Below are positions 1 through 64,000 of a stretch of DNA of 64,000 nucleotides, piece after piece (position 1 is the stretch's first letter; each line of letters opens with the position of its first letter). Source of the stretch: an uncultured Prevotella sp. (GTDB taxonomy: Bacteria; Bacteroidota; Bacteroidia; Bacteroidales; Bacteroidaceae). The notes beneath the pieces are model-generated. The model searched no databases. It saw only the letters and a list, made by a program, of their open reading frames with translations, and was not told the DNA's origin. Location: assembly GCA_946186115.1 (NCBI GenBank), contig CAMHLV010000006.1, positions 13,950-77,949 of the forward strand. Direction: 5' to 3'. Position numbers and translations under genes: made by a program.

Positions 1-687
1 GTGACGCTCGTCATTCATCATGGTGTTGTCCACATTGTTAAGACTGTCCATGCGATGTGTCATGTCTGAAAGCCAGTCTAATGAGACGTCAGCGGTAATA
101 ATGGCGTAGAGGTTGCCCATGCTGTCGTACAGCGGCAATGAATAGGTGGTCATGGGCTTTTCACCGCCTCCCGTGTCAAAATACGGCTCGCTCCAATAGG
201 GAGTTCCGAGCAGTTTGGGAATCTGGTACCAGTCCATGTAGTGGTATTCGTAATCTTTATTGCCCAGTTGCTTTGAGACGATGGTCACTGAGTCCTCGCG
301 GTAGGAGTAGGGTGAATACCAGATACCCTTCTCTTTGTAGTAGTTGGGTTCGAAGGCAATGGCCGAACCTGTGATATTGGGATTGAGTTTCAGTATGCGT
401 TCAGTGATGGCATACAGGTCATCGGGGTGCTGGAGGTTTTTCTCCACCTCGGGAACATTGTTGATGATGGCTGTCTCAACCGACGTAAATACGTTGGTGA
501 TGCGCTCGTTCGATGTCTTCAGCGCACCTTCGTAATAGAGTACGCCCATGTAAATTCCCACAAACCAGACCACGGCGGCAATCACCGCCGAGATAACTGC
601 AAAGACCAAGAGGATGGTGACTGTCACGCGCAGTGTCAGTCGTCCTGCTATGGAGTGCTTTGGTCTGAATATGCTGGGTAACTTCAT
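1..687 (-). CDS. Partial membrane-anchored Cache-domain sensor protein (5' part only; output domain lies outside the window, possibly a SpoIIE/PP2C phosphatase or kinase)
   Basis: Not in the ORF track. Manual translation from ATG 687 (ATGA overlap with the upstream stop) gives MKLPSIFRPKHSIAGRLTL, a TM helix, then GSAIAFEP..YSPYSY..YHYMDWYQIPK..PYWSEPYFDTGGG..MTTYSLPL, typical of dCache domains. The frame is open to the window edge. Confidence 0.8.
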   Translation of the reverse strand, partial: MKLPSIFRPKHSIAGRLTLRVTVTILLVFAVISAVIAAVVWFVGIYMGVLYYEGALKTSNERITNVFTSVETAIINNVPEVEKNLQHPDDLYAITERILKLNPNITGSAIAFEPNYYKEKGIWYSPYSYREDSVTIVSKQLGNKDYEYHYMDWYQIPKLLGTPYWSEPYFDTGGGEKPMTTYSLPLYDSMGNLYAIITADVSLDWLSDMTHRMDSLNNVDNTMMNDERH

Positions 688-1628
688 GGTTCTGTGATTT
701 GTGAATAGGTGATGGCGTGATGCAGATAGTCATTACTCAGCATCAGGCGGTTAGCCAGCGCCAGTGCGTCAGGATCGAGGCGGAAGGTTATCTTGCCGGT
801 CTTCTTGTCCTTGGTCAGTTCCAGGATTTGCTTCAGCATCCAGTCCTGGGCAATCCTGTTGGTGTTGACACCGTATTTCCTACAGGCTTCCATGACGATG
901 TCGAGCGCCTCTTGGGGGTGTTTGGCAGCCCACTCCCAGCCCTGCTTGGAGGCTTTGACAAACTTGTCGACCTCCGTCTTGTGGGCCTTGTAATAGTCCG
1001 CGGTGACGTACACGCCGTCCTCAGGAATGTTGTAGCCGATGTCTTTCAGGTAGATGAGCTGACTGTCCTGGAAACGCTGTCCTGCCATTTTCAGCTGGAA
1101 GAACTCGTTGTAACTCTGGGCTGTCGTGGCATCGATGGCTTTCGAGATGTAGAGGTTGACATGCGAGACGAAGGGAACCCACTCGATGTTGAGATGCTCA
1201 TGTCGGTTCATGATGTTGGGCAGTTCTACGAAACCTGCCTTCCAGCATCCCACACGCTTGCCCTTCAGGTCCTTGATGCTCTTCAGCGGCTTGTGGGACA
1301 CAATCATCTGTGAGTTGTTCTGCAGCACCTGCATCACGTTGATGATGGGCGTTCCCTCGTTGATGGTCTTCATGGCAGTCATCAGATGCAGGGTGATGAG
1401 CTGGCTTGTACCCTCCTTGAGCTGGTTGATGCAGGGATTGGAGGGCGACGGGTGCTGGATGCGGACATTCACACCGGCATCACGGTAGAAGCCCTTGGCT
1501 TCTGCCACGTAGAATCCTACAAACTGAGCCTGTGCCGTCCATTGTGGGGTAAACACAATTTGCTGTTGAGCTGATGCGCTGCCAACCAGGCAGCACATCA
1601 GCACAGCAAGAATCGTTATTCCTTTCAT
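684..1628 (-). CDS. NMT1/THI5-like substrate-binding protein
   Basis: Signal peptide; QWTAQAQFVGFYVAEAKGFY, DLKGKRVG and GWEWAAKHPQEA motifs. Confidence 0.8.
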   Translation of the reverse strand: MKGITILAVLMCCLVGSASAQQQIVFTPQWTAQAQFVGFYVAEAKGFYRDAGVNVRIQHPSPSNPCINQLKEGTSQLITLHLMTAMKTINEGTPIINVMQVLQNNSQMIVSHKPLKSIKDLKGKRVGCWKAGFVELPNIMNRHEHLNIEWVPFVSHVNLYISKAIDATTAQSYNEFFQLKMAGQRFQDSQLIYLKDIGYNIPEDGVYVTADYYKAHKTEVDKFVKASKQGWEWAAKHPQEALDIVMEACRKYGVNTNRIAQDWMLKQILELTKDKKTGKITFRLDPDALALANRLMLSNDYLHHAITYSQITEP

Positions 1629-1661
1629 ACGAACGGTATTAACATTAGGTTCTATACCGCC

Positions 1662-2468
1662 TTATTTGATAAGGGCGGTACGGGCAGCAGCTATCTTATC
1701 TTTAGCCTCGGCCAACTGGGTCTTGAGCTCAGCAACCGTAGTGGCGTTCAGAACGTCTAGAGGTGCGATGGCTTCAGCCACTGGCTTGATTTCGGGATCA
1801 TACTCAGCCAGGCGGTTGATGGCATCCAGAATAAGCACAACACGGAATGTAACGTTAGCAGCAGCTTCGTCGTCGAAGACACTGAGGAACTTATCGGTAT
1901 TCTGATTAGCAACGTAGAGCTCCTCTACCAGTGAAGCGGCAGCCAGCTGCCAGAAGTAATTGATGCGGCCATTCTTTTCCATCTCATCATACAGGGTTGT
2001 TGTGGTTTCATAGATGGTAGCAGCATCCTCAATCTCCTTGAATGAGGGGTCGTTGACGTCAGCAGCAAGTTTGGCAATAGCCTTGTCATAGTCCTCTACA
2101 GGCATTTCATAGAGCTCGGCAATCTTCTTATCAACGGTCAGTGCACTTAGCATGCGGTATTTCTCTGCCAGAGTGGTGGCCTCTTCTGCTGCAGCGGCAG
2201 CAAGCAGATAGTCAGGCTTAACCTGTTTCTCCTCCTTGCTTAGCTCAATACCACCATCAGCATTATTCTTGATAAATGCAGGCTGTTGGAGTTTACCGAT
2301 TTCTGAGGCGATGCTGTCAAAATGCATTTTGATGCTAGCTTCAATCTGTTGCTGTTCAAAACTCTTCAGACTGTCGGCATCTTCCGTTGTCTGAGCATTC
2401 TTCTTGCCTCCGCAAGCTGCAAAGGTGATTGCTACTAAAGCGATCGCTAAATAAGATAGTTTCTTCAT
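1662..2468 (-). CDS. Hypothetical all-helical lipoprotein
   Basis: Lipobox FAAC after a basic/hydrophobic N-terminus; 268 aa ORF within the operon. Confidence 0.75.
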   Translation of the reverse strand: MKKLSYLAIALVAITFAACGGKKNAQTTEDADSLKSFEQQQIEASIKMHFDSIASEIGKLQQPAFIKNNADGGIELSKEEKQVKPDYLLAAAAAEEATTLAEKYRMLSALTVDKKIAELYEMPVEDYDKAIAKLAADVNDPSFKEIEDAATIYETTTTLYDEMEKNGRINYFWQLAAASLVEELYVANQNTDKFLSVFDDEAAANVTFRVVLILDAINRLAEYDPEIKPVAEAIAPLDVLNATTVAELKTQLAEAKDKIAAARTALIK

Positions 2469-2536
2469 TTTGTTTAAAAATTTAAGTTATTAATTAATAA
2501 TGTTATTTTCGTTGTTATCAGTTCTCAAATATCAAA

Positions 2537-5425
2537 TTACTTCCTGACGTACTTTCCTGGGCAATCTGTCAGCAGCAGGAGTGTCACAATTATGCTCATC
2601 AGGAGCATTATAGTAATATTGAACCAAAGAGTCTTTATGTGCCATGATCCAATTATCTTCTCACTGCTGTAGAAAGGTGCGCGCCCGATACGGCTTTGTG
2701 GGGTAAGGAAAATGATGCCTGTGCGTGGTACGATGCTGTTATCAATGACGTCGAGCATCCTCTGTTGATCTGCACCAATTACACAGTCTTCTAATTTGAG
2801 GTTGTAGTTGGAGCGTTTAAGGTCAAGCAAGGCATCCTTTCCGTTCTTTCGGATGAATGCTGCCGTTTGGGCATCAGCCTTAAGAGTTACAGTGTTGCAG
2901 CGTTTTACCAGAATGTTCTCTGCCTCTTTCAGGTATTTGTAAAGTGAGTTGTAAGAGAAATCACCCTGATATTTCTCCATGTTGCAGAATTCCGTCAGTA
3001 CTGGGAGGTTAGTCTTGATGATTTCCATATGTGATGCTTTCACTTCCTTGCCTTGCTGCTGCTCGAATTTCATTGTTTCCAGTTGTGACTGCAGTTCGTC
3101 AAGGAACCCTATGTTATAGAATTGATTCTCATACTTCTGCTTGTCGAGTTCAAATATCGGGGCCTCGTAGGAATTGTCTGAGAAAGAAGTTACGGCAAGT
3201 GCTTCATATGCCCATCGAGACGGTATAAAGTCGCCTATAAGTGGAACGTTGCCTGTAGTGCTCTTAGGAGTAAGGTCGGAGAAACTTACCACTAATCCGC
3301 ATAATAATATTTGTGGTATTAGAAGCATCGGTATGCTGATGTAGATTGCAACAACGGAACTCAAACATTGTGACAGTAACAGTCCTGTCAGGTTTGCGAG
3401 TAGTGAAGTAACAAATAAAATCAGCCACCATACGCCGAAAAGGCCATTTAAGCCCATTATGGTATTGCCTATCATGATGAAGAGGAAAGTCTGTATTAAT
3501 GATACGCCTGCCATATAGATTATTTTCGACCAGATGTAGCTACCGTACGATAGGTTCAAGAAACTCTCGCGTTTCAATAAAGCACGGTCCTTGATAATTT
3601 CCTCGGCACTTCCACTCATTCCTGAGAAAGTAGCCACGATAATTGCCATGAAGAAATAGCTTACCAAATTCTTATTGTCCATTACAGTATATCCTTCTGG
3701 TGGAGCATAGCGGGTAAGCAAGGCACATACGGTAGCAAGTATAGGTGCCTGTAGAAGGGTAATACACAGGTATTGGACATTGGTGATTTTGGATTTTATT
3801 GTACGGCGCAGGAATATAGCAAACTGTTTCAACGCCCCAGGTTTCTTTTGGTCTGAGTGAGGTATTGTGCTAACAGCAGGCTCTGGCATCTCAGGTCTGT
3901 TCTCCAAATATAGTTCATGCCAGTCTTGGGGAGTCATCTTGCGTTCATCAGAAGGTTCACCTGTATTGGTGAGAGCTTTCTCGTCGATGATGTTTAGCAC
4001 GATTTCCGGGTTGACGTTACCACATGTAGGACACGCACTGGTTTCTGCATCAGCATAATGCGCAGCTTCTTTAAAGTAAGTGATGGCATCGATGGGGTTA
4101 CCGTCGAATACAGGATAACCTCCTCTGTCTAGGAGCCAAAGTCGGTCGAACAGTTTATAAACATCGCTAGAGGGCTGATGGATGTTGACAATAATCAACT
4201 TGCCCTTCTGTGTCTGCTCCTTGAGAAGCAGGATTACCTTCTCAGTGTCTGCCGATGATAGTCCTGACGTTGGTTCGTCAAGGAACAGCACTGCCGGCTC
4301 ACGAATTAGTTCGAGAGCTATGTTAAGGCGCTTGCGCTGTCCGCCAGAGATATATTTGTTGATAGCAGAGCCCACCTTAAGATCTTTTGCTGCATCAAGT
4401 CCTAGGTCTTTTAATGTTTGTAGAACGCGGTGGTCTATCTCTTCCTCCGACATTCCTTCAAAACATAACTTGGCTGTAAACCAAAGGTTTTGGTACACCG
4501 TAAGTTCTTCTATCAGCAGGTCATCCTGTGGAACAAACCCGATAAGATCCTTAGCCTGCGGCTCGGCAATATCGTGGCCGTTGATGGTGATTGTTCCTTC
4601 TTGGGGTTTCAGACTTCCGTTGAGTAGTGACAATAAGGTTGTTTTGCCTGTACCAGAACCACCCATGATTGCGAGCAACTCCCCGTTCTGCAGTGTAAAA
4701 CTCAGGTTGTGCATGCCGTTGTCGCTATTGGGAAACCTGAAGGTGATGTTGCGTCCGCAAAATTCTACCTTGTTGCTCTCGTTTTCACTTCCGTTATCAT
4801 TATATAGATTGACAATGGTAGAATAGTATAATGGTTTACCGCTGTTGCCCTTTAGGACACTGCTTTGTTGCCATACTTGATATGCACCTGGTAATACTGG
4901 GACATCGTTCAATAACACGGTGTCGTTGCCCATATAGGTAAATATGAGCAGACCAGTAGAGGGATCCATCAACGTTTTCAGCATTCCGTAGAAGCCCTGA
5001 GGCTGGTGCAACATGACTCGACCCGTCTGTCGACCATTGACAAAGTCGTTATACTGATTGTAATGTTCGTCGGAAATAGAGAATTCCTTGGCCATGGTTC
5101 GGAACATGGCATCGTCTTTTTTCTCATGACCACCGCAGAATTCCATTAGTCGAAGCAGAAGAAGAGATTTTTCTGCAGGTCGAATGTCGCCTTGTAGGCT
5201 TCCACAAATGGCAGAAACCGTTTCTTGTGTATTAAGGCACTCTGTCATCTCATATGCACCGCGCATGTCGCTATACAAGTCAAGATAGAGATCAATGTTG
5301 CGTATGCCGAAATGATGACGCAAATAACTGACGAGCATATCCTTAGCTCGTGCCTCGTCAACTTGTTCCTCCTTACCAAAGAGGGCAAATAGACTGATAA
5401 AACTTGATAATATGACGTCAGTCAT
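2537..5425 (-). CDS. ABCG/White-like ABC transporter (NBD followed by ABC-2 permease) with TerB-like N-terminal extension
   Basis: Walker A GGSGTGKT, signature ISGGQRKR, Walker B LFLDEPTSGL, IHQPS switch, then a multi-TM domain; CPTCG motif in the linker. Confidence 0.85.
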   Translation of the reverse strand: MTDVILSSFISLFALFGKEEQVDEARAKDMLVSYLRHHFGIRNIDLYLDLYSDMRGAYEMTECLNTQETVSAICGSLQGDIRPAEKSLLLLRLMEFCGGHEKKDDAMFRTMAKEFSISDEHYNQYNDFVNGRQTGRVMLHQPQGFYGMLKTLMDPSTGLLIFTYMGNDTVLLNDVPVLPGAYQVWQQSSVLKGNSGKPLYYSTIVNLYNDNGSENESNKVEFCGRNITFRFPNSDNGMHNLSFTLQNGELLAIMGGSGTGKTTLLSLLNGSLKPQEGTITINGHDIAEPQAKDLIGFVPQDDLLIEELTVYQNLWFTAKLCFEGMSEEEIDHRVLQTLKDLGLDAAKDLKVGSAINKYISGGQRKRLNIALELIREPAVLFLDEPTSGLSSADTEKVILLLKEQTQKGKLIIVNIHQPSSDVYKLFDRLWLLDRGGYPVFDGNPIDAITYFKEAAHYADAETSACPTCGNVNPEIVLNIIDEKALTNTGEPSDERKMTPQDWHELYLENRPEMPEPAVSTIPHSDQKKPGALKQFAIFLRRTIKSKITNVQYLCITLLQAPILATVCALLTRYAPPEGYTVMDNKNLVSYFFMAIIVATFSGMSGSAEEIIKDRALLKRESFLNLSYGSYIWSKIIYMAGVSLIQTFLFIMIGNTIMGLNGLFGVWWLILFVTSLLANLTGLLLSQCLSSVVAIYISIPMLLIPQILLCGLVVSFSDLTPKSTTGNVPLIGDFIPSRWAYEALAVTSFSDNSYEAPIFELDKQKYENQFYNIGFLDELQSQLETMKFEQQQGKEVKASHMEIIKTNLPVLTEFCNMEKYQGDFSYNSLYKYLKEAENILVKRCNTVTLKADAQTAAFIRKNGKDALLDLKRSNYNLKLEDCVIGADQQRMLDVIDNSIVPRTGIIFLTPQSRIGRAPFYSSEKIIGSWHIKTLWFNITIMLLMSIIVTLLLLTDCPGKYVRK

Positions 5426-5474
5426 GATGCTTCTGGTTAGTGTATCATACTATACATGAGACTATAATATGATG

Positions 5475-5482
5475 CAAAATTA
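5475..5482 (-). promoter_or_regulatory. Bacteroidota sigma-A -7 element (TAATTTTG) for the ABC cluster
   Basis: Matches TAnnTTTG followed by CA, 50 nt upstream of the start. Confidence 0.6.
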
Positions 5483-5538
5483 TAAAAATTCGGTGTATTG
5501 GCTTGTTTGTTTCGGTTAAAAAATATTAAAGTGACAAA

Positions 5539-6714
5539 CTATCTATTCAAATACAATCCGTTTACGTCGTGCAGGAACAAAGTTTCCGGGGCATTGTAGA
5601 AGCGGATGAAGTCTGATGATGAACGCTGGCCAGGGTAGGGGGCAAAGTAGTGGTTCTGCCTATTATGGGCGTTGCGCCACACTAGCACATAGCTGATAGG
5701 ATGGCGTTTTAGCACTGGAGCCAGTGTTGCTGTCCACCAGTTGTCTGTCTTTATGCATTCGAAACCTGTTTCTGTCAGAGCAGCAGCCTTTTGATGTTGT
5801 TTGGCGATGCGGCATACCATGGCCAGGTTTTTGTCGAGTTTGGCGGCATATTGCGATATCTGAGTTGTATCAGCCTCTGGAGCAAAACAGTAGCAGTCGA
5901 GTCCTAACAAGTCGATGATGTCGTCGCCAGGATAGCGTTCCATGTATTTGGCTTCATCTCCATCACCTTCAGTACCAGGTGAGTAGGCATAGAGGATATT
6001 AACGACTCCTTTCTCTTTTAGTCTTCCTGCAGTCAACTTCCACAGGGTCTTGTATTGTTCGGCAGTGCAATGCTCTTGCCCCCACCAGAACCACGAACCC
6101 GTATGTTCATGCCACGGACGGAATAAAATTGGTACTTTGACACCATAGGAGGTTTCAAGTGAGTTTAGGAAGTCTGCCACACGGTCAAGCCAAGAAATGA
6201 ATAACTCGTGTTTTGCTCCTCCGTCTAAAATGGAGGATACAGTCTGTGTTTCTATGTCCTTTAGCGAGTCTGCTACCCATGAAGTGCCTCCGCTGAGCGG
6301 ATTGTCAAGATGCCAGGATAGTGTCACCATACCACCTTTGTCGTAGTGGGCTAATATTTCCTGACGTATACGCTTGAATGGTACACCGTCGAGGTTGCGT
6401 TCGTTGCCAAGTTCGATGTGCCCTAAGTCAAAACTCAATAGGGCGGGGTAGTCGTCGCAAACGCTTTTTACGTCAGAGCGCTCGTGTATGGTTGAGTCGT
6501 TGGCATAGTCAGCTTCCCATCCGATGCCATATACAGTATCGTCGTGATGGCCAAACATGTATGTAGTACTGTCGCCAATGGCTTTCAGATTTATAAGAAG
6601 ATTTTCTGCGCGTTGTGTTCGTCCACTCTCAGCGAGAGGGTCGTCTGCTTTGTGTTTTTTGCCGCATGCAGTCAGTGTGAGTGCTGCCAGGGCTATAGCC
6701 GCATATTTTTTCAT
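5539..6714 (-). CDS. GH26 beta-mannanase lipoprotein
   Basis: FGHHDD, LSWH, RPWHEHTGSWFWWG (acid/base E), YPGDD, LTETG (nucleophile), LVWRNA; lipobox LTAC. Confidence 0.9.
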   Translation of the reverse strand: MKKYAAIALAALTLTACGKKHKADDPLAESGRTQRAENLLINLKAIGDSTTYMFGHHDDTVYGIGWEADYANDSTIHERSDVKSVCDDYPALLSFDLGHIELGNERNLDGVPFKRIRQEILAHYDKGGMVTLSWHLDNPLSGGTSWVADSLKDIETQTVSSILDGGAKHELFISWLDRVADFLNSLETSYGVKVPILFRPWHEHTGSWFWWGQEHCTAEQYKTLWKLTAGRLKEKGVVNILYAYSPGTEGDGDEAKYMERYPGDDIIDLLGLDCYCFAPEADTTQISQYAAKLDKNLAMVCRIAKQHQKAAALTETGFECIKTDNWWTATLAPVLKRHPISYVLVWRNAHNRQNHYFAPYPGQRSSSDFIRFYNAPETLFLHDVNGLYLNR

Positions 6715-6725
6715 ATTGTATTGTG

Positions 6726-7871
6726 TTATTTAGTGTTTACGATGGAGTCTGCTACTTGTTCCATGCTCCACTTGAATGTGGCCTTACTGCGATCGGCTCC
6801 GTCAACGATGCCCATCCAGTAGAATGATGCAGCATTATATTTTTTGCATAGTCTGATGATGTCGGCAGCCTGTCGGCCTGCTTCACATTTCTGTTCGTCA
6901 GTAGATGTCTTGTTGATGGTTTTTTCTTCATTACCATTTGAGCCATATTCGCCTATGATTACGGGGTAACCCTTTGAAATAAAGTGCTTGTCGAGGTCTG
7001 TAAAGAGTCTGCTTACTTCTTCAGAACACTTGTTAGTCCATTTCATGTCGTATGTGTTTACCCAGTCCCATGGGTCGTAGCTGTGTACTTCGACAGCCAG
7101 GTGGTCTTGGTTGCCGCAAGGATCGTTTGGGACAACAAATAATCTAAGCGTGTTGGGTGTGTGTGAGCCGGAGTAGGTATTGACAATAAGGTTGCGCATA
7201 TAGTTGTTTCCGCCGGTAGCACGTACAGCATCGACGAAGTCTTGCGCAAACTTGTTGACGTATTGCAGGTTTGTAGTGTCCTTAGGCTCACTCCACTCGG
7301 CATTAGGATTGCTCCCAGTCAGCATCTCATTATACCCTTCGAAGAGCAATTCCTGTGGGTAGTTCTTGAAATGGTTGGCAATCTGTGTCCAAAGTTCTTT
7401 GAAACGCTCATGCTTAGTGGCAAAGCTGGTGCTGTCGGCTTTGATCCATGATTCCGCAGCAGCTCCAGTGTCGTGGTGAACGTTAATAATACAGTACATA
7501 TTATTGCCTAATACATAGTTCACTACCTCTTCTACACGGTTCATCCACAGGGAATCGACATTGCCGTCTGAATCCATGTGTTGCCACCAAGTGACTGGGA
7601 CGCGGATAGCAGTAAAGCCTTTTGCCTTCATCTGTTTCATTAGAAACCCTTCAGTGACAGGCTGTCCCCAGCAGGTTTCATACTGGTCTGATGGTGATCC
7701 TGGCTTGATGTCACTTCTGAATGCATCGAGAGAATTGCCTAAGTTCCAGCCAGCCGCCATCTTCTTGACAGCTTCTGTTGCCGTTTCAAACTTCGTAGTT
7801 GTGTTTACGCTTCTCTTGCCGCAGCCTGCTAGCAGTATTGCTGCAAAGGCCATAATAATAATCTTCTTCAT
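6726..7871 (-). CDS. GH5 endo-beta-glycanase lipoprotein (GH5_4-like)
   Basis: GWNLGNSLD, IRVPVTW, NVHHD, FEGYNE, VHSYDP, IGEYG; lipobox LAGC. Confidence 0.9.
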   Translation of the reverse strand: MKKIIIMAFAAILLAGCGKRSVNTTTKFETATEAVKKMAAGWNLGNSLDAFRSDIKPGSPSDQYETCWGQPVTEGFLMKQMKAKGFTAIRVPVTWWQHMDSDGNVDSLWMNRVEEVVNYVLGNNMYCIINVHHDTGAAAESWIKADSTSFATKHERFKELWTQIANHFKNYPQELLFEGYNEMLTGSNPNAEWSEPKDTTNLQYVNKFAQDFVDAVRATGGNNYMRNLIVNTYSGSHTPNTLRLFVVPNDPCGNQDHLAVEVHSYDPWDWVNTYDMKWTNKCSEEVSRLFTDLDKHFISKGYPVIIGEYGSNGNEEKTINKTSTDEQKCEAGRQAADIIRLCKKYNAASFYWMGIVDGADRSKATFKWSMEQVADSIVNTK

Positions 7872-7895
7872 TTAGATTTTTTAGTTTCTTGCCTA

Positions 7896-7903
7896 CAAAG
7901 GTA
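7896..7903 (-). promoter_or_regulatory. -7 promoter element (TACCTTTG) for GH5-GH26
   Basis: TAnnTTTG 25 nt upstream of the GH5 start and downstream of a terminator. Confidence 0.55.
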
Positions 7904-8004
7904 GTATTATTTGGGCGAAAAACCAAATCTATTTGACTATTTCTTAGGTATATCCTACTTCCGACAGTTTTGTTATTGTTGTATAAAACAATTCTTTATC
8001 AGAA

Positions 8005-8046
8005 ATAAAGAAAAGGGGGTATGTGTCACAATTGACGCATACCCCC
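8005..8046 (-). terminator. Rho-independent terminator of the SusC-GH5 operon
   Basis: Stem GGGGGTATGTGTCA/TGACGCATACCCCC (8015-8046) followed by a U-rich tract on the minus strand. Confidence 0.8.
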
Positions 8047-8073
8047 TCATTCTGATTATGTTATTATTGGGTG

Positions 8074-9639
8074 TTATAGTGCGGGTGACTTGTCCCAAAT
8101 GGTTTGGAAGTTGTATGAGCTTTCTGTGCTCGTGCATGCTTTTATCATGGTGGGGACCATAGTTTCGCTGTCATTCAGCCATTTCCCATCAGCATGGTCG
8201 ATGTAGCCATTGGCTTCATTTCCACTTGTCTTTGAGTTGTTGTCCCAAACAAACATTGGAATGCCGGCAAGGTTGGCTGCACGACAGAAGAACTCCAGGT
8301 AGTACTTACGGAAGGCGTTGGCCTTGTCAGTAGTCTGGAATACGCAACCATACTCACCCAGATAGCAGGGGATGCCCTTCTCAATATAGTTGGTGCGCAG
8401 CTTATAGAGCATGTTGATGACGTATTCCTCGTTGGCTCCGTCAACAGAGTAAATCGGGTCGGCATTGTGTCCCCAGCTGTTGACCAACAGCGTGTCTTCC
8501 TTTTCGTCAACGGGATGCAGGCAGAAGTTGTAGGGGTCATAGCAGTGTACGCCCACCATGATGTGGTTGGCAGGGTCGTTGGGCAGCTTCAGGTGCTCCA
8601 GCGTCAAGTCGATGTTGGCAGCATAGCCCGACACACCAATCCAGCGCGTGGCATTGTTGCCGCCAGTATTGCGGATGGCATTCACAGCCCACTGGTTCCA
8701 GTTGTTCAGCATGTCAAACTGTTCGTCAGAACCTGTGCCCCAGTCCTCAGCAGTGATTTTACCTTCCTCGTCGTAGGTGGCACCATGAACCTCGTTGAAA
8801 GTCTCGAACATCAGCTTGTCGCCATAGCTGGCAAAGCGTACAGCCACCTGCTGCCAGAGGTCGGCAATGAGCGTAGAGTCTTTCTTGGCCTGCTCGGCAC
8901 TCTTGGCTGACTGGGCAATACCCTTCTCGAAAGAGTCGTGGTGGGTATTCATGATGACGTTGAGCCCGGCACCGATAGCCATATCGACTACACCAGCTAC
9001 CTCGTCGAGGTAGGCGGCATCGATGATATGCGTCCCCTCAGCCATGTGGTTAGTCCATGTGACTGGCAGACGTACCGTCTTTGCTCCGGCGGAAGCGAGG
9101 TTCTGGAAGAGCTCTGCCCTGGGTGTGGCACCATCCCAGTAGCCCCACGTCATGTCTGAAGTGTCAAAGTGGTTACCCAGGTTCCAGCCCCAGCCAAGCT
9201 TTTGTGTCATGGCTGTTGCCTCGTTGGCAGGCAGGTCGTTGATGGTGAATGTCACGTTGATTTCCTGGTTGTAGGGGTCACCCTGTGGACCGAGAATGAG
9301 ACCGGCGGGAATCACCAGGTTCTGTGACTTGTCGAACGACACGTCGGCAGTGATGGTGAGATCCTTGCTGGCACCGAGCACCATGGCTTTCTTGACAGGT
9401 GTTCCGTTGAGCGTAATTTTGCTGGTGTTCTCGGTGGCGAAGCCTATGTTCTTGTCAAAGCTGACGGTAATGGTCTTCGTACCATAAATCAGTGCTTGAT
9501 CAGCAGCGGGAGTGATGGAAACGAACTCCGGAGCACCCACCGTGGGGATGTCGTACTGTGCGTCAGTGTCGTTGCAGGCTGTGGCAAGAAGTGCCACAGC
9601 TGCAACGGTCAGTGTATTAAATAGCTTATTCAGTTTCAT
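8074..9639 (-). CDS. Surface GH5 endoglycanase lipoprotein with N-terminal Ig-like domain
   Basis: Lipobox ATAC plus acidic NDTD; GWNLGNHFD, VRLPVTW, FETFNE, VHCYDP, LGEYG. Confidence 0.9.
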   Translation of the reverse strand: MKLNKLFNTLTVAAVALLATACNDTDAQYDIPTVGAPEFVSITPAADQALIYGTKTITVSFDKNIGFATENTSKITLNGTPVKKAMVLGASKDLTITADVSFDKSQNLVIPAGLILGPQGDPYNQEINVTFTINDLPANEATAMTQKLGWGWNLGNHFDTSDMTWGYWDGATPRAELFQNLASAGAKTVRLPVTWTNHMAEGTHIIDAAYLDEVAGVVDMAIGAGLNVIMNTHHDSFEKGIAQSAKSAEQAKKDSTLIADLWQQVAVRFASYGDKLMFETFNEVHGATYDEEGKITAEDWGTGSDEQFDMLNNWNQWAVNAIRNTGGNNATRWIGVSGYAANIDLTLEHLKLPNDPANHIMVGVHCYDPYNFCLHPVDEKEDTLLVNSWGHNADPIYSVDGANEEYVINMLYKLRTNYIEKGIPCYLGEYGCVFQTTDKANAFRKYYLEFFCRAANLAGIPMFVWDNNSKTSGNEANGYIDHADGKWLNDSETMVPTMIKACTSTESSYNFQTIWDKSPAL

Positions 9640-9648
9640 ATCTTCTGT

Positions 9649-9684
9649 GTTATCGTTTTCGTTAACGTTATTGTTCTCGTTACT
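9649..9684. repeat. Intergenic GTTWWC hexamer array (6 units)
   Basis: GTTATC GTTTTC GTTAAC GTTATT GTTCTC GTTACT. Confidence 0.85.
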
Positions 9685-12184
9685 CTAATGTTATTTTTGT
9701 AGCGTGACAGTTTTCACCCTGTAGAATCCAACAATAGCCCCAGTCATTGAGTGTCGTCAGCTGAGTTGCAATCGTCGCCGTTACCGGAATCTCGATGGCA
9801 CCATTATGAGCAGACAAATCATAGATGTTCGGGTTGACATTGTTGCCGTTGTTCAGACCAGTGGCAACACCAATCTCGCTCTGGGCGCCCCAGTGTCCGT
9901 CGAAGAACTGCACCTGCCACCAGTCGCTCGTCGGGGTGATGTAGAGGCGGAGTGTCTGTCCAACCTTCAGACCGAGGTCGACAAACATATTAGGATTTGA
10001 GAGTCCTGCCGTTCCGTCACCAATCTGCCAATTGATGCTCCATGCTCCGAAGTCGATGTCACCCGTCCAAAGCGTCTGTTCGAGTACGGTGTAGTGTGTC
10101 ACCGTAATCTTGTTGACCACCAGGTTTTCACCTTGGAGAATCCAGCAGTATCCCCAGTCGCATAGCGTCGTCAGCTGTTGCTTCAGCGTTGCCGTGACGG
10201 GAATCTCGATGCATCCGCCATGTTCCTCAAGGTTATAGATGCCTGCGTTGATGTTGTATCCGTTGTTCAGACCTGTGGCGACGCCAATCTCGTCCTGCTT
10301 GCCCCAGTGTCCGTCGAAGAACTGAATCTGCCACCAGTCGTTGTATGGTGTGACATAGACGCGGATGAGGTCACCTTCCTGCAGATCCATGTCAACGAAC
10401 ATCTTTGGATTAGAGGCTCCGGCCGTTCCGTCGCCGATCTGCCAGTTGATGGACCAGTTGCCCATGTCGATAGCTCCTGACCACAATACGGTCGTTACCT
10501 CGCTGTTGGGGATGAAGTCGATGGTGTAGGTAATCTCGCCATTCGAAGAAATCAGGCGAACCTTGGATGCCTTCTTGGCACTTTCAGGAATACCGATGAT
10601 GAGTTCAGTATTGTTCTTGACGAGTACGAACTGGCAATCGTTGCCGTCAATCTGTACGCCTGTCAGCTTGTCACCGTTGGCTACGGGCAGCGTCAGCGAC
10701 TCACCGGCCTTGATTTCATCTTCCTCGCCGGGCAGGGCAGTAGCGTAGCAGAATACGGCCTCCTCGATGTTGATAGCAGGAACGTTGGCTACCGTGGTGC
10801 CGTTAGCCAGCGTCAGCGTGGGAACACCCGACTGGGCGTTCATCGGCACGGTGAGGGTAATGGCATCGGCAGCACCTTCCACTTTAACGACATCCGACTC
10901 GCCGAACTGGACGGTCTTGACCAGGTCAAGGTCAGTACCCTTGATGGTCAGGGCGCCACCGGCACTGACTGATGCATGGTCGTAGCCGCTGACGGTGGGC
11001 TTCACCAGCGTGAAGGGCACTTCGACGCTCATGCCGTTGGCCATCATCAGGAGCATATTGCCATCGACAGCATTGTCGGGCACGGACTTGACAACCACCT
11101 GGTCGGCTGTAACCTCGATTTCTCCAGCGTTAGCGGTAGCACCTTCTACGTTCGTGGGGAATTCCACTGAGCTTACGATGTTCATGTCTTTACCCTTGAT
11201 GGTGAGCTTCTGACCGGCCTTCACGGGATTCGGAGCAGCGACGCACTCAGAGGGCTTTACGGTGGTCAGTGTACCTATGGGCACCTCTACGCCCGACTTG
11301 CAAACCAACAGGATGTCGCCATCAGGAGCTTCCAATGGTAACATGCATGAAATGCCCTTGCCTTCGACATATTGCATATAAATAGCGCTGACACCGCCGA
11401 TGGTGACATCTTCAACGATATTGAGATAGGAACCATAGATGAGGATGGTCTCACCAGCCTTACAAAGGATGTTACCCATTGGTTCAGCGGTGTTACGGGC
11501 CTTCATCTGAGTGACTGTCGGCAGTCCGATTTCGAGAGCTTCATCAGACACGATAATCTGGTACTCCAGGTTATCCTCCTCTTCCTTGGTGCGCTGGATG
11601 GTCAGGTCTGCCGTGTAGAGCGTCAGCTTACCCGTCTTAGCCTTATCAGGCACGCGAACCTCTATGAAATAGCGGTCCTGTGCCACGAAGTCGTTGCTTG
11701 ACACCAGTACGTCGTCGGCGAAAGCCAGCGAATAGATCAGGTTCAGGTAGTCACCTTCAATCTTTATGACGTCGCCAGGCATGGCTGCTGCGGGCGTGAA
11801 ACCTGTGATTTCGATGCCCTCAATGTAGGTCAGTTCCTTCTGTGTCGTGATGGTCTGGTCGTCCTTAGTCTTCATCGTGATGATGCCTACTTCCGGGCCG
11901 TCCTTGGGAACGGTGACGCGAATCTCGCTGGGAATACCAGACTTAACACTTTCATAGTTTGTGATGGGGGCCACACCAGGAATCTGGATGCTTGCAACCT
12001 GGTCGAGGTTGCTTCCCACAAAGCGCAGTGTTCCACCACGCATGACGGGGTTCGGACCGAATGCATTGAGGCTGATACCGCCCTTGTACTGGTTGGTATC
12101 CAGGTCGTCCTCGCTGCACGCTGTCAGGGTAAGCCCTACGAGGGCTACCACTAACAGGGTGAATATATTCTTGATACTTTTCAT
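9680..12184 (-). CDS. Surface glycan-binding lipoprotein with IPT/TIG repeats and two tandem Trp-rich C-terminal modules
   Basis: Lipobox LTAC+SEDD; repeated Ig-like units (G..L.I.G..L..V); duplicated WSINWQIGDGTAG...WWQ(I/V)QFFDGHWG module. Confidence 0.8.
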   Translation of the reverse strand: MKSIKNIFTLLVVALVGLTLTACSEDDLDTNQYKGGISLNAFGPNPVMRGGTLRFVGSNLDQVASIQIPGVAPITNYESVKSGIPSEIRVTVPKDGPEVGIITMKTKDDQTITTQKELTYIEGIEITGFTPAAAMPGDVIKIEGDYLNLIYSLAFADDVLVSSNDFVAQDRYFIEVRVPDKAKTGKLTLYTADLTIQRTKEEEDNLEYQIIVSDEALEIGLPTVTQMKARNTAEPMGNILCKAGETILIYGSYLNIVEDVTIGGVSAIYMQYVEGKGISCMLPLEAPDGDILLVCKSGVEVPIGTLTTVKPSECVAAPNPVKAGQKLTIKGKDMNIVSSVEFPTNVEGATANAGEIEVTADQVVVKSVPDNAVDGNMLLMMANGMSVEVPFTLVKPTVSGYDHASVSAGGALTIKGTDLDLVKTVQFGESDVVKVEGAADAITLTVPMNAQSGVPTLTLANGTTVANVPAINIEEAVFCYATALPGEEDEIKAGESLTLPVANGDKLTGVQIDGNDCQFVLVKNNTELIIGIPESAKKASKVRLISSNGEITYTIDFIPNSEVTTVLWSGAIDMGNWSINWQIGDGTAGASNPKMFVDMDLQEGDLIRVYVTPYNDWWQIQFFDGHWGKQDEIGVATGLNNGYNINAGIYNLEEHGGCIEIPVTATLKQQLTTLCDWGYCWILQGENLVVNKITVTHYTVLEQTLWTGDIDFGAWSINWQIGDGTAGLSNPNMFVDLGLKVGQTLRLYITPTSDWWQVQFFDGHWGAQSEIGVATGLNNGNNVNPNIYDLSAHNGAIEIPVTATIATQLTTLNDWGYCWILQGENCHATKITLE

Positions 12185-12194
12185 ATTATTCTTC

Positions 12195-12236
12195 GTTTTC
12201 GTTTTAGTTATCGTTAACGTTATCTTTATCGTTACT
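12195..12236. repeat. Intergenic GTTWWC hexamer array (7 units)
   Basis: GTTTTC GTTTTA GTTATC GTTAAC GTTATC TTTATC GTTACT. Confidence 0.85.
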
Positions 12237-13665
12237 TTTTAGGAACAACGCGGATGTTGTCAATGCGTAGTAGGGGAGTACACTCTTTGCCTGTGCCACC
12301 TCCCAAGAGGAACATGGTCAGACTGGCAAAGTCCTTTTCCGTCTTAGGAGCTGCCGAGGCCGGCTTGCCATCCTTGTCAAGTGTCAGGTCGGTCAGCGGC
12401 ACCGTGACGGTGATCCACTTACCGTCAGTATGGTACTCGCCAGCGGTCATCCAAGGACGATAGAAAGCACGTCCCCAGTCACCAGTCTGCCAGGCGATAC
12501 TCTTGTCGCCCTCGCCGTTGAAGATGTACTGGTTGGCACCACCTACTTCTTTATATCCGGCAACGGCATAACCAGACAGCGTTACCTGCTCGATAGGCTG
12601 GAAGGCTATCTGCATAGCACCAGAAGCCCAGGCATTGTTGGACGGGATGTTCATTTCGAACTTCAGTGCCAGGTTCTCCCACTTCGAGAAGTCGGCCTGC
12701 TTGAAGAGCGCTTTACCCGGAGCGTCCGTGATGTTCTGAGGCGTATCCCAGCTACCGCACCAGTAGTCGAAGCGGAAGGGAACGTCCAGCCAGCCACCTT
12801 TCTCATCCATAGTGGTGGAACCGTCACCGATGGTGATATAGTGGCGGCAGCCTGTGAGTGAGAACTCGTCCTCAATCGGGTCGCGAACCTTCCAACCCTG
12901 CGAGAACAGGCCTGTACCGCCATCGGCAATGGTCTCGAAGTCGAAGAGCATGCCACGATTGTCGAGGTAGTAGAAGGGCGACTGGGCTGTGCCATAGATA
13001 GAGGTCATCGTGATGGGACCCCTTTGGGCACCTTCGGGAATGGTCAGCGACACAGAGGTGAAGTCGTCTGAAATGTCGCTCTCATCAATGTCGACGGGAA
13101 TCAGCGAACCGTCAGCACCCGTAAACCATGCCTGCAGTGGGAAGTTCGGGTCGTAGACGAAATAGTTACCAGTAAAGGTCACCTTGTCGCCAATGCTGGC
13201 ATATTCGCACGTCATAGCCTTGATGTCAGGAGCGGGGATGACCACCTTGAAGTCGACCGTCACCGTATCCTTCGACTGCGTGACCAGGTAAATCTTATCA
13301 GTTACGTTCTTGGGTACTGACTTGGGGACATCGACCAGCAGGGCGTTGTCGGTGATGTAACTTGTGTTGAGAATGGCCTTCTTGTCGTTGAACCATATCT
13401 CGTAGACACTCCTCAGATTGGAACCGATGAGTGCCAGCGTAGATTGCGGTGAAGCCTGCTCTACCAGTTCGCCGTTGGTGTAATGGGTGTCAGCAGCATC
13501 GTTGTTGCCTTTGATTTCGGTGGATAGACAGCGGATATAGTTCACTGTCGGCAGGCCATCGGCTATCTCATACTTGTCGGGCTCGTCCTTGCATGATGTG
13601 AGCATCAGGCCGGAGGTGGCGGCAAGCATCAGCGCCAGGCACTTGTAATATCTTGTTATTTTCAT
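12232..13665 (-). CDS. SGBP-B-like surface glycan-binding lipoprotein
   Basis: Lipobox LTSC+KDE; Ig-like N-terminal domains; C-terminal LKFEM..W.SG, WITVTVPL, IDNIRVVP; directly downstream of SusD. Confidence 0.8.
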   Translation of the reverse strand: MKITRYYKCLALMLAATSGLMLTSCKDEPDKYEIADGLPTVNYIRCLSTEIKGNNDAADTHYTNGELVEQASPQSTLALIGSNLRSVYEIWFNDKKAILNTSYITDNALLVDVPKSVPKNVTDKIYLVTQSKDTVTVDFKVVIPAPDIKAMTCEYASIGDKVTFTGNYFVYDPNFPLQAWFTGADGSLIPVDIDESDISDDFTSVSLTIPEGAQRGPITMTSIYGTAQSPFYYLDNRGMLFDFETIADGGTGLFSQGWKVRDPIEDEFSLTGCRHYITIGDGSTTMDEKGGWLDVPFRFDYWCGSWDTPQNITDAPGKALFKQADFSKWENLALKFEMNIPSNNAWASGAMQIAFQPIEQVTLSGYAVAGYKEVGGANQYIFNGEGDKSIAWQTGDWGRAFYRPWMTAGEYHTDGKWITVTVPLTDLTLDKDGKPASAAPKTEKDFASLTMFLLGGGTGKECTPLLRIDNIRVVPKK

Positions 13666-13676
13666 ATTCTATCTTT

Positions 13677-13718
13677 GTTTTCGTTATCGTTTTCGTTATC
13701 GTTCCCGTTATCGTTAAT
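13677..13718. repeat. Intergenic GTTWWC hexamer array (7 units)
   Basis: GTTTTC GTTATC GTTTTC GTTATC GTTCCC GTTATC GTTAAT. Confidence 0.85.
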
Positions 13719-15486
13719 ATTTGTAAGTTTCACGAACGTCAACATGTACGCCGTCGACATCTGTTGCCAGATTCGGGTTCGACAGCACATCGTCGGCTGT
13801 GGGAGGAAGTAGGAAGTACATCTTGCCAGAGTCGGGATCCCTCTTCATGAGGTTTGTAACGTTGGGAGCAGGAACAGAGATGTTGTACATCATGCTGGAC
13901 GGATCGACGCTCCACGTTCCGTTGTCGTGGTACTCCTTGTAGAGAGCGTCGAGACCCCAGAACTGGTTGCGCTTCTGACCCTGCAGTTCTTTGATGCAGA
14001 AGTCGGGATCATAGTATGATGTACGTACGTAGTCGTACCAACGGTCGCCCTCCATGGCAAACTCCAGGCGGCGCTCCTTCCAGATGTCGTCCCAGGTAAT
14101 TTCGGTGGGTTTGGCATCAGGATGCTGCTGTCCACGGCTGCGTACGGCATAGAAAGCGTCGATGGCCGATGCGTCGGAGGTCTTTGAGCCACGTCCGCCG
14201 CAGATGGCTTCTGCATAGATCAGGTAAACATCGGAGAGACGCAGCAGGAAGGTGGGCACTGAGCTGGCCATACGTCCGTCAGAGCATCCTGCGCCCTGTT
14301 CGTGGTCATAGGTGTCGCCATAGATATGCTTGACAGTGTTCGAGCCGGTGGCCGATTCCAGCGAGCCCGTAGTGCTGTTCTCGTAGATGAACTTGATATA
14401 GTTGAATCCGTTGCCGTCGTGGGGCTTGTCCTGCCAGAACTGTTTGTATGTGAAGCCCGGCAGCATCATAGTGGCATGCAGACGAGGATACTCCTGCAGA
14501 CCTTTCCATACGTCGGGTGACTGCTCCAGCAGCTTCACGCCAAATGCCTCCTGCAGATCTACGGAGAATCCGTTCCAGCCTCCCCAGGTAGCTCCCCAGT
14601 CGTCGATGCCGCTGATGGCGAGGTCGCTCTGGTAGGAGTTCTGACGGGTCCAGTTGGTGCCGTCAGCCGTCCAGCGCCAGGCTATCAAGCCTTCCTCGGT
14701 GTAGCGGTTCTTGAGCAGGAAGATGTCCTCGAAGTTGGGCTCCAGCTTCTTGCCGGACTCCTCGATGACCTTCTTGGCATAATCTGCAGCCTTGGCAAGG
14801 TCGGCTTTGTTGACAGTGCCGCTCAGGCCTGACTTGGTGAGGTACACCTTAGCCAGCAGGCCAATGGCTGACCACTTATCCAGTCGTCCGGGCTGGGATG
14901 CTTTCTCAGGCAGCAACTCGGCAGCCTTCTCCAGTGTCATGATGATATACTCATAGACGTCGGCACGCTTGACCTTCTGCACGGTGCTGTACTCGCCCGC
15001 CTGCAGCATTTTGTTGTTGCTGTGTACGATGGGTACCTCACCGAAGGTGCGTACCAGGAAGAAATAGCCCATGGCCTTCCAGAGCAGGCACTCGCCCATG
15101 GCTGCTGACTTGAGGCTGAGGTCAACGCTGCTGCCGTCAAGGAGCTCATAGACGGTGTTGGCGTGTCCCACGGCTGCCCATAGCGAGGCAGACATGTTCA
15201 CAAGGTCTTCATCGGTGCCGTTTACCGTAAACTGCAGGTAAGGGCTGGAACCCCAGAAATAGTTTCCTGACAGTACCTCACCAATCTTGATGAAGCCACG
15301 CTGGAAATCATACCAAGGCGAGTTGTACAAATAGGTCGTTGCACCCAGACACTGAGCCTCGGTCTTATAGTAGTTATCGGTGGTATAGCTGTCCTCACTT
15401 GGCTTGTCAAGGAAGTCTTCGCAACTGGTGAAGACAAGTCCTGCGATGGCAAGGAATGTCAGCTTTTTGATATTATTGATTTTCAT
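13714..15486 (-). CDS. susD: SusD/RagB family lipoprotein
   Basis: FTSCEDFLD, LVRTFGEVP, LLAKVYL, LRLSDVYLIYAEA, ERRLEFAMEGDRWYD. Confidence 0.92.
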   Translation of the reverse strand: MKINNIKKLTFLAIAGLVFTSCEDFLDKPSEDSYTTDNYYKTEAQCLGATTYLYNSPWYDFQRGFIKIGEVLSGNYFWGSSPYLQFTVNGTDEDLVNMSASLWAAVGHANTVYELLDGSSVDLSLKSAAMGECLLWKAMGYFFLVRTFGEVPIVHSNNKMLQAGEYSTVQKVKRADVYEYIIMTLEKAAELLPEKASQPGRLDKWSAIGLLAKVYLTKSGLSGTVNKADLAKAADYAKKVIEESGKKLEPNFEDIFLLKNRYTEEGLIAWRWTADGTNWTRQNSYQSDLAISGIDDWGATWGGWNGFSVDLQEAFGVKLLEQSPDVWKGLQEYPRLHATMMLPGFTYKQFWQDKPHDGNGFNYIKFIYENSTTGSLESATGSNTVKHIYGDTYDHEQGAGCSDGRMASSVPTFLLRLSDVYLIYAEAICGGRGSKTSDASAIDAFYAVRSRGQQHPDAKPTEITWDDIWKERRLEFAMEGDRWYDYVRTSYYDPDFCIKELQGQKRNQFWGLDALYKEYHDNGTWSVDPSSMMYNISVPAPNVTNLMKRDPDSGKMYFLLPPTADDVLSNPNLATDVDGVHVDVRETYKY

Positions 15487-15496
15487 ATGATTCTTC

Positions 15497-15544
15497 GTTT
15501 TCGTTATCGTTTTCGTTATCGTTATCGTTAACGTTATCGTTAGA
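15497..15544. repeat. Intergenic GTTWWC hexamer array (8 units)
   Basis: GTTTTC GTTATC GTTTTC GTTATC GTTATC GTTAAC GTTATC GTTAGA. Confidence 0.85.
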
Positions 15545-18500
15545 ATGAGATGTTCAGTGCAAATGAGTAAGTCGTAGGCGAGGGATAGCGTCCGTTATCC
15601 AGACCGAATACGTTGGCACTTGTTGTGCTGGCACCGACTTCAGGATCATAGCCGCTGTAGTTGGTGATAGTCCAGAGGTTCTGGATGTTGCACGACAGAC
15701 GCAGGTTGTCAATGCCCAGTTTGTGGATCCACTTCTTGGGGAAGGTGTATCCAAGGGCAATGTTCTTCAGACGAACGTAGCTGCCGTCCTCAATATATCG
15801 GTCGCTCCAGCGGTCGTTGTCGTTCGGGTCGTTGATAGAGGCACGAGGCATGGAGGTGTTGGGATTGGCGACGCGAATGTTGGTGACGTCGTCGTACCAG
15901 TTGTAAATCAGCTGGCCGTCACCGCGGTCGATACCTGCACTGTAGTCCTTGTTGGGGTCGATGGGCTCCAGCACGGCACGGTCGTTGACATCCACCAGCT
16001 GGTTGGTCCACGACGAGTTCATGTGAGTGAGCTTCATCTTGTTGTAGTTACCGATCTTGCCGCCAACGGAACCGTTGATGAAGATGTTCAGGTCGAAATT
16101 CTTATAGGTAAAGGTGTTGTTGAATCCGAAAGTGTACTTCGGCAGCGGATTGCCGATCACGGTACGGTCGGCCTCGGTGATAACACCGTCGCCGTTCAGG
16201 TCCTTGTACTTGATGTCGCCTACCCATACGGTAGAACCCTTGGCGAATACGCCGTTCGTGGGGTAGGCTACCGGCTTCGGCGATGTCTCCAGGTCTTCCA
16301 GGTCTTTATAGACACCGTCGCAGACATAGCCGTAGAAGTTATAGAGCGATTCGCCCTCCTTGGTGTACGACACAACGTCCGTCCACTGTCCGTAACCGGT
16401 CAGTGCCACCGATGTCGTTCCGTCGCTCAGGCTGACGAGCTTATTTTTGTTGAACGAGATCTGGAAGTCGGCGTCCCATGTGAACGGGCCGACAATGGGG
16501 TGGGTGTTGAGGGCAATCTCGACACCCGTGTTACGGATGTGTCCGTAGTTACCCCACGGTGCTTTCAGTGACGAAGAGCCGTTACCCTGTGTACCCATGA
16601 TGGAGGGGAGGTTCAGCATCATCAGCATGTCCTTGGATTCCTTGACATAGAAATCGACGACGAGGTTGATGCGGTCGTGCAGGAAGCCGAGGTCAAGACC
16701 GACGTTCCATTGTTCCTGGCTCTCCCACTTGATGTCCTTGTTGGCAATCTGTGCCGGACGGTAGGTGATGCCGAGGTCTGACTCCATCTTGCTCAGGGGG
16801 ACGCCCCACTTGAATCCGCCGATGTTGGCATTACCGGTCTGTCCCCAGCCTAAGCGAAGCTTACCATTGCTGACGACCTTACCCAAGGCCTGCTCAAAGA
16901 ATTTCTCATTCGAGAAGCGCCATGATGCAGCAAAGGAGTGGAAGCCTGCCCAGCGGTTGTTGGGGCCGAAGTTCGAGCTACCGTCGTAACGGTAGGTGTA
17001 GGTGGCGTTATAGCGATTGTCGTAGCTGTAGGTCCAGCGGGTGAAGAACGATGCCATCGAACTGCTGCCGAAACCGTTGCTGAACGACTGCGTGCCCTGT
17101 CCCAGATTGGGGCTGTGTACCTCGTCGGAAGGCAGGTTGGTGTTCGAGATGGAGATGTAGTCATATTTCGACTCCCAGGCCTCCTGACCAATCATACCCG
17201 TCACGCTGTGCTTCTCGGCAAAGGTGTGCATCCATGTCAGGTAGTTCTTGATTTGCAGGAACTTACCGCTGTTCTTATTCCACGACGACGAGTTGGTGGT
17301 GCGCTTCCACGTGCCTAAGCTGATGGTGGGCTCGTAGGTCTCACCCTTGCTGGCATTAACGTCGAAACCTACTTCGGTGTGCCACGTCAGTCCCTGGAAC
17401 GGAGTGACGTCGAAGAAGATGTTGCCGTTCAGCTTCTGGCGGTTCAGCAGAATCTCGTCCGACATAGCCATGGCAATGGGGTTGGGATTGGTGTAACCCT
17501 CCTGGCTGATGCTGGAGTAGTCGCCGTCTATATTATAAATAGGTATAGAGGGAATGGTTGTCAGTGAATAGGTGATCAAACCCTCGTCGGAGTCAGCCAG
17601 CTTCAGGTTGTCGTTGCTGTTCGAGTAGGCGAGGTTGACACCCATCTTCAGCCAGCTCTTCAGCTCGGCATCGATGTTGGCGCGGAACGACAGACGGTCG
17701 AACTCCGAACCGATGATGGTACCCTCCTGATCCATGTAGGAACCTGAGACGTAGTACTTCACCTTGTCGGTACCGCCCTGAGCCGAGATCTGGTGGCTGT
17801 GCTGCCAGGCAGTCTGGAAGACGGCATCCTGCCAATTGGTACCCTTACCCAACAGGCTGGGGTCTGCCAGATAGGCGTTTTGGGTGGCTATCTCGCCCTG
17901 GTTGTACATTCCGTTGTAGAACTGGGCATACTCACGCAGGTTCATCATGTCGAGTCGCTTGGTCTGGCGACTGGCAGCCACCATGCCGTTGTACGAGAAC
18001 TTAGCCTCGCCGGCCTTACCGTGGCGGGTGGTGATGAGCACGACACCATTGGCACCCTGGGCACCATAGATGGCGGTGGCCGAGGCGTCCTTCAGGATTT
18101 CCATGGAGACGATGTCGGCAGGGTCAATAGTCGACAACGGTGAGATGGTTGATACCGAACCGTTACCCAGTGCGTCGCCCAGTCCGTAGGCGGCACCTGA
18201 CTCACCACGGTCGTTGCCTCTGACAATTACACCATCGATAACATACAGCGGTTCGGCATTGGCATTGATGGTAGCCGTACCACGTACGCGGATGGACGAT
18301 GCCGAACCCGGTGCACCAGAGGTCTGAACAGCCGATACACCTGCGGCGCGTCCCTGCAGCGACTGGTCGAGCGACGTGATGATGGAGCCCTTCAGGGCTT
18401 TCTCACCGATGGTTGACGACGCTCCCGAGATGTCGCTCTTCTTCATCGTACCATAGCCGACGACGACCACCTCATCAAGCATCTTCTTGTCTTCCTCCAG

Positions 18501-18830
18501 CGTAATTTGGTAGTGCGTCTGGTTAGTGACCTTGACTTCCTTGGTGATGTAGCCGATGTAGCTAATCACGAGCGTCTGCCCCTGCGAGGCATTCAGCGTG
18601 AAGTTTCCGTCAAAGTCCGTGGCAACACCTGTCGATGTTCCCTTGACAACAACACTTGCACCGATCACGGGCCCCATGGCGTCGTTGACGGTACCAGTAA
18701 TCTTCTTCGCCTGTTGTACAGCGGGCAGCGGTGAACTGCCCTCTACTGCATAGACAACGGGCGAGTGCCCCAGCAGGAATATAGCACATAATCCTGCCAG
18801 CAGAGAGTTTTTACTGCAATTTAGATTCAT
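15540..18830 (-). CDS. susC: SusC/RagA TonB-dependent transporter
   Basis: LDEVVVVGYGT, PLYVIDG, EILKDASATAIYGAQGANGVVLITT, YDGSSNFG, terminal F. Confidence 0.95.
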   Translation of the reverse strand: MNLNCSKNSLLAGLCAIFLLGHSPVVYAVEGSSPLPAVQQAKKITGTVNDAMGPVIGASVVVKGTSTGVATDFDGNFTLNASQGQTLVISYIGYITKEVKVTNQTHYQITLEEDKKMLDEVVVVGYGTMKKSDISGASSTIGEKALKGSIITSLDQSLQGRAAGVSAVQTSGAPGSASSIRVRGTATINANAEPLYVIDGVIVRGNDRGESGAAYGLGDALGNGSVSTISPLSTIDPADIVSMEILKDASATAIYGAQGANGVVLITTRHGKAGEAKFSYNGMVAASRQTKRLDMMNLREYAQFYNGMYNQGEIATQNAYLADPSLLGKGTNWQDAVFQTAWQHSHQISAQGGTDKVKYYVSGSYMDQEGTIIGSEFDRLSFRANIDAELKSWLKMGVNLAYSNSNDNLKLADSDEGLITYSLTTIPSIPIYNIDGDYSSISQEGYTNPNPIAMAMSDEILLNRQKLNGNIFFDVTPFQGLTWHTEVGFDVNASKGETYEPTISLGTWKRTTNSSSWNKNSGKFLQIKNYLTWMHTFAEKHSVTGMIGQEAWESKYDYISISNTNLPSDEVHSPNLGQGTQSFSNGFGSSSMASFFTRWTYSYDNRYNATYTYRYDGSSNFGPNNRWAGFHSFAASWRFSNEKFFEQALGKVVSNGKLRLGWGQTGNANIGGFKWGVPLSKMESDLGITYRPAQIANKDIKWESQEQWNVGLDLGFLHDRINLVVDFYVKESKDMLMMLNLPSIMGTQGNGSSSLKAPWGNYGHIRNTGVEIALNTHPIVGPFTWDADFQISFNKNKLVSLSDGTTSVALTGYGQWTDVVSYTKEGESLYNFYGYVCDGVYKDLEDLETSPKPVAYPTNGVFAKGSTVWVGDIKYKDLNGDGVITEADRTVIGNPLPKYTFGFNNTFTYKNFDLNIFINGSVGGKIGNYNKMKLTHMNSSWTNQLVDVNDRAVLEPIDPNKDYSAGIDRGDGQLIYNWYDDVTNIRVANPNTSMPRASINDPNDNDRWSDRYIEDGSYVRLKNIALGYTFPKKWIHKLGIDNLRLSCNIQNLWTITNYSGYDPEVGASTTSANVFGLDNGRYPSPTTYSFALNISF

Positions 18831-18887
18831 ACTTTGTTTGTTAGTTATTAGTATATAATTAAAAATGAGAAATCAAAGTTAGCTGTG

Positions 18888-18895
18888 CAAAAATA
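18888..18895 (-). promoter_or_regulatory. -7 promoter element (TATTTTTG) of the glycan PUL
   Basis: TAnnTTTG+CA 58 nt upstream of susC. Confidence 0.6.
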
Positions 18896-19165
18896 CAAAA
18901 TAATTAAAAAGTATCAAAAGGAATTTCCAGTTTTTTTTTGCAGAATAATCATATTTCATTAGAAAAAAGCGTAATTGTATCAGTGCATGTTAAATATTTT
19001 TGGTCGTAGCTCTCGCTTTTATGGGTTTTGTTGCCCTGTGGAAGATTGTTCAAAACAAGCAGTATTAATCGTGAAAACTGGCTCAAAAGGCTTGTTTTTA
19101 TTGGCTTTTGTACATAAAACAAAGTACATGTAACATTTGATAAAATAAAAAAGGTTGTAAAACAT

Positions 19166-19173
19166 TAATTTTG
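19166..19173 (+). promoter_or_regulatory. -7 promoter element (TAATTTTG) for the second susC
   Basis: TAnnTTTG+CA; implies a ~180 nt 5' UTR. Confidence 0.6.
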
Positions 19174-19252
19174 CAGCATGAAATTTATAACTAACTAAAA
19201 TTTAAAACTAATAATCAATTTTAACTATGAAATAGCGGAAGAAAAATCTCAT

Positions 19253-19285
19253 TCACCATTGCGGGCCTGGTGGGCTTGGCGTGGA
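19253..19285 (+). promoter_or_regulatory. Conserved GC-rich 5' leader element, copy 1
   Basis: 32/33 nt identical to 32085-32117, in otherwise AT-rich and diverged leaders. Confidence 0.65.
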
Positions 19286-19361
19286 AGGAACTTAGTATTT
19301 TTACTTGTTTCTACTAACTATAACTTTTGTATTTATCAATAATCATAGAAAAAACTAAAGT

Positions 19362-22300
19362 ATGAATCAAAAAATCAGAAAGACAGCGCTGTTGATGGGT
19401 GCATGCTCCATTTTAGGAATGTACTCACCAATGACGGCCAGTGCCAAGACTTCGGTTCAGGCTGTTCAACAGTCAACCAAGAAGGTTACGGGTACCGTAT
19501 CTGACTCCCAGGGGCCAGTGATTGGTGCCAGTGTCGTTGAAAAGGGAACCACTAATGGCGTGGTAACCGATTTCGACGGAAACTTCACTCTTAATGTGAA
19601 ACCAGGTGCTACTCTGGAAGTTAGCTACATTGGTTACACTACTCAGGAGATTGCCGTTGGCAATCAGTCGAATTTTGCTGTTACCCTACAGGAAGACAAC
19701 AATTCTTTGGATGAAGTTGTCGTTGTGGGTTATGGTACTATGAAGAAAAAGTTGGTGACAGGTGCTACTGTTCAGGTTAAGGGTGAGGATATTGCCAAGT
19801 TGAACACCACCAACGCACTTGAAGCCATGCAGAGTCAGACACCAGGTGTTCAGATCACACAGAGTTCTTCTCAGCCTGGTAAGGGCTATAAGGTCTATAT
19901 CCGTGGTATCGGTACTACTGGTGATGCCCAGCCTCTTTATGTTATTGATGGTGTAGCAGGTGGAAACCTGGACGGCATCAACCCCAATGACATCGAGAGC
20001 ATCGACGTGCTGAAGGATGCTGCATCGGCAGCCATCTATGGTGCACGTGCTGCTAACGGTGTTATTCTGGTTACTACCAAGCAGGGTAAGGCTGGTAAGA
20101 TTGAACTCAGCTACAATGGTGCAATGGGTTGGTCAAACGCTTACAAGCGTCCGCAACTGCTTAATGCTCAGCAGTATATGACTATTATTGATGAGTTCTA
20201 CTTTACCACTTCTGGTGCAAAACTGGATTGGCCTGGTTTCGTTCCTCAAAACATTCTCGACAAGGTTGCTAACGGTTGGGAAGGAACTGACTGGTGGGGC
20301 GCTTTTGAAAACAAGAATGCTTTACAGAATAATCATTCATTAACCTTGACCGGAGGTACTGACATGTCTAAGTTTGCAATGTCGTATACCTATACTGGCA
20401 ATGAAGGTATTATGGGTGCTGAGCAAGCTTCTTACTACAAGCGTCATACTATTCGCATCAATAGTGACCACGTGCTTTTGAAGGCTAAGGACTTTGATGC
20501 CATCACCATCGGCGAAAATATTTCTCTTGGCTATTCTAAGAGTCACGATTTGGCTGAGGACGGCATGTATTGGAGTTACATCCACGACCTGCTTCAGACT
20601 TCACCCCTCGTTCCACAGTATGCTGACAATGGTGACATTTATAATTATAATAAGTATGGCGAGGGCTGGAACGACCAGATTTTCAAGAATCCATGGGAGA
20701 GCTTAAGCAAAGGTGGTTTCAACTCTATGGCTGAGAGTCGCAATCTGAATGTTAACGCTACTGCTTTCCTCACTGTGCAGCCTATTAAAGGTTTAAGATG
20801 GCGCACCCAGTTCAACTATGCATGGAATGCCGGAACCTATCGTAGCTATGGTGAACCTCGTTCTCCAGCAAACGGTTCTGCTATTGTTGACTCTTATAGC
20901 GGCAGCCAGAGCGCATACATGAATACTAATTGGTCTGTAGAAAACACAATTACCTACGATCTTCCTATCTTCTCTGGTCACAAAATCAGTGTAATGGCTG
21001 GTCAGAGTTTCCAGAGTTCAGCATGGGGTGAAAACATCGGCGGTTCTAACAAGGCAAAATATGGTGAACAGCTTGCAACACTGAAGGGATGGGATTCTGC
21101 ATACCTGTCAAACTTCAAACTTACAAGTGCCACTGATGCCACTCTGACTGGTGCACCAACTGATGAAAGTTATCTTGCTTCATGGTTCGGACGTGCTACC
21201 TGGGACTACAACGAAAAATATATGGCTACCGTCACTGTACGCTATGATGGTTCAAGCGTATTCAACGATGGTCACCGTTGGGGTGCCTTCCCATCAATTT
21301 CTGCAGGTTGGGTAATCAGCAACGAGAAGTTCATGGAGAAGACCAGCAGCTGGCTCGACTTCTTAAAGATCCGTGCATCATGGGGTCAGAACGGTAACTG
21401 TGCTATTCCTGCTTACCAGTATCTTGCTACTATCGGCCAGTCTGGTCAATATAACGACAATGGCTATAAGTTTGCTTCTGACATGAACACCTCAGTTGCT
21501 GGTACTCCAAAGACTGGTGCATACGCAAACATTCTGCCGAACTATGACCTTACATGGGAGACCTCTGAGCAGCTCGACTTAGGTTTTGACGCTCGATTCC
21601 TTAACAACCGTTTGGGCGTAAACTTCGACTGGTATAAGAAGACAACTAAGGACTGGTTGATTACAGGTCCTCACGTTGCCATCTATGGTACAAACCCGGC
21701 ATACATCAATGGTGGTGACGTTGAGAATACAGGTATTGAACTTGCTCTCACTTGGAACGACAGAATCGGTAAGGACTTCAGCTATAACGTAGGCGTAAAC
21801 TTTGCTACCAACAAGAACGAGGTTACTCGTATTGCTAACGACAACCACTACATCAATGGTCCTGGCGGTGTTCTCTCACAGGGTACAGAATATGTATATC
21901 GTGCTGAGGAAGGCAAGCCTATTGGTTATTTCTATGGTATGTCTTATAGTGGAATCTGGCAGAGTCAGGATCAGATTGATGAAGCACGCGCTAAGATGGA
22001 AGCTGAAATCGCAGAAGGTAAGATTCCTACCATTGTAGTTCTCAAGAATGCTCAGCCTGGTGACTGTATCTGGGATGACTATAATCATGATGGTGAGATT
22101 AACTATTCTGAAGGCGACAAATGCGACCGCCACGAGATTGGTAATCCTAATCCAGATGTTACCCTTGGTATTAACCTCGGTTGCACTTGGAAAGGCTTCG
22201 ACTTCGCTGTAAATGGTGCTGGTGCATTTGGTCAGCAGATTATGCGTTCTTACCGTTCATTCGGTGACAACCCTGTCCAGAACTACGACACCACAATCTT

Positions 22301-22646
22301 AAATCGTTGGCATGGTGAAGGAACCTCTAACGACCAGCCACGTCTGTCGGCAACAGGTCATAATAACACTATCTGGGTATCAGAGCGTTATATGGAGGAT
22401 GCTGACTACTTCAAGATTAAGACCCTGACTCTTGGCTACGACTTCAAGCATATCTGGAAGGCTTGTCCGTTCCAGCAGCTCCGTTTCTATGTTCAGGCTC
22501 AGAATCTCCATACATTCACTGGCTACACTGGTCTCGATCCTGAGGTTGGTAACTCTGGTGGTGGTACAGGCTGGGCTTCTGGCATTGACCTGGGTCTTTA
22601 CCCAACCTCTCGTACTTATTTGGTTGGTGCAAGTATTAAATTCTAA
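19362..22646 (+). CDS. susC: SusC/RagA TonB-dependent transporter
   Basis: LDEVVVVGYG, VLKDAASAAIYGARAANGVILVTT, RYDGSSVF, ends ASIKF. Confidence 0.95.
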   Translation: MNQKIRKTALLMGACSILGMYSPMTASAKTSVQAVQQSTKKVTGTVSDSQGPVIGASVVEKGTTNGVVTDFDGNFTLNVKPGATLEVSYIGYTTQEIAVGNQSNFAVTLQEDNNSLDEVVVVGYGTMKKKLVTGATVQVKGEDIAKLNTTNALEAMQSQTPGVQITQSSSQPGKGYKVYIRGIGTTGDAQPLYVIDGVAGGNLDGINPNDIESIDVLKDAASAAIYGARAANGVILVTTKQGKAGKIELSYNGAMGWSNAYKRPQLLNAQQYMTIIDEFYFTTSGAKLDWPGFVPQNILDKVANGWEGTDWWGAFENKNALQNNHSLTLTGGTDMSKFAMSYTYTGNEGIMGAEQASYYKRHTIRINSDHVLLKAKDFDAITIGENISLGYSKSHDLAEDGMYWSYIHDLLQTSPLVPQYADNGDIYNYNKYGEGWNDQIFKNPWESLSKGGFNSMAESRNLNVNATAFLTVQPIKGLRWRTQFNYAWNAGTYRSYGEPRSPANGSAIVDSYSGSQSAYMNTNWSVENTITYDLPIFSGHKISVMAGQSFQSSAWGENIGGSNKAKYGEQLATLKGWDSAYLSNFKLTSATDATLTGAPTDESYLASWFGRATWDYNEKYMATVTVRYDGSSVFNDGHRWGAFPSISAGWVISNEKFMEKTSSWLDFLKIRASWGQNGNCAIPAYQYLATIGQSGQYNDNGYKFASDMNTSVAGTPKTGAYANILPNYDLTWETSEQLDLGFDARFLNNRLGVNFDWYKKTTKDWLITGPHVAIYGTNPAYINGGDVENTGIELALTWNDRIGKDFSYNVGVNFATNKNEVTRIANDNHYINGPGGVLSQGTEYVYRAEEGKPIGYFYGMSYSGIWQSQDQIDEARAKMEAEIAEGKIPTIVVLKNAQPGDCIWDDYNHDGEINYSEGDKCDRHEIGNPNPDVTLGINLGCTWKGFDFAVNGAGAFGQQIMRSYRSFGDNPVQNYDTTILNRWHGEGTSNDQPRLSATGHNNTIWVSERYMEDADYFKIKTLTLGYDFKHIWKACPFQQLRFYVQAQNLHTFTGYTGLDPEVGNSGGGTGWASGIDLGLYPTSRTYLVGASIKF

Positions 22647-22660
22647 TTCGATAATAAGTT

Positions 22661-24583
22661 ATGAAGAAATATATTTTATCATTGTTGACTGTTTTGTCAG
22701 CAACAACATTGTTGACATCTTGTAACGACATGCTGGACACTGAGCCACGTAAGACCGAGATGAATAAGGAGACGTTCCCTGGCAAATCAGGTGACGTTGA
22801 GTCTCAGCTTGCTGCTATATACAGCATTATGAATGTGCTTGGTGGAGGCGACTCTGACACTACATTCCCCTTGTACTGGTGGGAGATTATGTCAGACGAC
22901 TGCTACGGAAGTGGTGGTTTGCAAGACAACAAAGTGAAGTCTATGCACTATCTTGTACAGATGAGTGCTAATCAGTATGAGTTCCCGTTTGTTTCTCTTT
23001 ATGGTGGTGTAAAGCGCTGCAATGACTTGATTGAGAACATCGACAAAGTGCCCTGGCAAGAGGGTGATGAGGCATTGCGTGCCCAGCAACTCGGTGAGGG
23101 TTTCTTTATGCGCGGACTTTATACCCTGTGGCTCACCCAGCTATACGGCGACGTTCCCCTCATCACTGCATCTGAAGTACCTGCTGAGATGGAGGAACAG
23201 GTAAGTGCCGACGAGGTAATCTATCCTCAGATTATTGCTGACTTCGTATCAGGTATGACTCTTATGGGCTCTGATCGTGGTTATGGCGACGGTCATGCCA
23301 ACAAGTATGTTGCTGAGGCTTTCCTTGCTCGTGCTTATATGTTCTGGGCAGGCTTCTATCAGAATGCAGGCGAGCTCGCAACAGGCAATGTTCCTGCCAT
23401 CAATCTTCTCGATCGCAACAAGGAGCCTATCAAGCAGGAAGGTTGTAGCGTTGCCTCTATATCAAAGCAGGACGTAATAAATGCTTTGAAGGATATCGTC
23501 AGCAATGGTGGTTACAAGCTCTGTGAGGACTACCGCTCACTGTGGCAGTACTCTAACAGTCTCCTCTGGGACGAGGCCCACGACGGCGAAGGTCATGCAT
23601 ACAAATTCATCGAGGACATGAAGCGTGAAAACTGCTTCGACCAGCCTGGCATGGGTAACGGCAATACAGAGGAACTCTTCCAGATTCAGTTCATGAATGC
23701 TTCTGCTTGGGGTATTCCCGGTGGATATTATAGCACAGCTCGTCAGTATTCATGCTACGTTTCTTGCTTCTGGGGACTTCGTTGTAACGGCAATAATGGT
23801 AAGCGTGACTTCACCTATCCCTTCAACGAGGGTTGGGGACAGGGCACTCCCTCTTGCAACATCTGGGACGACTGGACACACGCTGAGGAAGTCGGTAATT
23901 ATTCTGACATCCGAAAGCTCGGTTCTTTGATCGACCTTGATCACGAGTTTGAAGGTTTAGGTGGATATACCTACGTGAAAGACGACTGCGAGGAATCAGG
24001 CTATGCTGTCAAGAAATTCAACTCTGTAGAACTTGATGCTTGTGGTGCCGACAAAGATACATGGTGGTCGAAGGCTCCTGGTTACACCAGTAGCTCACTC
24101 GACAATAAGATGCAGGGTGACCACTTCGAAGACTTCTATCTGATGCGCTATCCTGATGTGCTGCTTATGCTTACCGAGCTTACTGGTGAACCTCAGTACA
24201 TGAACCAGGTGCAGAAGCGTGCCGGTGTTCCTGAGACTCCTTACTCTCTGGAGGCTGTTCAGAACGAACGTCGCTGGGAGTTTGCCTTCGAGGGTATTCG
24301 TTTCAACGATATGCGTCGTTGGACAGGTAACAAGCCAACCACAACATCTTACGCTCCCAAGGCTCTTCAGGCACAGGCTGGTAAGACTACTACCCACCAT
24401 GGTAATAAGAAGTATACTATGAAGCACATGACCTGCTCTTGGACTAAGCGTTACATCGACACCAATGGTTTCCTGGCTAAGCCCCAGAGTCAGATTAATC
24501 TGATGAATGGCAAGCTGAAGCAGAACCCAGGTTGGGATTCTGATACTCCTGAAGATGAAAAGACTTACGTGACACTTTATTAA
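22661..24583 (+). CDS. susD: SusD/RagB family lipoprotein
   Basis: LTSCNDMLD, LYGDVPLI, MRYPDVLLM, ERRWEFAFEGIRFNDMRRW, QNPGW. Confidence 0.92.
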   Translation: MKKYILSLLTVLSATTLLTSCNDMLDTEPRKTEMNKETFPGKSGDVESQLAAIYSIMNVLGGGDSDTTFPLYWWEIMSDDCYGSGGLQDNKVKSMHYLVQMSANQYEFPFVSLYGGVKRCNDLIENIDKVPWQEGDEALRAQQLGEGFFMRGLYTLWLTQLYGDVPLITASEVPAEMEEQVSADEVIYPQIIADFVSGMTLMGSDRGYGDGHANKYVAEAFLARAYMFWAGFYQNAGELATGNVPAINLLDRNKEPIKQEGCSVASISKQDVINALKDIVSNGGYKLCEDYRSLWQYSNSLLWDEAHDGEGHAYKFIEDMKRENCFDQPGMGNGNTEELFQIQFMNASAWGIPGGYYSTARQYSCYVSCFWGLRCNGNNGKRDFTYPFNEGWGQGTPSCNIWDDWTHAEEVGNYSDIRKLGSLIDLDHEFEGLGGYTYVKDDCEESGYAVKKFNSVELDACGADKDTWWSKAPGYTSSSLDNKMQGDHFEDFYLMRYPDVLLMLTELTGEPQYMNQVQKRAGVPETPYSLEAVQNERRWEFAFEGIRFNDMRRWTGNKPTTTSYAPKALQAQAGKTTTHHGNKKYTMKHMTCSWTKRYIDTNGFLAKPQSQINLMNGKLKQNPGWDSDTPEDEKTYVTLY

Positions 24584-24602
24584 TTAAAAATAGACAATCA
24601 AT

Positions 24603-25382
24603 ATGAAAAAGATATTTTTGTTTTTTGCCGCAGTTTGTGCGCTTGTCGCCTGCGATCCCACTTCCGAGGATATCAGCAATGCCGGTAGCATCACTCTTGA
24701 CGAGCTGAAGGCAATGACCAGCGTCACTGTCAACAAGGCAGAAAATGGCCAAAATGGTAATGTCATTACCTGCAAGACCACAGCTCCTGTTAATGCCAAG
24801 TGGACTTTCAAACCTTCGGTTGGCCCAGGAAAGGATATTGTGAACTACGGTGTAGTTAAGAAGATGGCTATTGACGACTATATCGTCACTCTGACAGCCC
24901 TTTGTGCTGATGGCACAGAACTTAAGGCAGATTATCCTATTAGTTGTCAAGTTATTACAGACCCTCTCGTTAAGGTTTATATTTATGGTGAGGATCCTAC
25001 CACTGAGCCTCCATTCACTCCCAATGCTTGGGATATGGGTCAGATGCGTTTCAGCGACTTCGAGGGTGCCTACCTGCCATACCTCTCTGATGAGGTCTAC
25101 GAGAATCTGACCACCATCATCTTCGACGTGGCCGAGGCCACCGACGACTGCAAGGTAGCCATCTCCAACGGCTGGTGGGGCAACTGGTACTACGACACCA
25201 ACCCGTGGTCTGGCACGCCGAAGTCGGTTAAGCCTGGTCTGTTCGAGGTAACCATCAACGACGTCATCAACCGTGAGTGCTCCAGAAAGTACAAAGATGA
25301 AGAACCTGCAGGTGGCAAGGATCTGGCTCTCATGGTGGTGGGCGGCAGTTGTACTATCAAATCCGTTTACTATGAGGAATAA
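24603..25382 (+). CDS. SusCD-associated surface lipoprotein of unknown function
   Basis: Lipobox LVAC+DPTSED; Trp-rich C-terminal domain (NGWWGNWYY). Confidence 0.75.
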   Translation: MKKIFLFFAAVCALVACDPTSEDISNAGSITLDELKAMTSVTVNKAENGQNGNVITCKTTAPVNAKWTFKPSVGPGKDIVNYGVVKKMAIDDYIVTLTALCADGTELKADYPISCQVITDPLVKVYIYGEDPTTEPPFTPNAWDMGQMRFSDFEGAYLPYLSDEVYENLTTIIFDVAEATDDCKVAISNGWWGNWYYDTNPWSGTPKSVKPGLFEVTINDVINRECSRKYKDEEPAGGKDLALMVVGGSCTIKSVYYEE

Positions 25383-25408
25383 TCATTCCTTGTCGGTATA
25401 ATTCATTT

Positions 25409-25442
25409 AGGGCTGGCTCAATTAATGGGTCAGCCCTTTATT
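25409..25442 (+). terminator. Hairpin or weak terminator after the SusCD-lipoprotein unit
   Basis: AGGGCTGGCTCA/TGGGTCAGCCCT followed by TTATT. Confidence 0.6.
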
Positions 25443-25453
25443 GCAGAAAAATA

Positions 25454-27259
25454 ATGAAAAAATGTAAAGTTTCTGAAACAATTCTCTATGTAAGTCTTTT
25501 GGCTTTCATATCGTTCGTTATATATTTATTATACACCTATCAAGAGGTGTTCTATACGGCACACGACCGTTCTGAGTTCATATTCGGGGCACCTTTCTTT
25601 CATACCCTTCTTTCAAAACCCTTCGGAGTGATGCAGTATGTGGGGGCCTGGTTTACACTGCTTTTCCGTCATCCTTGTGTAGGAACAGGTGTGATGATAG
25701 CTATATGGACCCTCATATTCTATGTGGGTACAAAAGCTTTTCGGTTACAGGGAAGTGCCTCGGCTCTGATGCTCTTGCCTGTAGCCTGTCTGCTAACGTC
25801 GGTTGTAGATCTGGGATATTGGGTATATATCTCTACTATCAGGGGCTATTGGTTCTCACAGTCTATTGGCTATCTAGTCATGCTATTGCTCTTATGGGCA
25901 GCGCGCAGTACCCCACGCAAATGGCATCTTGTTTGGTATTTATTCGCCTTTTGCGTCTATCCGGTGCTTGGGTGGTTTGCATTACTATTTGTATTATGTC
26001 TGGCTCTTTGTGACAAACTCACCTGGCGTGAGCTTGTGGGTATTATCCTGCTCATCTTTACCGCCAGCATATGGCATACCCTGTACTATTCTAACATAAG
26101 ATTTGACGATGTCGTACTGGCAGGCTTCCCTCGTTTTGAGACTACTATGGATGCAAGCCCGCATCTGTCCATACCGTTCTGGGTACTTGGTGCCGTCTCT
26201 TTGTGTATTTCGCTATGTGGCTGGTTTCACAAGGGGAAATGCATTTTTCAATTTACCATTTTCCATTTTCCATTTATTCCCGTGCTATGCGCCGCTGCAG
26301 GCGTTGTCTTTACCTCGTCGCTGATGTATTACGACCAGAACTATATCAAGGAGATGCGCATGGTGCACTACGCTTCAGATGACAACTGGAAGGAGGTTCT
26401 GCGAATCGCCGAGGACAATAAGAAGCCAACAAGCACGATGATATTTCTTAAGAATTTGGCTCTTATGCACGAGGGGGGACTGCTCGACCGTTCATTCAAA
26501 TTGGGCAACGATGCCGTCGATATCACCAACCCCGATTCGCTACATGTCAGTTTCCTGAACATTGCATCACCGCTGGTCTATTACAACTACGGCATGATGA
26601 ATGAAGCCATCCGCCTGAATTTTGAACTTGCCATTCAATACGGTTTCTCGCCTTTCTATTTGAAAACACTTTCTCGTTGTGCCCATGCAAAAGGCGAAAA
26701 TAAGATAGTACAACGCTATACCACCTTTTTGCATCACTGTCCTTTTTACGGCAGTTGGCAACCTGCTCCAGTCAAAGAAATTACCAATGAGCTGCAAACA
26801 TGCTATCCCGATGAGCTCACTGGTGTAGAGAATAGTGAGAGCTATCTTGTCAACAGCATCAGTCTCTGGTACGAATCCGAAAGTAAAGTGGCTTCCGAAC
26901 AGGCATTGTTTTATGCCATGCTGCGTTGTGACTCGCGTCGCTTCTGGCCATCACTGCGCAATTATGTGAAGTTGCATCTCGACGAGCAATTTCCTCTTCA
27001 TGCGATGGAGGCTTATATCCTGTATATGGACAAGGCTCCGGAAAAAAAGCGAATAATGCTTCCTGTTGAGCAATCCGTTTATGAGCGATACAAACGGTTT
27101 TGGGATACATTGGGCAGAAAGATTAAGAGTGGTATTCAACTAGAAACAATTGGAGAAGAAATGTATAAAGAATGGGGAGATACCTATTGGTGGTATAATA
27201 TTTTTGGAAGAAAGCCCATTCAATCACAAGGTAATATTGCAAACAAACAACCTGCGTAA
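25454..27259 (+). CDS. DUF6057-like multi-pass membrane protein with TPR-like C-terminus (copy 1, divergent)
   Basis: About 9 hydrophobic segments, then NLAL..G.L.DR.F and a C-terminal TYWWY; paralogous to four other ORFs in the window. Confidence 0.7.
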   Translation: MKKCKVSETILYVSLLAFISFVIYLLYTYQEVFYTAHDRSEFIFGAPFFHTLLSKPFGVMQYVGAWFTLLFRHPCVGTGVMIAIWTLIFYVGTKAFRLQGSASALMLLPVACLLTSVVDLGYWVYISTIRGYWFSQSIGYLVMLLLLWAARSTPRKWHLVWYLFAFCVYPVLGWFALLFVLCLALCDKLTWRELVGIILLIFTASIWHTLYYSNIRFDDVVLAGFPRFETTMDASPHLSIPFWVLGAVSLCISLCGWFHKGKCIFQFTIFHFPFIPVLCAAAGVVFTSSLMYYDQNYIKEMRMVHYASDDNWKEVLRIAEDNKKPTSTMIFLKNLALMHEGGLLDRSFKLGNDAVDITNPDSLHVSFLNIASPLVYYNYGMMNEAIRLNFELAIQYGFSPFYLKTLSRCAHAKGENKIVQRYTTFLHHCPFYGSWQPAPVKEITNELQTCYPDELTGVENSESYLVNSISLWYESESKVASEQALFYAMLRCDSRRFWPSLRNYVKLHLDEQFPLHAMEAYILYMDKAPEKKRIMLPVEQSVYERYKRFWDTLGRKIKSGIQLETIGEEMYKEWGDTYWWYNIFGRKPIQSQGNIANKQPA

Positions 27260-27260
27260 C

Positions 27261-28775
27261 ATGGCTATGAAAAATAAATATGCATTAAGCATAATATATT
27301 ATGCATTTATCCTGCTGTTCGCATCGTGTGTGAATCACCCCGACGTGCCCTCTTCATCAAAAGAGACCAAGTGTCTGCCTGCCATATTTCCCGATTATTG
27401 CAATGTCACCGTGCCTTACAATATAGCGCCACTCAACTTTATGCTTCCCTCTGACCAGTACGAAGCTTGCGTTGCACGTTTCACTACGTCCGATGGCCAG
27501 CAACAGACCTACGGCAATGGCGTAAAGGTGCAGATACCTGTGGAAGAATGGCACACCATGCTTGATATTTCCAAGGGCAAAAGCATCCAAGTAGAGGTGT
27601 GGGGAAAGAAAGGGGATGAATGGATGTCGTTCAACCCGTTTGAGATCCATATCGCTAAAGAGCCAATCGACGGATATGTGTCGTATCGTATTATCGAGCC
27701 ATCATATATAGTATATGACTATATGGAGATTTCCCAGCGTGACCTTACATTATTTGGTGAGACACAAATTTTCAACAACAAGGTTACCTGCGATAATCCC
27801 AAAGGCCAGTGCATCAACTGTCATAGCTATCAAAACTACAAAACCGATAACATGCTATTTCATGTGCGTGTAACCCGTGGCGGTACTGTCATCGTAAACG
27901 ATGGTAAAGCCTCAAAAGTAGATTTGAAACGCGACTATACGATCTCTGTAGGCGTCTATCCGTCATGGCATCCTACAGCCAAGCTAATAGCTTTCTCTAC
28001 CAACCAGACGCGACAGACCTTCCATACGTTAAACCCCAACAAAATTGAGGTTTATGATGAATCTAGCGACCTGATTCTCTACGATGTAGAGACCGATTCG
28101 GTGAGTGTCGTCAGCAACGATTCCACTTTGTTGGAGGTGTTTCCTACCTGGTCGCCTGATGGCAAATACCTGTATTACTGCAAGTCTGTTCTGCTTCCTG
28201 AAGAGATGCGCGACAAGGATATCCGCACCACATTCGAGAAAATACAGTATAATCTCTATCGCCGTTCGTTCGATCTGGCAACGCATGTCTTTGGTGAAGA
28301 GGAACTGGTGTATGATGCTGCCTCTGCCGACAAGAGCGTCACCCTGCCACGCATCAGCCCCGACGGACACTATTTGTTGTTTGCCCAGGGACAATATGGC
28401 TGCTTCCATATATGGCACCATGATGCCGACATAGTTTGTATCCCAATAGACCAATATACAGGTACCCCCCTCACGGCAGAAAGCGCCTCGCAAGTCGATC
28501 TAACTCCTCTCAACAGCGATGGACATTCTGACAGTTACCCTTCATGGTCGAGCAACGGCCATTGGATAATGTGTGCCAGCCGTCGTCTCGACGACAACTA
28601 TAGCCGCATCTTTATTTCCTATTTCAACCATGGAAAGGTTGAAAAGTCTTTCTTGTTGCCACAGGAAGACCCTGAATTGCATATCAGTCTCATAAAGAGT
28701 TATAACCGTCCTGAGTTCATGGTCGAACCAGTCAAAATCAGTATTGGAGAGTTCAGCAAAGCGGTTAATAAATAA
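27261..28775 (+). CDS. TolB-like/PD40 beta-propeller lipoprotein with CINCH motif (copy 1)
   Basis: Start moved to ATG 27261 (or 27267); lipobox FASC; IFPDY..VTVP.NIAPLNF, YPSWHP, PTWSPDG, PRISPDG, SWSSNG. Confidence 0.8.
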   Translation: MAMKNKYALSIIYYAFILLFASCVNHPDVPSSSKETKCLPAIFPDYCNVTVPYNIAPLNFMLPSDQYEACVARFTTSDGQQQTYGNGVKVQIPVEEWHTMLDISKGKSIQVEVWGKKGDEWMSFNPFEIHIAKEPIDGYVSYRIIEPSYIVYDYMEISQRDLTLFGETQIFNNKVTCDNPKGQCINCHSYQNYKTDNMLFHVRVTRGGTVIVNDGKASKVDLKRDYTISVGVYPSWHPTAKLIAFSTNQTRQTFHTLNPNKIEVYDESSDLILYDVETDSVSVVSNDSTLLEVFPTWSPDGKYLYYCKSVLLPEEMRDKDIRTTFEKIQYNLYRRSFDLATHVFGEEELVYDAASADKSVTLPRISPDGHYLLFAQGQYGCFHIWHHDADIVCIPIDQYTGTPLTAESASQVDLTPLNSDGHSDSYPSWSSNGHWIMCASRRLDDNYSRIFISYFNHGKVEKSFLLPQEDPELHISLIKSYNRPEFMVEPVKISIGEFSKAVNK

Positions 28776-28783
28776 TATATCAC

Positions 28784-30172
28784 ATGAAGCATTTACATTA
28801 TTTGTTCACCATCCTCTTCGGTGTAGCGGTATTCCTCTTCTTTGGACTGGCATATCCGCATCATCTGCATTATCAGGAGCAGTATCAGCTTTTTCTCTTC
28901 GACAGCACCTATGTATTTGACATTGTTAAACATCCTGGTGGCGTTGCCGACCTGCTCGGACGCTTCTGTACACAGTTTTTCCTTTATGCCTGGGTGGGAG
29001 CTGCAATCATTGCTGTGCTGCTCTCGCTGGTGCAGCTGCTGATGACTCGTTTGGTTGATTGGGGATGGCTAAATGGTTTGTGCTTTATACCCTCTTTTCT
29101 TCTCTGGATTTTCCAGCTCGATGAGAATGCGTTGATGGGTGGTGTCTGGGCCGTATTGCTCACACTCCTAGCTATTTGGATCGTTTCTGTTCTACCAAAA
29201 AATCGGATGCGCATCATAGCTATAATTACTATTATTCCTGTCCTCTATTGGATGGTTGGACCAGCTTGGAACGGGAGTCATTATTATCGCTATCCTGCTG
29301 TCACTCCTTATCTGTTGTATGCGGCATGGCTGTCTGCCGTATTTCTTCCGCTCCTCATTCGCATCATTGCCAATCGTGTTTTTGCTCCTGTAGGGCGGTG
29401 GCAGAAAATCTTCTATTTTTCACTCCTCGTTATAACCTTCATTGTCATGGGTACATTTGTCAGGAATAACAGCAATTTCAAGGCAGAGAAGGTGATGCAA
29501 TACGACTTCATGGCCCGCTTCCAGCAATGGAACAGGATTCTTGATACTGTTGATTCTGAAAAACCGAACAACCAAATTGGAGTTACTGTGCAGAATCTTG
29601 CCTTGGCCATGCGCGGCATGCTCGTAAATCATATGTTTGACTATAATCAGAATGGTGTTGCCGGGCTTTTACCTGATGTCACGCGTGATGCAACCAGTCC
29701 TTTGCCAACAGCAGAGGCATTCTATCAGTTGGGTATGATCTATGCTGCTCAACGTACTGTGTTTGAAGCTCAGGAAGCTATACTCGACTTCCAGAAAAGT
29801 GCCCGATGCTATAAGCGACTGGCACAGACCAATCTTATCAACGGCAGCTACGAAGTATCTCGTAAATATCTTATGGCCCTGCAGAAGACCCTCTTCTACC
29901 GGCAATGGGCCAACGAAACGCTCACTCTGTTGGGTGATGAAGAGGCCATTGCCAAGCATCCTGAATATGGTCGTCTGCGCCGGATGGCCTACAAGAATGA
30001 TTCCTTTTTCGGTGACAAGGTGACCCCTCAGATGCTTGAAGATCTTTATTTCAGCAACACTGATAATCAACTTGCCCTTGAATATCTGAGTGCATTCTAT
30101 TTCCTGACTGGCGACCGCGAAGGATACGCCAAATTACTACTTAATATAAAAGGAAAAGTGAATAGTGAATAA
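28784..30172 (+). CDS. DUF6057-like membrane/TPR protein (copy 2)
   Basis: YQEQYQLFLF, HPGGVADLLGRFCTQFF, NLALAMRG, AEAFYQLG. Confidence 0.75.
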   Translation: MKHLHYLFTILFGVAVFLFFGLAYPHHLHYQEQYQLFLFDSTYVFDIVKHPGGVADLLGRFCTQFFLYAWVGAAIIAVLLSLVQLLMTRLVDWGWLNGLCFIPSFLLWIFQLDENALMGGVWAVLLTLLAIWIVSVLPKNRMRIIAIITIIPVLYWMVGPAWNGSHYYRYPAVTPYLLYAAWLSAVFLPLLIRIIANRVFAPVGRWQKIFYFSLLVITFIVMGTFVRNNSNFKAEKVMQYDFMARFQQWNRILDTVDSEKPNNQIGVTVQNLALAMRGMLVNHMFDYNQNGVAGLLPDVTRDATSPLPTAEAFYQLGMIYAAQRTVFEAQEAILDFQKSARCYKRLAQTNLINGSYEVSRKYLMALQKTLFYRQWANETLTLLGDEEAIAKHPEYGRLRRMAYKNDSFFGDKVTPQMLEDLYFSNTDNQLALEYLSAFYFLTGDREGYAKLLLNIKGKVNSE

Positions 30173-30217
30173 TCTTACCGCTCAGCGAAAATCATTAAGT
30201 TCTAAGCTCAAAGTAAA

Positions 30218-31741
30218 ATGAAACAGAATAATATTTTCCCTTTATGCCTTTTTACCCTTTTGCTTTTCATCTATGCGTGTACTGAAACTGTCAGTGATGC
30301 AAAGCAGGAGACCAGTCTGCCTCATATATATCCAGACTACGTTGGCGTCACAATTCCTGTGAATATTGCTCCTCTCTGCTTCAACATGGCCGACGAGACG
30401 GTTTTGTGTGTTGATGCCGTTGTGTCAGACAGTCACGGACATTCCCTTCATGGTCAGGGAAAAGAGTCGGTTGACTTCGATATTGACGACTGGCACACAC
30501 TGCTCAGCTCCCTTTCCTTTGAGAGAGGAGCGGGGAGAGGTATCGACTCACTCAGCGTCACCGTTTCCGCCAAGTATGATGATGGCTGGCACACATATAG
30601 TCCCTTCTACATCTATGTCAGCGCCGACAGCATAGACTACGGCATCTGCTACCGTCTTATTGAGCCAGGCTATGAGGTATGGAGCAAGATGGGTATTTAC
30701 GAGCGCGACCTCTCAACGTTCGAAGAGCATGCGCTGATTGAGAACACGCAGTTCGAGGGCTGCGTCAACTGCCATAGTTTCAATCGGGGGAATCCTAATG
30801 ATATGAGCCTTCACATCCGTGGTTCTCATGGTGCAACACTACTGCGCCACAACTCATCGCTCACCGCCTTTAACACTAAGACCCCTCAGACGCTTGGACT
30901 GTGTGTTTATCCCTATTGGCATCCTTCAGGGCGCTATATTGCTTATTCCACCAATACCACTAATCAGACGTTCCATAGCGCCCATCCCAACCGTGTTGAG
31001 GTTTTCGACTCTGCCTCCGATCTGCAGGTATATGATGTAGAAAGAAATGAATTGCTGCTCTCGCCTCTTCTCAAACAAGACTCCGTCTATGAGACTTTCC
31101 CTGTTTTCTCTGCTGAAGGCCGCTCTATCTATTTTTGTGCGGCCCGTGCCCTACCTGAGGGCAGTCACCAGCTCGACTCTATCCGCTATAGTCTCTGTCG
31201 CATTGATTTCGATCCAGCTTCGGGTACTTTCGGTGATCATATTGACACCATAGTTGATGCTAACACCTCTTCACTGCGGGATGGCAGGGTAGGGGCTTCA
31301 GTGTCTTTCCCACGTCCTTCCTACGATGACCGTTTCCTATGCTATACCCTCTCAGACTACGGACAGTTCAGCATCTGGCATCATGAGGCCGACCTCTGGA
31401 TGCTTGACTTGCAGACGGGTATTTCACGTCCAATGACTGAGGCAAACTCTGACGATACAGAGTCGTTCCACAACTGGAGTACCAATTCGCGCTGGCTTGT
31501 GCTGAGTTCCCGTCGCGATGATGGGCTTTATACGCGTCCTTATTTCTGTCATGTCGATGACAATGGGAATGTTACAAAGGCATTTATGCTGCCTCAGCGT
31601 AATCCGCGCCGTTTCTATCGCGACCGCTTCTTCTCCTTCAACGTGCCTGACTTTATCATTCGTCCGACTCGTTTCGATGGTCATAAGGCAAGTAGGATAA
31701 TAAACGATGATTATCGCAAGAATTTCGGAGTCCGCAATTAG
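30218..31741 (+). CDS. TolB-like/PD40 lipoprotein with CVNCH motif (copy 2)
   Basis: Lipobox IYAC; IYPDY, YRLIEPGYE, YPYWHPSG, HNWSTNSRW, SRRDDG. Confidence 0.8.
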   Translation: MKQNNIFPLCLFTLLLFIYACTETVSDAKQETSLPHIYPDYVGVTIPVNIAPLCFNMADETVLCVDAVVSDSHGHSLHGQGKESVDFDIDDWHTLLSSLSFERGAGRGIDSLSVTVSAKYDDGWHTYSPFYIYVSADSIDYGICYRLIEPGYEVWSKMGIYERDLSTFEEHALIENTQFEGCVNCHSFNRGNPNDMSLHIRGSHGATLLRHNSSLTAFNTKTPQTLGLCVYPYWHPSGRYIAYSTNTTNQTFHSAHPNRVEVFDSASDLQVYDVERNELLLSPLLKQDSVYETFPVFSAEGRSIYFCAARALPEGSHQLDSIRYSLCRIDFDPASGTFGDHIDTIVDANTSSLRDGRVGASVSFPRPSYDDRFLCYTLSDYGQFSIWHHEADLWMLDLQTGISRPMTEANSDDTESFHNWSTNSRWLVLSSRRDDGLYTRPYFCHVDDNGNVTKAFMLPQRNPRRFYRDRFFSFNVPDFIIRPTRFDGHKASRIINDDYRKNFGVRN

Positions 31742-31782
31742 CCGCAAAACGTGCTCAAAGGCTATTGTTCATTTGTTAAGGA

Positions 31783-31809
31783 AGCGTCTCCGTTGTGAGA
31801 CGTTTTATT
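31783..31809 (+). terminator. Possible terminator
   Basis: AGCGTCTC/GAGACGTT stem followed by TTATT. Confidence 0.45.
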
Positions 31810-31981
31810 ATTTACTGATGAAGTGTTTTCAGGCACATGTGTCGTTATTGGCCAGATAAAAATAGTGTTAATCTTAAGAATTCTTTGTTTATAGCTGTAT
31901 TTTCTTGCTGTTTTCAACAAAAAATGCAAAATAGTATTATAATTAATCAATAAAATATGTTATCGTTTCCCAAAAAAGTCT

Positions 31982-31989
31982 TATCTTTG
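31982..31989 (+). promoter_or_regulatory. -7 promoter element (TATCTTTG) for the third susC
   Basis: TAnnTTTG+CA; implies a ~190 nt 5' UTR. Confidence 0.6.
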
Positions 31990-32084
31990 CACGGCGTAAA
32001 GTTCAATAATGAAACTTAATTACTACCAATAATACTAACAATTAAATAAATAAACAATATGGGAATAAGAAAGTAAGAATGTAA

Positions 32085-32117
32085 TCACCATTGCGGGCCT
32101 AGTGGGCTTGGCGTGGA
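32085..32117 (+). promoter_or_regulatory. Conserved GC-rich 5' leader element, copy 2
   Basis: 32/33 nt identical to 19253-19285. Confidence 0.65.
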
Positions 32118-32184
32118 GGAGATGTCATGTCTCTACTAGCTAAACATTGTATTTATCCAATCAATTCAAAGAAAATACTTAAGT

Positions 32185-35100
32185 ATGAATCAAAAAATCA
32201 GAAAGACAGCGCTGTTGATGGGTGCATGTTCCCTTTTGGGTATGTACTCACCAGTAACGGCCAATGCCGAAAGTTCGGTACAGGCTGTTCAACAGGCAAC
32301 TAAGAAGGTTACAGGTACTGTGTCTGACGCTATGGGTCCCGTAATAGGAGCCTCAGTCGTGGAAAAGGGCAATACCGGTAACGGTGTGGTCACCGACTTC
32401 GATGGTAATTTTACCATCAACGTGAAGCCCGGTGCAACTCTTGTCATCTCCTACATTGGTTTTACCACTCAGGAGATTGCTGTAGGCAACCAGTCTAACA
32501 TTTCTGTTACGCTGAAGGAAGACAATGCCCTGCTCGACGAAGTGGTTGTAGTAGGTTATGGTGTTCAGAAGAAGAAGCTCGTCACCGGTGCTACCGTTGA
32601 GGTGAAAGGTGAGGATATTGCTAAGCTGAACACAACTCAGGTGCTGGGTGCCCTGCAGAGTCAGAGCCCTGGTGTGTCTATCCAGGCAGTAGGCGGTCAG
32701 CCAGGTGATGGCTTTAAGGTTTCTATCCGTGGTGCTGGTACCAATGGCGACACCAAGCCTCTGTACGTTATCGACGGTGTGGCTGGTGGCGACATCAACA
32801 ATCTTAACCCTGCCGACATCGAGCGCGTTGACGTGCTGAAGGACGCTGCAAGCTGTGCCATCTATGGTTCGGCTGCTGCTAACGGTGTCATCCTGGTGAC
32901 TACGAAGCAGGGTAAGGAAGGTAGCATTGAGGTCAGCTATGATGGTAACATCGGTTGGCAGAACATCTATCGTCTGCCCCAGATGCTGACAGCCAAGGAG
33001 TACATGCAGGTGATTGACATTGCTACTTTCAACTCTGGTGAGGCTCCCATCAACTGGGCTAACTACTTCAAGGGACAGGAAGCTCTGCTGGAGTCATACC
33101 AGAACGGCACTAACCCCGGTACAGACTGGATTGACGCTCTGCGCAACAAGAATGCCATCACCACATCTCACTCTATGAACATTGCAGGTGGCGGCAGCCT
33201 CTCAAAGTTCTCTATGGGTGTTGGCTATCAGTATCAGGATGGTACCTTCGGTGGCGAATATGCCAAGTCTGATTTCCGTCGTCTTACACTGCGCCTGAAT
33301 TCCGAGCACGTTATTTACCGCAACAGCGAAGGTCTTGACGTGATCAAGGTTGGTGAGAACATCTACTATGGCCACAAGCAGACCCAGGGTATTCAGCAGG
33401 GTAATATGTATGGTAACACACTGTCTTACATGATGCGTGCTATTCCGTTGATTCCTATCTACAATGCCGATGGCGACTTCTTCGGCTACAACGACGTGAA
33501 GGGCATGGGCATGTTCAACTATAACGCTTACATCTCGAATCCTCTTGCTGCACTGACATATACCTCTGCCTCTAACAACAAGAGCGTAAGCCGTAATCTG
33601 AACACCGTAGGCTACGTTGAGATTCAGCCGATTAAGGGTCTGATCTATCGTGGTCAGGTGAGCTACAATACAAGCACATGGAGCTATCGCTCGTTCAGTC
33701 CTACCTATCAGTTGACCGACCAGACTGGCGGATACAATCTCACCAGCAGTGCCTTCAACCAGATTGGACAGGGATGGAGCTGGGGTATGACACATACCTT
33801 GAACTATAGGTTCGACCTGAGCGACCATCATTTCGACGTACTGGCCGGTACTGAGTACAGCGAGAGCCGTCCTAACTTCGGCTTCTCACTGGAGGCTACT
33901 GCCACCAATGCCATTACTCCCGATTTGAACCATGCTTACATGGCACTGATGAAGGACAACAATGCCCAAGCTACGGTTTCGGGTTGGCCTTATGGCGACT
34001 CTCGCGGCTTGTCATACTTCGGCCGTTTGAACTACGACTTCGCTGAGAAGTACATGCTCTCTGCCATCATCCGTGCCGATGGTAGTTCAGTATTTGCTCC
34101 CGGACACCGCTGGGGTTACTTCCCCTCATTCTCTGCTGGTTGGGTAGTGAGCAATGAGAACTTCCTGAAGGATTCTAACTGGCTGAGCTTCTTGAAGCTG
34201 CGTGCTGGTTGGGGACAGAATGGTAACAAGAACAATGTGAGTGCCTTCGCCTATGAGGCTGCTTTCGCATACGATGCATTCAGCATGTATTCTTTCGGCA
34301 ATGCCAAGGATACTCCTACCAAGGGCGCTTCGCTCTCTCGTCTGAAGAATGAGGAACTCACCTGGGAGACCTCTGAGCAGATCAACGTTGGTTTCGATGC
34401 CCGCTTCCTCGCTGGTAAGCTGAGTCTGACAGCTGATTGGTATCAGAAGACTACCAAGGACCTGATCCTTGACGTGCCTGTTTCTCCTACTACAGGTTTC
34501 TCGACTCAGAAAGCTAATGCAGGTACTGTTCGTAACCGTGGTATCGAGGTTGCTCTGAACTGGCGCGACCGCATCGGTAGCGATTTTGAATACAGCATCG
34601 GCTATAACATTGCTTATAATAAGAATGAGGTTACTAAGGTTAACAGCTCGCAGAGGTACAACAATGGTGGTAACAACCTGCTGGCAATGGGTACCGGATA
34701 TATGGCCCGCTTCGAGGAAGGACAGCCTATCGGCTATTTCTGGGGCTATAAGACTGCTGGTCCTATCCAGAATGCTGCCGAGCTCGCAGCCTATACCGCT
34801 TCTCTGAAAGATGGTGATCCCGCAAACTCGCTGCAGGGTACCGATTTGAAGGTTGGTGACCTGAGATTTGTCGATACAAACGGTGACGGCATCATCAACG
34901 CTGACGATAAGACTTACCTTGGTGACCCGAACCCCGACGTCACAATGGGTCTCACTCTGGGTGCCAATTGGAAGGGCTTCGACCTCAACGTTACCGGTTA
35001 TGCCGCACTCGGACAGCAGGTGGCTCGCAGCTATCGTAACTTCGCTGACAGCTACTATGAGAACTACACTACCGAGGTGTTCGACTATTGGAACGGTGAG

Positions 35101-35919
35101 GGTACCTCTGACAAGTATCCTAAGTTTGCTTATATGAACCGCGGTATGAACTGGCAGTCAATCTCTGACCTCTATATTGAGGACGGTGACTATTTCCGCC
35201 TGCAGAACCTGACCGTAGGTTACGACTTCGCTCACACTCTGCTGAAGAAGTCTCTCTTCCAGCAGCTGCGTATCTATTTCGCTGCTCAGAACCTCTTCAC
35301 CATCACCAACTATAAGGGTATGGATCCTGAGAACGGCCGTGCTATCAGCAGCGAGCCTTGGATTACTGGTGTTGACCTGGGTAACTATCCTCAGCCCCGT
35401 ACCTATTTGGTCGGTGTGAACATCAAGTTCAAGGGTAAGGATGCTCCGAAGGCCGAGGCCAAGACTGTCTATGTTAAGGATGATGCAGAAATTGCACGCC
35501 TGAACGGTGAACTGAACCAGCTGCGTGCCGAGCTCGATGCTTGCCGCAACCGTGCTCCTGAGACAAAGGTTATCAAGGAAGAAAACGTGTTGACATTCCC
35601 GTATCTGGTGAACTTCGTCATTAATAAGACCGACGTTGTAAACCGCGAGCAGGTGAACCTTGAGACCATCGCTCAGATGATCAAGGCTGCTCCTGGCAAG
35701 AAGTTCAATGTGATTGGTTATGCCGACAATACTACCGGAACTCCTGAGATTAATACTCAGCTGGCCCAGACTCGTGCCCAGAACGTTTACGACATTCTCG
35801 TCAACCAGTTTGGCGTATCTCGCGACAGCCTCGTGCTCGACTCTAAGGGTGGTGTGGACAACATGTATCTGGATGATCCACAGCTCAGCCGCTCGGTAGT
35901 TATCTCTGAGGTGAAGTAA
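32185..35919 (+). CDS. susC: SusC TonB-dependent transporter fused to a C-terminal coiled coil and OmpA-like peptidoglycan-binding domain
   Basis: Complete SusC ending VGVNIKF at 35430, then continuing in frame to VNFVINK..VIGYADNTTGTPEINTQLAQTRAQNVYDILVNQFGV..LSRSVVI. Confidence 0.9.
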   Translation: MNQKIRKTALLMGACSLLGMYSPVTANAESSVQAVQQATKKVTGTVSDAMGPVIGASVVEKGNTGNGVVTDFDGNFTINVKPGATLVISYIGFTTQEIAVGNQSNISVTLKEDNALLDEVVVVGYGVQKKKLVTGATVEVKGEDIAKLNTTQVLGALQSQSPGVSIQAVGGQPGDGFKVSIRGAGTNGDTKPLYVIDGVAGGDINNLNPADIERVDVLKDAASCAIYGSAAANGVILVTTKQGKEGSIEVSYDGNIGWQNIYRLPQMLTAKEYMQVIDIATFNSGEAPINWANYFKGQEALLESYQNGTNPGTDWIDALRNKNAITTSHSMNIAGGGSLSKFSMGVGYQYQDGTFGGEYAKSDFRRLTLRLNSEHVIYRNSEGLDVIKVGENIYYGHKQTQGIQQGNMYGNTLSYMMRAIPLIPIYNADGDFFGYNDVKGMGMFNYNAYISNPLAALTYTSASNNKSVSRNLNTVGYVEIQPIKGLIYRGQVSYNTSTWSYRSFSPTYQLTDQTGGYNLTSSAFNQIGQGWSWGMTHTLNYRFDLSDHHFDVLAGTEYSESRPNFGFSLEATATNAITPDLNHAYMALMKDNNAQATVSGWPYGDSRGLSYFGRLNYDFAEKYMLSAIIRADGSSVFAPGHRWGYFPSFSAGWVVSNENFLKDSNWLSFLKLRAGWGQNGNKNNVSAFAYEAAFAYDAFSMYSFGNAKDTPTKGASLSRLKNEELTWETSEQINVGFDARFLAGKLSLTADWYQKTTKDLILDVPVSPTTGFSTQKANAGTVRNRGIEVALNWRDRIGSDFEYSIGYNIAYNKNEVTKVNSSQRYNNGGNNLLAMGTGYMARFEEGQPIGYFWGYKTAGPIQNAAELAAYTASLKDGDPANSLQGTDLKVGDLRFVDTNGDGIINADDKTYLGDPNPDVTMGLTLGANWKGFDLNVTGYAALGQQVARSYRNFADSYYENYTTEVFDYWNGEGTSDKYPKFAYMNRGMNWQSISDLYIEDGDYFRLQNLTVGYDFAHTLLKKSLFQQLRIYFAAQNLFTITNYKGMDPENGRAISSEPWITGVDLGNYPQPRTYLVGVNIKFKGKDAPKAEAKTVYVKDDAEIARLNGELNQLRAELDACRNRAPETKVIKEENVLTFPYLVNFVINKTDVVNREQVNLETIAQMIKAAPGKKFNVIGYADNTTGTPEINTQLAQTRAQNVYDILVNQFGVSRDSLVLDSKGGVDNMYLDDPQLSRSVVISEVK

Positions 35920-35962
35920 TCTTATTAACTTACAAACTTATAAACTCAGAAAAAATAAGAAT

Positions 35963-37753
35963 ATGAAAAAGATATTTCTATTAGCTACAGCCGCTGTCAC
36001 AATGGGACTTGCTTCTTGTGACATCGACAATGTAGAGAACATCGGCGAGATGTCTACGAGTGAGTTCCCCAAATCGGATGCTGACATCGAGGCAGTGCTT
36101 GCTGGTGTATATCAGAATCTGAACGAGACACACGCCAATCCGCAGATGTCGTTCCTCTATGCTGCCTGTCTGGCCTCTGACGACCAGCTCGGCGGTGGTG
36201 GTACCAACGATAAGCTGATGCAGGCTGAAGACTTGCTGCTCAACACAGGTTCAGACATGACCAACCAGTTCTATGCAGACCGCTATAAGGGTATTGCGCG
36301 TGCAAACACTCTTATAAAGGTGCTTAACGAGGCTGACATGGACGAGAAAATCAAGAATGTCGGTCTTGGTGAGACTTTGTTCCTGCGTGCATTCTATTAC
36401 TATGAGTTGGCTTCCATGTATGGCAATGTGCCCCTGATTACCGATCCTGAGCAGGAAGACAGCCATCAGGGTGACATCAAGGTGCTCTGGGGACAGATTC
36501 TGCAGGATCTGCGTGATGCCTGTGAAAAGCTGCCTGCCACACGACGCTCTGACGGTCGTATCGACAAGTACACTGCTGAGGCTATGCTGGGCCGCGCCTG
36601 GCTGTTCTACACCGGCATGTACGGCAATGGTACTGACATCACTGCTCTGACCAGCACTTCTTACAGCCCGCTGACTTCTGTCGATTTGAACGACGAAACC
36701 ACTCTGACTAAGCAGAATGTCATCGACTATATCGACGACTGTGTCAACAATTCAGGCTACGAGCTGGTGCCCGACTTCCGCAATCTCTGGGCTTACACAA
36801 ATAAGACTGTAGTCAACGACTATCCCTACACAGCAGGCCAAGGTCTGAAGTGGGTCGAGGACGACAATGCTGTCAACCCCGAGTCAATGTTCGCTATCAA
36901 GTTCAACAAGATGGCTTCATGGAGCACTACTATCGGTTACTCCAACGGTATCGCCCTGCACTTTGGTGTCCGCGGTGCTCAGAGCTATGAGAACACCTTC
37001 CCGTTCGGACAGGGCTGGGGTGCCGGACCTGTTGCACCAAACCTCGTGAACGACTGGAAGGCCGCCGAGCCTAACGATGTACGTCTGAAGGCTACCGTAT
37101 GCTTTGTCAACGACACACTAGAAATGCCCGCCTACACATATGGTGGTTGGGCTGACTGGGTACAGGAGACTGACTACTACCAGAAGAAGTGGTCACCCAT
37201 CGTCTGCAAGAATAACGGTTCTGTTCCTGCAGCTAGTGATGGCGAAGCACCTCCCGCATACGTTGTGTTTGAGAACATCATGTATGGTCACACAGGTGGT
37301 TTGGAGGGAGGATACGGCAACAACTTCCAGTTGGACAACATCCACGACCTTGTGCTCATTCGCTTCGCTGATGTACTGCTCATGCAGTCAGAGTTGAAGG
37401 AGAACGTAGATGGTATAAATAAGGTACGCGCACGCGCTGGTCTCGATCCTATCAGCAGTTACTCACTGATGGCTCTTCAGAACGAGCGCCGTTGGGAATT
37501 TGCCTGCGAGGGTATCCGCTGGAACGACATCCGTCGTTGGCACATTGCTGCCACTCAGCTGGCTAAGCAGGAGAATCAGCCGGTTTACTATTGTGGTAAT
37601 CCCTCTAACAATTATGCTCACAATGGTGGTTATGCTGCTCGCTACAAGGCTACTGCCGGTTTCCAGAAGATGCCTGACACTCAGATTTCTCTGGGTACTG
37701 TGGTCCAGAACGACGGTTGGACTGATTCTTCGTCTGAATACGGTGGCTGGTAA
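35963..37753 (+). CDS. susD: SusD/RagB family lipoprotein
   Basis: LASCD, FLRAFYYYEL..YGNVPLI, IRFADVLLM, ERRWEFACEGIRWNDIRRW. Confidence 0.92.
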   Translation: MKKIFLLATAAVTMGLASCDIDNVENIGEMSTSEFPKSDADIEAVLAGVYQNLNETHANPQMSFLYAACLASDDQLGGGGTNDKLMQAEDLLLNTGSDMTNQFYADRYKGIARANTLIKVLNEADMDEKIKNVGLGETLFLRAFYYYELASMYGNVPLITDPEQEDSHQGDIKVLWGQILQDLRDACEKLPATRRSDGRIDKYTAEAMLGRAWLFYTGMYGNGTDITALTSTSYSPLTSVDLNDETTLTKQNVIDYIDDCVNNSGYELVPDFRNLWAYTNKTVVNDYPYTAGQGLKWVEDDNAVNPESMFAIKFNKMASWSTTIGYSNGIALHFGVRGAQSYENTFPFGQGWGAGPVAPNLVNDWKAAEPNDVRLKATVCFVNDTLEMPAYTYGGWADWVQETDYYQKKWSPIVCKNNGSVPAASDGEAPPAYVVFENIMYGHTGGLEGGYGNNFQLDNIHDLVLIRFADVLLMQSELKENVDGINKVRARAGLDPISSYSLMALQNERRWEFACEGIRWNDIRRWHIAATQLAKQENQPVYYCGNPSNNYAHNGGYAARYKATAGFQKMPDTQISLGTVVQNDGWTDSSSEYGGW

Positions 37754-37788
37754 TCCACAATGTCGAATTATTAAACAAAGAAGAAAAA

Positions 37789-39306
37789 ATGAAAAAATCA
37801 ATATTATTCATGGTTGCAGCACTGGGTCTGCTGACCTCCTGCGACCCTTCGAAAGATAGCCTCAGCATACCAGGCGACTCTGGTCTTACTGGTGAGCAAC
37901 TGGCAAACGGATTCTCCGTTGTTCAGTATGGCGACGAAGACTACACCATTGAGGCTGCCGATGGTAATTATTTCACGTTCACAACATCTCCTTCACGTGT
38001 GGTAAAAATTTACCAGCTCGATGAGGATGGTAATGAGAATGTTCTGTCGGCAGGTACTGCTAATGGCAAGTTCAAGATTGTCCCCAAGCGTGGCAATCCC
38101 TCTGAACAGACATATTATATTGAGACCCACGACTACAACGGCAACGTCATTGTAGGTAAGAAGACGGCTAATGTATATGTTCCTCAGGAACTGGATCCCG
38201 TTGTACGCTGGCTTGCCAGTGATGCCTATGGTTCTAAGACCTGGCAGTGGGATACTGAGTTCCGTGATGGTGCTGTCTGGGGTAACTTAGGTTATGCTCC
38301 TGGTGATGGCGACAGCTTCGTCAATGATGGTAACGGCATTTGGTGGGGTTCTACTCCCGAAGGTCTGACAGATCAGCTGAAGCACTCTGATACGGGTGTG
38401 GCTACTGGTGAGGAAAGTGCAGATGCCAGAATGATTATCTACGACGACGGTAACATTGCTTGCTTCGATGCCGGTGGTAACCAGATTCGTAAGGGTAAGT
38501 ACTCTGTAGAAGGTTGGACTGGTGAGCGCAATCATGCCTCAGTCGATGGCTCTCAGACCGCATGGTCTTACGGTACACTGACTACTACCGAGGGTGCTAT
38601 TCTCTTCCCGTTCCAGATTAACGGTGGTGGTACGAAGCCGACCAACTTCGAAATCATGCAGCTGGATGCCAACCATCTGAAGCTCATCTATGCAGCTCCT
38701 GGTACAGGTAGCTGGGGTGAGGCTACATGGTGGGCTTTCAAGAGCAGCTCTGACGATGAGGCTGCCCTCACTGCGTTCGGTACAAAGGCTTGGACTTGGG
38801 ATACCGAGTGGCGCGATGGTGCCGTTTGGGGTAACCTGGGTTATGCACCTGGCGATGGCGACAGCTTCGTCAATGATGGTAATGGCATTTGGTGGGGTTC
38901 TACTCCCGAAGGCCTGACAGATCAGCTGAAGCACTCTGATACCGGCAATGCTACTGGTGAGGAAAGCTCTGATGCTTACATGACCTTCGACTGGGCAACA
39001 GGTAAGGTGAAGTCTTATGCTGGCGACGGCACTGAGATTCGTTCTGGTAACTTCGCCGTAACTCTTTGGTATGGTGGTGACAGAGACCAGGCTTCTGTTG
39101 ACGGCTCCCAGGCAAACTGGGCATACGGTACGCTGACCACAGATGGAGGCTCTATCCTCTTCCCGTTCAAGATTAACGGTGGTGGTGAGAAGCCCACTGA
39201 CTTCGAAATTATGCAGCTTGACGAGAATCACTTGAAGCTGATCTATGCCGCTCCTGGTACAGGTAGTTGGAGTGAGGCTACATGGTGGGCCTTCAAGAAG
39301 AAGTAA
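37789..39306 (+). CDS. Surface lipoprotein with an internal tandem duplication of a Trp/Gly-rich domain
   Basis: Lipobox LTSC+DPSKD; two 183-aa repeats. Confidence 0.8.
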   Translation: MKKSILFMVAALGLLTSCDPSKDSLSIPGDSGLTGEQLANGFSVVQYGDEDYTIEAADGNYFTFTTSPSRVVKIYQLDEDGNENVLSAGTANGKFKIVPKRGNPSEQTYYIETHDYNGNVIVGKKTANVYVPQELDPVVRWLASDAYGSKTWQWDTEFRDGAVWGNLGYAPGDGDSFVNDGNGIWWGSTPEGLTDQLKHSDTGVATGEESADARMIIYDDGNIACFDAGGNQIRKGKYSVEGWTGERNHASVDGSQTAWSYGTLTTTEGAILFPFQINGGGTKPTNFEIMQLDANHLKLIYAAPGTGSWGEATWWAFKSSSDDEAALTAFGTKAWTWDTEWRDGAVWGNLGYAPGDGDSFVNDGNGIWWGSTPEGLTDQLKHSDTGNATGEESSDAYMTFDWATGKVKSYAGDGTEIRSGNFAVTLWYGGDRDQASVDGSQANWAYGTLTTDGGSILFPFKINGGGEKPTDFEIMQLDENHLKLIYAAPGTGSWSEATWWAFKKK

Positions 39307-39348
39307 TCCACCCTCTCTGTTATCACTGAATAAGTGTTAACTTCATAT

Positions 39349-39385
39349 CCGCCCCGCAAACATGAATGGTTGCGGGGCGGTTTTG
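39349..39385 (+). terminator. Rho-independent terminator
   Basis: CCGCCCCGCAA/TTGCGGGGCGG followed by TTTTG. Confidence 0.8.
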
Positions 39386-39536
39386 TGTATTTAAAAATGA
39401 AGAAAGTTTGCCCCCTGCACTCCAGAATCTACTCTTTTAAGCCTGCCCAAATTGAAACAGTAATTTTTTTAAGAATTTGTTTTTGAGTGGTCAACAAGTT
39501 TTAGGCTAATATTTTGGTGTTCTCAAATAAATGTAG

Positions 39537-39544
39537 TAATTTTG
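39537..39544 (+). promoter_or_regulatory. -7 promoter element (TAATTTTG); nearly leaderless transcript
   Basis: TAnnTTTG+CA ending 10 nt before ATG 39554. Confidence 0.5.
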
Positions 39545-39553
39545 CAAGGTTAT

Positions 39554-41080
39554 ATGAAACAGCTTCTAAATCGATATTGTTACATTGGTTTTTCGTTACT
39601 TCTTGGTATCGGAATATGGGTGTTTTGGTCTGTTGGCTATCCCTTTGCTCTGTCGTATCATGAGCAGAATCAGCTGTTTCTTTTTACGTGGGATTATTTC
39701 TTTGAGCGCTTGAGTGTTGCCGGTGGCTTGGCCGACTGGCTGGGTGAGTTCATCGTGCAGTTCTTTTATATTCCATGGTTGGGAGCAATGCTTATAGCCC
39801 TACTTATGACTATCGGGATTTTTCTTGTTGCTCAGTTTACTACGAAAAAACTGTCATGCAGGTCGGCTTCCATGTCTTTTGTCAAAATTGTTGCTGTGAT
39901 TCTTTCTCTTCTTTTTGCAGCAGCTCTTACATGGCTGATGGGCGATGTTAATGTGATGTGGGTCTTCCCTGTAGCCATTGTACTGGCATTGTCACTGGCA
40001 TCTATCAGTTTGCCGCGACGACTGTGGTGGACAGATATATTCATCATCCCCATTGCTTATTGGCTTATAGGTCCGGCAGTGTGGATATATATATTGTTGC
40101 GTGCAATAGAGTGGGGGTGGCATCGTCTATGGTCGGCAGTATGGCTGATGGTTGTTATGATGGTTTCATATTTCTGGCTGTTGCCCCAGTGGCCGCTTCA
40201 ACAGGTGCTTTCTGGGATAAGCTACTATCGCATCCCTTTGCAGTATCCGCAGTTGAATGGTTTCGACAGCGAAACATACGAGTTGATACATATGGACTAT
40301 CTGGTTCGTAACGAACGGTGGGACGACATACTGAAGCGTGCCAGTGAAAGCGAGGTGCGCACTGCTTTTTGGTCTAACTGTGTCAATCTGGCTCTCTCTC
40401 AGAAGCGCCAGCTGGCCGAGCGTCAGTTCGAATTCTACCAGAGTGGCGACGATGCCCTCATTATGCCTAGTATGCGTGACCAGACCAGTAATCTGCCTTC
40501 AGCTGAGGCTTTCTTCCGATTGGGTATGATCAATTCTGCGCAGCGCTATATGTTTGATATACAAGAGTCTATACTGAATGGTAGGATGAGTGGCCGTTGC
40601 ACAAAGCGCATAGTTGAATGTATGCTCATCAACGGTCACTATCAGACGGCTGCCAAGTACATTGCTCTGCTTAAAAAGTCGCTCTTCTATCGCAGTTGGG
40701 CTGAGGAGGCAGAGCAGTATTTAGGTAATGAATCCAAAATAGACCACCACCCTGTGTGGGGACGTTTGCGCCGTTTCCGTTTCAAAACCGATTTTCTTTA
40801 TAGTCATCCTGAGAAGTATAAGATTCTTGGCTTGCTGTTTATGGAAAATCACGACAATAAGATGGCTCTCGACTACTTTTTAGCCGAGTTGTTGCTGCGT
40901 GGCGACGTACCGGGATTTGCCCAGTATCTGCCCCTGGCAGAGCAGTATGGCGGCTATTCAAAGATGCCTGCCGGTTATGAAGATGCAATAAGGACTATTC
41001 AGAGTCATGGTAATGCTTCAGGCACAAAATATGGACCTTATGTACAGCGGATGTTGATGCAGAAAGGAGGCTCAGAATGA
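39554..41080 (+). CDS. DUF6057-like membrane/TPR protein (copy 3)
   Basis: YHEQNQLFLF, GGLADWLGEFIVQFF, NLALSQK, AEAFFRLG; ATGA overlap with the next gene. Confidence 0.75.
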   Translation: MKQLLNRYCYIGFSLLLGIGIWVFWSVGYPFALSYHEQNQLFLFTWDYFFERLSVAGGLADWLGEFIVQFFYIPWLGAMLIALLMTIGIFLVAQFTTKKLSCRSASMSFVKIVAVILSLLFAAALTWLMGDVNVMWVFPVAIVLALSLASISLPRRLWWTDIFIIPIAYWLIGPAVWIYILLRAIEWGWHRLWSAVWLMVVMMVSYFWLLPQWPLQQVLSGISYYRIPLQYPQLNGFDSETYELIHMDYLVRNERWDDILKRASESEVRTAFWSNCVNLALSQKRQLAERQFEFYQSGDDALIMPSMRDQTSNLPSAEAFFRLGMINSAQRYMFDIQESILNGRMSGRCTKRIVECMLINGHYQTAAKYIALLKKSLFYRSWAEEAEQYLGNESKIDHHPVWGRLRRFRFKTDFLYSHPEKYKILGLLFMENHDNKMALDYFLAELLLRGDVPGFAQYLPLAEQYGGYSKMPAGYEDAIRTIQSHGNASGTKYGPYVQRMLMQKGGSE

Positions 41081-42555
41081 GGTGTTTACTTGATAAACTT
41101 TTTGTGATATTGGTGTTAGCTGTTTTCATTGGTTGTTCGTCGTTGTCGACCGATGTGGTGAAAACAGATGCCTTGCCAGATATATATCCTGACTATGTCG
41201 ATGTGACGATACCTGCCGACATTGCTCCTCTCAATTTCTCCATGAATAGTGATGACATCGATTTAGTCGATGTCACTATCCGCGGTAGTAAAGGCGGCGA
41301 AATACATGCCAATGGCGAGTATGCCGATTTTGATATCGACGACTGGCATCAGCTGACACAGCAGAACAAGGGAGGACTACTGACCGTTACGGTTTGCTCG
41401 TGCAAAGATGGTCAATGGACTAAATATCAGGACTTTAATATTACCATAAGTCAATATGACCTCGACGAGTTCGGAGTGACTTACCGTCGCATTGCCCCAG
41501 GCTATGAGGTAGGTGGTGATATCGGCATATTTCAGCGCGACATCCATACCTTTGATGAGTATGCCATCATGCAGGAGTCGGCACTTCCTGGCCGATGCTT
41601 CAACTGTCATACTCCCAACCGTACCAATCCGCAACAGTTGACGCTTCAGATACGCGGTGAGGGTGGGGGAACACTGCTGCAACTGGCTGACGGACAACAA
41701 CGGTGGCTAAACACCAAGACTGATTCTACACAAGCTGCAGGATCTTATGCCTATTGGCATCCGTCAGGCAACTACTGTGCCTATGCCACCAACAGCGTAC
41801 ATCAGAGTTTCTTCGTGGGCAAAGGCCAGCGCATTGAGGCCTACCATGAGTTCAGCAATGTAGTGGTCTTGGACGTTCGGACGAACGAACTGATACTGAC
41901 ACCCGAGCTGATGACGACGACGGACCTTGAGATATTTCCAGCCTTCTCGCCCGATGGCAAATGGCTGTATTACAGTACGTCGAAAGCTTGTCGCGTGCCA
42001 GCAGAGTACGAGAAGGTGAAGTGCTCGGTATGCCGTATTCCGTTCGATGCCGCTACTGGCACGTTCGGCCATGAGGTTGACACACTGCTCAACGGACCCA
42101 AGGATGACTGCAGCTATACGCTGGTGCGTCCTTCGTATGACGGCCGCTGGCTGATGTATACGGTCTCCAGTCGTAGCAATTTCCCTGTATTCCAGCCAGA
42201 TGCCGACCTGTGGCTGATGGACCTGACGACGGGAGAGAGCCGTCCCCTAAAAGAAGTCAATAGCAATCAGGCTGACAGCTATCACAACTGGTCGGATAAT
42301 TCCCATTGGTTTGTGTTCTCATCGAAACGTGATGACGGTATGTTTGCCCGTCTGTATTTCGCTTCGATTGATGCCGAAGGAAAGGTGACTAAGCCTTTCC
42401 TGCTACCTCAGCGCAATCCTAAGAAATATTATGCTGAATCGTTCGATTCGTTCAATGTGCCCGACTTCACAAAGACTAAGGTTGACTTCGACATTCGTGA
42501 GGCTCGTCGGCAGGTGTTACGCGATGAACGGATACAAGTTAGGATTAAAGATTAA
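41077..42555 (+). CDS. TolB-like/PD40 lipoprotein with CFNCH motif (copy 3)
   Basis: Lipobox FIGC; IYPDY, YWHPSG, PAFSPDG, HNWSDNS, SKRDDG. Confidence 0.8.
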   Translation: MRCLLDKLFVILVLAVFIGCSSLSTDVVKTDALPDIYPDYVDVTIPADIAPLNFSMNSDDIDLVDVTIRGSKGGEIHANGEYADFDIDDWHQLTQQNKGGLLTVTVCSCKDGQWTKYQDFNITISQYDLDEFGVTYRRIAPGYEVGGDIGIFQRDIHTFDEYAIMQESALPGRCFNCHTPNRTNPQQLTLQIRGEGGGTLLQLADGQQRWLNTKTDSTQAAGSYAYWHPSGNYCAYATNSVHQSFFVGKGQRIEAYHEFSNVVVLDVRTNELILTPELMTTTDLEIFPAFSPDGKWLYYSTSKACRVPAEYEKVKCSVCRIPFDAATGTFGHEVDTLLNGPKDDCSYTLVRPSYDGRWLMYTVSSRSNFPVFQPDADLWLMDLTTGESRPLKEVNSNQADSYHNWSDNSHWFVFSSKRDDGMFARLYFASIDAEGKVTKPFLLPQRNPKKYYAESFDSFNVPDFTKTKVDFDIREARRQVLRDERIQVRIKD

Positions 42556-42580
42556 TGAACATTATAACAGATATAAAGCA

Positions 42581-43225
42581 ATGAAGAAGATACTTTTATT
42601 ACTACCGGCGCTGATCCTGATGCTTAGTAGCTGTAAGGAAAGCAATGTATGTCGTATTCATGGCAAGGTTGCCAACGAACAGCTGAACGGCAAGCGGATA
42701 TTCCTTGTACCGCTGTTTGGTCCACAGACTGCCGAGTATGTTGATAGCATCGAAGTGAAAGACGGAAAATTTGAATTTGAGACCGATACCACGATGATGG
42801 CCAAGATACTGATGGACTATCATTTCCGCATTGGTGTGCAGACGCTGTTGGTAGTTACTGAGCCTGGCGACTTGGAGGTCACCATCGATTCCGTCAGTTC
42901 TGGTCATGGTACTCCTCTGAATGACTCTTTGCAAGCTTGGAAAGAGCTGACGGAGCACCACAACCGCGAATATGCCCTATATAGCCGTACGATTCGCATG
43001 CTGCAAGAGAGAAATCTCACTGATAAGGCTGCCAAAATCAAGCAAGAGGGTGATTCCGTTCATTTGGCTTATAAGAATCGTACACGCCAGATGGCTGCCA
43101 ATAATAAGGGCACTGTTCTGGGTGATTTCCTCGTAGAACTCTACCCGCTCACTTACAAGCGTCAGATGCCCGACGGCAGTGTAGTAACCATGAATGCTGA
43201 CACAAATGAACCTATTAGTGAGTAA
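42581..43225 (+). CDS. DUF4369-like lipoprotein without a thioredoxin domain
   Basis: Start moved to ATG 42581; lipobox LSSC; DSIEVKDGKFEF, EPGD, GTPLNDSLQ. Confidence 0.7.
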   Translation: MKKILLLLPALILMLSSCKESNVCRIHGKVANEQLNGKRIFLVPLFGPQTAEYVDSIEVKDGKFEFETDTTMMAKILMDYHFRIGVQTLLVVTEPGDLEVTIDSVSSGHGTPLNDSLQAWKELTEHHNREYALYSRTIRMLQERNLTDKAAKIKQEGDSVHLAYKNRTRQMAANNKGTVLGDFLVELYPLTYKRQMPDGSVVTMNADTNEPISE

Positions 43226-44957
43226 ATACTGGAAGATTCTTCTCTCGCTGGCTTTCGGCGTGGTGGCCTTCCTCTTTTGGTGGCTGGCATATCCTGTCAT
43301 GACGGCTTACCAAGAGCAATATCAGCTTTTTTTGTTCGACAGTGACTATATCTGTCATTTGCTTAGCGTCCCTGACGGTCTTGCCCGGTGTATAGGAGAG
43401 TATTTTGTCCAGTTCTATATCAACCATGCCTTGGGAGCACTGGTGCTGGCCGTTCTTCTGGTATTGATTCAGCGGATTACGACATGGATAATGAAGTCGA
43501 TTTATACTGGTGCAGCCAATGCCCATTATGCCTTGAGTTTCCTGCCGTCTCTGTTTCTATGGCTAATACTTGGCGACGAGAGTGTATTGCTTACTTTCTC
43601 TGTTGCCTTGCTTATGGGATTGGCGGTCATGGGGCTCTTTGAGTGGCTGCCAGTTCGGTTCCGTGCGTTTTTTATCATAGTTATAATACCGTGTCTCTAT
43701 TGGATGGCCGGTTCTGTAGTGCTGATGACTGCAGCCTATATCGCCCTGCGCCTGTTGCAGGAAAAGCCTCTGACGCGAAAAGCGGTAGTGAGTGCCGTGT
43801 TGGTGTTGGCCTATGCAGTAGGTTGTATTGTGGCGAGTGCGTGGTATGTGCCATATCCCTTGGAGCAACTGTTCCGTGGTGTTGACTACTATCGCTTTGT
43901 TGAGGTGTTCTATACCTTGCCAGCAATACTTATGGCCGTATGTGCCTTGTTGCCTTTAGCTATGAGGTGGCTGCCTTCAGCAAAGGGCCGTCAGGCTTTG
44001 GTTATTGGGATAGCTGAAGGCGTAGTGCTGATAGTTGCCTTCCTGCTGTTGCGTCCCTTGTTTTATGATGCTCGTAAATACGAGGTTATGGAGTACGATT
44101 ATCTTGTGCGCTGCAAGAACTGGTCGGCCATTATCGCCAAGGCTGAAAAGAAGACGCCTGATTTGCCGTCAACGGTCTGTGCCACAAATCTGGCACTGGC
44201 GATGAAGGGGCAGTTGGGCGACCGTGCCTTCGAATTCTACCAGAATGGTGTACAGGGATTGCTGCCTCAATTCGAGCGTAACTTTTCTACCCTGCTCTTG
44301 GCAGGAGAAGTATATTGGCAGCTTGGGTTGGTCAATACGGCACAGCGCTATGCATTTGAGGCTATGGAGGCTATCCCCGACTATTCTAAGAGTTGCAGGG
44401 CTGTGAAGCGATTGGTGGAGACCAACCTGATAAACGGCCAGTATGATGTTGCCCGCAAGTACCTGCAGATGCTTGAGAAAACGGTATCTTACCGTAAGTG
44501 GGCTCAGCGCACAAAGAAACTTTTGGGCGACGAGAAAGCCATTAATGCCGACCCTGTCTATGGCCATATGCGCCAGCTCAGACTGAATGACGATATGCTC
44601 TTCAGCGAGCAAGAACTCGATAAGATCATAGGACAGTTGTTGATGCAGAATCCCAAAAACGGCATGGCCATGCAGTATCTGTTGCTCTATCCGTTGCTTG
44701 AGCGCGACATCAATAAATTCATGAACTATATGACTTATGTCGATGGGCTGAAGTCGGGCTATCGTCCTCGTATCTGTCAGGAAGCCGTTGCCTTTGCCTT
44801 TGCACAGCGTAACCAGCAGCCGCCACAGGGCTTTGTCAATCCATTGGTCATGAACAGTTTCTCTGACTTCGCACGCATTTATTCTGCTGGTTCCAATGCT
44901 GCCGCTTTGGAACGCTTCAAGAATACTGCTTGGTATTACTTAATGGTAGGGAGATAA
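43206..44957 (+). CDS. DUF6057-like membrane/TPR protein (copy 4)
   Basis: YQEQYQLFLF, GLARCIGEYFVQFY, NLALAMKG, GEVYWQLG, TAWYY. Confidence 0.75.
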   Translation: MNLLVSKYWKILLSLAFGVVAFLFWWLAYPVMTAYQEQYQLFLFDSDYICHLLSVPDGLARCIGEYFVQFYINHALGALVLAVLLVLIQRITTWIMKSIYTGAANAHYALSFLPSLFLWLILGDESVLLTFSVALLMGLAVMGLFEWLPVRFRAFFIIVIIPCLYWMAGSVVLMTAAYIALRLLQEKPLTRKAVVSAVLVLAYAVGCIVASAWYVPYPLEQLFRGVDYYRFVEVFYTLPAILMAVCALLPLAMRWLPSAKGRQALVIGIAEGVVLIVAFLLLRPLFYDARKYEVMEYDYLVRCKNWSAIIAKAEKKTPDLPSTVCATNLALAMKGQLGDRAFEFYQNGVQGLLPQFERNFSTLLLAGEVYWQLGLVNTAQRYAFEAMEAIPDYSKSCRAVKRLVETNLINGQYDVARKYLQMLEKTVSYRKWAQRTKKLLGDEKAINADPVYGHMRQLRLNDDMLFSEQELDKIIGQLLMQNPKNGMAMQYLLLYPLLERDINKFMNYMTYVDGLKSGYRPRICQEAVAFAFAQRNQQPPQGFVNPLVMNSFSDFARIYSAGSNAAALERFKNTAWYYLMVGR

Positions 44958-44961
44958 AATT

Positions 44962-46431
44962 ATGAACAGATATATACTCTTAATGTTCGGATGCTGGATG
45001 GCCGTTGTGACATCCTGCCAGCGTCAGGTGGAGAATGCTGTCAAAGTAGATGAACTGCCAGCAATATATCCTGACTATGTCGATGTGACGATACCTGCCG
45101 ACATTGCTCCTCTCAATTTCTCCATGAATAGTGGTGACATCGATTTAGTCGATGTCACTATCCGTGGCAGCAAGAGCGGCGAACTGCATGCACGGGGCGA
45201 GTGGGCTGACTTCGACATTGACGACTGGCATCAGCTGACACAACAGAACAAGGGAGGAGAGCTGATGGTTACCGTCTGTGCACGAATGGATGGGCAATGG
45301 ACACAGTATCGAGACTTTAAGATTTCTGTAAGTCCCTATGCGCTGGACGAGTGGGGACTGACCTACCGGCGTATTGCTCCCGGCTATGAGACCTATAGCC
45401 ACATGGGGCTCTACCAGCGCGATCTGTCTAACTTTGACGAGGAAGCCATTATAGACAATACGCAGATTCCAGGACAGTGTGTCAACTGCCACATGTCAAA
45501 CCGTACAGATCCCAGCCGTTTTGTGTTCCACGTCCGTGGCCAGCATGGTGCCACTATGGTGCAGATTGACGGACACCGTGAATGGCTGGCTGCCAAGAAC
45601 GAGCTTCTCGGAGGTTCGATGGTCTATCCCTATTGGCATCCAAGTGGTAAGTATTGTGCCTTCTCTACAAATCAGACCAGACAGGGATTCCATGTTGTGA
45701 AAGACTCTCGTATCGAGGTGTTCGACCTCTCGTCAGATGTCTTCGTATATAATCCTCTGACGCACGAAATCATCAGAGACTCACTACTGGCGACTAAGGA
45801 CTGGTCAGAGAATTCTCCTGTCTTCTCGCCCGATGGCAGATGGCTCTACTATATGACCTGCAAGCAACAGGAGTATCCTGTTCAGTTTAAGGATGAGAAG
45901 TATAATTTGTGCCGCATAGCCTTCGACCCTGAGAAAGGAACCTATGGCGATAAGGTCGATACGTTGTTCAATGCTGTGGCTATGGGCAAGAGTCTTACGT
46001 GGCCTCGTCCTTCATACGATGGCAAATACATCCTGTTCACACTAACCGACTATGGTTATTTCTCTATATGGCACGAAGAGAGCGACCAGTGGCTGCTTGA
46101 CTTGCAGACGGGCGAGGCACGCGAAATGAAGGAGATGAACAGTCCTCGTGCCGACAGCTATCACAACTGGAATGTCAACTCCCATTGGGTGGTGTTTACC
46201 AGTCGGCGTGACGACGGCCTATATTCTCGTCTTTACATATCGTGTATCGACAATGAGGGACGTGCCCACAAGCCGTTTATGCTGCCTCAGCACAACCCCA
46301 AGAAGTATTACGATGGCAGTGTCTATTCTTTCAATACCCCGGACTTTACCAAGCGGAAGGTGGATTTCGACACTCATGCTGCTGCTATCGAAATCATGGG
46401 CGATAAGCGAGTCGAGACCAAGGTTAGATAA
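44962..46431 (+). CDS. TolB-like/PD40 lipoprotein with CVNCH motif (copy 4)
   Basis: Lipobox VTSC; IYPDY, YPYWHPSG, PVFSPDG, SRRDDG. Confidence 0.8.
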   Translation: MNRYILLMFGCWMAVVTSCQRQVENAVKVDELPAIYPDYVDVTIPADIAPLNFSMNSGDIDLVDVTIRGSKSGELHARGEWADFDIDDWHQLTQQNKGGELMVTVCARMDGQWTQYRDFKISVSPYALDEWGLTYRRIAPGYETYSHMGLYQRDLSNFDEEAIIDNTQIPGQCVNCHMSNRTDPSRFVFHVRGQHGATMVQIDGHREWLAAKNELLGGSMVYPYWHPSGKYCAFSTNQTRQGFHVVKDSRIEVFDLSSDVFVYNPLTHEIIRDSLLATKDWSENSPVFSPDGRWLYYMTCKQQEYPVQFKDEKYNLCRIAFDPEKGTYGDKVDTLFNAVAMGKSLTWPRPSYDGKYILFTLTDYGYFSIWHEESDQWLLDLQTGEAREMKEMNSPRADSYHNWNVNSHWVVFTSRRDDGLYSRLYISCIDNEGRAHKPFMLPQHNPKKYYDGSVYSFNTPDFTKRKVDFDTHAAAIEIMGDKRVETKVR

Positions 46432-47887
46432 AACTCTCTGCTTCCAACTGTAATGCCTTTTCAACGTCTTTGGCATTGAAAGGGAGCTTGCCTTTTGATA
46501 ACTCAGGCACGTTGAACGACTTGAGAGTGTTGTCGTAGAAGGTTGGTGACTTCTGTGGCAGGCAGAATGGCTTGTGAGCCTTGCCATGACGGTCGATATA
46601 GCAGAAGTATGGTTTTCCGTAGAGGCCATCATCACGTTTGGATGCAAAGACGAACCATCGGCTGTTGCTCGACCATGAATGATATGTGTCACTCTTCGGA
46701 CTATTAACGAGTGCCAGTGTGTCAATAGTTCCGCTCTCCAGGTCCATCATGCGCAAGTCCGACTCCTGATGCCAGATTGGGAATGTGCCATACTCCTGAA
46801 CAGTGAAGAGCAGATAACGGCCGTCGGGGCTGATGCGTGGATGACAGACCGACTGTCTGGTGTGCTGCTCTTCAGCCGTAGCAAGCGTGTCAACCTTTGT
46901 GCCGATGCTGCCTGTGTGCTCATCAAATGGAATACGTACCAGGGCATACTGCAACTTCCTGATATCTTGTGGCAGCTTGACACTGTCGGCAGCACAGTAG
47001 TAGATGTATTTGCCGTCGGGCGAGAAGGTGGGGAAGGTCTCGAAGACCGTGCTGTCGCTGAGCAAGGGTGAACGGATAATACGGTTCTCCCGCAAGTCTG
47101 CTACGTAGACGTCAGACTTAGAATCAAAAACCTCCAGTCGCTTGCCTGCCTTGGAATGGAATCCCGGGATGATGAGATTGGTTGAGAAGGTGATGTAGCG
47201 GCCTGATGGTGAAAAGCCGTAATAGACGGAGCCGCTGATCATGTCGCTGGTTTTGATGGCCAGCTTGCGCAGCTGTCCATTCTGGTTGAGAATTGCTCCT
47301 CCGTTGGCTCCTCGGACATAGAGCATGGAGAGTTGGGGATTCTGGCTGCCGGTAGCGTGGCAGTTCATGCACTGGTTGTCAGCGTGGAGATAGTCGCAGA
47401 GGGCTTCTTCGTCGAAATTCTCGATGCAGCGCTGTTTGATTTGCAGACGGTTCCATATCTCGTAGTCGGGCTCTATCAGGCGATAGGTCAGATATGGGTC
47501 AAGCAGGTCTTTCACTACCTGCCAGTGAAACGAGCGGTAATTAGTCCATCGGCCGTCTTTAAGAACAGTTACCTTCACTGTGATATCTGAATTGGCGGCC
47601 AATAGCTGGTGCCATTCATCCTCGTCGAAAACTACTTTGTTTCCTCGGTTGTTGACGACAATATCTCCTGCTTCTACCTGAACAGCCTCTACGTCGTCTC
47701 GTATAAGGAAATTCAGTGGGGCAATGTTGGCTGGTATTGTCACATCGCAGTAGTCAGGATAGATTGGGGGCAGTGAGTCGCTCTGGCTGACGTTCTGTGG
47801 AGTAGGTGTGCAGGCTGTCACCATCAGAAATATGATAGCCGCGCATGCCGCTATGGTTGTTATTATCTTTGTTCTGAACTTCTTCAT
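46424..47887 (-). CDS. TolB-like/PD40 lipoprotein with CMNCH motif (copy 5)
   Basis: Lipobox VTAC; IYPDY, PTFSPDG, PRISPDG, HSWSSNS, SKRDDG. Confidence 0.8.
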   Translation of the reverse strand: MKKFRTKIITTIAACAAIIFLMVTACTPTPQNVSQSDSLPPIYPDYCDVTIPANIAPLNFLIRDDVEAVQVEAGDIVVNNRGNKVVFDEDEWHQLLAANSDITVKVTVLKDGRWTNYRSFHWQVVKDLLDPYLTYRLIEPDYEIWNRLQIKQRCIENFDEEALCDYLHADNQCMNCHATGSQNPQLSMLYVRGANGGAILNQNGQLRKLAIKTSDMISGSVYYGFSPSGRYITFSTNLIIPGFHSKAGKRLEVFDSKSDVYVADLRENRIIRSPLLSDSTVFETFPTFSPDGKYIYYCAADSVKLPQDIRKLQYALVRIPFDEHTGSIGTKVDTLATAEEQHTRQSVCHPRISPDGRYLLFTVQEYGTFPIWHQESDLRMMDLESGTIDTLALVNSPKSDTYHSWSSNSRWFVFASKRDDGLYGKPYFCYIDRHGKAHKPFCLPQKSPTFYDNTLKSFNVPELSKGKLPFNAKDVEKALQLEAESFI

Positions 47888-49290
47888 GGCTTCGGCGCTT
47901 TAACTTTGTCAAAATAGAACCAGTAGGTACCTCTGAAGTCTGTGCTGCCGCGCTGCTGGTTATACTGCATGAACTTATGCAGTACATTGCTGTCCTTAAC
48001 ATAGTGATGCCATTCTTCCTCGGTAGCCTCACTTCCGGCGAGCCAGATGCAGAGAGCCTCTTGATAGAGTCTCTTCAGTCGGGGATGTTGTGTGCAGTAG
48101 CGGTCGTAGTCGCGTTTGAAATTATGGATATCCTTCAGCAGAAGATTACTGCACAGTATATAGTCCAGTGCGGTCTCATTCTGCGGGTTGGAGTCGAGCA
48201 ACTGCATCATGATGAAGTGGGCATTGTCAGAGAGTGCCACAGTATCTTGCTGGTTGTTGTAACGGGCTCTTTCCTTATATCGTTCTGCCTTTGGCGCTTT
48301 TTGAGCCCAGTCATGCCATACGAAAGTCTGCTCCAGTTGGCGCAGAAACTTTCGGGCTGCCAACGAGTCGCCGCTGACGATGGCACACTCGGCCAGTCGC
48401 TTGACCATGCGGTTGTTGCGATTCTCTGGCGAGAAAACGCATGCCATCATAGCCGCCCGTTCGGTGAACGTCATGTCGCCCAGCGCCCAGTAGAGTTCGT
48501 TCATGTTCTTGATGGTCAGCATGGGGGTGTCCGGACCTATCTTATAGAAGGTGCCCAGCTGGTTGGGCGTGTATTTCAGCAGGACGTCGGGCAGAACGCC
48601 ACGCTGTGCCATCACCAGATTATAGTAGAAGAGCATCTCAGGTGATGGTTGTGCCTCGTTCTCTACTATGCTCACTACTTTGTCCCAATTGCCGAAGTAA
48701 TACTCGCTGTCAACAGCCAGAAACTTCTCGGAATCCCAGTCGGGTGTGCTCAGTCGGCCTAAGATATGGTAGCCGAACATCCAGTATGCGAGTGGAGTTG
48801 CCGCCAGAAAGGCTACAGCCGATATTTGCCAGCGGCGCCGTGACACTATCTTTAAAATAAGAAAGATAATGGTTATCCAGCCTATGAGTGCTATAGTGGA
48901 TGACAGTTTGAAGTCGAAGCGCAGATGAAAGACAGCTTCTATGGTGGCCAGCAGCAGTGCGATACCTGTTGCCAACCAAGGTTTGCATCCTATTTTCCTT
49001 AGTGTGGCATAGGTGACAGCCTGCAGTAGCAACAGTATAAGTGTCAGGATAGTGGCTCCTGCATAGAGGTAGTAGAAGAACTGCGTCAGGAAGTCGCCAA
49101 CAATGCTTGCCAGCCATCCAGGCTGGTCGAAATATGTGGAGAGGTAGTCGTACGACCAGAGGAACAGCTGGTTTTGCTCTTTATAGAAGAAATGATAGGG
49201 ATAGCACCACTGAAAAAAGGAGAAACAGGCAACAGCCCATATTCCCACCAATATCCATTTGAAGTCTTTCAGTCGAATACTTGGTTTCAT
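47884..49290 (-). CDS. DUF6057-like membrane/TPR protein (copy 5)
   Basis: Start ATG 49290 (ATGA overlaps on both sides); YKEQNQLFLW, GWLASIVGDFLTQFF, NELYWALG, TYWFY. Confidence 0.75.
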   Translation of the reverse strand: MKPSIRLKDFKWILVGIWAVACFSFFQWCYPYHFFYKEQNQLFLWSYDYLSTYFDQPGWLASIVGDFLTQFFYYLYAGATILTLILLLLQAVTYATLRKIGCKPWLATGIALLLATIEAVFHLRFDFKLSSTIALIGWITIIFLILKIVSRRRWQISAVAFLAATPLAYWMFGYHILGRLSTPDWDSEKFLAVDSEYYFGNWDKVVSIVENEAQPSPEMLFYYNLVMAQRGVLPDVLLKYTPNQLGTFYKIGPDTPMLTIKNMNELYWALGDMTFTERAAMMACVFSPENRNNRMVKRLAECAIVSGDSLAARKFLRQLEQTFVWHDWAQKAPKAERYKERARYNNQQDTVALSDNAHFIMMQLLDSNPQNETALDYILCSNLLLKDIHNFKRDYDRYCTQHPRLKRLYQEALCIWLAGSEATEEEWHHYVKDSNVLHKFMQYNQQRGSTDFRGTYWFYFDKVKAPKP

Positions 49291-59336: not shown

Positions 59337-61482
59337 ATTTCATGCTGAGTGATATGCGGTTGCGGCGCAAGTCAACGCCTATTACTCTTACTTTTACGTG
59401 CTGATGAAGTCGCACAACCTGAGTAGGGTCGCTGACGTATCTGTTGGCAAGTTGTGAGACATGGACCAGTCCGTCTTGATGCACACCGATATCTACAAAA
59501 GCGCCGAAGTTGGTGATATTGGTGACGATGCCAGGCAGTACCATTCCTTCGTGCAGGTCGGAAATAGTCTGTATGCTGCTGTCGAACTCAAACTCCTCAA
59601 TAGCCTCACGTGGGTCGCGCCCTGGTTTTTCCAACTCACGCATGATGTCGGTGAGTGTGGGCAGTCCTGTTTCTTCATTCACGTATCGGCTGATGTCGAT
59701 GCTTTCGCGTATAGCTTTGTTTTTTATGAGGTCGGCAACAGTACATTGATGGTCCTTTGCCATCAGTTCTACCACAGGGTAGCTCTCTGGATGAACAGCC
59801 GAATTGTCGAGTGGATTCCTTGCTTCAGGAATGCGCAGGAATCCGGCACACTGCTGGTATGCAGCAGGTCCGAGGCGAGGAACCTTCTTCAGTTGCGAGC
59901 GACTTGAGAATGGACCGTTCTCACGCCGGTAGTCAACGATGTTCTTTGCCAGCACAGGGCCTAATCCGCTGACATACGTCAGCAAGTGCTGTGATGCCGT
60001 ATTGATGTTTACGCCAACCATGTTGACACAGCTCTCTACCGTCTGGTCGAGTGTGTGCTTCAGCTTGGTTGGGTCAACGTCGTGCTGGTATTGTCCTACA
60101 CCGATGCTCTTCGGGTCAATCTTTACGAGTTCTGCCAGCGGGTCCATCAGTCTGCGGCCTATTGATACCGCTCCGCGTACGGTAACATCCTCGTCGGGGA
60201 ATTCGTCGCGTGCCACTTTCGATGCAGAATATACCGATGCTCCGTCTTCGCTTACTACGTACACATTAGGATGTGGCGTGTCTGAAGAAGATGCTGACAG
60301 GGTATCGCTGATGAAGTCTTTTGTTTTGCGGCTTGCAGTCCCGTTACCAATGGCTATGGCTTCGATGTGGTAGTCGCTTATCATCTGCTGAATATGCATC
60401 GTTGCCTGCATGCGGTGATTTACAGGAGGGTGGGGGAATATGGCTTCATGGTGAACGAGGTTGCCCTGAGCGTCGAGGCATACCACTTTGCAGCCAGTGC
60501 GGAAACCAGGGTCGATGCCCATCACGCGCTTCTGTCCTAATGGTGCCGACAGCAACAGCTGACGAAGATTCTCAGCAAATACGCGTATTGCTTCCTCGTC
60601 GGCACGCTCCTTGCTCTGTGTCATGAATTCTGTTTCTATCGAGGGCAGAAGTAGTCGCTTGTATCCGTCTTCCACCGCTTCGGCTACGAGTTTCTGACAG
60701 GCACCGTTGCCGTGTACGTAGTTTCTCTGCAGTCGGCCTATGGCATCATCGTCGTCTATGGTAATCTTTAACCTTAGTATTCCCTCGTTCTCACCACGGC
60801 GCATGGCCAGCAACCTGTGGCTGCTACAGCGCCTTAGAGGTTCGCCCCATTCGAAATAGTCGCTGAATTTCTGGGCTTCCTCAGTATCTTTCTGGCTTTT
60901 TACCACTTTCGACTCTATGTATGCTTCGCGTCGGAATATGCTGCGAACAAGGTTGCGGCTCTTCTCGTCCTCGCTCACCTGTTCGGCGATGATGTCCTGT
61001 GCGCCGTGTAGTGCTGTGGTGCTATCGTGAATGTCACCTACACAGAATCTGCGAGCAGCAGCTTCAGGATTGTTCTCCCTCTGCAGTAGCAGTATGGTGG
61101 CCAAGGGTTCCAGTCCCTGTTCGCGTGCTATTTGTGCACGAGTGCGGCGCTTAGGTTTGTAGGGCAGATAGATGTCTTCCAGAGTTGTCTGTTCCCAGCA
61201 GTCGTTTATGCGCTTGGCAAGTTCTGGTGTGAGTTTCCCCTGTTCTGTGATGGTTTTTACTATCGTGTCTTTGCGTTTGGCGATTTCCTGGAGTTGTTGG
61301 CTACGGTCACTGATAGCCGTTATCTGTACCTCATCCAGTCCTCCGGTGCGCTCCTTACGATAGCGTGAGATGAATGGAATGGTGCATCCTTCGTCAAGCA
61401 GTTTCAGCGTATTCTCAACGGCATGCTCAGAGAGATGCAGTTCCGAGGCTATCAGTTGCGTGAATACCTTTATATGTTCCAT
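59335..61482 (-). CDS. tex: Tex/YhgF transcription accessory protein (S1 domain)
   Basis: TIPFISRYRKE, GIDPGFRTGCK, SIGVGQYQHD, FGAFVDIGVHQDGLVH. Confidence 0.95.
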   Translation of the reverse strand: MEHIKVFTQLIASELHLSEHAVENTLKLLDEGCTIPFISRYRKERTGGLDEVQITAISDRSQQLQEIAKRKDTIVKTITEQGKLTPELAKRINDCWEQTTLEDIYLPYKPKRRTRAQIAREQGLEPLATILLLQRENNPEAAARRFCVGDIHDSTTALHGAQDIIAEQVSEDEKSRNLVRSIFRREAYIESKVVKSQKDTEEAQKFSDYFEWGEPLRRCSSHRLLAMRRGENEGILRLKITIDDDDAIGRLQRNYVHGNGACQKLVAEAVEDGYKRLLLPSIETEFMTQSKERADEEAIRVFAENLRQLLLSAPLGQKRVMGIDPGFRTGCKVVCLDAQGNLVHHEAIFPHPPVNHRMQATMHIQQMISDYHIEAIAIGNGTASRKTKDFISDTLSASSSDTPHPNVYVVSEDGASVYSASKVARDEFPDEDVTVRGAVSIGRRLMDPLAELVKIDPKSIGVGQYQHDVDPTKLKHTLDQTVESCVNMVGVNINTASQHLLTYVSGLGPVLAKNIVDYRRENGPFSSRSQLKKVPRLGPAAYQQCAGFLRIPEARNPLDNSAVHPESYPVVELMAKDHQCTVADLIKNKAIRESIDISRYVNEETGLPTLTDIMRELEKPGRDPREAIEEFEFDSSIQTISDLHEGMVLPGIVTNITNFGAFVDIGVHQDGLVHVSQLANRYVSDPTQVVRLHQHVKVRVIGVDLRRNRISLSMK

Positions 61483-61500
61483 TTACATTATTTCAATTTC

Positions 61501-61689
61501 CTAATATTTGCTTTCGTGCTTGATGCTCCAGATATGTACGCCAATGCCCGCCACGACGAGCATAAATCCTATTACGAGCAGAGTGTTGCTGCTGGCGAGT
61601 GATGATATGCGTGTCGTGGCGAGCGTCAGTGTTCCAAGCATGATAAGTATCACGCCTGCATATTCCTTTATATTATTCCAATGATTCAT
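61501..61689 (-). CDS. Small two-TM hypothetical protein
   Basis: 62 aa with two hydrophobic helices, tightly packed between GH97 and tex. Confidence 0.65.
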   Translation of the reverse strand: MNHWNNIKEYAGVILIMLGTLTLATTRISSLASSNTLLVIGFMLVVAGIGVHIWSIKHESKY

Positions 61690-61698
61690 GCTCTGTTC

Positions 61699-63648
61699 TT
61701 ACTGTGTAATCACTACTCCTCCGTTTTGTGGAATGCTGATGGTAAGCTGCTGTTTCTTGTTCTGCTTTACATTCTTCACGGTGCCGTTGAGTTTAGCATC
61801 GTCACTATATATGCTGAGCATCGACTTGGCTTCAAACATCGGTAGAGTGATGGTCTTCTTCAGAGTAGTTTTCTCTGCATTGATACCCACTACGAACCAT
61901 TTGTCGCCAGAGCGGCGTGCAATGATGATATACTTGCCGGGATATCCGTCGATGAAGCGCACTTCATCCCATGTCGTCGGCACCTTCTTCATAAAGTCAA
62001 TGGCCCATGATGGAGCATCGTCGAGGTTGTTGGGAGCCAGGGCGAAGTGCTGTACGCTGCTTTGGAAGAGTACTGCTGCAGCCAGTGCATAGACATCGCT
62101 TGTGCGGCGGATTGTGCCATGCTGATTGTCGGCTCCATAGAATTTGTTGAGTGCAGAGCCTCCGAAGTCCATCGACCCAACGGTGTTACGGATAAAGGGG
62201 TGGATACATCCGTTCCAAGCCTCTGAGTCGCAAGAGCCCTGTCCGAAGTGCAGGTTCTCAGAAGCCAGCACAGCCTCTGAAGCCACGTAGTTGGGATACA
62301 TTCTCTCCCATCCTCGTGGTAGAGTGCATCCGTGGAATATCACTTCTATTCCGAAGTCGTTGGCATCAGTCAGGATGTCCTCATATAGCTGCATCATGGC
62401 TTGCTTGTCGCCTCCGAAGAAATCTACCTTGATGCCGAGAATTCCTATTTTCTGCATCCATGCCATCTCTTTGCGTCTGATTCCAGTCTTGTCCATCTTG
62501 CCGCGTGGTCCCTGGGGTGCATCGTTCCATGCTCCGTTAGAGTTGTACCACAAGAATAGTCCTACCCCTTTCTGCTTAGCATATTGTGCCAGTTCCTCCA
62601 CTTTCGGATATCCTATCTGAGTGTCCCACAAAGCATCAACCAGCACTGTGCGCCATCCCATGGCAGCCGAGAAGTCGATATACTTTTTCTGTTCGTCGAA
62701 GTTACAGCTTGGGTCCATCTTGATAATCCACGACCATGAGCCCTTGCCATAGGTGTATTCTCGCGAAGCCTCATACTTAGGCTTTACCAGGTCCCAAGCC
62801 ACAGTAGTCTCCACCACGTCATCCAGTCCTCCTATTGTGACTGTGCGCCACGGAGTCTCGGCAGGCAGTGCTACGGCAGGCATTACTGAGCCGGCGCCGT
62901 TCATCTCGCCTTGCATTGGGAAGCCAATCCTGTAGAGTCCGTCGTGATCGTTAATCAGTCGGCATCCCACGTAGTTGCCGTCGGTTCCTGTTTCAGAGAT
63001 GAGCATCCATCCCTTGTCGCTGTTTCTGAAGAGGCAGGGGAATGTGTATCCCTCTCCCCATCCGTTTGTTCCTGTGGGCTGGTCGAGAGTATATGGAGTC
63101 TCGTAGCTTGGCATGGTATGTGCAAATCCCACCATTGGTTTCGACTGCGGGCAGAGGAATGTTGTTGTTCCTTCGGGCATTGCGAAACCACTGGCCTCAT
63201 GCTCTACTACTCCTGATAGAGTTTCGCCTTTAGGCAGTATCTTATATCTGAATGCAACATCACGATTGCTTATTCTGAATATTACGTCGATAGCATGGCG
63301 TCCTTCTTTTGAAAACTCGCACACGGCTTCGGTAGCTTCGTATTTTACGTGGCTTTTCTTAATGGTTTTCAGTGAGTATTCATCGTTGATAGTGTTAATA
63401 GTGCATTTTGTAAGATTGAGTCCTTGTGTCAGGTCTTCAAAGTTCATTAGAATTCCCAGGGGAGATTTACCGATGAATTCCACTCCATCGCGGTTTGCGC
63501 TCCACACGGGGCATCCACCTTCATCGCTTACCACCACTTGCAGTCGTCCATTCGGACTTTCGATTGTTTTCTCCGTTGCGTTGGCTGATGTCCAGCCGCA
63601 GAATAGCATGCATAATAAGACTAGTGTCTTCTGAATTAAGTTTTCCAT
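61699..63648 (-). CDS. GH97 glycoside hydrolase (retaining, alpha-galactosidase-like)
   Basis: Signal peptide; SPNG, TPWR, VDALWD, GIKVDFF (Asp nucleophile type), FHGC..P.GWERMYPN, GSMDF, WDE. Confidence 0.88.
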   Translation of the reverse strand: MENLIQKTLVLLCMLFCGWTSANATEKTIESPNGRLQVVVSDEGGCPVWSANRDGVEFIGKSPLGILMNFEDLTQGLNLTKCTINTINDEYSLKTIKKSHVKYEATEAVCEFSKEGRHAIDVIFRISNRDVAFRYKILPKGETLSGVVEHEASGFAMPEGTTTFLCPQSKPMVGFAHTMPSYETPYTLDQPTGTNGWGEGYTFPCLFRNSDKGWMLISETGTDGNYVGCRLINDHDGLYRIGFPMQGEMNGAGSVMPAVALPAETPWRTVTIGGLDDVVETTVAWDLVKPKYEASREYTYGKGSWSWIIKMDPSCNFDEQKKYIDFSAAMGWRTVLVDALWDTQIGYPKVEELAQYAKQKGVGLFLWYNSNGAWNDAPQGPRGKMDKTGIRRKEMAWMQKIGILGIKVDFFGGDKQAMMQLYEDILTDANDFGIEVIFHGCTLPRGWERMYPNYVASEAVLASENLHFGQGSCDSEAWNGCIHPFIRNTVGSMDFGGSALNKFYGADNQHGTIRRTSDVYALAAAVLFQSSVQHFALAPNNLDDAPSWAIDFMKKVPTTWDEVRFIDGYPGKYIIIARRSGDKWFVVGINAEKTTLKKTITLPMFEAKSMLSIYSDDAKLNGTVKNVKQNKKQQLTISIPQNGGVVITQ

Positions 63649-63675
63649 TATTACTGTTAATTAGTTAAAGTGGTG

Positions 63676-63683
63676 CAAAATTA
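63676..63683 (-). promoter_or_regulatory. -7 promoter element (TAATTTTG) for GH97-tex
   Basis: TAnnTTTG+CA 28 nt upstream of the start. Confidence 0.6.
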
Positions 63684-63879
63684 CAAAAAATATTGCAGAT
63701 TCATCATTATCTTGACTTTTTTGTGCTTTTTTTCTCAAAATTGAAAATAAATCACTAACTTTCCAGCCGGAAAATAAAGAACCGTGCGCAATATAGAGCA
63801 CAGACCAGCCATTAAAAGGGAAATAAACAATGAATTATATGAGACACAAAGGCTTTAATTATCATCTTGACGAAAGAAA

Positions 63880-63916
63880 GGAGCAGAATTGTCTCACGAC
63901 AGTCTGCTCCTGTTTT
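63880..63916 (+). terminator. Terminator-like hairpin with no annotated upstream plus-strand gene
   Basis: GGAGCAGAATTGTC-TCAC-GACAGTCTGCTCC followed by TGTTTT. Confidence 0.55.
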
Positions 63917-64000
63917 ACTTATATAATAATACACGTATATGACTACTCTGAGCCATTAAAAAAAGAGTCGTACCTCGAAAAAATAATCTGCTTGCGCACT

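What the first reader, a model, noticed from the sequence alone, without database searches (positions are those of the whole stretch)
35431..35919. SusC fused to an OmpA-like peptidoglycan-binding domain
Seen: where the paralogue at 19362 stops (AAA TTC TAA), this gene reads AAG TTC AAG and continues for 162 aa: a linker, a coiled coil (EIARLNGELNQLRAELDACR) and an OmpA C-terminal domain with intact GYAD..G..N..L...RA and SR. Established: TBDTs normally end at a terminal Phe (the BAM signal). Inference: a cell-wall-anchored TBDT, perhaps fixed over the DUF6057/propeller machinery, excluded from vesicles, or oligomerised through the coiled coil.
Basis: partly seen in the sequence, partly recalled or inferred. 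Interest (0 to 1): 0.75.

Follow-up and report, generated by a model that had tools for sequence, protein, structure and literature searches.

The report
SusC importer with portable OmpA wall-anchor
A sugar-importing outer-membrane barrel (SusC) of a Prevotella-like gut or rumen bacterium runs past its usual last residue into a short coiled coil and a cell-wall-binding OmpA domain; this tail is a portable cassette taken from an OmpA-type porin and found on many different importers, and no paper I could search describes it.

Summary
ORF 32185-35919 (1244 aa) is a complete SusC/RagA transporter ending at Phe1082. It then continues in frame for 162 aa: a linker, a three-heptad coiled coil and an OmpA_C domain with intact peptidoglycan-binding residues.

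It is not an assembly chimera. At least 120 protein clusters carry the same tail, it is under purifying selection, and its composition matches the barrel.

The tail is the periplasmic half of a Bacteroidales OmpA-type porin, and it behaves as a cassette:
- It sits exactly between the Phe codon and the old stop codon.
- It is present or absent among syntenic orthologues.
- It occurs on at least five SusC barrel lineages and on one non-SusC barrel.
- Its tree disagrees with the barrel tree.

A second, unrelated OmpA tail without a coiled coil is fused to other SusCs, so the design arose at least twice.

The tail is predicted to form a parallel dimer, which matches the known SusC2D2 twin barrels. 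The most likely function is a non-covalent tether to peptidoglycan. The proposed link to DUF6057/propeller genes is not supported.

No searched paper describes the fusion. This scan has met it before in other rumen Bacteroidales genomes.

The parts
32185..35919 (+). Whole gene: SusC/RagA TonB-dependent transporter with a C-terminal coiled coil and OmpA_C tail (1244 aa, P0001)
32308..32550 (+). N-terminal CarboxypepD_reg-like domain (aa 42-122)
   Evidence: Pfam PF13715, E 4.6e-16
32581..32889 (+). Plug domain (aa 133-235), including the SusC/RagA signature (aa 211-241)
   Evidence: Pfam PF07715, E 2e-18; TIGR04057, 60.9 bits against a cutoff of 46.2
32302..35430 (+). Full SusC/RagA model match (aa 40-1082), ending in the last barrel strand ...YLVGVNIKF
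   Evidence: TIGR04056 1-981/981, E 3.4e-270
35428..35430 (+). TTC, Phe1082: the usual C-terminal residue of SusC, here internal. This is the 5' boundary of the cassette
   Evidence: Phe kept in 49/51 fused tails
35431..35481 (+). Flexible Lys/Ala-rich linker (aa 1083-1099); 16-25 aa in relatives
   Evidence: pLDDT below 50; length range
35482..35550 (+). Three-heptad coiled coil (aa 1100-1122). Core residues are I1103, L1106, L1110, L1113, L1117 and C1120
   Evidence: AF2 helix; in-register self-contacts in the two-copy model; family core is a=I, d=L, a=I/V/L, d=L, a=N, d=L
35551..35595 (+). Short connector (aa 1123-1137) between the helix and the OmpA_C domain
   Evidence: helix-to-domain spacing is fixed at 38-43 aa
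35596..35916 (+). OmpA_C peptidoglycan-binding domain (aa 1138-1244), from FPYLVNF to SRSVVISEVK
   Evidence: Pfam PF00691; fold TM 0.94, rmsd 1.1 A to 9UU2; profile E 2.5e-36 to 9UU2
35725..35727 (+). GAC, Asp1181 of GYAD: canonical diaminopimelate-contacting Asp of OmpA_C domains
   Evidence: Invariant in 120/120 aligned modules. Role inferred from A. baumannii OmpA-like domain structures 3TD3-3TD5
35773..35775 (+). CGT, Arg1197 of N..L...RA: canonical peptidoglycan-contacting Arg
   Evidence: Invariant in 120/120 aligned modules
35917..35940 (+). The cassette's own stop codon (TAA, 35917-35919) plus 21 nt of 3' sequence carried with it
   Evidence: Present in fused loci (window, L024) and absent from unfused orthologue L023
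35941..35962 (+). Relic of the original susC stop (TAA 35941-35943) followed by ACTCAGA...AAT, the leader shared with the unfused orthologue upstream of susD
   Evidence: Unfused L023 reads TTC TAA AAACTCAGAG..AAT ATG; the window and L024 read ..TAA ACTCAGAAAA..AAT ATG. Boundary read by eye
35963..37753 (+). Cognate susD (596 aa)
   Evidence: Pfam SusD_RagB and SusD-like_3

Best explanation
The gene encodes a working SusC/RagA TonB-dependent importer. Its last barrel strand ends in the periplasm and continues into a module taken from a Bacteroidales OmpA-type porin: a flexible linker of about 17 aa, a three-heptad parallel coiled coil and an OmpA_C domain. Shown by sequence and models: both parts are intact, the tail is conserved under purifying selection, and the peptidoglycan-contacting Asp and Arg are invariant. 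Inferred: the two tails of a SusC2D2 twin barrel pair through the coiled coil, and the paired OmpA_C domains bind peptidoglycan non-covalently, tying the transporter and the outer membrane around it to the cell wall. The likely benefits, which are speculative, are extra OM-to-wall tethers in a phylum without Lpp or Pal, retention of the importer on the cell rather than in shed vesicles, and a more stable dimer. In evolutionary terms the tail is a portable cassette. It is inserted exactly between the terminal Phe codon and the stop codon, was captured once from one porin subfamily, was then moved by recombination onto many SusC lineages and one OMP_b-brl_4 barrel, and is gained or lost among close orthologues.
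For: Architecture: TIGR04056 full length on aa 40-1082 and PF00691 on aa 1144-1233. Fold: OmpA_C pLDDT above 90; TM 0.94, rmsd 1.1 A to 9UU2, the C-terminal domain of B. fragilis OmpA BF9343_3708 (PMC12541434). Peptidoglycan motif Asp/Asn/Leu/Arg invariant. Selection: tail dN/dS 0.09-0.28. Donor: porins of about 420 aa (L011, L013) carry the same linker, coiled coil and OmpA_C ending SRSVIISEVK. All SusC tails form one group (SH-aLRT 88), sister to that porin clade, with the joint clade at 95*. Cassette behaviour: unfused orthologues at 75-77% barrel identity fall among fused ones. Synteny is identical with and without the tail, and the boundaries are exact. The barrel tree needs at least 6 changes. 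The tail tree mixes barrel classes, 28 changes against a minimum of 6, with starred cross-class pairs. Synonymous divergence is mosaic: L026/L027 barrel dS 0.11 against tail 0.75, and L026/L010 0.48 against 0.14. The same tail, 83% identical, sits on a non-SusC OMP_b-brl_4 barrel. Convergence: an unrelated OmpA_C tail on other SusCs, also in at least 120 clusters. Dimer: the two-copy model scores 0.68 against a best control of 0.00. That mark was reached by 20 of 30 proteins solved as pairs of one chain and by 1 of 23 solved as single chains. Runs agree in at least 87% of contacts and the partner's pLDDT is at least 81. My own alignment was used, so those counts hold only roughly. The lowest-error contacts are self-contacts at the a/d positions, and the family core (Ile at a, Leu at d, one Asn at a) is the classic parallel-dimer pattern by established coiled-coil rules. 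SusC2D2 twin barrels are established. Bacteroidetes lack Lpp and Pal, and OmpA_C domains are their tether (PMC12541434).
Against: Nothing has been measured: no peptidoglycan binding, no oligomer state, no localisation. OmpA_C and MotB dimers are solved, so the dimer pass may partly reflect memory of such structures. The coiled coil is only about three heptads. Unfused orthologues in the same operon evidently work without the tail, so it is accessory. Fused copies are rare among species-representative genomes: about 5 of 400 for type 1 and 1 of 400 for type 2. B. thetaiotaomicron SusC is already retained in the outer membrane without such a tail (PMC6222051), which weakens the vesicle-retention rationale. 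Monophyly of the SusC tails has only moderate support (88, not starred).
Confidence: 0.7

Rival explanations
1. The tail is mainly an oligomerisation or assembly element. Its coiled coil stabilises the SusC dimer, or co-assembles with the coiled coils of the cell's OmpA-type porins, and peptidoglycan binding is secondary.
For: The same coiled coil occurs in the donor porins. The two-copy model pairs the helices in register, with a score of 0.68 against a best control of 0.00. P. gingivalis OmpA-like proteins are described as predicted heterotrimers (PMC5300881 abstract).
Against: The peptidoglycan-contacting residues are invariant, which would not be needed for a pure oligomerisation tag. The independent type-2 tail has no coiled coil at all but keeps OmpA_C, so the OmpA_C domain is the part that was selected twice.
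Confidence: 0.12
2. The anchor serves energy transduction. Fixing the barrel to the wall gives a counter-hold when TonB pulls on the plug, or places the transporter next to wall-anchored ExbBD motors.
For: ExbD interacts with peptidoglycan, and an anchoring role of the wall in Ton function has been proposed (PMC10771500 abstract). The tail is attached to TonB-dependent barrels of many lineages.
Against: The same tail sits on a barrel with no Plug hit and on small porins, none of which are pulled by TonB. Unfused orthologues are common.
Confidence: 0.08
3. The tail is a decoy or extra target for periplasmic weapons that bind OmpA_C domains, such as the T6SS effector BteO, so its frequent swapping reflects an arms race.
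For: BteO binds conserved OmpA_C domains of Bacteroides, and the closest solved structure to this tail is its target (PMC12541434). Tails are swapped often.
Against: Tail dN/dS is low (0.09-0.28), with no sign of diversifying selection. No effector or immunity genes are linked to the locus.
Confidence: 0.04
4. The fusion is an assembly chimera, or a read-through of a lost stop codon into a neighbouring OmpA gene, with no function.
For: None found.
Against: At least 120 independent clusters from many samples and NCBI MAGs carry it. There is purifying selection and matching composition, invariant functional residues, and no stand-alone OmpA gene at this position in unfused orthologues.
Confidence: 0.01

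Closest known systems
Canonical SusC/RagA TonB-dependent transporters (TIGR04056), for example B. thetaiotaomicron SusC and the SusC2D2 cores of the levan and dextran utilisomes
   Same: Signal peptide, CarboxypepD_reg-like N-terminal domain, plug, full-length 22-strand barrel model match, adjacent susD, and a terminal strand ending in Phe. Known SusCs form twin-barrel dimers.
   Different: Canonical members stop at the Phe. This one carries 162 more periplasmic residues: linker, coiled coil and OmpA_C.
Bacteroidales OmpA-type porins (B. fragilis BF9343_3708/OmpA9, PDB 9UU2; B. thetaiotaomicron BT_0418; P. gingivalis Pgm6/7)
   Same: The tail is homologous to their whole periplasmic half. It is 48-56% identical to the closest porin clade and has the same C-terminal ending. 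Its fold matches 9UU2 at TM 0.94.
   Different: Those proteins have a small N-terminal barrel (described as 8-strand in PMC6222051 and PMC12611786). Here the barrel is a gated, TonB-dependent SusC.
OmpM of diderm Firmicutes (Veillonella parvula VpOmpM1)
   Same: It works alike: one polypeptide combines an uptake barrel, a coiled-coil stalk and a peptidoglycan-binding domain, acting as both tether and nutrient channel (PMC10628300).
   Different: OmpM is a trimeric 16-strand diffusion porin. Its stalk and SLH domain are N-terminal, and the wall-binding domain is SLH rather than OmpA_C. There is no homology.
E. coli OmpA, P. aeruginosa OprF, A. baumannii OmpA
   Same: Barrel, then hinge, then periplasmic OmpA_C with the Asp/Arg diaminopimelate-binding pair. 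The beta-signal Phe is internal rather than C-terminal (fold hits 5U1H and 3TD3-3TD5).
   Different: They have small non-gated barrels and a Pro-rich hinge without a coiled coil. The type-2 SusC tail (P0379) resembles this hinge form more closely.

Membership tests
SusC/RagA TonB-linked outer membrane protein (TIGR04056) | Full-length match to the family model above its curated cutoff | tested here: met
   899.5 bits against a cutoff of 368.25; model 1-981/981 on aa 40-1082
SusC/RagA TonB-linked outer membrane protein (TIGR04056) | SusC/RagA signature motif in the plug (TIGR04057) and a Plug domain | tested here: met
   TIGR04057 at 60.9 bits against 46.2; Pfam Plug E 2e-18
SusC/RagA TonB-linked outer membrane protein (TIGR04056) | Adjacent downstream susD partner gene | tested here: met
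   35963-37753 encodes SusD_RagB plus SusD-like_3
SusC/RagA TonB-linked outer membrane protein (TIGR04056) | Polypeptide ends at the terminal aromatic residue of the last strand | tested here: not met
   Phe1082 is followed by 162 residues. This is the variant feature, not a reason to exclude the protein from the family
SusC/RagA TonB-linked outer membrane protein (TIGR04056) | TonB-dependent import of a glycan or other substrate | not testable with these tools
   The substrate is unknown; the operon has no CAZymes
OmpA_C-like peptidoglycan-binding domain (PF00691) | Match above the Pfam gathering score | tested here: met
   50.5 bits (54.5 on the tail alone) against 27.2
OmpA_C-like peptidoglycan-binding domain (PF00691) | Beta-alpha-beta-alpha-beta-beta fold superposable on solved OmpA_C domains | tested here: met
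   pLDDT above 90. 9UU2 TM 0.94, rmsd 1.1 A; OprF, A. baumannii OmpA, Pal and MotB all at probability 1.00
OmpA_C-like peptidoglycan-binding domain (PF00691) | Conserved Asp and Arg that contact diaminopimelate | tested here: met
   Asp1181 and Arg1197 are invariant in 120 aligned modules. Their role is inferred from 3TD4/3TD5
OmpA_C-like peptidoglycan-binding domain (PF00691) | Binds peptidoglycan | not testable with these tools
   Needs a sacculus pull-down
Bacteroidales OmpA-type porin (BF9343_3708-like) | Small N-terminal porin barrel preceding the periplasmic module | tested here: not met
   The N-terminal part is a full SusC/RagA transporter. Only the periplasmic half is shared
OmpM-type stalked porin | N-terminal SLH domain plus a trimeric coiled-coil stalk | tested here: not met
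   No SLH hit in Pfam. The module is C-terminal and OmpA_C-based. It works alike but is not a member

The most novel reading that the evidence does not exclude
The coiled-coil and OmpA_C cassette is a swappable retention-and-tether tag. By grafting it onto chosen barrels, Prevotella-group bacteria decide which importers stay fixed to the cell wall, and so out of shed vesicles, and keep up the density of OM-to-wall tethers when a PUL floods the membrane with SusC. The two independent origins and the frequent recombination between barrels would then reflect selection on outer-membrane organisation rather than on transport itself.
Probability: 0.25. Interest if true: 0.75.

Novelty: new variant of a known kind. 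Interest (0 to 1): 0.6.

Why it matters
TonB-dependent transporters are usually treated as free-standing barrels that end at their last strand. Here a large and diverse set of SusC importers from abundant gut and rumen Bacteroidales is physically equipped to hold the cell wall, in a phylum that lacks Lpp and Pal and depends on OmpA_C domains for envelope integrity. This gives a natural, genetically simple handle for testing several open questions: how outer-membrane proteins are sorted between cell and vesicles, how tether density is maintained, and whether SusC dimerisation and immobilisation matter for uptake. Natural orthologue pairs with and without the tail already exist for comparison. 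It also shows a beta-barrel-independent periplasmic module moving between barrels by precise recombination. Finally, current annotation hides all of this under the generic name 'SusC/RagA family'.

Tried and rejected
1. Assembly chimera or read-through: rejected.
2. A functional tie to the DUF6057/PD40 genes: rejected. The tail also occurs in CAZyme PULs, and an unfused orthologue sits in the same DUF6057 operon.
3. Tails homogenised within a genome (concerted evolution): not supported where I could test it. The two tails of G318 are only 63% identical.
4. Same-genome test for the near-identical tails of P0017 (class I) and P0062 (class II): they come from different assemblies and no DNA was available.
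5. The exhaustive 50%-representative search with the tail listed no full-length fused protein among its best 150. Fused SusCs are presumably represented there by unfused or fragmentary cluster heads, so it could not be used to count fusions.
6. The MAFFT alignment of the junction placed the short unfused intergenic stretch at the 5' boundary, so I read the 3' boundary by eye.
7. My regex mislabelled P0117 and P0121 as unfused in the barrel tree. The printed minimum of 8 changes is really about 6.
8. Literature: eight full-text searches, including SusC with OmpA terms and TonB-dependent with C-terminal OmpA, found no description. The review most likely to mention it (Pollet et al. 2021, doi 10.1111/mmi.14683) is not held, so 'undescribed' means 'not found in what I could search'.
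9. Only a two-copy complex was modelled.
Full report
ORF 32185-35919 on the + strand is open for 1244 aa. The SusC/RagA family model TIGR04056 is matched over its whole length (1-981/981) by aa 40-1082, at 899.5 bits against a cutoff of 368. The SusC/RagA signature, the Plug domain and the N-terminal CarboxypepD_reg-like domain are all present. The last barrel strand ends ...VGVNIKF, with TTC at 35428-35430. Where the window's paralogue at 19362 reads AAA TTC TAA, this gene reads AAG TTC AAG and continues for 162 aa. Pfam OmpA (PF00691) matches aa 1144-1233 at 50.5 bits against a cutoff of 27.2. A susD gene follows at 35963.

**2. It is not an artefact.** A search with the junction region (aa 960-1244) returned its full list of 120 cluster representatives (90% identity clusters), all carrying OmpA and most the full CarbopepD_reg + Plug + OmpA set. 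They run down to 48% identity, many lie on contigs of 20-250 kb, and several come from NCBI MAGs named Prevotella sp.. In the window, the tail's GC and GC3 (0.51/0.61) equal the barrel's (0.51/0.59). Pairwise dN/dS of the tail is 0.09-0.28, similar to the barrel ends.

**3. What the tail is.** AlphaFold2 on a 120-row alignment gives:
- a disordered linker;
- a helix at aa 1100-1122;
- a confident OmpA_C fold, with pLDDT above 90.

The closest solved structure is 9UU2 (TM 0.94, rmsd 1.1 A, 39% identity), followed by the peptidoglycan-binding domains of OprF, A. baumannii OmpA, Pal and MotB. 9UU2 is the C-terminal domain of B. fragilis OmpA BF9343_3708. The paper that reports it states that Bacteroidetes lack Lpp and Pal, so OmpA_C domains are central to their envelope (PMC12541434). 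Asp1181, Asn1190, Leu1193 and Arg1197 form the GYAD / N..L...RA motif that contacts diaminopimelate in solved OmpA_C domains. They are invariant in 51/51 fused tails and, Leu nearly so, in 69 porin modules.

**4. Where the tail came from.** In 400 species-representative genomes of the same family, the best non-SusC matches to the tail are proteins of 380-430 aa. Their matches begin in the last barrel strand and run through the linker and helix to the end. Two of them (L011, 417 aa; L013, 422 aa) show the donor architecture: signal peptide, small barrel, short coiled coil (EINRLNNEINKLRNEN), then OmpA_C ending SRSVIISEVK or a close variant. In a tree of 168 modules, all SusC tails form one group (SH-aLRT 88). 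Their sister is a small porin clade (L011, L012, L013, P0126, P0128), and the joint clade is starred at 95. P0123, which I had labelled 'porin', has a tail identical to P0082's and is probably a fragment of a fused SusC. This fits one capture from one porin subfamily, though 88 is only moderate support.

**5. The tail behaves as a portable cassette.**
- *Decoupled identities.* Tail identity to the window stays at 56-81% while barrel identity falls from 87% to 29%. P0043 has an 81% tail on a 32% barrel; P0007 has a 64% tail on an 87% barrel.
- *Presence or absence within orthologues.* A search with the barrel alone finds unfused proteins of 1078-1082 aa at 75-77% identity among fused ones at 76-77%.
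- *Same operon with and without the tail.* An unfused orthologue (L023) and a fused one (L024) share the order susC, susD, an unknown gene of about 500 aa, DUF6057, PD40 propeller, DUF4369, DUF6057.
- *Exact boundaries.* The unfused gene reads TTC TAA AAACTCAGAG...AAT ATG. The window and L024 read TTC or TTT, then the cassette with its own TAA and about 20 nt, then TAA ACTCAGAAAA...AAT ATG. The insert therefore lies between the Phe codon and the old stop.
- *Barrel tree.* It needs about 6 changes of state. Unfused proteins nest inside fused class I, and fused P0011, P0014 and P0015 nest inside those unfused proteins with starred support. The window's own unfused paralogue (19362) is sister to 51 fused class-II proteins.
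- *Tail tree.* It mixes the barrel classes: 28 changes against a minimum of 6. P0043 (class III) groups with the window's class-I tails at 99*, and P0009 (class I) with P0040 and P0062 (class II) at 98*.
- *Mosaic synonymous divergence at the junction.* L026/L027 have barrel dS 0.11 but tail dS 0.75. L026/L010 have barrel dS 0.48 but tail dS 0.14.
- *A non-SusC host barrel.* In G318, a complete genome of the window's genus, a tail 83% identical to class-II tails sits on a 1272-aa CarboxypepD_reg + OMP_b-brl_4 protein. That protein has no Plug hit and scores far below the SusC/RagA cutoff. It is followed by a BACON/OB-fold gene rather than a susD.

**6. A second, independent fusion.** The SusC of G376, from another genus, carries an unrelated tail (at most 32% identity). 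It has a Pro/Ala-rich hinge, no coiled coil and a compact OmpA_C domain with YASPEG...N..LS..RRA. This type also fills the 120-row list of a search, including a UniRef entry from Segatella hominis and MAGs named Prevotella, Prevotellaceae and Bacteroidaceae. Its nearest non-SusC relatives are again porin-type proteins of about 370 aa. SusC + OmpA_C therefore arose at least twice, and OmpA_C is the part common to both origins. Both types are rare among species representatives: about 5 of 400 for type 1 and 1 of 400 for type 2, in those searched.

**7. Context.** In the window, the fused susC heads an operon of susD, an unknown 505-aa gene and DUF6057/PD40-propeller pairs, with no CAZymes. Other fused SusCs sit in ordinary PULs: P0118 with GH28, GH43, GH51-type and GH92 genes, and P0099 with GH9, GH43 and GH3 genes. 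P0060 shares the window's context. The tail is therefore not specific to the DUF6057 system.

**8. Likely mechanism.** A two-copy model of the tail passes: score 0.68 against a best control of 0.00.
- That mark was reached by 20 of 30 proteins solved as pairs of one chain and by 1 of 23 solved as single chains.
- Runs agree in at least 87% of contacts, and the partner's pLDDT is at least 81.
- My own alignment was used, so those counts hold only roughly.
- OmpA_C and MotB dimers are solved, so part of this pass may be memory of such structures.

The lowest-error contacts are self-contacts of I1103, L1106, L1110, L1113, L1117 and C1120, as expected for a parallel in-register coiled coil. Across 51 fused tails the core is Ile at a (41), Leu at d (51), Ile/Val/Leu at a, Leu at d (50), Asn at a (36) and Leu at d (39). 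By established coiled-coil rules that is the parallel-dimer pattern. SusCD complexes are SusC2D2 twin barrels.

My inference is that the two C-termini of a twin barrel, each on a linker of 16-25 aa, zip together and present a pair of OmpA_C domains to the wall. In B. thetaiotaomicron, SusC and the peptidoglycan-binding porin BT_0418 stay in the outer membrane while Sus lipoproteins go to vesicles, and some other SusC-like proteins appear in both fractions. A chromosomal SusC-3xFlag C-terminal fusion was also detected in the outer-membrane fraction (PMC6222051). A C-terminal extension is therefore tolerated. Retention on the cell is a plausible but unproven benefit.

**9. Comparison with known systems.** The protein is a member of SusC/RagA and carries a genuine OmpA_C domain. 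It is not an OmpA-type porin, because its barrel is a full SusC. It works most like OmpM of diderm Firmicutes, a barrel with a coiled-coil stalk and a wall-binding domain that acts as both tether and uptake channel (PMC10628300). There is no homology to OmpM, the polarity is opposite, and the wall-binding domain is different.

**10. Novelty.** Eight full-text searches found no paper describing a SusC or TonB-dependent transporter fused to OmpA_C. One relevant review could not be read. Databases name all these proteins simply 'SusC/RagA family'. This scan has met the same design in other genomes (rumen Muribaculaceae and other Bacteroidales) and reached similar conclusions. I rate it a new variant of a known kind: real, widespread, evolutionarily dynamic and experimentally untouched.

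Noticed in passing
window 35542-35544 (Cys1120): The window's protein has Cys at a core 'd' position of the coiled coil, where most relatives have Leu (5 of 51 fused tails have Cys). In the two-copy model Cys1120 contacts Cys1120 of the other chain, so an interchain disulfide is geometrically possible.
   Followed up: no
G000, G318, G224, G177, G193 against G019, G051, G382: Genomes with a type-1 fused SusC show only distant OmpA porins (30-37% identity to the tail). The three genomes that hold the donor-type porin (49-55%) show no fused SusC. This complementary distribution rests on very few, related genomes.
   Followed up: partly
L035 437-4255 and 4259-6118 (G318:C1): A 1272-aa CarboxypepD_reg + OMP_b-brl_4 barrel with no Plug hit carries the same tail and is followed by a BACON + OB-fold protein. 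This is an undescribed pairing.
   Followed up: partly
L010 (G193:C57), end of the fused gene: This 1235-aa fused SusC seems to lack the usual last strand (..YP..RT..VG....F) before the tail. It reads ...GVDPECSSDGGQSQDNQNKFGDKK... instead, which may be a deletion variant or a broken copy.
   Followed up: no
window 37789-39306; L022 5868-7346; L023 14062-15552; L024 14595-16109: A protein of about 500 aa with no Pfam hit always follows susD in this operon type, ahead of the DUF6057/PD40 pairs. It is conserved in both fused and unfused loci.
   Followed up: no
window 19362-22646: The window's unfused SusC paralogue is the sister of a clade of 51 fused SusCs (class II, up to 60% identity). In other genomes its closest relatives in this set carry the tail.
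   Followed up: partly
L020 16649-17269: A short DUF6057 gene (206 aa) lies downstream of a GH9/GH43/GH3 PUL whose SusC is fused. DUF6057 may be common near SusCD pairs in these bacteria.
   Followed up: no
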